Of a stretch of 42,010 nt of DNA, positions 1 through 42,010 are shown piece by piece; within the stretch, counting starts at the first letter, position 1; each line of letters begins with the position of its first letter. The position numbers and the translations under genes are program-made. The DNA is from Spartobacteria bacterium. Its GTDB lineage: Bacteria; Verrucomicrobiota; Verrucomicrobiia; Chthoniobacterales; Chthoniobacteraceae. Location: NCBI GenBank assembly GCA_043766295.1, contig JAYUIF010000332.1, positions 1 through 42,010 of the forward strand, read 5' to 3'. The notes beneath the pieces are model-generated. The model did no database searches, was not told the origin of the DNA, and worked only from the letters and a program-made list of their open reading frames with translations.

Positions 1-491
1 ATTACCTCGTCCAGCGCGGGCAGCTTCCCGCTGTGCAAATTGGCGGGCGCTGGCGCGTCAAACGCGACCTGCTCGACCGCGATGTCCTTCGCAACAAAGA
101 AGAGCAAGGCGGCGCGCCCACCGTTCTCGTCGTGGACGACGACACCGGTTTGCAGAGCATGTTTAAGCTCTTTTTGAAAAAGCAGGGATTCACCCGCATC
201 GTCGTCGGCACCGGCAAGGAAGCCCTCGCTGCGTTGCATAAACAAAAATTCGACATCTGCTTCCTCGATCTTCAATTGCCCGACATCACCGGCGACGAAA
301 TCTACAAGCAGGCCAAGATCCTTCATCCCGAGCTGCCCATCGTCATCATCACCGGCTATCCCGACAGCCAGATGCTCGACAACATTTTGAAACACGGCCC
401 CGTCACCGTTTTGAAAAAACCCCTCGAAGTCGAACTGCTCCAGCAAGTCTTGAAGATGCTCGGGCACGAGGTAAAAGCCAAAGCCGCATAG
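1..491 (+). CDS. Response regulator (5' end outside the window): excisionase/MerR-type HTH followed by a C-terminal CheY-like receiver domain
   Basis: The frame is open from nt 3 to the TAG at 489-491. The N-terminal part, ...LVQRGQLPAVQIGGRWRVKRDLLD, looks like an excisionase-family HTH. VLVVDDD / FLDLQLPD / IVIITGY / LKKP supply the canonical receiver acidic pair, phospho-Asp, Thr and Lys. Confidence 0.8.
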   Translation, partial: YLVQRGQLPAVQIGGRWRVKRDLLDRDVLRNKEEQGGAPTVLVVDDDTGLQSMFKLFLKKQGFTRIVVGTGKEALAALHKQKFDICFLDLQLPDITGDEIYKQAKILHPELPIVIITGYPDSQMLDNILKHGPVTVLKKPLEVELLQQVLKMLGHEVKAKAA

Positions 492-492
492 C

Positions 493-1083
493 TCACGCCG
501 GAAGGCGCACGAGCACCCGGCAAAGCTCCCGGTTTTTTCGGCCCGGATAGGTCGCCGTTGGGACCCATTCCTTTTCCGTTGCGAAGTGTGGCGCGAAAAG
601 TTTGTCCAATTCGTGTATACTTGTGCCGAAGGGCGGCCCTTCTTCGCCGGGATCCATTTTTGGCGTGAGATAAAACACCCCGAATAAACGCCCTCCCGGC
701 TTTAGCGCCGAGGCGACTGCGCGAACGTAGTCCCCGCGCATCGTGGGTGAAATGGCGCAAAAACAAGTGTGCTCCACGACCCAATCAAACGCGCTGCGCA
801 TCTCCGCAGGCAGCGCAAATAGATCGCCGAGAAAATAATCTTCACCACCGATACGCAGCTGATTTTTCGCCGCCGCGATGGCCGATGGCGCGATGTCGAG
901 CCCCACGACTTCATCCGCAGTCGCAGCAATCGCGCGCACATCGTGCCCCGTCCCGCAGCCGGGCACAAAGACTCGCCCGCGCATCGGCACGCGCTGGAGA
1001 AATTCCACAATCGCCGGATGCGGCGCACCCTTCTCCCACGGCATATCGCCCGTGCGATAGCGTTGCTCCCAATCCGTATTCAT
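493..1083 (-). CDS. SAM-dependent methyltransferase, thiopurine/halide S-methyltransferase (TPMT)-like
   Basis: WEQRYRTGDMPWEKGAPHP is a TPMT-type N-terminus and VFVPGCGTGHDV is the SAM motif I. The ATG at 1083-1081 overlaps the upstream TGA (ATGA), so I prefer it to the ORF-track start at 1119. Confidence 0.7.
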   Translation of the reverse strand: MNTDWEQRYRTGDMPWEKGAPHPAIVEFLQRVPMRGRVFVPGCGTGHDVRAIAATADEVVGLDIAPSAIAAAKNQLRIGGEDYFLGDLFALPAEMRSAFDWVVEHTCFCAISPTMRGDYVRAVASALKPGGRLFGVFYLTPKMDPGEEGPPFGTSIHELDKLFAPHFATEKEWVPTATYPGRKNRELCRVLVRLPA

Positions 1084-1868
1084 AGCCGCCGCCACATCGT
1101 CGCGAGTGCCACGCTCCATTGGTATTTGCGAGCGTGCTCGCGGATCAGAAAAGGCATATCGCGCGTGCCAGCGAGTGCAAAATGTGGAGCGAGCGCGGCG
1201 CTCAGTCCATCAAGCGTGGTGCGCTGCTTTCCGTGAGCCATGAAGCCGCCCAGCCAATTTTCCGGCGCAGTATATTCCGTCAGCCACGTGCAGGGCGTGG
1301 TAATGATCAGTTGCCCGCCCGTTTTCACAAGCTGCGGCAACTGCGCCAGAAAGCGCGCCGGTTGCGCGAGCCGGTCCACGAGATTCGCCGCCAGCACCAC
1401 ATCGAAAACGCCCAGCCCCTCTCGCAGCGCGTGTGCATCCCCGTATTCAAAACACACACGTTCCGGCACGACACCCTCCGGCACGCGCGCAATCAGCGGA
1501 GTCGTCAGCGCACCTTCATCCGCACGCAGATAGGGAAACGCACCACGCTCCGCGAGAGTCCGCGCCGCCTTGATGAAACGCTGCGAATAATCCACCCCGA
1601 TCACCTCCCCGCAAAACCGCGCCAGTTCAAAAGCAGAACGCCCCACCGCGCATCCCACATCCAGCCCGCGCGCATCGTGCGCCAGCGTCGTCGTATCGAG
1701 ACACTCGCTCACACAACGCACCGCATAATCCAGAGCATCGCGCGGCCCGTTTGCGTAGGGCAGCACCTCATCCGCCGCTCCATAGTGAAACAGCAGATAC
1801 TCGTGTAAAAATTTGTCAGTCTCGTAGGGATTCACCGCAAAATCCCATGCACACACGCCGTCGCGCAA
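1080..1868 (-). CDS. Class I SAM-dependent methyltransferase resembling the stand-alone OvoA C-terminal-type ('putative 4-mercaptohistidine N1-methyltransferase') family
   Basis: NPYETDKFLHEYLLFHYG at the N-terminus and the atypical SAM motif GLDVGCAVGRSAFELA match my memory of that family. It uses a TTG start 13 nt after the bioD stop and an ATGA overlap with the next gene. The family assignment is from recollection only. Confidence 0.55.
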   Translation of the reverse strand: MRDGVCAWDFAVNPYETDKFLHEYLLFHYGAADEVLPYANGPRDALDYAVRCVSECLDTTTLAHDARGLDVGCAVGRSAFELARFCGEVIGVDYSQRFIKAARTLAERGAFPYLRADEGALTTPLIARVPEGVVPERVCFEYGDAHALREGLGVFDVVLAANLVDRLAQPARFLAQLPQLVKTGGQLIITTPCTWLTEYTAPENWLGGFMAHGKQRTTLDGLSAALAPHFALAGTRDMPFLIREHARKYQWSVALATMWRRL

Positions 1869-1881
1869 TCAATCCCCAACT

Positions 1882-2523
1882 TCACAACAGCGCGCCCAGC
1901 AACTTCGCAGGCAGCGCATCCCCGCCAAACGCCAGCTCCCCAAAAAACGGCACATCCAGCAACTCCTCCAGCACCGCGCCATTCGTCAGCGCCGCCGCAT
2001 CGTCCATCGCAGGCGCTTGCACTTGATTCAAAATCACACCCGCGCACGCCATGCCGCGCGCACGGATCGCAGCCACCGTCAGCAGCGTGTGATTGATCAC
2101 CCCCAACCGGTTCGCCGCCACCACCAACACCGGCAGCGCAAACTCCGCCGCCAAATCCCCCATCGAAAAATCCTTCGCCACCGGCACCAGCCATCCCCCG
2201 CATCCCTCCACGATCACCACCGCGTGCGCCGCGCACAGTCGCGCAAAAGTTTTCCGCACCAGCGCCACATCCACCATCCGCCCTTCGATCATCGCCGCCG
2301 TAAAAGGAGCCACCGGCGGACGCAACCACACCGGATTCACATCATTCAAAGTCACCGCCCCCGCACTAGCATCCACCAGCGCCTCCGCATCCTCGCGTCC
2401 CCCGCAGCAAATCGGCTTGAAGCCCACCGCATCCATCCCCGCCGTCCGCAACGCCCGCACCAATAGTGCCGCCACTCGTGTCTTGCCGACCGCTGTGTCT
2501 GTGCCCGTGATGAAAATGCTCAT
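1882..2523 (-). CDS. bioD: Dethiobiotin synthase
   Basis: MSIFITGTDTAVGKT is the P-loop, with GFKPI and VIVEGCGGWLVP also present. Start chosen at the ATG at 2523-2521; the 5' extension of the 291-aa ORF is Arg/Gly-rich and looks non-coding. Confidence 0.9.
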   Translation of the reverse strand: MSIFITGTDTAVGKTRVAALLVRALRTAGMDAVGFKPICCGGREDAEALVDASAGAVTLNDVNPVWLRPPVAPFTAAMIEGRMVDVALVRKTFARLCAAHAVVIVEGCGGWLVPVAKDFSMGDLAAEFALPVLVVAANRLGVINHTLLTVAAIRARGMACAGVILNQVQAPAMDDAAALTNGAVLEELLDVPFFGELAFGGDALPAKLLGALL

Positions 2524-2585
2524 GTCCCGCGAACGTAAGTCGCCCGCTGAAAAATGGAATCCAGCAATCAGCCAGCGCACACTCT

Positions 2586-3494
2586 TTACTTGCCGATGGT
2601 GCGAACAGCATCCGCGCACAGACCGATGAAAGTTTCCTCCACCAAGCTCATCCGGCGGCCCTGCCAATGCAACACGCCCCAGCGTCGGCGCAGCTTGCGT
2701 TTGCCGAGCGGCAGCGCGACGAGCGAACCTTCCTCCAACTCCTCGCGCGCAGTCCACGGCGCGAGGATGCTCACGCCGAGTCCCAACTTCACGAGTTCCT
2801 TGATCGCCTCCATATTACCAAGATCGAGCTGGCTAAAGAGCACGATGTCATCGGCGCGGAAGTATTCCTCGATCATCGCCGAGGTGTAGCTCTTGCGCTT
2901 GTAAACGATGTAGTTCTGCCGCGCAATTTCGTCCCGCGCAACACGCCCCGCGAGCGCCCACGGGTGCTGCGGGCTCACGATGAACTGCATCTCGTCCGTG
3001 AACAGCGGGCGAAAATCGAGCGGCTCGCCGCGCTTCGGTTCGAGGTTCACCGCGAGGTCAATCCTGTGCGCGCGCAGGGCATCAATCATCTCCGGCGTAT
3101 CGCCCGGCTCGATGGAGATCGCGCAGTTTGGGAAGCTGTCCTTGAACTCCCGCAGCACGCCCGGCAGCACATGCTGGCACGCCGTCGTGCTCGCGCCGAG
3201 TCGCAACCGGCTCTGCCCCCACTTGCCCAGCCGCCCGAGTTCCGCGCGCGCCTCGGACATCTCGGCGAGAATGCGCGCCGCACGTTCGAGGAGTTGTTCG
3301 CCAGCCTGCGTGAGCACCACTTTTTTGCCCATCTTGTCCAAAATACGACAGCCCACTTCGCGTTCGAGCGCCTTCATCGAGTGGCTCACGGCGGATTGCG
3401 AGAGATGAAGTTCGCGCGCAGCCTGCGTGAAGCTGCCCGTCCGTGCGAGGATGGTGAAAGCCCGGAGTTGTCTGCTGTCCAGTGGTTGCGGCAT
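2586..3494 (-). CDS. LysR-family transcriptional regulator
   Basis: The N-terminal HTH is LRAFTILARTGSFTQAARELHLSQSAVSHSMKALE, followed by a LysR substrate-binding domain. It is divergent from narK and directly upstream of bioD on the same strand. Confidence 0.9.
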   Translation of the reverse strand: MPQPLDSRQLRAFTILARTGSFTQAARELHLSQSAVSHSMKALEREVGCRILDKMGKKVVLTQAGEQLLERAARILAEMSEARAELGRLGKWGQSRLRLGASTTACQHVLPGVLREFKDSFPNCAISIEPGDTPEMIDALRAHRIDLAVNLEPKRGEPLDFRPLFTDEMQFIVSPQHPWALAGRVARDEIARQNYIVYKRKSYTSAMIEEYFRADDIVLFSQLDLGNMEAIKELVKLGLGVSILAPWTAREELEEGSLVALPLGKRKLRRRWGVLHWQGRRMSLVEETFIGLCADAVRTIGK

Positions 3495-3642
3495 ATATGA
3501 AAGCAATTCATCTTTTTGATGAAAAAGTCGCAAGCCATTTATGAGACAACCAGCGCACTATGACCGACTACGACGACGACTTCGGCTACTTGCAAGCCAC
3601 GATCACGTTCTAAAGCAGCGAGTCGCCAACTGCAGCGTATTT

Positions 3643-3710
3643 TGCGCACCGAAGTGCGCAGGCTGCGCAAATGCAAACAACCGCACAGATGCAGCGCATC
3701 TCTGTTTGCA
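3643..3710. promoter_or_regulatory. Candidate operator cluster in the LysR/narK divergent intergenic region
   Basis: Three copies of the palindromic hexamer TGCGCA lie at 3643-3648, 3655-3660 and 3664-3669. An 8-bp inverted repeat, TGCAAACA (3672-3679) / TGTTTGCA (3703-3710), follows. No binding data are available. Confidence 0.3.
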
Positions 3711-3938
3711 AGGAAAGTTCTGGTGGGTGCAGAGTGCGATTCGATGAGTTTGCGCGGCGTGTGATCCTATCGCAGCCATCTGTCCGTGGGCTTCCTAGGG
3801 AGGAATGAATCACATTCATCATTCCCATGAAATTTTCGAGGCGCGTTCATTATGCCGCAGGAGCCATGCTGGCATCGCATCAGCTAAGGGGGCGCGTGCC
3901 TTACGGGGTGCATCAAAAAAACAACCACACACACGCTC

Positions 3939-5150
3939 TTGAATCTCACCACACTCAAAAAAGCCGGTCACTTTCCGACGCTCGTCACCGCGTTCCTTTA
4001 CTTCGACTACAGCTTCATGGTCTGGACGCTCCTCGGCGTGCTTGCGAACCAGATCGCCGCGCCGGAGTCGCTCAATCTCAGCGCGCAGCAGCGGTTCTTC
4101 ATGGTGTCGGTGCCGATCCTTTTCGGCGGCCTTTTCCGACTCGCGCTCGGGCTGCTCGTGGATCGCATCGGCGCGAAGCGCACGGGCATCATCGCGCAGC
4201 TCATCGTGATGACCGGTTTGGGTGTGGCGTGGCACTTCGGACTAAAAAATTATGAGGCTACGCTCGCGATGGGCGCGGTGCTCGGCGTCGCAGGTGCAAG
4301 TTTCGCGGTCGCGATGCCGCAAGCCGGGCGCTGGTATCCGCCAAACATGCAGGGCCTCGTGATGGGCCTCGCCGGTGCAGGCAACATCGGCGTGTTGATT
4401 GACTCGCTCCTCGCACCACGTCTGGCGGCGGCCTACGGCTGGCAGTCGGTGTTTGGCTTCGCGCTCATCCCCGCGTTCTTCGTCCTCGCGATCTACATCA
4501 TCTTTTCCAAGGAGCCGCCGAATCCTGCGACGCCGAAAAAACTGGGCGACTACTTCCGCATGTTCAAGGACAAGGACGTTCACTGGTTCTGCTTTTTTTA
4601 CACCGTCACGTTCGGCGGTTTCGTCGGGCTCGCGTATTCGCTCGGCATGTATTTCAAGGATCGCTTCGGCCTCACAAACTCGCAGGCTGGCGACCTCGTG
4701 GCGCTCTGCACAGCCATCGGCGCGCTCGGTCGGCCCATCGGCGGCGCGATCTCGGATCGCATCGGCGGCATCCGCTCGCTGCACGTCTATTACACCGTCG
4801 CGTGCGTCGCGCTCGTGCTCGGCGGGCTCGTGGAAAATCTCTGGCTGAATGTCGCGATGTTCTTCATCGCTTGCGGTGCGTTCGGAATGGGTAACGGCTC
4901 CGTCTTTCAACTCCTCCCCCAGCGTTTCGGCAAGGAACTCGGACTGATGACCGGCCTCGTCGGCTGCGGCGGCGGCTGCGGCGGATTCCTGCTCGCAAAC
5001 ATGATGGGCCTGAGCAAACAACACTTCGGCACCTACCTCACCGGCCTGCTCGTTTTCGCGAGCCTCTGCATCTTCGCGCTCATCGGCCTGAAGCTCGTGA
5101 AGACCCGCTGGCGCACGACGTGGGGCGCAGTGGCGGCGGCGCGGATTTGA
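3939..5150 (+). CDS. narK: MFS nitrate/nitrite transporter (NarK/NrtP/NasA type)
   Basis: KKAGHFPTLVTAFLYFDYSFMVWTLLG is a NarK-type N-terminus, GGLFRLALGLLVDRIGAKR is the MFS loop motif, and about 12 hydrophobic helices are present. TTG start at 3939. Confidence 0.85.
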   Translation: MNLTTLKKAGHFPTLVTAFLYFDYSFMVWTLLGVLANQIAAPESLNLSAQQRFFMVSVPILFGGLFRLALGLLVDRIGAKRTGIIAQLIVMTGLGVAWHFGLKNYEATLAMGAVLGVAGASFAVAMPQAGRWYPPNMQGLVMGLAGAGNIGVLIDSLLAPRLAAAYGWQSVFGFALIPAFFVLAIYIIFSKEPPNPATPKKLGDYFRMFKDKDVHWFCFFYTVTFGGFVGLAYSLGMYFKDRFGLTNSQAGDLVALCTAIGALGRPIGGAISDRIGGIRSLHVYYTVACVALVLGGLVENLWLNVAMFFIACGAFGMGNGSVFQLLPQRFGKELGLMTGLVGCGGGCGGFLLANMMGLSKQHFGTYLTGLLVFASLCIFALIGLKLVKTRWRTTWGAVAAARI

Positions 5151-6808
5151 TTCCTGATATTTTGAAAGTGAACCTCACCAGCTACGGCCTGCCAAAGTGC
5201 GACGGCGCGGAATCCGACGACGCCTTCGCCGTGAAGACGTGGGATGAAACCGTGATCGCCGTGCTCGCCGACGGTGCAGGTGCAGCGCGTGATGCGAGGG
5301 AAGCGGCCACACGGATCGTGCAGTCGCTGATGAGCAACTACGCCGTGCGCCCCGCGAGCTGGACACCGCAGCGTGCGCTCGCGGAATTTACGAAAATCAT
5401 CAACCACACGCTGCACCACGAGTCGCTCGTGCGTCACTCCGCGCCGGAGATGATCTCCACGCTCTCGGTCGCAGTGATCGAGGGCAACCGGCTCTTCGGC
5501 CTCAATGTCGGCGACTCGCGCGTGTATCTCTCCCGCGGCGGCCAGCTCTCGCAGCTATCGCACGATCACGTGCTCAACGACCGCACTTTCTCCCACGTCC
5601 TCCAGCGCGCCATCGGCCTCGCGCCGGAGGTCGAGCCGCATTGCTTCGAGACCGAACTGCGCAACGGCGACATCGCCCTCCTCTGCTCCGACGGTGTCTC
5701 GAATGTGCTGAGCGATGATGTCCTTTCGCAGCAACTCTCCCATCACACCGCCGCGCGCGCCATCGTGCAGCACGCGCGCGAACTCGCGACCGAGGAGACG
5801 CTCGACGACGCAAGTGCGATCGTGATCAACATCGCCGAGACTGGTAAGCTGCGCGCCGTGAGCCAGCTTCCACTTTTAATCCCAGACACACTCCAAAAGG
5901 GCGATGTCATTGATGGCTACGAACTCGTGCGCCCATTCCAGCACAGCGACCGCGTCTGGCTCGCGACGAAGGACGACCAAAAGTGGACGCTGAAATTCGC
6001 CCCGCTGGAAGCGCGCGACGACGAGGAGATTCTCGCGCGTTTCATCAAGGAAGCCTGGAACGCCCAGCGCGCCGCCGAAGCAGCGCCAGAGCCGTTCGTC
6101 GCGGCCTTCACCCCCGAGCGTGCGACCGCGCGCTACTACGTGCAGGAGTTCGTCGAGGCCCCGAGCCTCAAGGCCGTTTTGAAAGCGCGCGCACTCGGCC
6201 CGGATGAAGCCGTCGCGCTCGGAAAGTTCCTGTGCGCCGCGAGCGAACGGCTCATCGGCCTCGACCTCGTGCATGGCGATTTGAAGCCCGAGAACGTGCT
6301 CGTCGTCTCCGACTACGACCGCCTGCGTTTCAAGCTGATCGATCTCGGCAGTGCGGCGGAAGTCTTCAGCGTGACCTCGCGCGCCGGCACCGCGAGCTAC
6401 CTCGCGCCCGAGCGTTTCCAAAACGCGCCGAACTCCGAGCGCACCGAGATTTTCGCCATCGGCGTAACGCTCTACGAGGCGCTCACGCGCGCGTTTCCCT
6501 TCGGCGAAATCGAACGCTTCCAGACGCCCGCCTTTCACGCGCCCAAGCGCCCGAGCGCGCGAAACGCCAACATCCCGCCGTGGCTGGACCACGTCATCCT
6601 CCGCGCCATCAGCATCGAGCCCGAGCGGCGCTACCAGCATTTCAGCGAGATGGCGTTCGACCTCGCGCACCCCGAGCGCGTCGAGCCGTTCTTCCAAAAG
6701 GACGCGCCGCTGCTCGAACGCGACCCGCTCACTTTCTACCGCACCGCCTTCTGGCTGCTCCTCGCCGCGTGTCTCTATCTGCTCTTCCGCCTCGCCGCTT
6801 CGCACTGA
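5120..6808 (+). CDS. Bifunctional PP2C-type phosphatase / Ser-Thr protein kinase with a C-terminal TM helix
   Basis: The N-terminal half has PPM motifs (AVLADGAGAARDA, GLNVGDSRVY, LLCSDGVSNVL, DDASAIV). The C-terminal half has kinase motifs (WTLKFAP, LVHGDLKPENVLV, IDLGSA, GTASYLAPER). The tail is FWLLLAACLYLLFRLA. The true start may be TTG 5162 or GTG 5168, just after the narK stop. Confidence 0.85.
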   Translation: MGRSGGGADLIPDILKVNLTSYGLPKCDGAESDDAFAVKTWDETVIAVLADGAGAARDAREAATRIVQSLMSNYAVRPASWTPQRALAEFTKIINHTLHHESLVRHSAPEMISTLSVAVIEGNRLFGLNVGDSRVYLSRGGQLSQLSHDHVLNDRTFSHVLQRAIGLAPEVEPHCFETELRNGDIALLCSDGVSNVLSDDVLSQQLSHHTAARAIVQHARELATEETLDDASAIVINIAETGKLRAVSQLPLLIPDTLQKGDVIDGYELVRPFQHSDRVWLATKDDQKWTLKFAPLEARDDEEILARFIKEAWNAQRAAEAAPEPFVAAFTPERATARYYVQEFVEAPSLKAVLKARALGPDEAVALGKFLCAASERLIGLDLVHGDLKPENVLVVSDYDRLRFKLIDLGSAAEVFSVTSRAGTASYLAPERFQNAPNSERTEIFAIGVTLYEALTRAFPFGEIERFQTPAFHAPKRPSARNANIPPWLDHVILRAISIEPERRYQHFSEMAFDLAHPERVEPFFQKDAPLLERDPLTFYRTAFWLLLAACLYLLFRLAASH

Positions 6809-8577
6809 TGACCCGCATTCCATTCATTCCCGAAAACGCCCCATTCACCGCCGAGCAACGCGCGTGGCTGAATGGATTTCTCGCCGGAGTTTTCAGCGAC
6901 GCGGGCGCATCCGCCGCGATGGCTGCGCCCATTTCGGCAGAGCCGAAAGCGCCGCTGCTCGTTCTCTACGGCAGCCAGACCGGCACCGCCGAAGGGCTGG
7001 CGAAGAAGACTGCCAAAGCCGCGGAGGGCCGCGGCTTCGCGCCGCGTGTGGTGAGTTTGGAAAAATACGAGAGCGTCGAGTGGGCGAAGGAAAGTAACGT
7101 GCTCGTGATCACCAGCACCTACGGCGACGGCGAGCCGCCCGATCCCGCGCAGGCATTTTGGGGCTGGCTGAAAAGCGAGACTGCGCCGCGTTTTGAACAC
7201 CTCCGCTACAGCGTGCTCGCGCTAGGCGACACGAACTACGCGGAGTTTTGCGCCTTCGGAAAAAACTGCGACGAACGTCTCGCCGCGCTCGGTGCGAAGC
7301 GGGTTTGCGAGCGCAAGGACTGTGACCTCGACTACGAAACGCCCGCCGCGGAATGGACGAACGGCGTCTTCACCGCGCTCGGCGAAGGACTCGCGCAAAG
7401 CCACGAAGACGCAAAGCCGGAGACAGCCGCGCAGACCAGTCACCAGTCACCAGTCACCAGTCACGACCGCAAAAACCCGTTCCCTTCGCCGCTGCTTCGC
7501 AACGTCCAGCTCAACCGCGCTGGCAGCGCGAAGGACGTGCGGCATTTCGAGCTGGGCCTCGTGGGCAGCGGACTCATCTACGAAGTCGGCGACGCGCTCG
7601 GCGTCTTCCCGAGCAACTGCCCGCGCTACGTCGCCGACTTGCTCGCCGCGCTCGGCTGCGATGGCGAGGAAGCCGTGAGCGCCGCTGGCAGCGAGATGCC
7701 GCTGCGCCTCGCGCTCACGCAGCATTTCGACGTGACGAAGCCCTCAAACGAACTGCTCGCCGCCGCCGCCGCGCGCTCGCCCGGCAGCCAACTCGCCGCG
7801 CTCCTCGCGCCCGAGCGCAAAGTCGAACTTAAACAATGGCTGCATGGCCGCGAGGTCATTGACGTGCTGCTCGGCTGCGCGTCGCCGCTCGCGCCCGCGG
7901 AGTTGGTGAAGCTACTGAAAAAACTCGCGCCGCGACTTTACAGCATCTCCTCCTCGCTCAAGGCACACGCGGACGAAGTGCATCTCACCGTCAGCGCCGT
8001 GCGCTACGAAACGCACGGACGCACGCGCGGCGGAGTAGCGTCCACATTCCTCGCCGACCGCGTGGGCGACACGGGCCGCGCGCCGGTTTTCGTGCAGCCG
8101 TCGCACGGCTTCAAACCGCCGTCGGGCGCAGACACACCGATGATCATGATCGGCCCCGGCACCGGCATCGCGCCGTTCCGCGCCTTCCTCGAAGAACGCC
8201 TCGCCATCGGCGCAAAGGGTCGCAACTGGCTGTTCTTCGGCGACCAAAAATGTGCGACGGATTTCCTCTACGAAGAACAGCTCACCGGCTGGCAAAAGGA
8301 CGGCCACCTCACGCGCCTCGATCTCGCCTTCAGTCGCGATCAGGCGGAGAAAATCTACGTGCAAACCCGGATGCTCGAAGCCGCGAGCGAGCTGTGGGTG
8401 TGGATCGAAAACGGAGCCCACTTTTACGTCTGCGGCGACGCCTCGCGCATGGCGAAAGATGTGGACGCCGCGCTGCACACCATCATCGAAAAGGCTGGCG
8501 GAAAATCTGCGGACGACGCGAAGGACTACGTGACCAAGCTGAAATCCGACAAGCGGTATCAACGCGATGTCTATTGA
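6808..8577 (+). CDS. CysJ-like NADPH flavoprotein (flavodoxin + FAD/NADPH ferredoxin-reductase domains) with a short N-terminal extension
   Basis: LVLYGSQTGTAEGLAKK and ITSTYGDGEPPD mark the FMN domain. RLYSISSS, MIGPGTGIAPFRAF and YVCGDASRMAKDV mark the FAD/NADPH domain, and the protein ends ...RYQRDVY. The ATG at 6808 overlaps the kinase stop (TGATG). The 6232-6807 ORF extension is rejected. Confidence 0.9.
   Translation: MTRIPFIPENAPFTAEQRAWLNGFLAGVFSDAGASAAMAAPISAEPKAPLLVLYGSQTGTAEGLAKKTAKAAEGRGFAPRVVSLEKYESVEWAKESNVLVITSTYGDGEPPDPAQAFWGWLKSETAPRFEHLRYSVLALGDTNYAEFCAFGKNCDERLAALGAKRVCERKDCDLDYETPAAEWTNGVFTALGEGLAQSHEDAKPETAAQTSHQSPVTSHDRKNPFPSPLLRNVQLNRAGSAKDVRHFELGLVGSGLIYEVGDALGVFPSNCPRYVADLLAALGCDGEEAVSAAGSEMPLRLALTQHFDVTKPSNELLAAAAARSPGSQLAALLAPERKVELKQWLHGREVIDVLLGCASPLAPAELVKLLKKLAPRLYSISSSLKAHADEVHLTVSAVRYETHGRTRGGVASTFLADRVGDTGRAPVFVQPSHGFKPPSGADTPMIMIGPGTGIAPFRAFLEERLAIGAKGRNWLFFGDQKCATDFLYEEQLTGWQKDGHLTRLDLAFSRDQAEKIYVQTRMLEAASELWVWIENGAHFYVCGDASRMAKDVDAALHTIIEKAGGKSADDAKDYVTKLKSDKRYQRDVY
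7435..7464 (+). repeat. Perfect tandem heptanucleotide repeat (ACCAGTC)x4 plus a partial unit, inside the flavoprotein interdomain linker
   Basis: Read directly: accagtc accagtc accagtc accagtc ac. It encodes ...TSHQSPVTSH... Confidence 0.95.
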
Positions 8578-10273
8578 TATGAGCGGCGTCACACCACTCG
8601 CGGGCGCGAATTTCAGCGCGGAGCAGAAGGAATATCTCAGCGGACTTTTCGCGGGCGTCGCGGTGCGCGGGGAGCGGTTCGCCGATCCGGAGGAGAAACC
8701 CGCGCTGGATGATCTCATCTTCGAGGAGCGCGTGAAGCGCGAGATGCACCCGCTGGATGCGTATGGGCAAATCCTTGAGAACGCTGTGGGGAACAAGGCT
8801 CCCGACAAGGAGGAGACGTTTCGTTTCAAATGGAACGGCCTCTTTTTTCTCACGCCAATCAAGGACTCATTCATGGCTCGGCTGCGGATTCCGGGTGGCG
8901 TGCTCTCGTCGTTTCAGCTCCGCGAAATCGCGCGTGTCGCGGCGGAGTTGACGACGGGCTACGTGCAAATCACCACGCGGGCGAATTTGCAAATCCGGCT
9001 CATCGCGCCGAAGGACGCGCCGGAAGTGCTGCGGCGTATCCAGTCGGTCGGCCTGCATACGCGCGGCGCGGGTGCGGACAACATCCGCAACCTCACAGCG
9101 AATCCGACGGCGGGCATCGATCCGGTCGAGCTGATTGACGTGATGCCGTTCGTCCGCGAGCTGGGGCAGCTCATCATCAACGACCGCGCGTTCTACGATC
9201 TGCCGCGCAAATTCAACATCGCCTACGATGGCGGCGGGCTGATCGGCTCGGTCGAGGACACGAACGACATCGGCGTGAAAGCCGTGCGCGTCGGCGAGGA
9301 AATCCTATTCCGCATCGCGCTCGGTGGCGCGACGGGACACAAGGCTTTCGCGCGCGACATCGGCGTGATCGTGCCGCCCGCGCAGATCAACAAAGTCGTC
9401 TGCGCGCTCGTGCGCGTCTTCATCGCGAAGGGAAATCGCGGCGACCGAAAGAAAGCGCGACTCAAGCATCTGCTGGAGAAAATGCCGGTCGCGGAGTTCC
9501 TCGCGGAGACGGAGAAAGTGCTCGGCTTCACGCTCGCGCGCGCGCCGTTCGATGCGGCGGAGATGCTGTATCCGAGCCAGTCGCTGCCGCACACACACAT
9601 CGGCGACTACCCGCAAAAGCAGCGCGGGCTGAACTACGTCGGCGTCGCCATTCCCGTCGGCCACCTCACGCCGAAGCAAATGCTGCGGCTCGCGGAGCTG
9701 GCGGAACTTTACGGCAGCGGCGAAGTGCGGCTCACGGTCTGGCAGAATCTCATCATCCCGAATGTGAGCGACGCTTTCGCGCCGACGCTGAAAAAGGCGC
9801 TGGAGAAAATGGAGCTGAGCACGCGGCAGTCGAACGTGAAGAGCGGCATCATTGCTTGCACGGGGAGCAGCTACTGCAAATTCGCGCAGTCGAATACGAA
9901 GGGCCATGCGCTCGCGCTCGGCGACTATTTGGAGAAGAAGCTGGAGCTGGATCAGCCGGTGAACATCCACCTCACCGGCTGCCCAAATTCCTGCGCACAG
10001 CACTACATGGGCGACATCGGGCTGCTCGGCGCGAAGGTCAAAATCGGCGGCGAGAGCATGGACGGCTACCACGTTTTCGTGGGCGGCGGTTTCGGAAAAT
10101 ACCAGGCGGTCGGGCGACAGGTTTTCAACGGCGTGGCGGCGGGAGATTTACCCGTGACCATCGAGCGGATGCTGCGCGCGTATCTGCAGCATCGCGTGGG
10201 AAAGGAGACGTTCCTCGCGTTTTCCACGCGGCATGAGGTGGGAAAATTGCAGGAGCTTTTCAGTAATGAGTAA
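8567..10273 (+). CDS. nirA: Sirohaem/[4Fe-4S] nitrite (or sulfite) reductase haemoprotein, NirA type
   Basis: FMARLRIPGG, ITTRANLQIR, GADNIRN, CTGSSYCKFA and TGCPNSCAQHYMGDIGLLG are NIR_SIR motifs. The context (narK, nasA) favours nitrite. The alternative start ATG 8579 would remove the 11-nt overlap with the upstream gene. Confidence 0.85.
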   Translation: MSIDMSGVTPLAGANFSAEQKEYLSGLFAGVAVRGERFADPEEKPALDDLIFEERVKREMHPLDAYGQILENAVGNKAPDKEETFRFKWNGLFFLTPIKDSFMARLRIPGGVLSSFQLREIARVAAELTTGYVQITTRANLQIRLIAPKDAPEVLRRIQSVGLHTRGAGADNIRNLTANPTAGIDPVELIDVMPFVRELGQLIINDRAFYDLPRKFNIAYDGGGLIGSVEDTNDIGVKAVRVGEEILFRIALGGATGHKAFARDIGVIVPPAQINKVVCALVRVFIAKGNRGDRKKARLKHLLEKMPVAEFLAETEKVLGFTLARAPFDAAEMLYPSQSLPHTHIGDYPQKQRGLNYVGVAIPVGHLTPKQMLRLAELAELYGSGEVRLTVWQNLIIPNVSDAFAPTLKKALEKMELSTRQSNVKSGIIACTGSSYCKFAQSNTKGHALALGDYLEKKLELDQPVNIHLTGCPNSCAQHYMGDIGLLGAKVKIGGESMDGYHVFVGGGFGKYQAVGRQVFNGVAAGDLPVTIERMLRAYLQHRVGKETFLAFSTRHEVGKLQELFSNE

Positions 10274-11345
10274 GCTCAACCGCACCGCGCTTCTCGCCGG
10301 CACCATTCTCACGCTCGCCACGGTCGCAGCCATCGCGGTCGGCTCGACTTGGATGCGGCATTTCGATCCGGCGCTCACGGGCTACGCGGTTGGCGCGCTC
10401 ATGGCGGCATTTGCGGTCGGGTATCGCTTCGTGGTGTGGGCGCAGAGGCCGCCGTCGCGGATGTATTTCAAACGCGGGTTCGAGTTGTTCTTTCGTCGCG
10501 CGGGCACAGCGCCGCGTGCGGTGAAAAAAGCGGCGAGCGTCGTCCCGATGCCGCACGGCGCGGGGACGCTCGGCTACGCGCTGGCGCGAAATTTCGTCGC
10601 GCAGGAATTCATCCGGCGGCGCGGCGGCTTCCGCTGGGTCATGCACCTGTGCCTCTCGGGCGGATGCACGCTCGCGTTTGCGATCACGTTTCCGCTCGTG
10701 TTTGGGTGGATTCACTTCGAGTCGTTCGCGGACAACGCGGAGATGTATCACGTCGCGGCGCTCGGCGTGAATGTGGACAGCTTCAGCGTTCACAGCTTCA
10801 AGGCGTTTCTGATGTTCAATCTGCTGAACATCTCCGCCGTCCTCGTGCTCATCGGCCTCGCGATGGCGGCGTGGCGGCGCTTCACGGATGCGGGCGAACG
10901 CGCGACGCAGAGTTTCTCCGAGGACATCGTGCCGCTGCTGCTCATCTTCGCGGTCACAGCGACGGGTCTCGCGCTTACGGTGAGCTACAAATTTCTCACC
11001 GGGCGCGGGCACGGGCTGTGGGCAATTGTCCACATGGTCAGCGTCGTCGCGCTGCTGCTCTACATCCCGTTTGGAAAACTTTTTCATATGTTTCAGCGAA
11101 CGTGTTCGCTGTGCGTGAGCCGCTATAAAAAAGTCGGCGCTGCCGGCGAGCGCGCGCACTGCCGGCGCTGCGGCGAGGACTTCGCGAGCGCGATGCACGT
11201 CGCGGATTTGAAGACGGTGCTCGGCGAACTCGGCTTCGATTACCGCTTCGATGGCGCGCAGGGCGAAGTGCATTACCAAGACATCTGCCCCGCGTGCCGC
11301 CGCGCGCTGCTCGCGCTCAACCAAGGCCGCTCGATAGGCCGCTGA
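10266..11345 (+). CDS. Six-TM membrane protein with NarI/DsrM-like dihaem cytochrome b features and a Cys-rich cytoplasmic tail
   Basis: Six hydrophobic helices are present. There are His pairs in helix 3 (VMHL...WIHF) and helix 6 (IVHM...[11 protein letters not shown], His 18 residues apart). The tail carries CSLC, CRRC and CPAC. The ATG at 10266 overlaps the nirA end by 8 nt. Confidence 0.55.
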
Positions 11346-11350
11346 TTTTC

Positions 11351-13558
11351 ATGGCAACGCTCACTTTACCCGAGGAAAAATACATCGAACTCTACGGCCC
11401 GACGCTCGCGCATACGCCCGCGGGCGGGTGGAATAACGGCGAGCCAGACAAGCTCGTGAAGACGCATTGCTGCTTCTGCGGCGTTCAGTGCGGCATCCAG
11501 CTCAAGGTGAAGGACAACAAGGTCATCGGCTTCGAGCCGTGGGAGGAATTCCCCGTGAACCAAGGCAAGCTGTGTCCGAAGGGCGTGAAGCGATACATGC
11601 AAAATGATCACCCGGATCGCTTGCTCACGCCGCTCATGCGGAGCGCGGACGGCTTCCGCGCGGCGGGCTGGATCGAGGCGCTGCGCACGACGGCGAACGC
11701 GATCAAAAACATCCAGGCGAAGCACGGAAAAGATGCGTTTGCATTTCTCGGCGGAGCCTCGATGACGAACGAGAAGGCGTATCTCAACGGCAAGTTCGCG
11801 CGCATCGCGCTCGGCACGGCGAACATTGATTACAACGGGCGGCTTTGCATGGTCGCCGCGGGCTCGGCGAACCGCATGGCGTTCGGCGTGGACCGCGCGG
11901 CGAATCCGTGGAGCGACATCCCGCTGGCGAAAGTGATCATCCTCGCGGGGACGAATCTCGCGGAGTGCTTCCCGATCCTCACCGACTACGTGTGGCGCGC
12001 GCGCGATGCGGGCGCGAAAATCATCGTGATCGATCCACGCATCACGCCCATTGGTCGCACGGCGGATTTGTTTTTGCCTGTGCGTCCGGGCCGCGACAGC
12101 GCGCTGGCGAACGGCATCCTGCATGTGATGATCGAGCGCGGGTGGATTGATGAGAAGTTCATCGCCGAGCACACGACGGACTTCGACAAAGTGCGCGAGT
12201 TGGTGAAGCGATACACGCCGGAGTTGACGGAAAAAATCACGGGCGTTCCGGCGAAGAGCATCCTCGCCGTGGCCGAGATGTGGGGCACGGCGGAGACTTC
12301 GATGCTGCTGCACGCGCGCGGCATCGAGCATCACACGAAGGGCACAGAGAACGTGCTGACTTACATCAACCTCGTGCTCGCCAGCGGTCGCATCGGCAAG
12401 CCGGGCTGCGGCTACGGCACGATCACAGGACAAGGGAATGGACAAGGTGGACGCGAGCATGGACAGCGGTGCAACCAGCTCCCCGGCGGGCGCGACATTT
12501 CGAAGCCGGAGCACCGCGAGTTCATCGCGGACTTCTGGGGAATCCCCGAGCCGGAGTTGCCGAAGGTGGGGCTGACGGCGTGCGAGATCATTGATGCAAT
12601 CGAGCGCGGGGAAATCAAAGGGCTGCTCTCGATCAGCTTTAATCCGCTCGTCTCGATCCCCGACAGCGAGCGCACGCGCAAGGCGCTGGAGAAGCTGGAG
12701 TTTTTTGGCTGCATAGATTTTTTCCTCAGTGAGACGGCGCGCTACGCGGATGTCGTGCTCGCGGGCTCACTTCAGGAGGAAGACGAGGGCACGGTGACGA
12801 CCGGCGAAGGCCGCTGCGTGCGGCTGCGCAACTCGGTCTCGCCGCCGGAGAACGCGCGCGTGGACTGGCAGATCATCTGCGAACTCGCCGAGCTGCTGGG
12901 GAAGGAGAAGTTCTTCAAATACAAAAACGCCGGGGAGATTTTCACCGAACTCACGGCGGCGTCGAAGGGTGGGCCGATTGATTACAGCGGGATGACCTAC
13001 AAAAAGATCGAGGACAACATGGGCATCTTCTGGCCGTGTCCCGCGCCCGATCATCCCGGCACGCCGCGCTTGTTCGAGGGCGGGAAGTTTCATCACCCGG
13101 ATGGTCGCGCAAAATTTCACGTTTACGAATACCGCCCGCCCGCCGAGGACGTGGATGCGGAGTTCCCGATCTTTTTCACGACGGGCCGCGTGGTCTCGCA
13201 ATACCTCAGCGGCACGCAGACGCGGCGCATCGGTGGCTTGGTGGATCAATATCCCGAGCCGCTGTGCGAGATGCACCCGCTGCTCGCGGCGAAACTCGGC
13301 ATCGCGGATCGCGACATTGTGAAGGTGACGACGCGGCGCGGAGAAATCACCGTGCCCGCGCAAGTCGTGAAGACGATCCGACCCGACACGGTCTTCATCC
13401 CGTATCACTGGCCGGGCAAGAAGGCCGCGAACCAAGTCACGCTGCGCGCGCTCGATCCGATCTCGAAGATCCCCGAGTTCAAAGTCTGCGCGTGCCGCGT
13501 GGAGAAAGTCGCCGATGCGCCGGTGATGTCGCAGCCGATCGCTTTGAAAACCAAATGA
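11351..13558 (+). CDS. nasA: Assimilatory-type molybdopterin nitrate reductase catalytic subunit (NasA/NarB class), no signal peptide
   Basis: [10 protein letters not shown] is the N-terminal 4Fe-4S motif and [11 protein letters not shown] gives the Cys Mo-ligand context. [15 protein letters not shown] and the C-terminal FIPYHWP...[10 protein letters not shown] are also present. There is no twin-arginine leader. Confidence 0.85.
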
Positions 13559-14256
13559 ACGGCGTGCTCAACGGCAACGAATTTTTCCTCGATCCCTCGC
13601 GCTGCATCGGCTGCCAGGCTTGCGTGCAGGCGTGCGGCGAATGTGGGACGCACCGTGGACAGCCGATGATCCATCTCGAATACGTGCATCGCTCGACCGG
13701 CGTGCAGACCGCGCCGGTCGTTTGTATGCACTGCGAGGATCCGACTTGCGCGCGCGTCTGCCCGGCGGATGCGATCAAGCAGGACGACCAAGGCATCGTG
13801 CACAGCGCCGCGAAGCCGCGCTGCGTGGCGTGCTCGAATTGCGTGATCGCGTGCCCGTTCGGCGTGCCGAAAATGAAGGCCGAGATCGAGATGATGATGA
13901 AGTGCGACATGTGCTACGACCGCACGAGCGTGGGGAAAAAGCCGATGTGCGCGACCGTATGCCCGAGCGGCGCGCTCTACTACGGCCCGCGCGAAACCAT
14001 CGAGAAGCTGCGGCGCGAAAAGCCGGTGAATGAATTCCAGTTCGGACGCCAGACGGTGAAGACGAAGGTGAACATGATGACTTCGCCGGAGTTGAAGGCT
14101 CTGCCGTTCGAGGTGCTCGATTTTCTGCCGTGGGAGGGAAAGGACTTTGATCCGTTTGAACTTTCCCGCGCCGGAGCGCCGGATGCGGCGAGCGCAGCCG
14201 TCTGGGACGAGGCCGTCGCGAGCCCGCGCTGCGGCGGAAACTGCACCTGCCACTAA
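13555..14256 (+). CDS. Four-cluster 4Fe-4S ferredoxin-type electron-transfer subunit (DmsB/NarH/PsrB class)
   Basis: Four Cys groups are present: [37 protein letters not shown] and CDMCYDR...CATVCP. ATGA overlap with nasA. The extra C-terminal motif is CGGNCTCH. Confidence 0.85.
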
Positions 14257-14265
14257 TCACACACG

Positions 14266-14745
14266 ATGCCCGACAACCCGCACTGGAATGCCAACTTCCC
14301 CGTCCGCCAATCCGACGAACACGACGTGACGCGCCGACAATTTTGCAAAGTCGCGTGCGGCTCCGCGCTCGCCGTGGGCGCGGGATTTCTCGCGAAGGAC
14401 AAACTTTTTCCCGCGCCCGTGACGAAGGAGCCGATGCTCGTCGCGCGCGTCGTGGACGTGCCGGTGGGCGGCACCAAGCTCTTTAATTATCCCACCGAGC
14501 ATCATCCCGCGATCCTCGTGCGGCTGGGCGAAAATGAATTCGCGGCATTCAGCCAAAGCTGCACGCACCTGCAATGCCCCGTGCATTACCGGCACGAGCA
14601 GCGCCAATTTTACTGCCCATGCCACGAGGGATTTTTCAGCGCGCAAGATGGCCGCGTGCTCGCCGGCCCGCCGCCGCGCGCGCTGCCGCGCTTTCCAATT
14701 TCAATCCGTGACGGCGAAATCTGGATCGATCCCAAATCCGCTTAG
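14266..14745 (+). CDS. Rieske [2Fe-2S] protein with a twin-arginine/N-terminal anchor motif
   Basis: CTHLQCPVH and CPCHEGFF are the Rieske boxes. The N-terminus, DVTRRQFCKVACGSALAVGAGFLA, looks like a Tat signal or signal anchor. Confidence 0.85.
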   Translation: MPDNPHWNANFPVRQSDEHDVTRRQFCKVACGSALAVGAGFLAKDKLFPAPVTKEPMLVARVVDVPVGGTKLFNYPTEHHPAILVRLGENEFAAFSQSCTHLQCPVHYRHEQRQFYCPCHEGFFSAQDGRVLAGPPPRALPRFPISIRDGEIWIDPKSA

Positions 14746-14798
14746 CCGGGCAGCACGCAACGCAGATTCATAATTTTTGCGCCGCTGCGCCGCTCTGA

Positions 14799-15632
14799 CT
14801 ATTTGCGGATGTGCTTGGCGGCGGCTTTGGCTTTTGCGCATTCGTGGACGATGGACATGAGGGCGCGCGTCATTCCGGCGGGGTCGCTGTGCTGGATGAT
14901 ATTGCGGCCATAGACGATGCCTGCTGCGCCTTGCTGCATGAGCCTCTCGGTGCGGGTGAGAATCTCCGCGTCGCTCGCTTTTCCGCCACCACGGACGAGG
15001 ACAGGAATACGCCCGGCGATCTCGATGACTTTGTGGTAGTCGTCCACGTTGCTGGTGGGGTCGGCTTTGATGATGTCTGCGCCCAATTCACACGCCTGCC
15101 GGACGAGCGGGATGATTTTTCGCGGGTCGCCGTCCACCATGTAGCCGCCGGCTTTGGTGTTTGGCTGGAAGACGAGCGGCTCGATCATCAGCGGCACGCA
15201 GTGGCGTTCGCACTGGGGCTTGAGCTTGATGATGTTCTCGATGCACTGGTCGGTCACTTCGGGTTCGCCGGGGATGCAGAAAAGATTTACGACCACGCAC
15301 GCGGCGTCGAGGCGCACGGCTTGTTCGACGGCGTTATCAATCATCCGCGAAAACAGCGTGCGCGGGAGGTTCGATCCATAGACGTTGGCGACATCGGTGC
15401 GGAGGACGAGCGCGGGCTTCGGGCGCACGGGGAGCGATTGCAAATAGTGCGCCTGGCCGATGGTGAGTTGGATGGCGTCCGGCGCTGCGGCGACGAGTGT
15501 CTTTACCGCTTCCTCAAGATTTTCGATGCCTTGCAAAAATGTGGGCTCATTGAAAAATCCATGATCCACTGCGACATCGAAACAACGATTCGTCTGCGGA
15601 TTGAAGAGGCGTTTGAAGCGGTAGTCTTTCAT
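14799..15632 (-). CDS. DhnA/FbaB-type class I aldolase family protein (FBP aldolase / ADH synthase / LsrF family)
   Basis: FDVAVDHG, AACVVVNLF, GADIIKADP and PVLVRGGGK fit this TIM-barrel aldolase family. Start at ATG 15632; the upstream ORF extension was not used. Confidence 0.7.
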   Translation of the reverse strand: MKDYRFKRLFNPQTNRCFDVAVDHGFFNEPTFLQGIENLEEAVKTLVAAAPDAIQLTIGQAHYLQSLPVRPKPALVLRTDVANVYGSNLPRTLFSRMIDNAVEQAVRLDAACVVVNLFCIPGEPEVTDQCIENIIKLKPQCERHCVPLMIEPLVFQPNTKAGGYMVDGDPRKIIPLVRQACELGADIIKADPTSNVDDYHKVIEIAGRIPVLVRGGGKASDAEILTRTERLMQQGAAGIVYGRNIIQHSDPAGMTRALMSIVHECAKAKAAAKHIRK

Positions 15633-15688
15633 GCGGCGCGAAGCGTGGGAAAAATTGAACGCGCACGGCAAGCGGATAGCGCACGCGA

Positions 15689-16312
15689 CTATCGCATCAG
15701 CCAAGCGATCAACCCGGCAGCAGCGGCGAGGAGCAGCCAGAATATCCAGCGTGCCGAGGATTTTTCCGGCGCGCGGACGGGCGCTTTTGCGCGGGAAGTT
15801 TCCGGCCTTTGTGGCTTGGCGGATTCTGTGAGCGGGACTTTTTCGCGAACGGGCGGTGCTGTTTTCTGGGGCGCTGGCGTCGGTGGTTGTGCTTTTTGTT
15901 TTTGCACCGGCGCTGGCGGCGGTGGCTGAACTTTCTGTTTCTGCACGGGTGCTGGCACCGGCGGTTGCGCTTTTTGTTTTTGCACGGGCTCCGGCGCGGG
16001 TTTGGCAGGTTCCGGTGCTGCGGGCTTTGTTTTCTCCGGCGCGGGTTTTCCGCTGTCTGTGCTGCGCTTGAGTTTTTCAAAATCAATCCTTCGATCCAGA
16101 TACGCCTTTTGGCGTTTGGCGAACTCGGCCACTTGTTTTTTGTCCGCCGCCGCGCCTTGTGTTGAAAGTTGCACTCGGAGTTTATCAATAGCTGCCGCCT
16201 CGCTCTTTAGCTCGGCCTCCGCTTTTTCGAGTTCTTTGCTTTTAAGTTGTTTGGGAGCGGGTGCGGTTCCGGCGTTCATGGAAATTTGGTGAGACGTTAC
16301 TGGCATCGCCAT
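15689..16312 (-). CDS. Tail-anchored coiled-coil / proline-rich repeat protein
   Basis: The N-terminal part is heptad-rich (KELEKAEAELKSEAAAIDKLR). Three copies of PVQKQK(A/V)QPPxPA follow, then a single C-terminal TM helix, WIFWLLLAAAAGLIAWL. An alternative start is Met12 (16279). Confidence 0.6.
   Translation of the reverse strand: MAMPVTSHQISMNAGTAPAPKQLKSKELEKAEAELKSEAAAIDKLRVQLSTQGAAADKKQVAEFAKRQKAYLDRRIDFEKLKRSTDSGKPAPEKTKPAAPEPAKPAPEPVQKQKAQPPVPAPVQKQKVQPPPPAPVQKQKAQPPTPAPQKTAPPVREKVPLTESAKPQRPETSRAKAPVRAPEKSSARWIFWLLLAAAAGLIAWLMR
15882..15998. repeat. Three imperfect 39-bp tandem repeats (in-frame, encoding the PVQKQKxQPPxPA units)
   Basis: The units 15882-15920, 15921-15959 and 15960-15998 align by eye (ggtggttgtgctttttgtttttgcaccggcgctggcggc and variants). 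Confidence 0.85.
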
Positions 16313-16521
16313 TCAGCAAACTGTGCGCCCGACATGACACAGATTTGCATCTGCGTTCTGGCCGGGAAACAGTCGCCGTAGTTCCCTCGTCTCTTGAATT
16401 TAACGGCCAATAGGAACAGAGGAGCAGCCCTGTAATTCGTAGTTTTTTCCATTGGCGGCATTGGAAACGCTTTCTAACTTTCGATAACACGCAGGCTTTC
16501 ACACTTTGCCAAACTCATCCG

Positions 16522-18177
16522 ATGCCAGACATCAAATTCCGCTGTCCCGAGTGCTCGCAGAAAATCGTCGTTGATTCTTCTGCCACTGGTGTGCGCGTGG
16601 ATTGCCCGATGTGCCGGAGCACGCTCGTCATTCCAGCGACGGAATGGAGCACGGTGACAGTCGCCGTGCGGCGGGAGCTGGCGGTGCTGGCCGGGAGTGC
16701 GGATGCGCTTTATGCGGAGTTGGAAAAGCGGAAGGCAGAACTCGATGCCGCCGTCGCTGAATCCGTGAAGCTCCGCACGGCTGCGGAGGAGGCACAGGGC
16801 GAAGTCGAGAAGGTGCGCGCCGAGCGCGAAAATTTCCGCAACGCGAGTGAGAAGGCTGCCGAGGAAATGAAGAAACTGCGCGGAGACCTCGACGCACTTG
16901 CATCCGAACGCGATGGGTTGCGCAGTGCGCGTGAACAGGAGCCAGCGCGGGATGAACTGACGAAAAAGGAAGTCGAAGAATTAAAAGCAAGCCTCGCAAC
17001 GCTCCAACGCGAGCGGGATGAATTTTCCGTAAAACTCGCCGCGATGGCCAGTCTGCGCGCGCAACTCGCCGAGCTTACCGCCGAGCGCAGCAAACTGGCG
17101 GTGTCGAATTCCGAGGCGTTTCACGATGCGGATTCTCTGCGCGCCGAAGTCACTTCGCTCCAGGCCCGCCACAAGCAGGCGGATGCCCATGCGGAGGAGT
17201 GGAAGCGACAACTCACTGTGGCGCAGCGCGAGCGTGACGATTTAATCAACAAGGTGCGCGGCGCCGAGTCGCTGCCCGCCGAACTGGAAGCGGCGCGCGC
17301 CGAATCACAGCAACTGCGCACGCAGATCAATGAGATCACACGTATTTTTGAGGCCGCGCGCCATGAGCGCGATCAGTCGGCGCTCCTCGCATCGGAGCGC
17401 GAGAAGTCCCTCGAAAAAATGACCCAGGCCATCGAGACTGCGAAGGCGGAGATTGGTTTATTGCGCGGGGAAAAGACGACATCCGCCGCCGAGCGGGATC
17501 GGCTCAAGGCGAGCGCCGATGAGTTTCACGAAGAGTCCAGCGAACTCCAGCATCGGGTGGATGGATTGCTCGACGAACTCCACGCCCGCGAGCGCGAAGT
17601 CGCCGAGGCAAAACAGGCCGGCGAGGCTGCAAATTCCCAGGCTGCTGGCTACGAGAACGAGCTTCGCCAGATTCGCGCGCAGCGTGATGCGCTTGCGGTC
17701 CGTGTGGTTGAAAAGGAGCGCGAATCCGCCATTCTCACCGAGCAAGTTTCCGAAGCGATCCGCATCAGCCAGGAGGCGGCGGGGCGCATTGATGCCGCAG
17801 AGCGCATCGCACACACGGCGCAGGAAAAGGCACGACTCAACGAGGATGAGCGCACCCGCCTTGGCGAAAAACTGACGAAGACCGCCGCCGAGTTCGGTGC
17901 GATGCAGGAACAAGGCCGCCAGATTCGCATCGAGAAAGAACAGAGCCGCTCGCGCGTCCACGACCTTGAAGCGCAAGTCGAGCAGAGCTTCGATCAACTC
18001 GGCTCCATCGAGGCCGAGCGCGACACCCTCAAAAGCGAACTCGACGCCGTGAAGACCGGCCTCGAACGCGCCAAGCAACACGTCAGCGTCCTGCAAGCGC
18101 GGCGCGACGTGATGCGCGAGGAAATCAACCGCCTCCGCGCGAAACTCGGGATGCCGCCAGATGGCCCCGGCGTCTGA
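16522..18177 (+). CDS. Zinc-ribbon protein with a roughly 500-aa coiled-coil region
   Basis: The N-terminus, FRCPECSQKIVVDSSATGVRVDCPMCRSTLVIP, carries CxxC...CxxC. The rest is Ala/Glu/Arg/Leu/Lys-rich with heptad character throughout. Confidence 0.7.
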   Translation: MPDIKFRCPECSQKIVVDSSATGVRVDCPMCRSTLVIPATEWSTVTVAVRRELAVLAGSADALYAELEKRKAELDAAVAESVKLRTAAEEAQGEVEKVRAERENFRNASEKAAEEMKKLRGDLDALASERDGLRSAREQEPARDELTKKEVEELKASLATLQRERDEFSVKLAAMASLRAQLAELTAERSKLAVSNSEAFHDADSLRAEVTSLQARHKQADAHAEEWKRQLTVAQRERDDLINKVRGAESLPAELEAARAESQQLRTQINEITRIFEAARHERDQSALLASEREKSLEKMTQAIETAKAEIGLLRGEKTTSAAERDRLKASADEFHEESSELQHRVDGLLDELHAREREVAEAKQAGEAANSQAAGYENELRQIRAQRDALAVRVVEKERESAILTEQVSEAIRISQEAAGRIDAAERIAHTAQEKARLNEDERTRLGEKLTKTAAEFGAMQEQGRQIRIEKEQSRSRVHDLEAQVEQSFDQLGSIEAERDTLKSELDAVKTGLERAKQHVSVLQARRDVMREEINRLRAKLGMPPDGPGV

Positions 18178-18252
18178 AAATTGCGCGAGCGGAAAAGCGA
18201 AAAGGAACTGACAAACGCGCGCTTCGCCGTCATTCGTATTTTCACATCCGCC

Positions 18253-18963
18253 ATGCTTCACACGCTTCGTCTTTTACTCGTCATCGTTTTCGCCGCGACC
18301 ATGCTGCACGCGGAGGATGCAAAAGAACCTACGCAGCCCGGTGAAACCATCATCGTCACCGGCGGCGTCTCGCTCTGGGTATGGGAAAAATGGAAAGCCT
18401 CACCGCACGATAATTGGTGGGCAAACTTCGTCCGCGCCGCACGCATCCGCATCGAGCAAATCAAAACCGCGCGGCCCGACCAGCCCATCACCTGGCTCGT
18501 CTATCGCCCCGCGTATCTCACGCGCAGCCGGCAGGACAGCCGCGACTACACCGCCCTCGTGAGCAGCGTGCGCGACACCTTTCACATCAAGCTCATGTGG
18601 TTCGACAGCGCCGCGCAGCTCGTGAACTACCTCAACTACGGCCAGCCCCGCGACCGCGTGAAGATCAACGGCCTCGAGTATTTCGGCCACAGTAACAAGG
18701 CGTGTTTCATGTTCGACTACTCGAACGTCATTGATAGCGGCAGCAAATGCTGGCTCCACGAAACCGAGCTGGGGAAAATCAACCACGGCCTCTTCACCAG
18801 CGACGCCCTCGTGCGCAGTTGGGGCTGCTACACCGGCGAGAGCATGAGCCAGAAATGGCGCGCGGCCACCGGCGTGCCGATGTGGGGCTTCGTCGGCAAG
18901 AGCCAGTATCTCACCGAAGAACTCCCCGTCCCCGCCACCGCCATCGGCCACTGGACACGCTGA
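18253..18963 (+). CDS. Secreted hypothetical protein
   Basis: The signal peptide is MLHTLRLLLVIVFAATMLHAED. The composition looks coding. No family was recognised. Confidence 0.55.
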   Translation: MLHTLRLLLVIVFAATMLHAEDAKEPTQPGETIIVTGGVSLWVWEKWKASPHDNWWANFVRAARIRIEQIKTARPDQPITWLVYRPAYLTRSRQDSRDYTALVSSVRDTFHIKLMWFDSAAQLVNYLNYGQPRDRVKINGLEYFGHSNKACFMFDYSNVIDSGSKCWLHETELGKINHGLFTSDALVRSWGCYTGESMSQKWRAATGVPMWGFVGKSQYLTEELPVPATAIGHWTR

Positions 18964-19014
18964 CGGAAACGCTGACGCTCGACATTTCCGCCACACACCA
19001 TTCACTCCGCGCCC

Positions 19015-19986
19015 ATGACGCTCCACGAGCTGCAAGCCATCTACGCCACCCCGTTCTTCGATCTCCTCACCCGCGCCCGCGCGGCGTATCTCGCGCATTG
19101 GAAAGAGAACGAAGTGCAGCTCTGCACCTTGCTCTCCATTAAAACGGGCGGCTGCTCCGAGGACTGCGGCTATTGCGCGCAATCGGCCCGCTACACCACG
19201 GGCGTCCAGCGCGAGACGCTCATGTCGCCGGATGCCGTGGAGGAAGTCGCCGTCCGTGCGAAAGAAAACGGCTCCACCCGCTTTTGCATGGGCGCTGCGT
19301 GGAAGGGCGTGCGCGAGGGCGATCCGCGTTTTGATAGCGTCCTCGAAAGCATCCGCCGCGTCGCCAAGCTCGGCATGGAAGTATGCGTCACCCTCGGCCA
19401 GCTCGGCGCAGGCGAAGCCCGCCAGCTCAAAGCCGCCGGAGTCACCGCCTACAACCACAACATTGACACCTCGCCCGAGCACTACCCGAACATCGTCACC
19501 ACCCACACCTTCCAGGATCGGCTCGACACCATCGGCCACGTGCAGGACGCCGGCATGAGCGTCTGCTGCGGCGGCATCATCGGCCTCGGCGAGACCGAAG
19601 ACGACCGGCTCAAAATGCTCGAAGTGCTCACCAATTTCAGCCCCGCCCCTGAGAGCGTCCCCATCAATTGCCTCATGCCCATGCCCGGCACCCCGCTCGC
19701 CGAGCAAGCGCCCGTGGACATCTTCCAGCTCGTCCGCCTCATCGCCACCACACGCCTCGCGCTCCCGCGCGCAAAAGTCCGCCTCTCCGCAGGGCGCACC
19801 CGCCTTACCCGTGAAGCGCAAGCCCTCTGCTTTTTCGCCGGTGCAAACTCCATCTTTTACGGCGATAAACTCCTCACCGCCGCCAACCCCGAAAAAGACG
19901 CCGACCTCGCCCTGCTCGAAGAACTCGATCTCAAACCCCAGCGCCCCTTCGCCGAAAACTGCGACCGCATGGCCTGCCTCACGTAG
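19015..19986 (+). CDS. bioB: Biotin synthase (radical SAM)
   Basis: GGCSEDCGYCAQS carries the CxxxCxxC motif. FCMGAAW, YNHNIDTS and SVCCGGIIGLGE are also present. Confidence 0.95.
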   Translation: MTLHELQAIYATPFFDLLTRARAAYLAHWKENEVQLCTLLSIKTGGCSEDCGYCAQSARYTTGVQRETLMSPDAVEEVAVRAKENGSTRFCMGAAWKGVREGDPRFDSVLESIRRVAKLGMEVCVTLGQLGAGEARQLKAAGVTAYNHNIDTSPEHYPNIVTTHTFQDRLDTIGHVQDAGMSVCCGGIIGLGETEDDRLKMLEVLTNFSPAPESVPINCLMPMPGTPLAEQAPVDIFQLVRLIATTRLALPRAKVRLSAGRTRLTREAQALCFFAGANSIFYGDKLLTAANPEKDADLALLEELDLKPQRPFAENCDRMACLT

Positions 19987-19998
19987 GGTCGTCTCTGT

Positions 19999-20190
19999 TT
20001 ACTTTTGCCGCAGGAATTTGTGGAGGTGGCCGAATGCGCTCCATTCGGTGACGATCAAATTTCCGTCTTTATCTATGGATGCGCCGTCCGTCCATTTGTC
20101 CTGCGGGAGGTCGTAGTTGGCGCGCTGTTTGGCGTCCGGGTTGTCGCCGACTTGGGCGATGATGGCGCCGGTTTTGTCGAGCACGGTCAC
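19999..20190 (-). pseudogene. Possible C-terminal remnant of a beta-propeller (NHL-like) protein, or a small orphan ORF
   Basis: The 63-aa ORF (VTVLDKTGAIIAQVGDNP...DGNLIVTEW) resembles only the last blade of a propeller protein. It begins immediately after the stop of the upstream gene. GTG start. Confidence 0.25.
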
Positions 20191-20201
20191 GCGGCTTGCA
20201 T

Positions 20202-22385
20202 CTAGTGATTAAACAAAAACTCGCGGCTGCTGAGGATGGCCCAGAGGGTGTCTTCCATCACGAGGCGGGGGTCGTCTTTGGCGTCGGCGAGGATGCTTTG
20301 CACGGCTTGGATTTCGGCGGGCGTCGGGACGCGGGCGAGGGTGGCGAGGGTGGCGTCCGTGAGCCATTGTTCGGCGGGCTTTTTGGCGGCGAGCACTTTG
20401 CTGATGAAGCCCTCGGTGGCGTGGAGCTTGGCGTTGAGGGTGTCGCCGTTGGCGAGGTGGAGTGCTTGCGCGACGTTCGATTCGGTGGTGCGCTCGCACT
20501 CGCACGTTAGTTCGCGCGCGGGGCGGCCAAATGTTTTTGTGAAGTAACTGTTCGTGTTTGCATCGGGGAGTTGGAGTGCGCGCCAGCCGAGGGGGAAGGG
20601 CGTCTGCTTGTCGTCCTCCACGGTGACGTCGCGCGTGGTGAAAGGCGTGGGCACTTCGGTGACTTGCGCGATGGCGTCGTGCAAAACTTCGGCCATCAAT
20701 CGGCGCGGATAGTAGTGCGAATAAAAGCGGGTGTCGTCTTTGTTGCCCGGCAGTGGTGCGCTGGTGCGCTGGTAGGTTTCGCTTTGCAAAATCTCGCGCA
20801 TGAGCGCGCGGAGATCGTAGTGGTGCTCGCGCAGCCATGTCGCGGCGGCGGTGAAGAGTTGCTCGTTGCTCGCGGGGTTTGTCTCGCGGATGTCGTCCAC
20901 GGCTTCGACGAGTCCGACGCCGAAGAAATTTGCCCACACGCGGTTCGTGATGGCGCGGGCGAAGTAGGGATTCTCCGGGGCCGTGAGCCATTTCACCAAC
21001 GCCTCGCGGCGGTCGCCGCCGGCATCGAGCGCGATGGGCTGGCCGCCGAGCGGACGCGGCGGTTGCGGCTTGCCGGTGAGCGGCTGCACGAGGTCGCCAT
21101 CATCGGCGGCGAAGACGATGCGCTCGTCGCCCCTACCGTTTTTCATCCGCACGCGGGCGAACAAATTCGCGTAGCCGAAGTAGTCGTTGTTCGTCCACTT
21201 CTCCATCGGGTGATTGTGGCACTTCGCGCAGACGGTGGAGATGCCGAGGAAAGTGACGGAGGTTTTTTCCGACACGTCGCGAGGGTCGGGCGTGATGACG
21301 AAATAATTCGCCGCGCCGTTATCGAGCGAGCTGCCCTGCGCGGTGAGAATCTTCGTGGCGAAATCATCCCAGTGCGTGTTCGACGCCACCTGATCGCGCA
21401 CCCATTTGTAATAGGCCCACATCGTCTCCAGCGGCAGCTTGCGCTTCGTGACGAGCAGCAGGTCGCTCCATTTATAAGTCCAGTAATCCACAAACTCCGG
21501 CCTCACGAGCAGCGCCTCGATGAGCCGGTCGCGCTTGTCCGCAGTTTTGTCCGAGAGGAAATCGCGCACCTCCTGCGCAGTCGGCAGCACGCCGATGGTA
21601 TCGAGAAATGCGCGACGCACGAACTCGCCGTCGGAGCTTCGTGGCGAAGGCGGCAGATTCAGCTCCCGCAATTTCGCCAGCACTTGTTCATCAATCCAAT
21701 TCCTGCGCGACGCCTGCGCCCATGTGTTCTCGGCGATTTGATTTTCAAACGGAACGCTCGCTGTGCCGAACGCGACCTTTTGCAAATACCAGACCGTCAC
21801 CGCGCTCTCGCCGTGGCCGACTACCGTGGCGAGCCCCACGTCATCCACGTTGAGCACGGTTTGATTTGTCGCTGTGTATTTCGCCCAGCGCGTCACGTCC
21901 GCGCTGTGTCCGTCGGAAAAATATGCGCTCACGGTGAACTGCTTTTTTTCACCCGGCGCGAGACGCACCTGCGCGGGCTGCACCTCGACACGCACGATGC
22001 GCGCATCCTCCGCGCGCGGCCCCGGCGCGCCGTCGGCGATCCAATCCACGAGCGTGCGCCACTCGGGCGAGTTCACTTTGAAACGCTCGCCGCCCTTGTG
22101 CGGCACGGCGCTCGTGGCCTTCAGCAAAATGAGCGACTTCGCAGGCTCGCTCGGATTGACGCGACGCCCGAACGCCCCGCGTGTGAGCGTGAGAAAATCG
22201 CCTTCATCATCGTAGCCGCGCAGTGACAATTTAAATCCCCCCTGCCCCGCCGCCGCGCCGTGACACGCGCCGGTCGAGCAACCGGACTTCATCAAAATCG
22301 GCTGCACCTGATTACGAAAAGTCACCGTCTCCGCGCTGGCGGAAACGACAAGAACGAGAAGGTAGGCGAACGCTCGCATCGGCAC
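20202..22385 (-). CDS. DUF1549/DUF1553 (PSCyt/PSD-type) protein with a central Ig-like domain
   Basis: It has a signal peptide. FRNQVQPILMKSGCSTGACHGAAAGQGGFKLSLRGYD is the DUF1549 head and CAKCHNHPMEKWTNNDYF is the conserved centre. The DUF1553-like tail ends ...SSREFLFNH. Confidence 0.85.
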   Translation of the reverse strand: MPMRAFAYLLVLVVSASAETVTFRNQVQPILMKSGCSTGACHGAAAGQGGFKLSLRGYDDEGDFLTLTRGAFGRRVNPSEPAKSLILLKATSAVPHKGGERFKVNSPEWRTLVDWIADGAPGPRAEDARIVRVEVQPAQVRLAPGEKKQFTVSAYFSDGHSADVTRWAKYTATNQTVLNVDDVGLATVVGHGESAVTVWYLQKVAFGTASVPFENQIAENTWAQASRRNWIDEQVLAKLRELNLPPSPRSSDGEFVRRAFLDTIGVLPTAQEVRDFLSDKTADKRDRLIEALLVRPEFVDYWTYKWSDLLLVTKRKLPLETMWAYYKWVRDQVASNTHWDDFATKILTAQGSSLDNGAANYFVITPDPRDVSEKTSVTFLGISTVCAKCHNHPMEKWTNNDYFGYANLFARVRMKNGRGDERIVFAADDGDLVQPLTGKPQPPRPLGGQPIALDAGGDRREALVKWLTAPENPYFARAITNRVWANFFGVGLVEAVDDIRETNPASNEQLFTAAATWLREHHYDLRALMREILQSETYQRTSAPLPGNKDDTRFYSHYYPRRLMAEVLHDAIAQVTEVPTPFTTRDVTVEDDKQTPFPLGWRALQLPDANTNSYFTKTFGRPARELTCECERTTESNVAQALHLANGDTLNAKLHATEGFISKVLAAKKPAEQWLTDATLATLARVPTPAEIQAVQSILADAKDDPRLVMEDTLWAILSSREFLFNH

Positions 22386-22433
22386 ACACCTTTCGCACTT
22401 CCACGAACCAGCGCAAGCCCTGCACGCTCTGCT

Positions 22434-24875
22434 TTAGAAAGTGAACGTGACGGTCATGATCACATTCCACAGCACGCTATCCGCCTCGCCTTCGTGGTCC
22501 TTGCTGCCGATGCCTTTCACGAAGTCGGTGTTGAGGCGATAGATGTCCTTGTAGCCTTGGTCGGGGAAGAAAAGGCCGAGGCCCAAGCCGACGATCACGT
22601 TGTCCGTGAGCAGCGGGCGATATTTCATTCCGAAGCTCACATCCCATCCGAGGCGATCGTTCACTTTGTTCGTTTGCAGCGCGTTCGCGATGGGCGCGGT
22701 CTGGTCAAACCAAATGTAGTTCGTGTTGAAAAATGTGCGCAGGCGCGGCGTGACGTCGGCGTCCATGCCGATGCCGAGGATTTTCACGCCGGGGTTCACG
22801 AAGTTCGATTGCCCCTCGCTCTTGCTGCTGCGAAAATTCATCAAGAGGCTGTCCGGGTTTTTCAAATTCACCGCAGTGCCCGCGAGGTTGATGCCTTCGT
22901 GGACATACCAGCTAAACGGCCCGCCAACGAAATTCGGCGCGTCCACAATGCTGTCAAAGCCCGTCGCGTGATCGTCCGTCGGATTGCGATCACCGCTCGC
23001 CCAAAAGCCGCTGAGTTTGAAACGCAGCCAGTCGCGGTCATAGCTGAGTTCCGCAGCGGCCATCTGCGCATTCACATCCACGCGACGTCCCGCGAGTCCG
23101 TTGAGTTCGTCTTCGCCGAGCGCCCAGTAAAAGGCGTGCGTGATGTTCCAGCGACCGATGTGACCGTCGCCCGCCCAGCCGAGATAGCCCACGCGCACAT
23201 CGTGCTCTTTGGAAAAATCGCCCAACGGTTCGGGGCGGACAAGGAAATCGTTTTTGTCGTAATGACTGTGCCCGCCGTCCCAATTCATGTGAACCGAAGC
23301 CTCCGCCGTGTAGCCCTTCCACAAAAAATCCTGACGATAAATGTTGGCGATGAGCACCTGCTGATCGCGCGCGTCGAATTCATTCAGCCCGCTGTAAGTG
23401 TCCTTCTCGCGCATGTTGAAATACGCGACGTTGTATTGCGTGCGGTTGTTATCGTGGTTGCCGAAAAGGCGGACGCCGAGATTCGTGTCGTTGAAAATAA
23501 AACCGCGAAAATCCGAAACGAACGGCTGGATTCCCCAACGCGAAGTCCAGAAATCGTAATTATCGCTGAGGTCGCCGAGGTGATACTCGAAGAACAATTC
23601 TTGCAGCGCGATCCAGTCCTTGTGCCGGTAGGTATTCCGAGTTCCGGCGAAGTCTTTTTCGTGATCACGGTTTGAGCCGCGCTTCGATCTCGGTTCGTTC
23701 GTCACCGGGTCCACATCCACAAATGAGTCCGATGCTCCTGCCGCTCGCAGTTGCGGCGCGATGTAGCGGAAAAGATCCGCCGGATTCACCACTTTCTTAA
23801 GCGGCTTCACCGCTCCGCCCTTCGCATTCACAGTGCCCGACTTTTGCTGCGTGGCGCCAATCTTTGAAGTATCGGGCTCCGAGCCACTGCGGCGATTCAC
23901 CCCACGCGGATCGGGATCGAGCAGGTTTTGCTCGCGCACCCAAATCCAGTTGTCGTTTTTCACCACCTGCGCGCGGATCAACCACTCGACCGGCTTGAAC
24001 GAAGTCTCGCCCTTGAAAATTTCCACGCTCAGCGAGCGGTCGTCGGAAATCAGCCATTGCTCGCCGCGTCCGAAAAACTCCGAGCTGTTCGGCGTCGCGG
24101 CACTCACGCCACTCGGCACGGGCAGACGACGATATTCAAACAGCGAAAAGTTCTTCAGCGTGACGTTCGCAAAAATATCCTGTCCGTAAATCGGCGCATC
24201 GCCCTTGAGCTTCGACTGCTCGTAGGGATGCCACCATTTGATCGTCTCGCGCCCATCGCCGTAGGGCGTCTCGTGCGAAGGATCGAGATAGCGCTGCCAC
24301 TTCGGAAATGGAATGGCCCAGCGATTCGCAATCGGCGACGTCCCCGGCAGCAGCCCCAGCCCTTCGCGACCGAGCGGATATTCGCGGTAGTGAAAAATAT
24401 TGTCCCGCCCGCGCTGCGAACGCACCCCCGAGCGCGGCAGATGCAGACGCCCCGGCTCGTCCACATTATCGAAGCGCGGCACATACAAAAAATCCTCCGG
24501 AAAAAGCGAAGGCCGGTCGCGCAATTCACCCGGCTGCGGTGCGGGCAGCGCATCCGGCACGAGCGGCGATCCTGTTCCGCCAAACACCCCGTCATCCAGC
24601 GGCGAACCCGTCGGCAATTTCGGCTCCGGCTTCGCGGGCGGTGGTGCATCCGGCATATTTGGCAGCGGGCGCACTTGCGGATGCGGCACCTTCGGCGACT
24701 CCGCGCCAGAACCCGGATCGGGATTGAATTGCGAAGGTGATTTCGGCGGCGATTTCTGCCGCTCCGTATGCGTCGGCTCCTCCACCAATGGATGCGCGCA
24801 AAACCCCGTGCTCAAAATACAAACCGTCGTGGCGGCAATCGTGACTGATCGGGTTGGAAGCATTTCGCGCAGCAT
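22434..24875 (-). CDS. Large outer-membrane beta-barrel protein with a proline-rich N-terminal region
   Basis: The leader is hydrophobic and a long Pro-rich stretch follows. The C-terminal half shows an alternating amphipathic pattern and ends ...NVIMTVTFTF, an aromatic terminal residue typical of OMP beta-signals. Confidence 0.6.
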   Translation of the reverse strand: MLREMLPTRSVTIAATTVCILSTGFCAHPLVEEPTHTERQKSPPKSPSQFNPDPGSGAESPKVPHPQVRPLPNMPDAPPPAKPEPKLPTGSPLDDGVFGGTGSPLVPDALPAPQPGELRDRPSLFPEDFLYVPRFDNVDEPGRLHLPRSGVRSQRGRDNIFHYREYPLGREGLGLLPGTSPIANRWAIPFPKWQRYLDPSHETPYGDGRETIKWWHPYEQSKLKGDAPIYGQDIFANVTLKNFSLFEYRRLPVPSGVSAATPNSSEFFGRGEQWLISDDRSLSVEIFKGETSFKPVEWLIRAQVVKNDNWIWVREQNLLDPDPRGVNRRSGSEPDTSKIGATQQKSGTVNAKGGAVKPLKKVVNPADLFRYIAPQLRAAGASDSFVDVDPVTNEPRSKRGSNRDHEKDFAGTRNTYRHKDWIALQELFFEYHLGDLSDNYDFWTSRWGIQPFVSDFRGFIFNDTNLGVRLFGNHDNNRTQYNVAYFNMREKDTYSGLNEFDARDQQVLIANIYRQDFLWKGYTAEASVHMNWDGGHSHYDKNDFLVRPEPLGDFSKEHDVRVGYLGWAGDGHIGRWNITHAFYWALGEDELNGLAGRRVDVNAQMAAAELSYDRDWLRFKLSGFWASGDRNPTDDHATGFDSIVDAPNFVGGPFSWYVHEGINLAGTAVNLKNPDSLLMNFRSSKSEGQSNFVNPGVKILGIGMDADVTPRLRTFFNTNYIWFDQTAPIANALQTNKVNDRLGWDVSFGMKYRPLLTDNVIVGLGLGLFFPDQGYKDIYRLNTDFVKGIGSKDHEGEADSVLWNVIMTVTFTF

Positions 24876-24918
24876 TTACTCGGTCTCATCCACCTTTTGC
24901 AACTCTTCGCAAAAAAAG

Positions 24919-24993
24919 CGTCCCCGGCGTGACTCGAACACGCGACCGGCCGCTTAGAAGGCGGCTGCTCTATTCCAACTGAGCTACGAGGAC
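24919..24993 (-). tRNA. tRNA-Arg (anticodon UCU)
   Basis: Cloverleaf folded by hand: acceptor GTCCTCG/CGGGGAC, D stem GCTC/GAGC, anticodon stem GCCGC/GCGGC with loop CTTCTAA, and T stem GCGTG/CACGC with loop TTCGAGT. CCA is not encoded. Confidence 0.9.
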
Positions 24994-25246
24994 TTTGAAA
25001 TCCGACGCGCAAACTCATAACGCATCGCAAAAAAACGGCGAGAGCTTTTCAATGCAAGCGTGAGAGACGACGAAACCCGCAGCAAAAAAATCGGCGCGAT
25101 TTTTATGAATTTATAAAACGCAGCCGCAACAGCAGTCACCTCGGAAGAAATCCACACTTTGCTCTGCGAGATGTTTTATGATTTGGCGTTGACCCACCCA
25201 TTACTTGTGTTAGACGCAGGCGTTTCCGGCATCCCACCACAAAATC

Positions 25247-25735
25247 ATGTATTGCCCTAAGTGTAGCAGCCTTGAAGACAAGGTGATTGATTCCCGGCTC
25301 TCGAAGGACGGCCGAAGCATTCGCCGTCGCCGCGAATGTCTGGCTTGCACGCACCGATTCACCACTTACGAGGAAGTCGAGCGGACGGAGTTGCGCGTCT
25401 CCAAACGGGACGGCAGGAGCGAGCCTTTCAACAAGGAGAAGCTCTTGAATGGGATGATCAAAGCTTGCGAAAAGCGGCCTGTGGGAGTGGAGCAACTCGA
25501 ACAAATCGCGGACGAAATCATGGTGACGCTGGGGACGGAGTTTCGGCGCGAGGTGCCGAGCATCGTGATCGGCGCACATGTGATGGCGGCGCTGCATGAT
25601 CTCGATGAAGTCGCCTACGTGCGCTACGCGAGCGTGTATCGGCACTTTCAGGACATCGGGGAATTTATCCACGAAATCCAAAAACTCGAAAAGCGTCCGC
25701 GTAAAGGCGGGGCGCAAACCGAACTCTTCAAGTGA
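25247..25735 (+). CDS. nrdR: Transcriptional repressor NrdR (zinc ribbon + ATP-cone)
   Basis: MYCPKCSSLEDKVIDSR...RRRRECLACTHRFTTYE is the signature NrdR N-terminus. VAYVRYASVY lies in the ATP-cone. Confidence 0.95.
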   Translation: MYCPKCSSLEDKVIDSRLSKDGRSIRRRRECLACTHRFTTYEEVERTELRVSKRDGRSEPFNKEKLLNGMIKACEKRPVGVEQLEQIADEIMVTLGTEFRREVPSIVIGAHVMAALHDLDEVAYVRYASVYRHFQDIGEFIHEIQKLEKRPRKGGAQTELFK

Positions 25736-26310
25736 TCGCATACCGCGACGGACTTCCATTGATCGCCTTGGCAAACAGCCAACTGGTCGCCTTCGAGCGC
25801 GAATGGCTGATCCGCGCTCTGAACGTGGCGGCGCAACGGGCGGGCTATACGAAATGGTGGCTCGCTCCACACATCGCCGAGAGTGTGCAGGTGTGGCTGC
25901 AAGGGATGCCGGATATGCGGGTGATGCCGGTCGCGCAGTTCACGCGGGCGGTGCGCGCTGCGTTGCAAGTGATCGGCTACGCGGAAGTGGGCGAGCGATT
26001 CGAAGCGGCGTCACCCTTCTCGCGCATCTCGCTCATCGAGGTCGCGCAGGAGGCGGGAAACGGCTACGAACTAGCGTTCTTCCACACGCTGGGGCGGCGC
26101 CTGCATGAGGTGCTGGAACTCGGCGGGAGCTATTGCGAACTCATCGGCCTCGAAATGTGCGTGAAACTTTTGCGGCAGAAAAAACACTGGTGCAGCCGGT
26201 GCGACGCGCTGCGTTCGGAGATCGTGATTTTCGCGCGCGAGCAAAGCGGAATCGCCTGCCGCGACTCGGGAGACAAACGCGGACGCGAACTTTTTCTCCA
26301 CGTCGCATGA
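25732..26310 (+). CDS. Hypothetical protein, translationally coupled to nrdR
   Basis: The GTG start overlaps the nrdR stop (GTGA) and the stop overlaps the next ATG (ATGA). No motif was recognised. Confidence 0.5.
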   Translation: MIAYRDGLPLIALANSQLVAFEREWLIRALNVAAQRAGYTKWWLAPHIAESVQVWLQGMPDMRVMPVAQFTRAVRAALQVIGYAEVGERFEAASPFSRISLIEVAQEAGNGYELAFFHTLGRRLHEVLELGGSYCELIGLEMCVKLLRQKKHWCSRCDALRSEIVIFAREQSGIACRDSGDKRGRELFLHVA

Positions 26311-26645
26311 CCATTTTTGAAAAAATCGCCTGCGGTGAAATCCCCGCGAAACTGATCCACGAAGACGGGGACTTCGTCGCCTTTCACGACAACAATCCGC
26401 AAGCACCGGTGCATGTCCTCATCATCCCGCGCAAGTGCATCCCGCGCGTCGCGCTCGCCGGGGCCGCGCACGCGGATTTGCTCGGCAGGATGCTGCTCGC
26501 CTCGCGTGAAATTGCGGAAAAACTCGGCGTCTTGGAAAGCGGATACCGGCTCGTCATCAACAACGGGCGCGATGCCGGCGAAAGCGTGCCGCATTTACAC
26601 ATCCACCTTCTCGCAGGACGCGCCCTGCAATGGCCGCCGGGATAA
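26307..26645 (+). CDS. HIT-family (HinT-like) nucleotide hydrolase
   Basis: MTIFEKIACGEIPA, APVHVLIIPRK and the histidine triad VPHLHIHLL are present. The 26133-26306 ORF extension is rejected. Confidence 0.9.
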   Translation: MTIFEKIACGEIPAKLIHEDGDFVAFHDNNPQAPVHVLIIPRKCIPRVALAGAAHADLLGRMLLASREIAEKLGVLESGYRLVINNGRDAGESVPHLHIHLLAGRALQWPPG

Positions 26646-26648
26646 TTT

Positions 26649-27227
26649 ATGAACTCGTTACTCCACTATTTGCCCATCGTCACCGTGCTCGCGATTTTCG
26701 CCGAGCGGATGCGCGAAGTTTCTGCGAAACGCGAGACTGTGCCCGGCAAGACGCAGGAAAAACTTACGTTCAATCTCTTCATGCTCTGCGGCGTCGCCAT
26801 CGTCGTGGGCGGCATTGCGGAATACCTACTGCGCGGACTGAATTTCTGGTGGCCCACGTTCGTCGTCGGACTCCCGATGTCCATTGCATCGTTCGCCCTC
26901 CGGCGCTCGGCCATCCGTGCGCTCGGGCGTTTCTGGAGTCTCCATGTCGAGATGCGCGAAGGGCATGAGTTCGTGCAGACCGGGCCGTTCGCCCGCGCGC
27001 GGCACCCGGTTTATTTTTCGATGATTCTCGAACTGCTCGGCATCGGCCTCGTGCTCAACGCATGGTTCACGCTCGCTGGAGTGTTCGCCATTTTCATCCC
27101 CACGATGCTCGCCCGCGTGCGTATCGAGGAACGCGCACTCGTCGAAAAATTCGGCGACGCCTACCGCGCCTACATGAAAACGACGCCGGCCATCATCCCC
27201 ATTGGCTCCGGGAGGAAGATCCCATGA
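26649..27227 (+). CDS. Isoprenylcysteine carboxyl methyltransferase (ICMT)/phospholipid methyltransferase-family membrane protein
   Basis: It has multiple TM helices. The C-terminal motif is GPFARARHPVYFSMILELLG...RIEERALVEKFGDAYRAY. Confidence 0.8.
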   Translation: MNSLLHYLPIVTVLAIFAERMREVSAKRETVPGKTQEKLTFNLFMLCGVAIVVGGIAEYLLRGLNFWWPTFVVGLPMSIASFALRRSAIRALGRFWSLHVEMREGHEFVQTGPFARARHPVYFSMILELLGIGLVLNAWFTLAGVFAIFIPTMLARVRIEERALVEKFGDAYRAYMKTTPAIIPIGSGRKIP

Positions 27228-28480
27228 GCAGTGCCCGCCGTGTCGTCATCACGGGCGCAGGCGTCATCGCGCCGAATGGCAGCACGCTTGATGATTTTTG
27301 GGCGAGCATCCGCGATGGACACAGCGCGGCGGCACCACTCACGCGTTTCCCGCTCGCAAATGCGCCCTCGAAAGTCGCCTGCGAAGTGCGCGACTTCGCA
27401 CCCGAGAATCACATGGAGGCGAAGGTCGCGCGGCGGCTCAGTCTATCCATCCAATACGCCGTCGCCGCCTCGCGCATGGCGCTCAAAGACTCCGGCATTG
27501 ATTTGACGAAAGTCGCTCCAGACCGCGTCGGAATCGTCGAGGGCACCACGGTGAGTAATAACGAAACAGCGGCGCGCGCCGAAGAGGCGTGGCACAAACG
27601 CGGCTACAGGGGCATCTCACTCTTTGCCATGATCAATGGATACAGCGGCGGCGGGAGTGGTGAAATCGCCATTGAACTTGGCGTGAAAGGACACGCCATC
27701 ACCCTCAGCAGCGGCAGCGCGAGCGGCAACGATGTGATGGGCTATGCGCTCTCCATGATTCAAAATGACGAGGCTGATGTGATGATCACCGGCGGCGCCG
27801 AGGCACCCATCCTTCCGCAAATTTGGGGCACATTTTGCCAGGGCAAAGTGATGAGCCGCCATCCGGGCGAACCGCGCGAGGCGATGAAACCATTTGATGT
27901 CGCGCGGTGCGGTTTCGTGCTCGGCGAAGGTGCAGGCTTTGTCGTGATGGAGGAACTTTCCCACGCACTTGCACGCGGCGCCCGCATCTACGCGGAGGTG
28001 ATCGGCCATGGGCGTGCCTGTGAAGGACATCACCCCGTCGCGCCCGAACCAAACGGACTCGGTGTATTCCAAGCGATGCAGCGCGCATTAAACCGGGCGC
28101 ACACCGAGTTGGGCGAAGTGGACTACATCAACGCCCACGGCACTGCGACCGAGGCCAATGACGTTGTGGAAACGCGCGCCATCAAATCGCTCTTTGGCAA
28201 TTACGCGAACCGGCTTGGAGTCAGCAGCACCAAGCCAGTCACCGGGCACCTCATGGCAGCGGCAGGCGCAGTGGAAACCGTCGTCACTGCGCTTGCTGTT
28301 TATCATCAGGTCATCCCGCCGACCATCAATCTACGCGTGCCCGATCCCGAGTGCTCGCTGGACTACGTGCCAGACAGGGCGCGTCCCTATCCCATCCGCG
28401 TCGCACTCAACATCAGCAGCGGCTTCGGTGGTAAAAACGCGTGTCTCGCATTGCGCCGCTGGCCCATCCCTGAGCGATGA
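27224..28480 (+). CDS. Beta-ketoacyl-ACP synthase II-like (FabF-like) protein with Ser in place of the catalytic Cys
   Basis: It aligns by eye along its full length with E. coli FabF (RRVVITGAGVIAPNG; NAHGTATEANDVVE; KPVTGHLMAAAGAVE; SGFGGKNA). The active-site segment reads TLSSGSASGNDV where FabF has [12 protein letters not shown]. GGAGG lies 8 nt upstream, and the start overlaps the ICMT gene stop (ATGA). Confidence 0.85.
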   Translation: MSSARRVVITGAGVIAPNGSTLDDFWASIRDGHSAAAPLTRFPLANAPSKVACEVRDFAPENHMEAKVARRLSLSIQYAVAASRMALKDSGIDLTKVAPDRVGIVEGTTVSNNETAARAEEAWHKRGYRGISLFAMINGYSGGGSGEIAIELGVKGHAITLSSGSASGNDVMGYALSMIQNDEADVMITGGAEAPILPQIWGTFCQGKVMSRHPGEPREAMKPFDVARCGFVLGEGAGFVVMEELSHALARGARIYAEVIGHGRACEGHHPVAPEPNGLGVFQAMQRALNRAHTELGEVDYINAHGTATEANDVVETRAIKSLFGNYANRLGVSSTKPVTGHLMAAAGAVETVVTALAVYHQVIPPTINLRVPDPECSLDYVPDRARPYPIRVALNISSGFGGKNACLALRRWPIPER

Positions 28481-30666
28481 AATACTTCGAATACATCCCG
28501 CTCATCGGTGCGATCTTCAATTTTGCGCTGGTGCTTTTCGTTTACAGCAGCGACCGCCGCTCGCGCCTCAATCAAGTTTTCTTCGCATGGGGCCTTTGCA
28601 TCACGATTTGGAATCTCGGCACTTACGCGCTCTTCTGCACGCCGCCGGAATCGCTGGATGAGGCATATTCGTGGGCCAAACTCATGCAGTTCGGCGTCAT
28701 CTTTATCCCGGTGACGATGCTGCACCTCTGCCTCTTGCTCGTTGGCTGCAAACCGAACCGATGGCTTGCTGCCGCATACGCCTTTCATGCTGCGCTTGCT
28801 GTGATGAACGTTTTCGACCTCTTCATCAGCGGCGTCCATTACGTCGGCTATGCCCATTACTCGACCGCAGGCATTGGCTTTTGGATTTACACCCTCGCAT
28901 TTGGCCAGTCGTTCCTTTCGATCTTTCTGCTTTGGAAAAAGCGCAGTGAACTACCGTTGCGCCAGCGCCACCGATTCAACGGAATCCTCGCGGCGCAGGC
29001 ACTCCTCGTCCTTCTCGGGACAAACGACATCCTGCCCATCGTCGGTGTGGATCATTATCCGCTGACAACAATCCCCGTCGTTCCCTACGGCAGCCTCGCA
29101 GCAATCGCCTACGGCGTAATGGTCGCCTACTCGGTCTTTCAATACCAACTGCTCGACGTGCATCTCGCACTTGGTCGCTCGGCCGCATACTTGGTGCGCT
29201 TTGGATTTCTGCTCGTCATCGCCATCGTCCTCCAACTGTGCGTGGCGACCTTCGCCCCATCTGGAGCGATCACGACATTTGGCCTCATCAGTAGCGTGAT
29301 CATCATCACACTCTCCGCCCTCATCGCTTCATTTCTGTTTCCGAAATTACTTGGCGGTTCGGCGGAGACACTTGAGCGGCGACTGCTCGGCGACCACTTC
29401 GAGTATCAGGATAAAATGCGCTCTTTCACCGAGAATCTGCGCTGGCACACCGAGCATTCCACTTTGCTCAATGAACTCCACTCGCTGTTCGTGAACACCG
29501 TGCGCGTCCGCGCCTATTGGATCATCCTGCTCGATGAAACCAACCGCGCCTACACCCTCACACGCGCACATCCCGACCAGCCACAGCGCCAGCTCCCGGA
29601 CTTGCGCAGCGACTCGCCCGTCTTCCGATTCTTCGCGGATAAAAGTCAGGCGCATCTTTCCCTCAACACCGGCTCCGAGCGCGCCAACCCGGAAAGCCTC
29701 GAAGCCAAAGCCTGCGAGCAACTGCGCGCCTTTGTCGGCGACATCGCCTTTCCCCTGCTCGTTGGCGATCAGCCGCTCGGCCTCCTCATCCTCGGCGAAA
29801 AAACCAACTGCACGCCTTTCACGCGGAACGACACGCAACTCCTCGTCTCCCTCACCGAAAACCTCGCCCTCGTCGCGAATCAAATTTCCCTCAAAAACCA
29901 AATCCTCCTCAATCAGGAACTCGATCTTTTGGGCCGCATGTCGCGCGGCATGGCGCACGATTTGAACAATCTCACCACGCCGGTGTGGACGCTCCTCCAG
30001 CTTTTCACCGAAGGCTCCGCCGACGAAGCCGCACGCGCCGAACTCGCGCCCGTCGCCATCCGCAACATCCAGACGATGCGCGCCTATATTAAAGAAGCGC
30101 TCTTCTTTTCCGAAAATCTCCGCCCGGACATCCAGCTCGGCCGGCTTGATGCGCTCCTCCAAAACGTCGTGGATCTCGCCCGCGAAAATAAACGCAACGG
30201 CAAGGAAATCACCTACCGCCTGGAAGCGCACGACGAGACGCTCGTCGAGATGGACATGGTGCTCGTCCAACGACTCATCGCGAACATCGTCTCGAACGCC
30301 GTGGATGCTTCGCAAGATGGCGGAGAAATCCGCATCGAGCTGATACGCCTCGTCAAAACCGACGCCGCGCGTGACTGGCTGCGCGTGCGTGTGACGGATC
30401 GCGGCACCGGCATCCGCACCGAGGATATGCCCCGCATTTTCCAGCCCTACTTCACCACCAAGCGCACCGGCGACGAAGGGCGCGGCTTCGGTCTCGGGCT
30501 CGCCATTTGCCGCAAAATCGCCACGCTGCACGGAGGCAGTCTCACGCTCACCAGCGAAATCGGGAAAGGCACCATCGTGAATCTCGACTTGCCGAACCGC
30601 CAGAAAAACGCCAGAACCCAAGCGTTCCAGCCGCCCGGTTCGATAGCCGCAAATACGCACGTCTAA
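28477..30666 (+). CDS. Membrane sensor histidine kinase (N-terminal multi-TM domain, GAF-like region, HisKA, HATPase_c)
   Basis: About 7 TM helices occupy the first ~290 aa. The H-box is MSRGMAHDLNNL, the N-box is IVSNAVDAS, and the G-boxes are DRGTGI and GFGLGLAICRKI. Confidence 0.9.
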   Translation: MKYFEYIPLIGAIFNFALVLFVYSSDRRSRLNQVFFAWGLCITIWNLGTYALFCTPPESLDEAYSWAKLMQFGVIFIPVTMLHLCLLLVGCKPNRWLAAAYAFHAALAVMNVFDLFISGVHYVGYAHYSTAGIGFWIYTLAFGQSFLSIFLLWKKRSELPLRQRHRFNGILAAQALLVLLGTNDILPIVGVDHYPLTTIPVVPYGSLAAIAYGVMVAYSVFQYQLLDVHLALGRSAAYLVRFGFLLVIAIVLQLCVATFAPSGAITTFGLISSVIIITLSALIASFLFPKLLGGSAETLERRLLGDHFEYQDKMRSFTENLRWHTEHSTLLNELHSLFVNTVRVRAYWIILLDETNRAYTLTRAHPDQPQRQLPDLRSDSPVFRFFADKSQAHLSLNTGSERANPESLEAKACEQLRAFVGDIAFPLLVGDQPLGLLILGEKTNCTPFTRNDTQLLVSLTENLALVANQISLKNQILLNQELDLLGRMSRGMAHDLNNLTTPVWTLLQLFTEGSADEAARAELAPVAIRNIQTMRAYIKEALFFSENLRPDIQLGRLDALLQNVVDLARENKRNGKEITYRLEAHDETLVEMDMVLVQRLIANIVSNAVDASQDGGEIRIELIRLVKTDAARDWLRVRVTDRGTGIRTEDMPRIFQPYFTTKRTGDEGRGFGLGLAICRKIATLHGGSLTLTSEIGKGTIVNLDLPNRQKNARTQAFQPPGSIAANTHV

Positions 30667-30668
30667 CC

Positions 30669-32675
30669 ATGCGCACACTCCTCATCATCACCCGACAACC
30701 GCCTTTCACAGCGGCCATCGAGGCTGCGCTGGATGCGGGGCGCTATCGCCTCATCGGCAAAGAAGACGCCGCCAGCGCTGGCGTATTACTCTCGCGTGGT
30801 GCGATTGATGCCATCGTTCTGGATCTCGAATTTACCGACGCCCTCGCCATTCGCACCATCGAAGAAGTCCGCGCCCTCGCGCCCGGCTGCCCGCTCATCG
30901 TCTTCGCACCGCAAGGCCGCAGGACTTGGGAAGAGGAGGCTTACATTCTCGGCGTCGCACACGTCATCGAAAAACCCGTGCGCGGAAAACTCCTCAGCAC
31001 GCTCATGGAGCGCGCATTTCTCGACAAAGACGATCAACTCCCTGCGCTCGTGCAGCAACAAGCGCCCGCCCTCACCACGCTCACCACGCTCCCGCAAGGC
31101 CGCGGACTCGAAACGCTCCGCCGATTTTCCTCACTGCTCGTCCACAGCCTCGATGCGCGCGAGCTTCTCCGCGCCGCACTCCAGCAACTCCGCGAAGCCC
31201 TCGGCATCAATCGCGCCGCAGTCTTTCTCCGCAAACCCAGCGCGCTCACCACGGACGGCACGCCATCTTCCGACGACCACTGGCTGCGCCCCGCATACAC
31301 CATCGGCCACGAGCCGGGGCTGATTCAGGAATTCCCGCTCAGCCTCGCCAACGGCATCGGCAACTACCTGCACAAACACGCACGCATCCTCCGCGCCGAC
31401 GCACCCGAAGCCCGCGCCTCTCGCGAAATCACCAAGGAATTCACCACACTCGGCAGCATCATCGCACTCCCCATCCACGACCGCGAAATGCTGCTCGGCG
31501 TCCTCGTCATTGATGAACGCATCACCGGCGGCGGCTTCGGCGACGAAGAACTCACGCAGCTTTTCCACTGGCTCGAAGAACTCGGCATCGCCCTTCGCAA
31601 TTGCTGGCGCCACGAACAACTCCGCGACACGCACGGCCTCGTTGACGACATCCTCGCCGGCCTCGGCGGCGGTTGCATCGTCGTCGGCTCCAACTGCGGC
31701 GTGCTCCACGCAAACACAGCCGCCCTTCACCTCCTCGCCCCCGGCCACAGCAGCCGTCTCGACTTCGCCGACATCCCGCAGGCGCTTGGCAGTCTCATCT
31801 TTCTCGTCATTCAAAAAGGCGAGGCAGTCTCGCCATTCAAATGGGAACCGCCCGCTCATCCCGGCATTTCCTGCCGTGTCAGCATCCAGCCATTTTGCGT
31901 AGGTAAAGACAAACGGCCAAACGCCGCGCTGCTCGTCCTCGACGACATCACCGAGCACGAGCGCGCCGTGCAACTTGAAGTGGAAACCAGCAAGCTCCGC
32001 CTCGTCCGCCAGATGGCGTGGCACCTCGCGCACGAGATTGGCAACGCCGTCACACCAATCAGCACGATGCAGCAGCTTCTTGAAATACAAGGCGACGATG
32101 CAGAGGCCCGCCACGAGATGAGCGAAGTCCTCGCGAACAGCGTGCGGAGAATCACACGCCTCACCCAGCAGATGAATTTCCTCAGCCGCGATTGGGACGG
32201 CAAGAGCGGCGAGACCGCTTCCATTTCGGACCTGCTCGAAAAAGCATATCAAGACGCGAACACATTCCACCCCGGCAAACACATACCCGTCCTGCACCTC
32301 GACAAGACGAGCCCGTGGAAAGTCAGCGGCGACACCAAGGCGCTCCGCCATGCGTTCTCCGAACTGATCCTCAATGCCATCCAGGCGAATCCCGAAAACC
32401 CAAGCGTCACCCTGCGCCTCGCGGACATCAGCACCGAAGGCCATCAGCGTCTCACCGTCGAAGTCCAGGACGCAGGCCCCGGCTTTCCCCACGAAGTCGC
32501 GGACAAAATCGGCGAACCGTTTCAAAGCACACGCAGCGTAGGACTCGGGCTCGGGCTCACCGTCTCCCGCAAGATCATCGAAAATCACAGCGGCCAAATT
32601 GACATCCCGCACACGGATCGCGGCCCCGGCATCATCCGCGTCACGTTGCCGTTCACCAATCCGGCCAACAACTAG
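30669..32675 (+). CDS. Soluble histidine kinase with a degenerate N-terminal receiver-like domain, GAF and PAS-like regions
   Basis: The N-terminus, LLIITRQPP...AIVLDLEF...LIVFAP...IEKPV, has a receiver fold but lacks the acidic pair and the Thr. The H-box is WHLAHEIGNAV, with LILNAIQAN, QDAGPGF and GLGLGLTVSRKI. Confidence 0.85.
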   Translation: MRTLLIITRQPPFTAAIEAALDAGRYRLIGKEDAASAGVLLSRGAIDAIVLDLEFTDALAIRTIEEVRALAPGCPLIVFAPQGRRTWEEEAYILGVAHVIEKPVRGKLLSTLMERAFLDKDDQLPALVQQQAPALTTLTTLPQGRGLETLRRFSSLLVHSLDARELLRAALQQLREALGINRAAVFLRKPSALTTDGTPSSDDHWLRPAYTIGHEPGLIQEFPLSLANGIGNYLHKHARILRADAPEARASREITKEFTTLGSIIALPIHDREMLLGVLVIDERITGGGFGDEELTQLFHWLEELGIALRNCWRHEQLRDTHGLVDDILAGLGGGCIVVGSNCGVLHANTAALHLLAPGHSSRLDFADIPQALGSLIFLVIQKGEAVSPFKWEPPAHPGISCRVSIQPFCVGKDKRPNAALLVLDDITEHERAVQLEVETSKLRLVRQMAWHLAHEIGNAVTPISTMQQLLEIQGDDAEARHEMSEVLANSVRRITRLTQQMNFLSRDWDGKSGETASISDLLEKAYQDANTFHPGKHIPVLHLDKTSPWKVSGDTKALRHAFSELILNAIQANPENPSVTLRLADISTEGHQRLTVEVQDAGPGFPHEVADKIGEPFQSTRSVGLGLGLTVSRKIIENHSGQIDIPHTDRGPGIIRVTLPFTNPANN

Positions 32676-32703
32676 CCGGTTGCGCGAGCGAAAGCGGCCA
32701 GCT

Positions 32704-32757
32704 ATCGCTGCGGAGTGAAATTTTCTCCGAGCAGTTTAGTTTTCATTGCCACGCTGG
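32704..32757. repeat. Left copy of a duplicated segment flanking the palindromic element
   Basis: atcgctgcg (32704-32712) and cagtttagttttcattgccacgctgg (32732-32757) recur at 32973-32981 and 32984-33009, the latter with 22 of 26 matches. Confidence 0.8.
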
Positions 32758-32972
32758 AGGGCCAACGGCCCTGCCCATACCAGCCTAGGTCAGAGCGAGG
32801 CACGAGCGTCGGCCTAGGTTTGAAATCAAAGACGGCAAGAGGGCTGAAAGCCCGATCCATCCGTGTCTCTCATCGCGCAAAATGGTGCCGGACTTTCAGC
32901 CCTTTGTCCGTGGAGGATCGCTTTCCTTGGGCGTTGCCCAAGGCTGGTATGAAAACGGGCCGTTGGCCCTCC
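32756..32972. repeat. 217-bp palindromic (MITE/REP-like) element built from two inverted ~100-bp arms
   Basis: The termini are GGAGGGCCAACGGCCC (32756-32771) and its exact reverse complement GGGCCGTTGGCCCTCC (32957-32972). Inner pairs are CATACCAGCCT / AGGCTGGTATG and AGGGCTGAAAGCCCG (32840-32854) / CCGGACTTTCAGCCCT (32888-32903). Confidence 0.8.
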
Positions 32973-33947
32973 ATCGCTGCGTTCAGTTTAGTTTTTTTCG
33001 CCACACTGGCGGCGTCCGTTTTCGCAGCGGAACCGGAGCCGCCGACTGGAATGACATTCATCAAGAGCGGGACTTTTACGATGGGCAGCGAGGACGGAGC
33101 GACGGACGAAAAGCCTTTGCACGAAGTCACCGTGAAATCTTTTTTCATGGATAAAACCGAGGTGACCAATGCGCAGTTCGCGGAGTTTGCAATGGCGACC
33201 AAATACGTGACGCTGGCGGAGCGCCCGCTCACGGCGAAGGATCTGCCGGGACTGCTGCCGGAGTTCGAGGGGAAGTCCGTGGCACTTTGCTACCGCCCGC
33301 CAAAAGGCGCTGCGGATCTGCGCGACGCGATGCAGTGGTGGGCTCCCGTGATTGGCGCAAACTGGCGTCACCCCGACGGCCCCGAGACGGACATTATCGG
33401 AAAAGAAAAACATCCCGTGGTGCATGTCTGCTGGGACGATGCGCAGGCATATTGCAAATGGGCGGGCAAGCGACTGCCCACCGAGGCGGAATGGGAGTTT
33501 GCCGCGCGCGGCGGATTGGAAAAAGCGCGCTACGTTTGGGGGAATGAATTTTCTCCGGGCGGAAAATGGATGGCGAATACGTGGCAGGGAAAATTTCCGC
33601 ACGAGAATACCGGCGAAGATGGATTCAAAGGTCTGGCACCAGTCGGCAGCTTTCCGGCGAATGGCTACGGCCTCTTCGACATGGCTGGCAACGTGTGGGA
33701 ATGGTGCTCCGATTGGTATCTGCCCGATTACTACGCGAAGTCGCCGAAGGAAAATCCACCGGGGCCGACAACGAGCTTTGATCCCGACGAACCCGGCGTG
33801 ATGAAACACTCGACGCGCGGCGGATCATGGATGTGCAGCGATTCCTACTGCCGTGGCTACCGCCCGAGCGCGCGGATGAAAACTTCGCCCGACACCGGGC
33901 TTTCCAACACGGGATTCCGCTGCGTGAAAGACGTGGAGACAAAATAG
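32949..33947 (+). CDS. Formylglycine-generating enzyme (FGE/SUMF1 family) with a signal peptide and an intact catalytic Cys pair
   Basis: FTMGS...DEKPLHEV, TEVTNAQFAEF, LPTEAEWEFAARGG and RGGSWMCSDSYCRGYR are present; the CxxxxC is spaced as in human FGE. The protein ends GFRCVKD. The ATG at 32949 lies inside the repeat element. An in-frame ORF also runs from GTG 32715. Confidence 0.8.
   Translation: MKTGRWPSIAAFSLVFFATLAASVFAAEPEPPTGMTFIKSGTFTMGSEDGATDEKPLHEVTVKSFFMDKTEVTNAQFAEFAMATKYVTLAERPLTAKDLPGLLPEFEGKSVALCYRPPKGAADLRDAMQWWAPVIGANWRHPDGPETDIIGKEKHPVVHVCWDDAQAYCKWAGKRLPTEAEWEFAARGGLEKARYVWGNEFSPGGKWMANTWQGKFPHENTGEDGFKGLAPVGSFPANGYGLFDMAGNVWEWCSDWYLPDYYAKSPKENPPGPTTSFDPDEPGVMKHSTRGGSWMCSDSYCRGYRPSARMKTSPDTGLSNTGFRCVKDVETK
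32973..33009. repeat. Right copy of the duplicated flanking segment (encodes part of the FGE signal peptide)
   Basis: See the left copy. Both copies are in the same reading frame (SSLVFIATL versus FSLVFFATL). Confidence 0.8.
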
Positions 33948-33950
33948 AAA

Positions 33951-35003
33951 ATGACAGACAACGAACGCCACGTCGCCCGCCGCACCGCGCTCATTTTTGC
34001 CGGCATCATTCTCGCCTTTCTCGGCGCGACGCTCGCGTGGCTGTATCCCGAAGTGAAACGCATCGTGCGTGAGCGCAAACAACGGCAGGCGGAAAATGCA
34101 CGGGGCACGGAAATGGTGCCGGTGCCGGGCGGTTCATTCACGATGGGAGCCAACGACGGCGCTCCCGACGAAAGGCCGCTGCACGATGTGCGCGTGAATC
34201 AATTTCTGATGGACAAGACCGAGGTGACGAACGGGCAGTTCGCGCAATTCGTCGCCGCAACAAACTATGTGACGACTGCGGAGCGCACGCCCGCTGGCGC
34301 GGAAAAACTCCCGCCCGATCCGCGTGAGCCGGGCTCGTGGTGTTTTCGTTTTTCGCCGGAGATAAAAGCGAGTGCTCGCCGCCCGTGGGCGCGCTGGGTG
34401 TCCGGTGCAAATTGGCGACAGCCGGACGGGGCGGGATCGAACATCGAAGGACGCGCGAAATTTCCCGTCGTCCACGTGAGTTGGGATGATGCGACTGCGT
34501 TTGCGAAATGGGCGGGCAAACGTCTGCCCACCGAGGCCGAGTGGGAGTGCGCTGCGCGTGGCGCTGTGGTGCTCGCGCATTTCCCGTGGGGCATGGATGC
34601 GTGCCCCGATGGACGCTGGCGTGCCAACGTGTGGCAGGGCGATTTCCCTACGAAGGACGACGCGCTCGATGGCTTTGCAGGGCTCGCGCCGGTGGGCAGC
34701 TACCCGCTGAATAATTTTGGCATCTCCGATCTTGCAGGCAACGCAGCGGAGTGGTGCGCGGATTGGTTTGCCGCCGATTACTACGCGGAGTTGCGCCCGA
34801 ACCCCGACAGGGCCGCGCACAAAAATCCGGCCGGCCCCGATGTGAGCAACGACCCGACGGAGCCCGGCGTGTGGAAGCGCGTGGTGCGCGGCGGCTCGTG
34901 GCTCAGCACGGACGCGGAGTTTCGCGTCGCCACGCGCGGACGTGAAGAGCCCGGATTTTCTGCTGGGTGGATTGGGTTTCGCTGCGCGAAAGACGAGCAA
35001 TGA
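33951..35003 (+). CDS. FGE/SUMF1-EgtB-PvdO-family paralogue, N-terminally membrane-anchored, lacking the catalytic Cys pair
   Basis: The TM helix is ALIFAGIILAFLGATLAWLY. FTMGANDGAPDERPLHDV and LPTEAEWECAARG are present. RGGSWLSTDAEFRVATRG has no Cys where the FGE has CSDSYC. Confidence 0.8.
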   Translation: MTDNERHVARRTALIFAGIILAFLGATLAWLYPEVKRIVRERKQRQAENARGTEMVPVPGGSFTMGANDGAPDERPLHDVRVNQFLMDKTEVTNGQFAQFVAATNYVTTAERTPAGAEKLPPDPREPGSWCFRFSPEIKASARRPWARWVSGANWRQPDGAGSNIEGRAKFPVVHVSWDDATAFAKWAGKRLPTEAEWECAARGAVVLAHFPWGMDACPDGRWRANVWQGDFPTKDDALDGFAGLAPVGSYPLNNFGISDLAGNAAEWCADWFAADYYAELRPNPDRAAHKNPAGPDVSNDPTEPGVWKRVVRGGSWLSTDAEFRVATRGREEPGFSAGWIGFRCAKDEQ

Positions 35004-36718
35004 ACGCGATGCACCCGGTGCTGAAACGATGGCTCCCACGGCTCGGCTTGCTCGCGCTGCTCGTGCTCACTTTCGCCGCACGCTGCTACAATAGCGCGAA
35101 CGTTTTTCACTCGGACGGACGCATCTATTTTCTCGAAGGCGACTGCTACTCGCGCATGACGCGCGTGAAAATGGTTTGCGAAGGACAGTGGACGATACGG
35201 CATCACGATTTCGAGAACTGGCCGCAGGGCACGACGCCGCACACGACCGCGCCCTTCGACTGGCTCATCGCGGGGCTGAAATGCGTGACCGATTTTGGAA
35301 TGCGGATTGTGGATTGGAAGGGCGAAAGCCGGATGCACGGGCAGTCGCTCGATCTCGCCGGTGCGCTGATTTCCCCGCTGCTCGCCGTGGCGACGGCGCT
35401 CTGGCTCTGGTGCTGGGCGGGATGGATGCGGCTGCCGTTCCGCCCGCTGATGCTGCTGTTTTTTGCACTGAGTCCGATACTCGTGCAGGGGATGGAACTC
35501 GGGCGACCTGATCATCAATCGCTGCTCATCTTCCTGCTCGCCGTGGCTGTGTGCGCGGAACTTGCGCTGGCCGATCTGGGGACGCCCGCACGACTCGCGA
35601 AGCGTTGGGCGATTCTTGCGGGCATCGCGTGGGGAGTCGCGCTTTGGGTTTCGCTTTATGAGCCGCTGCTGTTTTTCGCAGGCGCGGTGGGTCGTCATCT
35701 TTTATTTAATCGCACCGCACTCATCGCGCGGGCCGTGCGAGGGAGATGGATTGCGCTCGGCGCTGTGGTGCTGCTCGCGCTGTTGCTCGATGACTGGCGG
35801 ATTTCACTGCCGGACGCCACGCTGCGCGCACACTTCGCCGCATGGAGCCGGACGATCAGTGAACTGATGTCCCTCGATTTGCGCGAAAGGCGTGTGTGGT
35901 TTTGGTTTGGCGCGCTGTGGATTTTTGCGCCGGTCGCACTGTGGTTTGCAGGCCGCATGGACTCGCGATCTAGGGGACTCCTGCTGCTCGTGCTCACGAT
36001 GCTCTGCCTCACAGTCTGGCAGATTCGCTGGGGCTACTACCTCGCGCTCGCGCTCACCGTTTCACTGCCGTGGCAGCTCGCCGCATTGCGACTTCGCTGG
36101 GCGGGCTGGACTGCTGGTATCGTGGCGATGCTACCGCTCCTTTTCGCATGGTCGGGAATGTTGCACCCAAGCGAAGACGAACGCGAACTGCGCGAGTGGC
36201 GACGCTCCGTGCAGGACGAATGGCGCAGGGTCGCGGCGTCCATGAGCGAGCCGGGTGCTTTCCTCGCTCCGTGGTGGGCATCGCCACAGATTGCATATTG
36301 GTCCGGCCAGCCGGGTGTTTCCGGAACGAGCCACCAAAGCCTCCCCGGCATCCTCGACAGTGCGCGATTTTTTCTGACGGACAAACCCGCCGAAGCCGCC
36401 GCGATCCTGCGCGAAAGAAATGTGCGCTACGTGCTGCTCGATGACCTTTCGCACACGAGCACCAACCTCTCCGAACTGCTCATGGTGAGCAATTCAGCGA
36501 AAATTCTGGAGCGCACAGCACCGCTTGAGCCGATGGCCAAAGTGCTCACGGAAAGCCCGCGCCTCGCCCCGCCATTTCTGCGCTACGTCACACCGGCGGA
36601 GCGCGGGCTGGTTCACACGATGGGCCGTGTGAAAGACGGAAAATTCGCGGCGACCAGCGTGCAATTATTCGAGCCGCAGTATCATCAAATCTACCTCGTC
36701 CTACCCGACAAACTATGA
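35000..36718 (+). CDS. Polytopic GT-C-fold membrane protein resembling STT3/AglB/PglB oligosaccharyltransferases, with a degenerate WWDYG motif
   Basis: About 11-13 TM helices precede a C-terminal soluble domain. FLEGDCYSRMTRV and WPQGTTPHTTAPFDW fit the first-loop acidic motif region. GRPDHQS resembles the second DxD/DxH motif. APWWASPQIAYWSGQP sits where WWDYG is found. ATGA overlap on both sides. The family call is from motif memory. Confidence 0.5.
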   Translation: MNAMHPVLKRWLPRLGLLALLVLTFAARCYNSANVFHSDGRIYFLEGDCYSRMTRVKMVCEGQWTIRHHDFENWPQGTTPHTTAPFDWLIAGLKCVTDFGMRIVDWKGESRMHGQSLDLAGALISPLLAVATALWLWCWAGWMRLPFRPLMLLFFALSPILVQGMELGRPDHQSLLIFLLAVAVCAELALADLGTPARLAKRWAILAGIAWGVALWVSLYEPLLFFAGAVGRHLLFNRTALIARAVRGRWIALGAVVLLALLLDDWRISLPDATLRAHFAAWSRTISELMSLDLRERRVWFWFGALWIFAPVALWFAGRMDSRSRGLLLLVLTMLCLTVWQIRWGYYLALALTVSLPWQLAALRLRWAGWTAGIVAMLPLLFAWSGMLHPSEDERELREWRRSVQDEWRRVAASMSEPGAFLAPWWASPQIAYWSGQPGVSGTSHQSLPGILDSARFFLTDKPAEAAAILRERNVRYVLLDDLSHTSTNLSELLMVSNSAKILERTAPLEPMAKVLTESPRLAPPFLRYVTPAERGLVHTMGRVKDGKFAATSVQLFEPQYHQIYLVLPDKL

Positions 36719-38106
36719 ACTACGATTTCATCATCATCGGCGGCGGCAGCGCGGGCTACGCAGCCGCGCGCACCGCCGTGGCGCTCGGTCTGAAAACTTG
36801 CGTCGTGGACGGCGCGGAGGAACTCGGCGGGCTGTGCATTTTGCGCGGCTGTATGCCGAGCAAGACGCTGCTCGCAACATCCAGCCGCGCCGTGTCCGTG
36901 CGACGCGCCTCGGAATTCGGTCTCCGCGCTGGTAAATTGGAAGTGCGTGGCGACGAAATTCTCGCGCGGAAACGGCGGCTCATTGACGAGTTTGCAGGCT
37001 ACAGACGCGAGCAGTTGGAGCGCGGAAAATTCGATCTCGTCCGTGGATTCGCGCACTTCGTGGATTCCGAAACGATAGACGTCACGCTTCGCAGCGACGG
37101 TGTGCAGCGCATCAAGGGCCGCGCATTTTTGCTCGCGACGGGATCGACGGTCAGCGACGTGCCACTGCCTTCGCTGAAGGACGTGGGTTACTGGACGACC
37201 GACGACGCGCTCGACAGCGCCCATGTGCCGCAATCGCTCATCATCCTCGGCGGCGGCGCGACGACTGTGGAGTTTGCCACTTACTACGCCGGACTCGGGC
37301 GCGACGTGACGATCATCCAACGCAGCGAGCAACTCTTGAAAGGCGCGGACGCAGACGTGGCCGACGCACTCGCACACGGACTTCGCGACAGAGGTGTGAA
37401 AATTTTTACCGGAACGAAGCTGCTCCGCGCCGTATCAGCGGGCGAAAAAAAGCGAATCGTATTCGAGCACGGAGGCGAAAGCGTGTCGGTTGAAGCCGAG
37501 CAAATTATCCATGCGCTTGGTCGCTCACCGATGGTGAATGGGCTCGGATTAGACGCTGCCGGAATCGAACTGACAAAAGGCCGGCCGACGATGCAGCCAA
37601 CGCAGCAAACTTCGCAGCCACACATTTTCGCAGCGGGCGATGTGGCCGGGCCGTTCGAGATTGTTCACATCGCGATTCAGCAAGGTGAGATTGCAGCGCG
37701 CAACGCAGCGCGACTGCTCGCAAAGAACGGCACGATGGAGGAAACGGACTATCGCTTGAAACTCTCGGTGATATTTTCCGATCCAGAAGTCGCTGAATGT
37801 GGCGCGAGCGAGCGCGAACTGCGGGCGGGCGGCACTGCGTTTCGCGTGGCGAAGTATCCTTTCAACGATCACGGAAAATCGCTCTGCATCGGCGAGACGG
37901 ATGGTTTTGTAAAACTGATCGCCGACGAACACGGAGGCGAAATCCTCGGTGGCGCAGTCGTCGGCCCGCACGCTTCGGAACTCATCCACGAGATCGTCGT
38001 GGCCATGCGCTTCCGGGCCACTGCGCGACAGCTCGCAGAAATCCCCCATTACCATCCCACCTTGAGTGAAATCTGGACGTATCCGGCGGAGGAACTGGCC
38101 GGGTAG
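36715..38106 (+). CDS. Class I pyridine nucleotide-disulfide oxidoreductase (lipoamide dehydrogenase/glutathione reductase/MerA-like)
   Basis: DFIIIGGGSAGYAAA binds FAD. GGLCILRGCMPSK carries the redox CxxxxC. LIILGGGATTVEFA binds NAD(P). FAAGDV and the C-terminal HYHPTLSE are also present. Confidence 0.85.
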   Translation: MNYDFIIIGGGSAGYAAARTAVALGLKTCVVDGAEELGGLCILRGCMPSKTLLATSSRAVSVRRASEFGLRAGKLEVRGDEILARKRRLIDEFAGYRREQLERGKFDLVRGFAHFVDSETIDVTLRSDGVQRIKGRAFLLATGSTVSDVPLPSLKDVGYWTTDDALDSAHVPQSLIILGGGATTVEFATYYAGLGRDVTIIQRSEQLLKGADADVADALAHGLRDRGVKIFTGTKLLRAVSAGEKKRIVFEHGGESVSVEAEQIIHALGRSPMVNGLGLDAAGIELTKGRPTMQPTQQTSQPHIFAAGDVAGPFEIVHIAIQQGEIAARNAARLLAKNGTMEETDYRLKLSVIFSDPEVAECGASERELRAGGTAFRVAKYPFNDHGKSLCIGETDGFVKLIADEHGGEILGGAVVGPHASELIHEIVVAMRFRATARQLAEIPHYHPTLSEIWTYPAEELAG

Positions 38107-38137
38107 CCGGATTATTTCGTTTCGCCCGCCCAAGGCG

Positions 38138-38166
38138 TTGACACACCACGGCTCGAACCCATACTT
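38138..38166 (+). promoter_or_regulatory. Putative sigma70-type promoter for the bactofilin genes
   Basis: TTGACA (38138-38143), a 17-nt spacer, then ATACTT (38161-38166). It lies 58 nt upstream of the ATG at 38224. Confidence 0.4.
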
Positions 38167-38223
38167 GCGAACGTCGTCGGCGTGCGCCGGCACAGAAATT
38201 CAACCTCAACTACACAAGCACCC

Positions 38224-38628
38224 ATGCCAGAAATCACCACCAATACTAAGAACATCCTCAGCAGCGACGTCGAAATCAAAGGCTCCATCAAGTTCCAGAA
38301 CGAACTGATGATTGACGGAAAAATCGAAGGCGAAATCACCTCAGCCGGCACGCTCACCGTTGGAGAAAACGCCGAGATCAAAGGGGAGATCAAAACCAAA
38401 TCCGTCACCGTGCTCGGCAAAGTGCATGGCAACATCACCGTCGAAGAACGCTGCGAGCTGAAGTCGCACGCCGTGCTTTACGGCGATCTGAAAGCGACGC
38501 GCCTCGTCATTGAAGACGGCGCGACGTTTGTCGGAAAATCCGAAGTGACGCCGAACAAAGTCGCCATGCGTCAGCCCGAAATTCTTCGCGCGCCTGACCG
38601 CACCGGCACCGGCGGCGTCCAGCGATAA
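38224..38628 (+). CDS. Bactofilin (DUF583) cytoskeletal protein
   Basis: It shows the characteristic beta-helix repeat pattern: VEIKGSIKFQNELMIDGKIEGEITSAGTLTVGENAEIKGEIKTKSVTVLGKVHGNITVEERCELKSHAVLYGDLKATRLVIEDGATFVG. Confidence 0.9.
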   Translation: MPEITTNTKNILSSDVEIKGSIKFQNELMIDGKIEGEITSAGTLTVGENAEIKGEIKTKSVTVLGKVHGNITVEERCELKSHAVLYGDLKATRLVIEDGATFVGKSEVTPNKVAMRQPEILRAPDRTGTGGVQR

Positions 38629-38750
38629 GCGGCAGACGCCGACAGCGCATTTCACAACAACGCGTCGCGCGGGCTCCGCTCCCAGCCTGCGCGGCGCGTG
38701 TGTGTTTCACTGCTTCCGTGGCAAAGAACGTCCGTAAACAAACTGAGAAG

Positions 38751-39518
38751 ATGGCATCCCTGTGCCCGCATTGCGGGTTCACACAGGAGGAGTCCGTCTC
38801 TGCGAAGACGACGTTTTGCCGTAAGTGTCAGCAGCATTATTCGCTGGAGCGCCCGCTCGCTGGAGAGCGCAGCATCATCAAGGAGCCGGGGCTTTTCTCG
38901 AAGCTTTCGCGGATGATCGTGGGCGACAAACAGCGCGAAGTGTCGTGTTTTTCCTGCACCCACAAACAGGTGCTCAGCACCGCCGCGCAGAGCACGATGT
39001 GCCCCGGTTGCGGTGCGTATATTGATCTGCGCGATTTCAAAATCACCGGCCCGTTTGGCCGCAGTGTGCAGACCGCCGGCGAAGTCCAGCTCGGGCCGCG
39101 CGGGGACATCACGAGCACGCGCCTCATGTGCGGCTCGGCTTTCCTCGAAGGCAGTCTGCGCGGGTGCATCGTCTGCACCGGCACGGCGACGTTGCGCATG
39201 ACGGGCCGTATGCCCGGCCTGCTCGAAGCTGAGCACGTCCTCGTGGACAAAAAGGGCGACATCGAATTTGTGCGCCTGCTGAAGACGAAACTTTTCGAGC
39301 TGAACGGCAAGGCGCGAGCGCGCGTCATCGCGGACAAAGTCGTGATCAACAAAGGCGGCTGGCTCGAAGGAACCGTCTATGCGCGCTCCATCGTGGTGGA
39401 CAAAGGCGGCATCTTCACCGGCGATCTGAATATCGGCCAGGACTTCAAAGACGTTCCCGAAGAACCGCCAATCGAGACGGATCGAAATCTCGCGCGCTTC
39501 GAGGAAGATGGCGCGTAA
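38751..39518 (+). CDS. Bactofilin-domain protein with two N-terminal zinc-ribbon motifs
   Basis: The Cys pairs are CPHCGF...CRKCQ and CFSCTH...CPGCG. A bactofilin-like repeat region follows (VQTAGEVQLGPRGDITSTRLMCGSAFLEGSLRGCIVCTGTATL...VVINKGGWLEGTVYARSIVVDKGGIFTGDL). The start was chosen at ATG 38751. Confidence 0.7.
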   Translation: MASLCPHCGFTQEESVSAKTTFCRKCQQHYSLERPLAGERSIIKEPGLFSKLSRMIVGDKQREVSCFSCTHKQVLSTAAQSTMCPGCGAYIDLRDFKITGPFGRSVQTAGEVQLGPRGDITSTRLMCGSAFLEGSLRGCIVCTGTATLRMTGRMPGLLEAEHVLVDKKGDIEFVRLLKTKLFELNGKARARVIADKVVINKGGWLEGTVYARSIVVDKGGIFTGDLNIGQDFKDVPEEPPIETDRNLARFEEDGA

Positions 39519-39594
39519 TTTTCGGACGACGATTTGTCCGCGTTTCCTCCTCCGCCTCAAAGAATCCCAGCGGCGCTGGAATCATCGCGCCCCG

Positions 39595-40266
39595 TCATTT
39601 CCCCGCTTCAAGCGCAGGCCGGATCAGCTTTGCGCGAACAGCATATTGCTCCGCGCTCGGATGCAATTTATCGGCGATGTAAAACTCAGCGCGCGGTAGG
39701 CCATCGTCGCCGATGCACGCCGACCAAATGTCCACAAACGCCATGTTTTTCTGCGTAGCGATAAAGTCGCGCACGAGCGCATTCGACTGCTGCTGTTTTT
39801 CGCGCTGCTCCCAACGCGCCAGGCTCGGCCCCTGCCCGATATAGACGAGCCGCACATCGGGCAACGCCGCACGCACCTTCGTCACCCACGCTTGGAAATC
39901 CGCCAGCACCCGCTCGGGCGATTTACCCGCATTGATGTCATTGCCGCCCGCCTGAATGGCCACTGTTTTCGGATGATACGGAATGACGATCCGCTCGGCG
40001 AAATACACGGAATCCTCCATCTGCGATCCGCCATACGCACGGTTGAGCACGGTCAGTCCTGGGAAATCCTGCGCCAGCGTCTTCCACAGCCGGATGCCCG
40101 ATGCGCCCGTGAAAACAATCGCGCCCTGCGGTGGCGCGCTCACCTTATCCGCCGCCTCATAAGCCGCGATCTCATTTTCAAAACGATGAGCCACCGGCGG
40201 CTCCGCACCCGCACTAAAAGTGAACGCGGAAAGCGCGAGGAAAGCGGCGAGGATGAATTTTTGCAT
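39595..40266 (-). CDS. Secreted SGNH/GDSL-family hydrolase (acetylesterase-like)
   Basis: The signal peptide is MQKFILAAFLALSAFTFSAGA. Block I is IVFTGASGIRLW, block II NRAYGGS, block III IQAGGNDI and block V DKLHPS. Confidence 0.7.
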   Translation of the reverse strand: MQKFILAAFLALSAFTFSAGAEPPVAHRFENEIAAYEAADKVSAPPQGAIVFTGASGIRLWKTLAQDFPGLTVLNRAYGGSQMEDSVYFAERIVIPYHPKTVAIQAGGNDINAGKSPERVLADFQAWVTKVRAALPDVRLVYIGQGPSLARWEQREKQQQSNALVRDFIATQKNMAFVDIWSACIGDDGLPRAEFYIADKLHPSAEQYAVRAKLIRPALEAGK

Positions 40267-40350
40267 AGTGGATTTGATCCGGAAGGACTTCAGCCAATGC
40301 CTCATTCACCTGCGAAACAAGGCTGCATTTCCAAGCCGCTGCGTTTGCCT

Positions 40351-40668
40351 TCAATTCAAGTTCCCATTTTTGATCAGAGCCAGTTTCACAACAATCGGCC
40401 TGGGTTGGCTGGGATCAATCCACTCGACGCTTACGTAACCCGGCTTCGTAATCGCCAGCCACTTTGTCTGATGCACCGAGCGTGGAATCTGCGCTTCTCC
40501 TTTGGCGTTGGTGATAGTGAATCCCCCGCCAATGGAGAGCGATGTGCCTGTAACCTGCGCTCCTTCGATGGGCTTGCCGCTTTGATCGGTCACGATGACA
40601 TCCGGCCCTGCACATCCGACAAACAGTAACATCGAAAATAACCCAGCTAGTCTGATGGCAATTTGCAT
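40351..40668 (-). CDS. Small lipoprotein with a carboxypeptidase-regulatory-like beta-sandwich region
   Basis: The lipobox is LLFVGC. VIVTDQSGKPIEGAQVTG...TNAKGEAQIP follows. Confidence 0.5.
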   Translation of the reverse strand: MQIAIRLAGLFSMLLFVGCAGPDVIVTDQSGKPIEGAQVTGTSLSIGGGFTITNAKGEAQIPRSVHQTKWLAITKPGYVSVEWIDPSQPRPIVVKLALIKNGNLN

Positions 40669-40678
40669 GGCTGGTTTC

Positions 40679-40948
40679 CTAGCAGCAGGTGAGCGGGACG
40701 AACAATGAGATTATCGCATCGCGGAATGGCTCGCCGTCGGCTGCCGTGTAGATGTCCTGCGCTGGGTCGGCGAGGAACGCGAAAGCATCACTGGACGCCG
40801 TTGCACGAAGCCAAGCATCCTCGGAATCCGCGTCGGATGTGGAAGGAAGCAGCGTCACCATGAGGCTGGCGTTGGCGGGCAGTTCATACGGCTCATCGAG
40901 AACGATGTGTTCGCCGTCGTAATGGGCTTGAAGTGCGACCGTAGGCAT
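40679..40948 (-). CDS. Small acidic protein with an antitoxin-like (DUF104-like) N-terminus
   Basis: [31 protein letters not shown] resembles the N-terminal pattern of small antitoxins. It lies 10 nt upstream of the lipoprotein gene. No toxin partner was seen. Confidence 0.3.
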
Positions 40949-41147
40949 ATTCGAGACGATACCGAGCGTTCCAATTCACGGCAAGTGCCTAGAAGCGCCC
41001 ACATTTTGCAGGTATGGATCCGATGGACGACATGGACAGAATGGACGCCCAACGCACCGCCAGTCACCAACATCTGTGTGTGTTTTTCCAATGGCTGCTT
41101 GCCGTGCGCGGGGCGGCCCGCTACGCAGCGCGGCTCTTCTTTCACGA

Positions 41148-42010
41148 ATGAACATCCACGAATACCAAGCTCGCGAACTTTTTGGAAAATACGGCGTCGC
41201 CACCCAGCCGGGGCGCGTCGCCAGCACACCGGAGGAGGCGGAGAAAGTGGCCATCAATCTCGGCACGAAGCAGCTCATCGTGAAGGCGCAAATCCATGCG
41301 GGCGGACGCGGCAAGGGGACTTTCAAAAACGGATTCAAGGGCGGCGTGCATGTGTGTGCTTCGCCCGCCGAGGCGCGCGACATCGCGGGCAAAATGCTCG
41401 GGCAGGTGCTGGTGACACATCAGACGGGAGCGGAGGGAAAGCTGGTGGGGAAAATTTTTGTCGGCGAGGCGGTGGACATCGCGCGGGAGTTGTATTTTGC
41501 CGTGCTGCACGACCGCGCAACGAGCGGCTACACGATCATCGCGAGCACCGAGGGCGGCGTGAACATCGAGGAAGTCGCCGAGCACACGCCGGAGAAAATC
41601 GTGAAGGTGGCGGTGAGTCCCGCGCTCGGTTTGCAGGCGTATCAAAGCCGCAATCTCGCCACCGCACTCGGTCTGCGCGGGCCGCTGATCAACCAAGCGG
41701 TGAAGCTTTTTGGAAATCTGTTCACGCTCTTCGTGAAATGCGATTGCTCGATGGTGGAAGTGAACCCGCTCGTGGTGACGAAGGACGGACGCCTCATGGC
41801 GCTCGATGCGAAATTTAACTTCGACGACAACGCGCTCTACCGTCAGCCCGACGTGGTGGCGATGCGCGACAAGACGGAGGAAGACCCGCGCGAAGTGGCG
41901 GCATCGGAATTTAACCTCAACTACATCGGCCTCGACGGAAACATCGCCTGCCTCGTGAACGGCGCGGGCCTCGCGATGGCGACGATGGACATCATCCAGC
42001 ACTACGGCGG
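41148..42010 (+). CDS. sucC: Succinyl-CoA synthetase beta subunit (3' end outside the window)
   Basis: [50 protein letters not shown] and [18 protein letters not shown] are present. The frame is open to the window edge, so it is absent from the ORF track. The antisense 286-aa ORF is rejected. Confidence 0.95.

Follow-up and report, generated by a model that had tools for sequence, protein, structure and literature searches.

A conserved four-gene unit of Verrucomicrobia that may encode a membrane-bound, quinol-fed assimilatory nitrate reductase

The window analysed here is a stretch of 42,010 nucleotides from a Spartobacteria bacterium (Verrucomicrobiota; GCA_043766295.1, contig JAYUIF010000332.1, positions 1-42,010); the host is a soil Verrucomicrobium. 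A tightly packed four-gene unit on the plus strand (10266-14745) forms the 3' end of an operon whose earlier genes are narK, a PP2C/kinase gene, a cysJ-like gene and nirA. The features are as follows.

2586..3533, minus strand: LysR-type regulator, divergent (Pfam HTH_1 and LysR_substrate)
3939..5150, plus strand: NarK-family nitrate/nitrite MFS transporter, operon gene 1 (MFS_1 domain; TIGR00886)
5120..6808, plus strand: PP2C phosphatase / Ser-Thr kinase fusion with a C-terminal membrane helix (PP2C_2 and Pkinase domains)
6847..8577, plus strand: CysJ-like NADPH flavoprotein with flavodoxin, FAD and NAD domains (TIGR01931; PRK06214)
8567..10273, plus strand: NirA-family sirohaem nitrite reductase (NF007126, 'NirA family protein')
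10266..11345, plus strand: six-helix NarI-superfamily membrane protein (profile search, structure model, alignment)
11351..13558, plus strand: NasC/NarB-class Mo-bisPGD nitrate reductase catalytic subunit, the NasA-like protein (NasC model)
13555..14256, plus strand: four-[4Fe-4S] electron-transfer subunit of the DmsB/FdnH/HycB class, the FeS protein (PF13247)
14266..14745, plus strand: Rieske [2Fe-2S] protein with a Tat motif and one membrane helix (PF00355)

The end of nirA overlaps the ATG of the membrane-protein gene by 8 nt. The boundaries within the unit are as the first-pass annotation gave them: a 5-nt gap (TTTTC) before the NasA-like gene, an ATGA overlap between this and the FeS gene, and a 9-nt gap before the Rieske gene. 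Upstream, the NarK product scores 254 bits against the TIGR00886 NarK family (under the cutoff of 311.7 bits), the CysJ-like product 647 bits against TIGR01931 and 468 bits (above cutoff) against PRK06214, and the NirA product 710 bits against NF007126 (cutoff 523). The CysJ-like flavoprotein is the likely electron donor to NirA.

Pfam and NCBIfam matches uphold the domain classes first assigned to the NasA-like, FeS and Rieske proteins. The NasA-like product contains Molybdop_Fe4S4, Molybdopterin and Molydop_binding domains and an N-terminal CxxCxxxC...C motif; its best NCBIfam model is NasC (826 bits, below the equivalog cutoff of 1100 bits), ahead of Fdh-alpha (619) and NapA (278). By sequence its closest solved relatives are FdhF-type formate dehydrogenases; in the alignment with FdhF its Mo-ligand Cys, within 'RLCM', falls on the Cys within 'RLCH'. 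The FeS product matches PF13247 at 75 bits and has 16 Cys in four groups (17-27, 57-69, 90-100 and 117-136); no membrane helix was found in it, and its closest solved relatives are FdnH and HycB3. Neither protein has a signal peptide where N-termini were read (the window, L049 and L045).

A confident structure model of the membrane protein (pLDDT 93) has six long helices. Model matches (QmoC, TmcC, HmcE, NarI, DsrM) are weak, and the Pfam PF02665 score of 19.9 bits is under the cutoff of 22.9 bits; Foldseek gives the structure model a probability of 1.0 to NarI and 0.99 to mycobacterial EtfD, with weak E-values and a TM-score of 0.45 on NarI. The family profile (E = 2.4e-4) places H256 and H274 (PFGKLFH) on H187 and H205 of E. 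coli NarI (PFSRLIH), which confirms the NarI-like spacing of 18 residues noted earlier. The protein is thus a NarI-superfamily member, presumed to be a cytochrome b, and not an unrelated transporter with unconserved His, a possibility that had been raised: H127, H256 and H274 are near-invariant. The two His pairs first described are therefore three family-conserved His and a variable fourth: roughly half of diverse members have H150, the other half a His at position 185, and 10 of 51 have neither. The second His of NarI helix 2 (H66) is without equivalent, and a subfamily linked to AOR genes (below) has no second ligand for the outer haem. Likewise, of the three CxxC pairs reported in the tail, C299/C302 and C341/C344 are kept throughout the family, and C280/C283, the CSLC pair, is limited to close relatives. 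Also conserved are a cytoplasmic insert (residues 60-120), a three-strand sheet on the outer face (149-174) and, at the C-terminus, a cytoplasmic ribbon formed by the four family-wide Cys. Both termini are predicted to be cytoplasmic because of the distribution of K/R (13 in the 60-120 loop, 14 in the C-terminal tail, 0 in the 146-177 loop) and because other lineages carry clean fusions of the protein to the C-terminus of NarK (P0125, P0165, P0169). The JGI names given to the protein, 'NNP family nitrate/nitrite transporter-like MFS', probably stem from such genuine fusions.

The Rieske protein is not of the soluble, NasG-like kind. It matches PF00355 at 44.6 bits (PF13806 at 18.3 bits, under the 27-bit cutoff), and a twin-arginine motif (TRRQFCK) is followed by a hydrophobic helix. 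Its boxes, CTHLQC and CPCH with disulfide cysteines, are of the bc1/b6f/AioB type: the top matches are b6f/bc Rieske proteins and AioB structures, and it also scores against the arsenite-oxidase small-subunit model. Of 38 orthologues, 37 have the RR motif (the script filter picked out 35, and inspection by eye two more), 37 have box I and 34 have box II; where a box is missing, the gene runs off its contig (L033, L034) or ends ahead of box II (L057/L058). This conserved signal peptide is the only one in the cassette. Given the twin-arginine motif, the membrane helix and the disulfide cysteines, the protein is predicted to be Tat-inserted, with its cluster on the outer face, opposite the NasA-like and FeS proteins. 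The charges flanking the helix are symmetric (+1/+1, our own count on the sequence), so that the orientation rests on the Tat motif and homology.

All 31 genome loci that are long enough have the genes in the order membrane protein, NasA-like, FeS, Rieske. The unit occurs across all Verrucomicrobia orders and beyond, in an actinobacterial MAG, a contig of Gram-positive aspect and an nrtABCD/nirBD operon: the synteny with nasA, posed as a check on the first-pass annotation, is strict and crosses phyla. The arrangement is not a matter of chance, since it recurs at each related locus of sufficient length. Distant cassettes at 31-39 % identity keep the order (L045, L049, L052, L053/54, L055/56), as does L057/58, where the Rieske gene is the one stopping before box II; apart from that truncation an intact cassette is never without its Rieske gene, and the sole exception to the order, L047, is a deletion remnant. 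The neighbours vary (nirA/cysJ, nirBD, narK or nrtABCD). L055 is translationally coupled to an nrtABCD importer and has nirBD in place of cysJ; L007, L049 and L053 have neither, and some distant cassettes (L053) have no nitrogen genes nearby. Comparison of neighbours across loci revealed no flavoprotein or ferredoxin gene conserved with the cassette, which fits a quinol donor. In 42 metagenome loci the trio of FeS, membrane and Rieske genes follows tungsten AOR-family genes, and the unit therefore looks modular. The AOR-linked cassette encodes two AORs and two FeS proteins, all without signals; to our knowledge every characterised AOR is cytoplasmic.

On balance we favour, by a modest degree of belief, the view that the products of the four genes form a single assimilatory nitrate reductase, bound to the membrane and fed from the quinol pool (the donor being probably menaquinol) and not from NAD(P)H or ferredoxin. 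The NarI-like protein would span the membrane and carry haem b, with the cytoplasm-side haem on H127/H274 and the outer haem probably on H256 and a variable partner. The Rieske protein and the outer part of the NarI-like protein would together form a quinol-oxidising site, releasing protons outside, while the haem(s) would carry electrons across the membrane to the FeS subunit – docked, according to this model, on the cytoplasmic insert and the four-Cys domain. The cytoplasmic face is where characterised members of the NarI family bind their FeS partners, and the absence of signal peptides from NasA and FeS and the coupling of L055 to the nrtABCD importer favour the same side. From the FeS subunit electrons may reach Mo by way of the [4Fe-4S] cluster in the NasC-type subunit; NarK would import the nitrate to be reduced at this site, and the nitrite would go to NirA, fed by the CysJ-like flavoprotein. 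Our preferred routing has the Rieske electron handed to the outer haem, such that both electrons would reach nitrate.

The cytoplasm-facing, quinol-coupled enzyme first proposed is thus favoured by NarI homology, synteny and the lack of a linked flavoprotein or ferredoxin gene; the Rieske protein is predicted on the face opposite NasA and FeS, so that the complex would be more than a NarGHI with NasA as its catalytic subunit. Against the favoured reading count the weak Pfam and Foldseek scores, the missing H66 equivalent and the symmetric charges of the Rieske helix. In addition, the outer haem has no fixed second ligand; with NasA inside, it is hard to see what would accept electrons from an outer-face Rieske, and we know of no NarI-type complex that requires one; and the nearest functional precedent for a Rieske protein with a leaderless Mo subunit, arsenite oxidase, is exported whole.

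Like E. coli NarGHI, the unit combines a Mo-bisPGD nitrate reductase, predicted to face the cytoplasm, with a four-cluster FeS subunit and a presumed membrane cytochrome b of the NarI fold (including the helix-5 His pair, 18 residues apart, and the motif PF(S/G)(R/K)L(I/F)H); the predicted redox loop, quinol oxidised outside and nitrate reduced inside, would be the same. It differs in its catalytic subunit (NasC/NarB class, Cys ligand, ~735 aa, against the Asp ligand and ~1250 aa of NarG), its FeS subunit (233 aa and DmsB/HycB-like, against the 510 aa and 3Fe-4S cluster of NarH), the N-terminal helix, insert, sheet and four-Cys tail added to the membrane subunit, an obligatory Tat-type Rieske subunit, the lack of a narJ gene and its place in an assimilation operon. 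The soluble Nas enzymes (B. subtilis NasBC, Paracoccus NasC-NasG-NasB, cyanobacterial NarB) are of the same catalytic family, with a full-length NasC-model match, no signal peptide and operons holding a nitrate transporter and nitrite reductase, and the Paracoccus system also involves a Rieske-fold protein. These enzymes, however, take electrons from NADH flavoproteins or ferredoxin, none has a four-cluster or membrane subunit, and NasG/NirD are small cytoplasmic Rieske proteins without Tat signal, membrane helix or disulfide cysteines. Arsenite oxidase AioAB (and iodate reductase IdrAB) likewise joins a leaderless Nas/Nap/Aio-clade Mo-bisPGD subunit to a Tat-signal Rieske with disulfide cysteines; in AioA, by contrast, the cluster is 3Fe-4S and the protein provides no ligand to Mo, where four Cys for a [4Fe-4S] and a Cys ligand are found here, and Aio, an oxidase giving electrons to periplasmic carriers, has neither four-cluster subunit nor membrane cytochrome.

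As in bc1/b6f, a Tat-inserted, N-terminally anchored Rieske would stand beside a quinol-reactive transmembrane haem-b protein, but the cytochrome here would have the NarI fold, there is no cytochrome c1 or f, and the low-potential branch would lead to a cytoplasmic FeS chain and Mo enzyme instead of a Qi site. NarB and NarC of haloarchaeal pNar are a comparable Rieske/cytochrome pair encoded with a nitrate reductase. ForE of B. subtilis is a small DUF1641 protein, and ForCE, unlike the unit here, has no NarI-like, FeS or Rieske subunit and runs electrons the opposite way. ForCE itself is described as a menaquinone-linked cytoplasmic formate dehydrogenase, an FdhF/Nas-clade Mo enzyme tied to the menaquinone pool via a non-canonical partner (PMC8808070). 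A 2020 phylogeny states that four-cluster or membrane-anchor subunits do not accompany the Nas/Nap/Aio clade. The combination, not recognised as a described system at first pass, was found in the literature only as a passing 2012 aside on Bacillus; the unit seems to be a kind of assimilatory nitrate reductase not described before.

The main rival, which we hold to be unlikely but worth weighing, is that NasA, FeS and Rieske assemble in the cytoplasm and are co-exported on the Rieske signal, as AioA is on AioB. The Rieske helix would hold the enzyme at the membrane; the NarI-like cytochrome and Rieske would oxidise quinol (the second electron possibly returning, Q-cycle-like, through the haems), electrons would run from Rieske through FeS to NasA, and nitrite formed outside would be imported by NarK/NrtABCD for NirA. 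Such a periplasmic arrangement was not considered at first pass, nor were the Tat motif, helix and disulfide cysteines of the Rieske protein. It would account for the conserved signal being the cassette's only one and for the AioB-like matches. NarK and Nrt systems are able to carry nitrite, and in the pNar operons of haloarchaea a Rieske (NarB) and a cytochrome b (NarC) accompany an outward-facing NarGH; published phylogeny, moreover, places AioA close to or within NasC/NasA. On the other hand, export would leave the cytoplasmic insert, four-Cys domain and cytoplasm-side haem ligands partnerless, against the NarI-family precedent of cytoplasmic FeS partners; the two AORs and two FeS proteins of the AOR cassette would also need export, which is not known in that family; domain and model searches found no NarJ-, NapD- or TorD-type export chaperone in the operon; and transfer from Rieske to an all-Cys [4Fe-4S] would, we reason, be steeply uphill.

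Less likely again is a soluble donor (ferredoxin, flavodoxin or the CysJ-like flavoprotein) for NasA and FeS, the membrane protein being a mere anchor beside NarK for substrate channelling and the Rieske having a separate or regulatory role. NasC/NarB enzymes usually have soluble donors, the operon includes a CysJ-like flavoprotein and the NarK fusions suggest that transporter and enzyme associate; but near-invariant His align with NarI haem ligands, cassettes without cysJ exist and intact ones never lose the Rieske gene. More doubtful still is a transmembrane wire without quinone, in which the Rieske swaps electrons with a periplasmic cytochrome c or cupredoxin and the haems link to or from the cytoplasmic enzyme. 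The operon encodes no partner for an outer-face Rieske and the outer haem/quinol site is atypical, as this would have it; against it, characterised NarI-family proteins are quinone-reactive, moving electrons inward from carriers at ~+250 mV to nitrate against the membrane potential should leave almost no driving force, and a linked cytochrome c gene was found in none of the loci examined. That the Mo enzyme is no nitrate reductase at all, acting on formate or another oxyanion, is hardly credible: the FdhF-type relatives, the sub-cutoff NasC score and the cassettes lacking nearby nitrogen genes are outweighed by the Met after the Mo-ligand Cys (which we take to be a Nap/Nas trait, against His in FdhF), by NasC scoring above Fdh-alpha, and by narK and nirA in the operon with nrtABCD and nirBD at other loci.

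Outside the enzyme proper, the LysR-type gene (2586..3533) is a candidate regulator of the operon; a LysR gene also adjoins the related nrt-cassette locus L055. The PP2C/kinase gene adjoins narK in all 17 related loci that hold both genes.

The nitrate cassette occupies the last four positions of a plus-strand run of eight genes:

3939-14745, plus strand: head-to-tail run of eight genes, in the order narK, PP2C phosphatase/Ser-Thr kinase fusion, CysJ-like flavoprotein gene, nirA and the four cassette genes
10266-11345, plus strand: NarI-like membrane protein
11351-13558, plus strand: NasA-like catalytic subunit
13555-14256, plus strand: FeS subunit
14266-14745, plus strand: Rieske protein

The junctions within the cassette are those of the first-pass annotation (a 5-nt gap, an ATGA overlap and a 9-nt gap) and a further 8-nt overlap joins nirA to the membrane protein gene. 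A LysR regulator is encoded divergently, upstream of the operon; scans of Rfam and for promoters and terminators returned nothing relevant to the operon. Long antisense ORFs (e.g. 10260-11324, minus strand) were regarded as artefacts of the high G+C content of the window (~61%). The closest relatives of the window proteins belong to Chthoniobacter and other Verrucomicrobia: the membrane protein of C. flavus Ellin428, for example, is 83% identical to its window counterpart.

The best of all models for the catalytic subunit is NasC (NF047855), with a full-length match of 826 bits over residues 32-718 that falls short of the equivalog cutoff of 1100; Fdh-alpha (619 bits) and NapA (278 bits) score lower. 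The subunit has the N-terminal [4Fe-4S] motif CCFCGVQC...C and lacks both an RR leader and a signal peptide. After the Mo-ligand Cys comes Met (the pair begins at residue 164), as is evident from the alignment of GRLCMVAAG with ARLCHAPTV of FdhF; the His typical of formate dehydrogenases is absent, as expected of NasC, NasA and NarB. The arsenite oxidase model arsenite_ox_L gives 137 bits against a cutoff of 359, and whereas AioA carries a 3Fe-4S cluster and its Mo lacks a protein ligand, the window protein has four FeS-cluster Cys and a Cys ligand to Mo. By sequence, then, the catalytic subunit is a member of the NasC/NarB family. On genomic evidence it is without that family's usual reliance on a soluble donor, because its conserved partners are the membrane protein, a four-cluster FeS protein and a Tat-type Rieske protein, and no ferredoxin, flavodoxin or NAD(P)H flavoprotein gene – indeed no flavoprotein gene of any kind – is conserved with the cassette among the loci examined.

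The FeS subunit matches PF13247 (75 bits), and its 16 Cys fall into four complete groups (residues 17-27, 57-69, 90-100 and 117-136). The best relatives with solved structures are FdnH and HycB3, and neither a signal peptide nor a membrane helix is present. The protein ends in a CGGNCTCH tail (C-x3-C-x-C-H; residues 226-233, window 14230-14253), which is kept only in close verrucomicrobial relatives (e.g. CSGNCTCH, CGSHCKCHE) and which could form an extra metal site.

Matches of the membrane protein to models of the NarI family are weak. The window protein scores 19.9 bits with PF02665, short of the 22.9-bit cutoff, and a precomputed PF02665 match exists for many close homologues; NCBIfam returns partial matches to QmoC (1e-10), TcuB, TmcC, HmcE and NarI. 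A profile of 36 diverse homologues searched against the PDB retrieved Escherichia coli NarI (E = 2.4e-4). In the alignment H256 and H274 (PFGKLFH) correspond residue for residue to NarI H187 and H205 (PFSRLIH), the ligands of the outer and inner haem b on the last helix; the 18-residue spacing given in the first-pass annotation is therefore confirmed. H256 is invariant and H274 is conserved in 90-97% of sequences. The second His pair proposed at that stage survives only in part. In NarI, helix 2 carries two His about 10 residues apart (H56 and H66); here the one conserved His, H127, lies where the equivalent helix begins on the cytoplasmic side, with no His at +10. Across diverse members the only near-invariant His are H127, H256 and H274: a fourth is found at H150 or at position 185, each in about half of the members, and at neither position in 10 of 51. 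Similarly, two of the three CxxC pairs originally recognized (C299/C302 and C341/C344) are conserved, and the third, CSLC, is lineage-specific. A further set of four Cys – C129, C134, C280 and C283 (window 10650-10667 and 11103-11114) – is located close to where helices 3 and 6 end on the cytoplasmic side; 88 of 169 aligned homologues have all of them, but in the diverse 50%-identity set of 51 the window protein alone does.

The AF2 model of the membrane protein (pLDDT 93) has six transmembrane helices, a helical cytoplasmic insert (residues 60-120), a three-strand outer-face sheet (149-174) and a C-terminal beta-beta-alpha ribbon. Counts of Lys plus Arg (13 in the insert and 14 in the tail vs. 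none in the sheet) argue that insert and tail are inside and the sheet outside. Foldseek gives NarI a probability of 1.00 with a TM-score of 0.45 on NarI, and EtfD, a mycobacterial protein with a NarI-like domain, a probability of 0.99; the corresponding E-values are weak (0.03-0.1). Since the top ranks by E-value are GPCRs and rhodopsins, that is, generic helical bundles, the probability and TM columns and the separate sequence alignment were relied on instead. The modelled structure conforms to the NarI-like helical-bundle fold, and the protein, a presumed cytochrome b, would bind haem b and react with quinol.

In other lineages NarK (MFS) is joined to the N-terminus of the NarI-like protein. 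Three such fusions (P0125, P0165 at L049:10001-12490, and P0169) are clean, which would make the N-terminus of the membrane protein cytoplasmic. They also probably account for the JGI label 'NNP family nitrate/nitrite transporter-like MFS' on many unfused homologues: the membrane subunit is systematically mis-annotated as a nitrate transporter. Five apparent fusions of the membrane protein to a Mo enzyme (P0200, P0231, P0267, P0235 and P0215) were discarded as assembly artefacts, having proved on reading to be frameshifted, low-complexity stretches.

In contrast to NasA and the FeS subunit, neither of which has an export signal, the Rieske protein bears a predicted one. The N-terminus of the window protein (...FPVRQSDEHDVTRRQFCKVACGSALAVGAGFLA...) contains a near-consensus twin-arginine motif and, after it, a hydrophobic helix: TRRQFCK is the Tat motif and VACGSALAVGAGFLA the hydrophobic anchor. 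The motif [STNPV]RRx[FLV] is present in 37 of 38 orthologues across phyla, including actinobacterial, Gram-positive-like and proteobacterium-like versions. The cluster boxes are CTHLQC and CPCH, with the two additional Cys that form a disulfide in the Rieske proteins of bc1, b6f and AioB; box I is found in 37 and box II in 34 of the 38, the exceptions being sequences cut by contig ends (L033, L034) or stopping before box II (L057/L058). In the latter two loci, from a complete genome, the Rieske gene (L057:11736-12119; L058:8103-8486) halts just before box II ('...KCP*'), through a frameshift or pseudogene formation or else a sequencing error. The best matches of the window protein are bc1/b6f/AioB proteins and not NirD/NasG: PF13806 (NasG/NirD) gives 18.3 bits against a cutoff of 27, and a Tat motif and membrane helix are present where a soluble type would have none. 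Judged by sequence, the protein is of the Tat-inserted bc type rather than the NasG/NirD type, and the combination of Tat motif, helix and disulfide-type boxes predicts that its cluster domain lies on the outer face.

A pattern scan using one genome per species gave 47 loci, and in all 31 with sufficiently long contigs the genes follow one another as membrane protein, NasA, FeS, Rieske, as required by the first-pass annotation. The loci come from Chthoniobacterales, Opitutales, Limisphaerales, Verrucomicrobiales, cultured Pelagicoccus and an Ilumatobacteraceae MAG (39% identity); the taxonomic labels of several MAGs are doubtful. L047, from a Limisphaerales MAG, was considered as a counter-example and rejected: its ORF at 6615-7130 is a remnant in which the C-terminal part of the membrane protein (helix 6 and the four-Cys domain) runs into a NirA-like C-terminus, which indicates decay of the operon by deletion. 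The membrane subunit alone forms more than 1,200 sequence clusters at 90% identity and 970 at 50%.

More distant members were retrieved by a search of 50%-identity representatives. Among these the cassette lies downstream of a NarK-membrane protein fusion (L049, on a contig that also carries gatCAB and a germination gene), of nrtABCD (L055, where it adjoins nirBD and a LysR gene), or of a GAF kinase and GerE regulator (L057). One lineage has a further gene, for a ParA/CbiA/Mrp-like ATPase, that separates the FeS gene from the Rieske gene (L054:5497-6228); the ATPase may serve in the delivery of FeS clusters. Non-verrucomicrobial cassettes have, 3' of the Rieske gene and translationally coupled to it, a gene for a small membrane protein of two helices and 67-82 aa, which gives a faint match to DUF6755 and has no counterpart in the window:

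L045, about 8186-8387: small two-helix protein
L049, 15931-16149: small two-helix protein
L054, 6814-7017: small two-helix protein
L059, 1823-2056: small two-helix protein
L062, 9501-9749: small two-helix protein

In a distant subfamily (P0186, P0219), the gene for the membrane protein comes after one of the AOR family and directly before a Tat-type Rieske gene. A metagenome scan built on a two-sequence alignment of this subfamily gave 42 loci (L060-L101), plus L102, a weak match with none of these genes. In contigs of sufficient length the order is fixed: AOR (646 aa), two successive four-cluster FeS proteins, AOR-like (566 aa), membrane protein, Rieske, small two-helix protein. The contigs derive from sediment and groundwater metagenomes, for example:

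L062, 2944-9749: AOR cassette

The membrane protein is again NarI-like and keeps the equivalents of H127, H256 and H274 together with the four Cys; the AOR and FeS proteins lack signal peptides. The recurrence of the trio makes the FeS subunit, NarI-like protein and Tat-type Rieske look like a reusable unit, one that, on its gene associations, would appear to join cytoplasmic pterin enzymes to the membrane.

The most economical reading of the gene content, synteny, homology and conserved ligands, all established computationally, is a cytoplasm-facing, quinol-fed nitrate reductase; on balance we think this probable. In the scheme that follows, haem binding, sidedness, donor and the routing of electrons through the Rieske protein are inferred. 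Quinol would be oxidized at an outer-face site to which the Rieske head and the outer portion of the NarI-like protein both contribute, and haem b would carry electrons across the membrane, with H127/H274 on the inside and H256 plus the variable ligand on the outside. The cytoplasmic insert and four-Cys domain would be the docking site of the four-cluster subunit, which would accept the electrons and pass them on to Mo, where nitrate imported by NarK would be reduced; NirA, fed by the CysJ-like protein, would finish assimilation. Overall this would amount to a NarGHI-like redox loop around a Nas-type enzyme.

The main competing explanation is that NasA, FeS and Rieske are co-exported on the Rieske signal, as in arsenite oxidase. 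Such an arrangement would fit a Rieske protein that is AioB-like and the reported proximity of AioA to NasC/NasA, and a precedent exists in the pNar operons of haloarchaea, which encode a Rieske protein and a cytochrome b. However, co-export leaves the conserved cytoplasmic features of the membrane protein without a partner and, applied to the AOR cassette, would require the export of four proteins of cytoplasmic type; we consider it unlikely. Three minor alternatives – that the membrane protein is a tether only, with soluble donors; that the complex is a quinone-free wire to periplasmic carriers; or that the substrate is something other than nitrate – are less likely still.

A more speculative proposal, which we would not bet on, is that the Rieske protein and NarI-fold cytochrome constitute a third kind of Rieske/cytochrome b complex, in which a Qo-like site splits the two electrons of quinol. 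One electron would pass via the Rieske protein to a high-potential periplasmic acceptor, and the energized second electron would move inward via haem b to the low-potential four-cluster chain. From this chain, electrons would reach cytoplasmic pterin enzymes whose usual donors are of ferredoxin level, namely the NasC-type nitrate reductase in the window and the AOR-type tungsten enzymes in the sister cassette. The redox centres of cyanobacterial NarB lie at unusually low potential and would provide a purpose for such a bifurcating device.

A quinol-fed, cytoplasm-facing enzyme would resemble NarGHI in its working, yet the cassette is not a member of that system: the catalytic and FeS families differ, one haem-ligand position of NarI is unoccupied, and a Rieske protein is added. 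What reduces NasC where NasB or ferredoxin partners are missing is a question raised for Sulfobacillus and Bacillus, and the cassette would offer an answer for such organisms. In the literature we found no description of the four-gene system beyond a comment in Heylen and Keltjens (2012) on the linkage of Bacillus bataviensis nasC to an iron-sulfur and a Rieske protein, 'suggesting an alternative' assimilatory system. Papers on Mycobacterium narB and on DMSOR phylogeny, and those of Degli Esposti and of Palmer (on Tat), make no mention of it. Wells et al. (2020; PMC7331816) state that canonical four-cluster and membrane-anchor subunits are associated with no member of the Nas/Nap/Aio/FDH clade, a generalization that the cassette contradicts. 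Together these sources indicate that the modules are known and that their widespread arrangement is undescribed.

If the quinol-fed reading is correct, bacterial nitrate reductases have a fourth wiring – a membrane-bound, quinol-fed assimilatory enzyme beside Nar, Nap and soluble Nas – that is common in soil and water Verrucomicrobia and present in other phyla, and nitrate assimilation would conserve energy via a redox loop. AOR-type tungsten enzymes reuse the partnership of a Tat-type Rieske protein and a NarI-fold cytochrome, a new pairing for bioenergetics that may bear on the origin of the Rieske partner of arsenite oxidase.

Elsewhere in the operon, the PP2C phosphatase/Ser-Thr kinase fusion (5120-6808, plus strand), which has a C-terminal membrane helix, lies between narK and cysJ. 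All 17 related loci that contain both its gene and narK have the two side by side, suggesting that nitrate uptake or assimilation is under phospho-regulation. An N-terminal motif, F(T/S)AEQ..(W/Y)L(N/S)G(F/L)(L/F)AG, is common to the CysJ-like protein and NirA (window 6847-6950 and 8600-8680) and may be a mutual docking or dimerization element of the NirA/flavoprotein pair. Two minus-strand features of the window are unrelated to the cassette: a tRNA gene (24919-24993) and a gene for a DUF1549/DUF1553 (PSCyt2/PSD1) protein (20202-22385), of a family typical of Planctomycetes and Verrucomicrobia.
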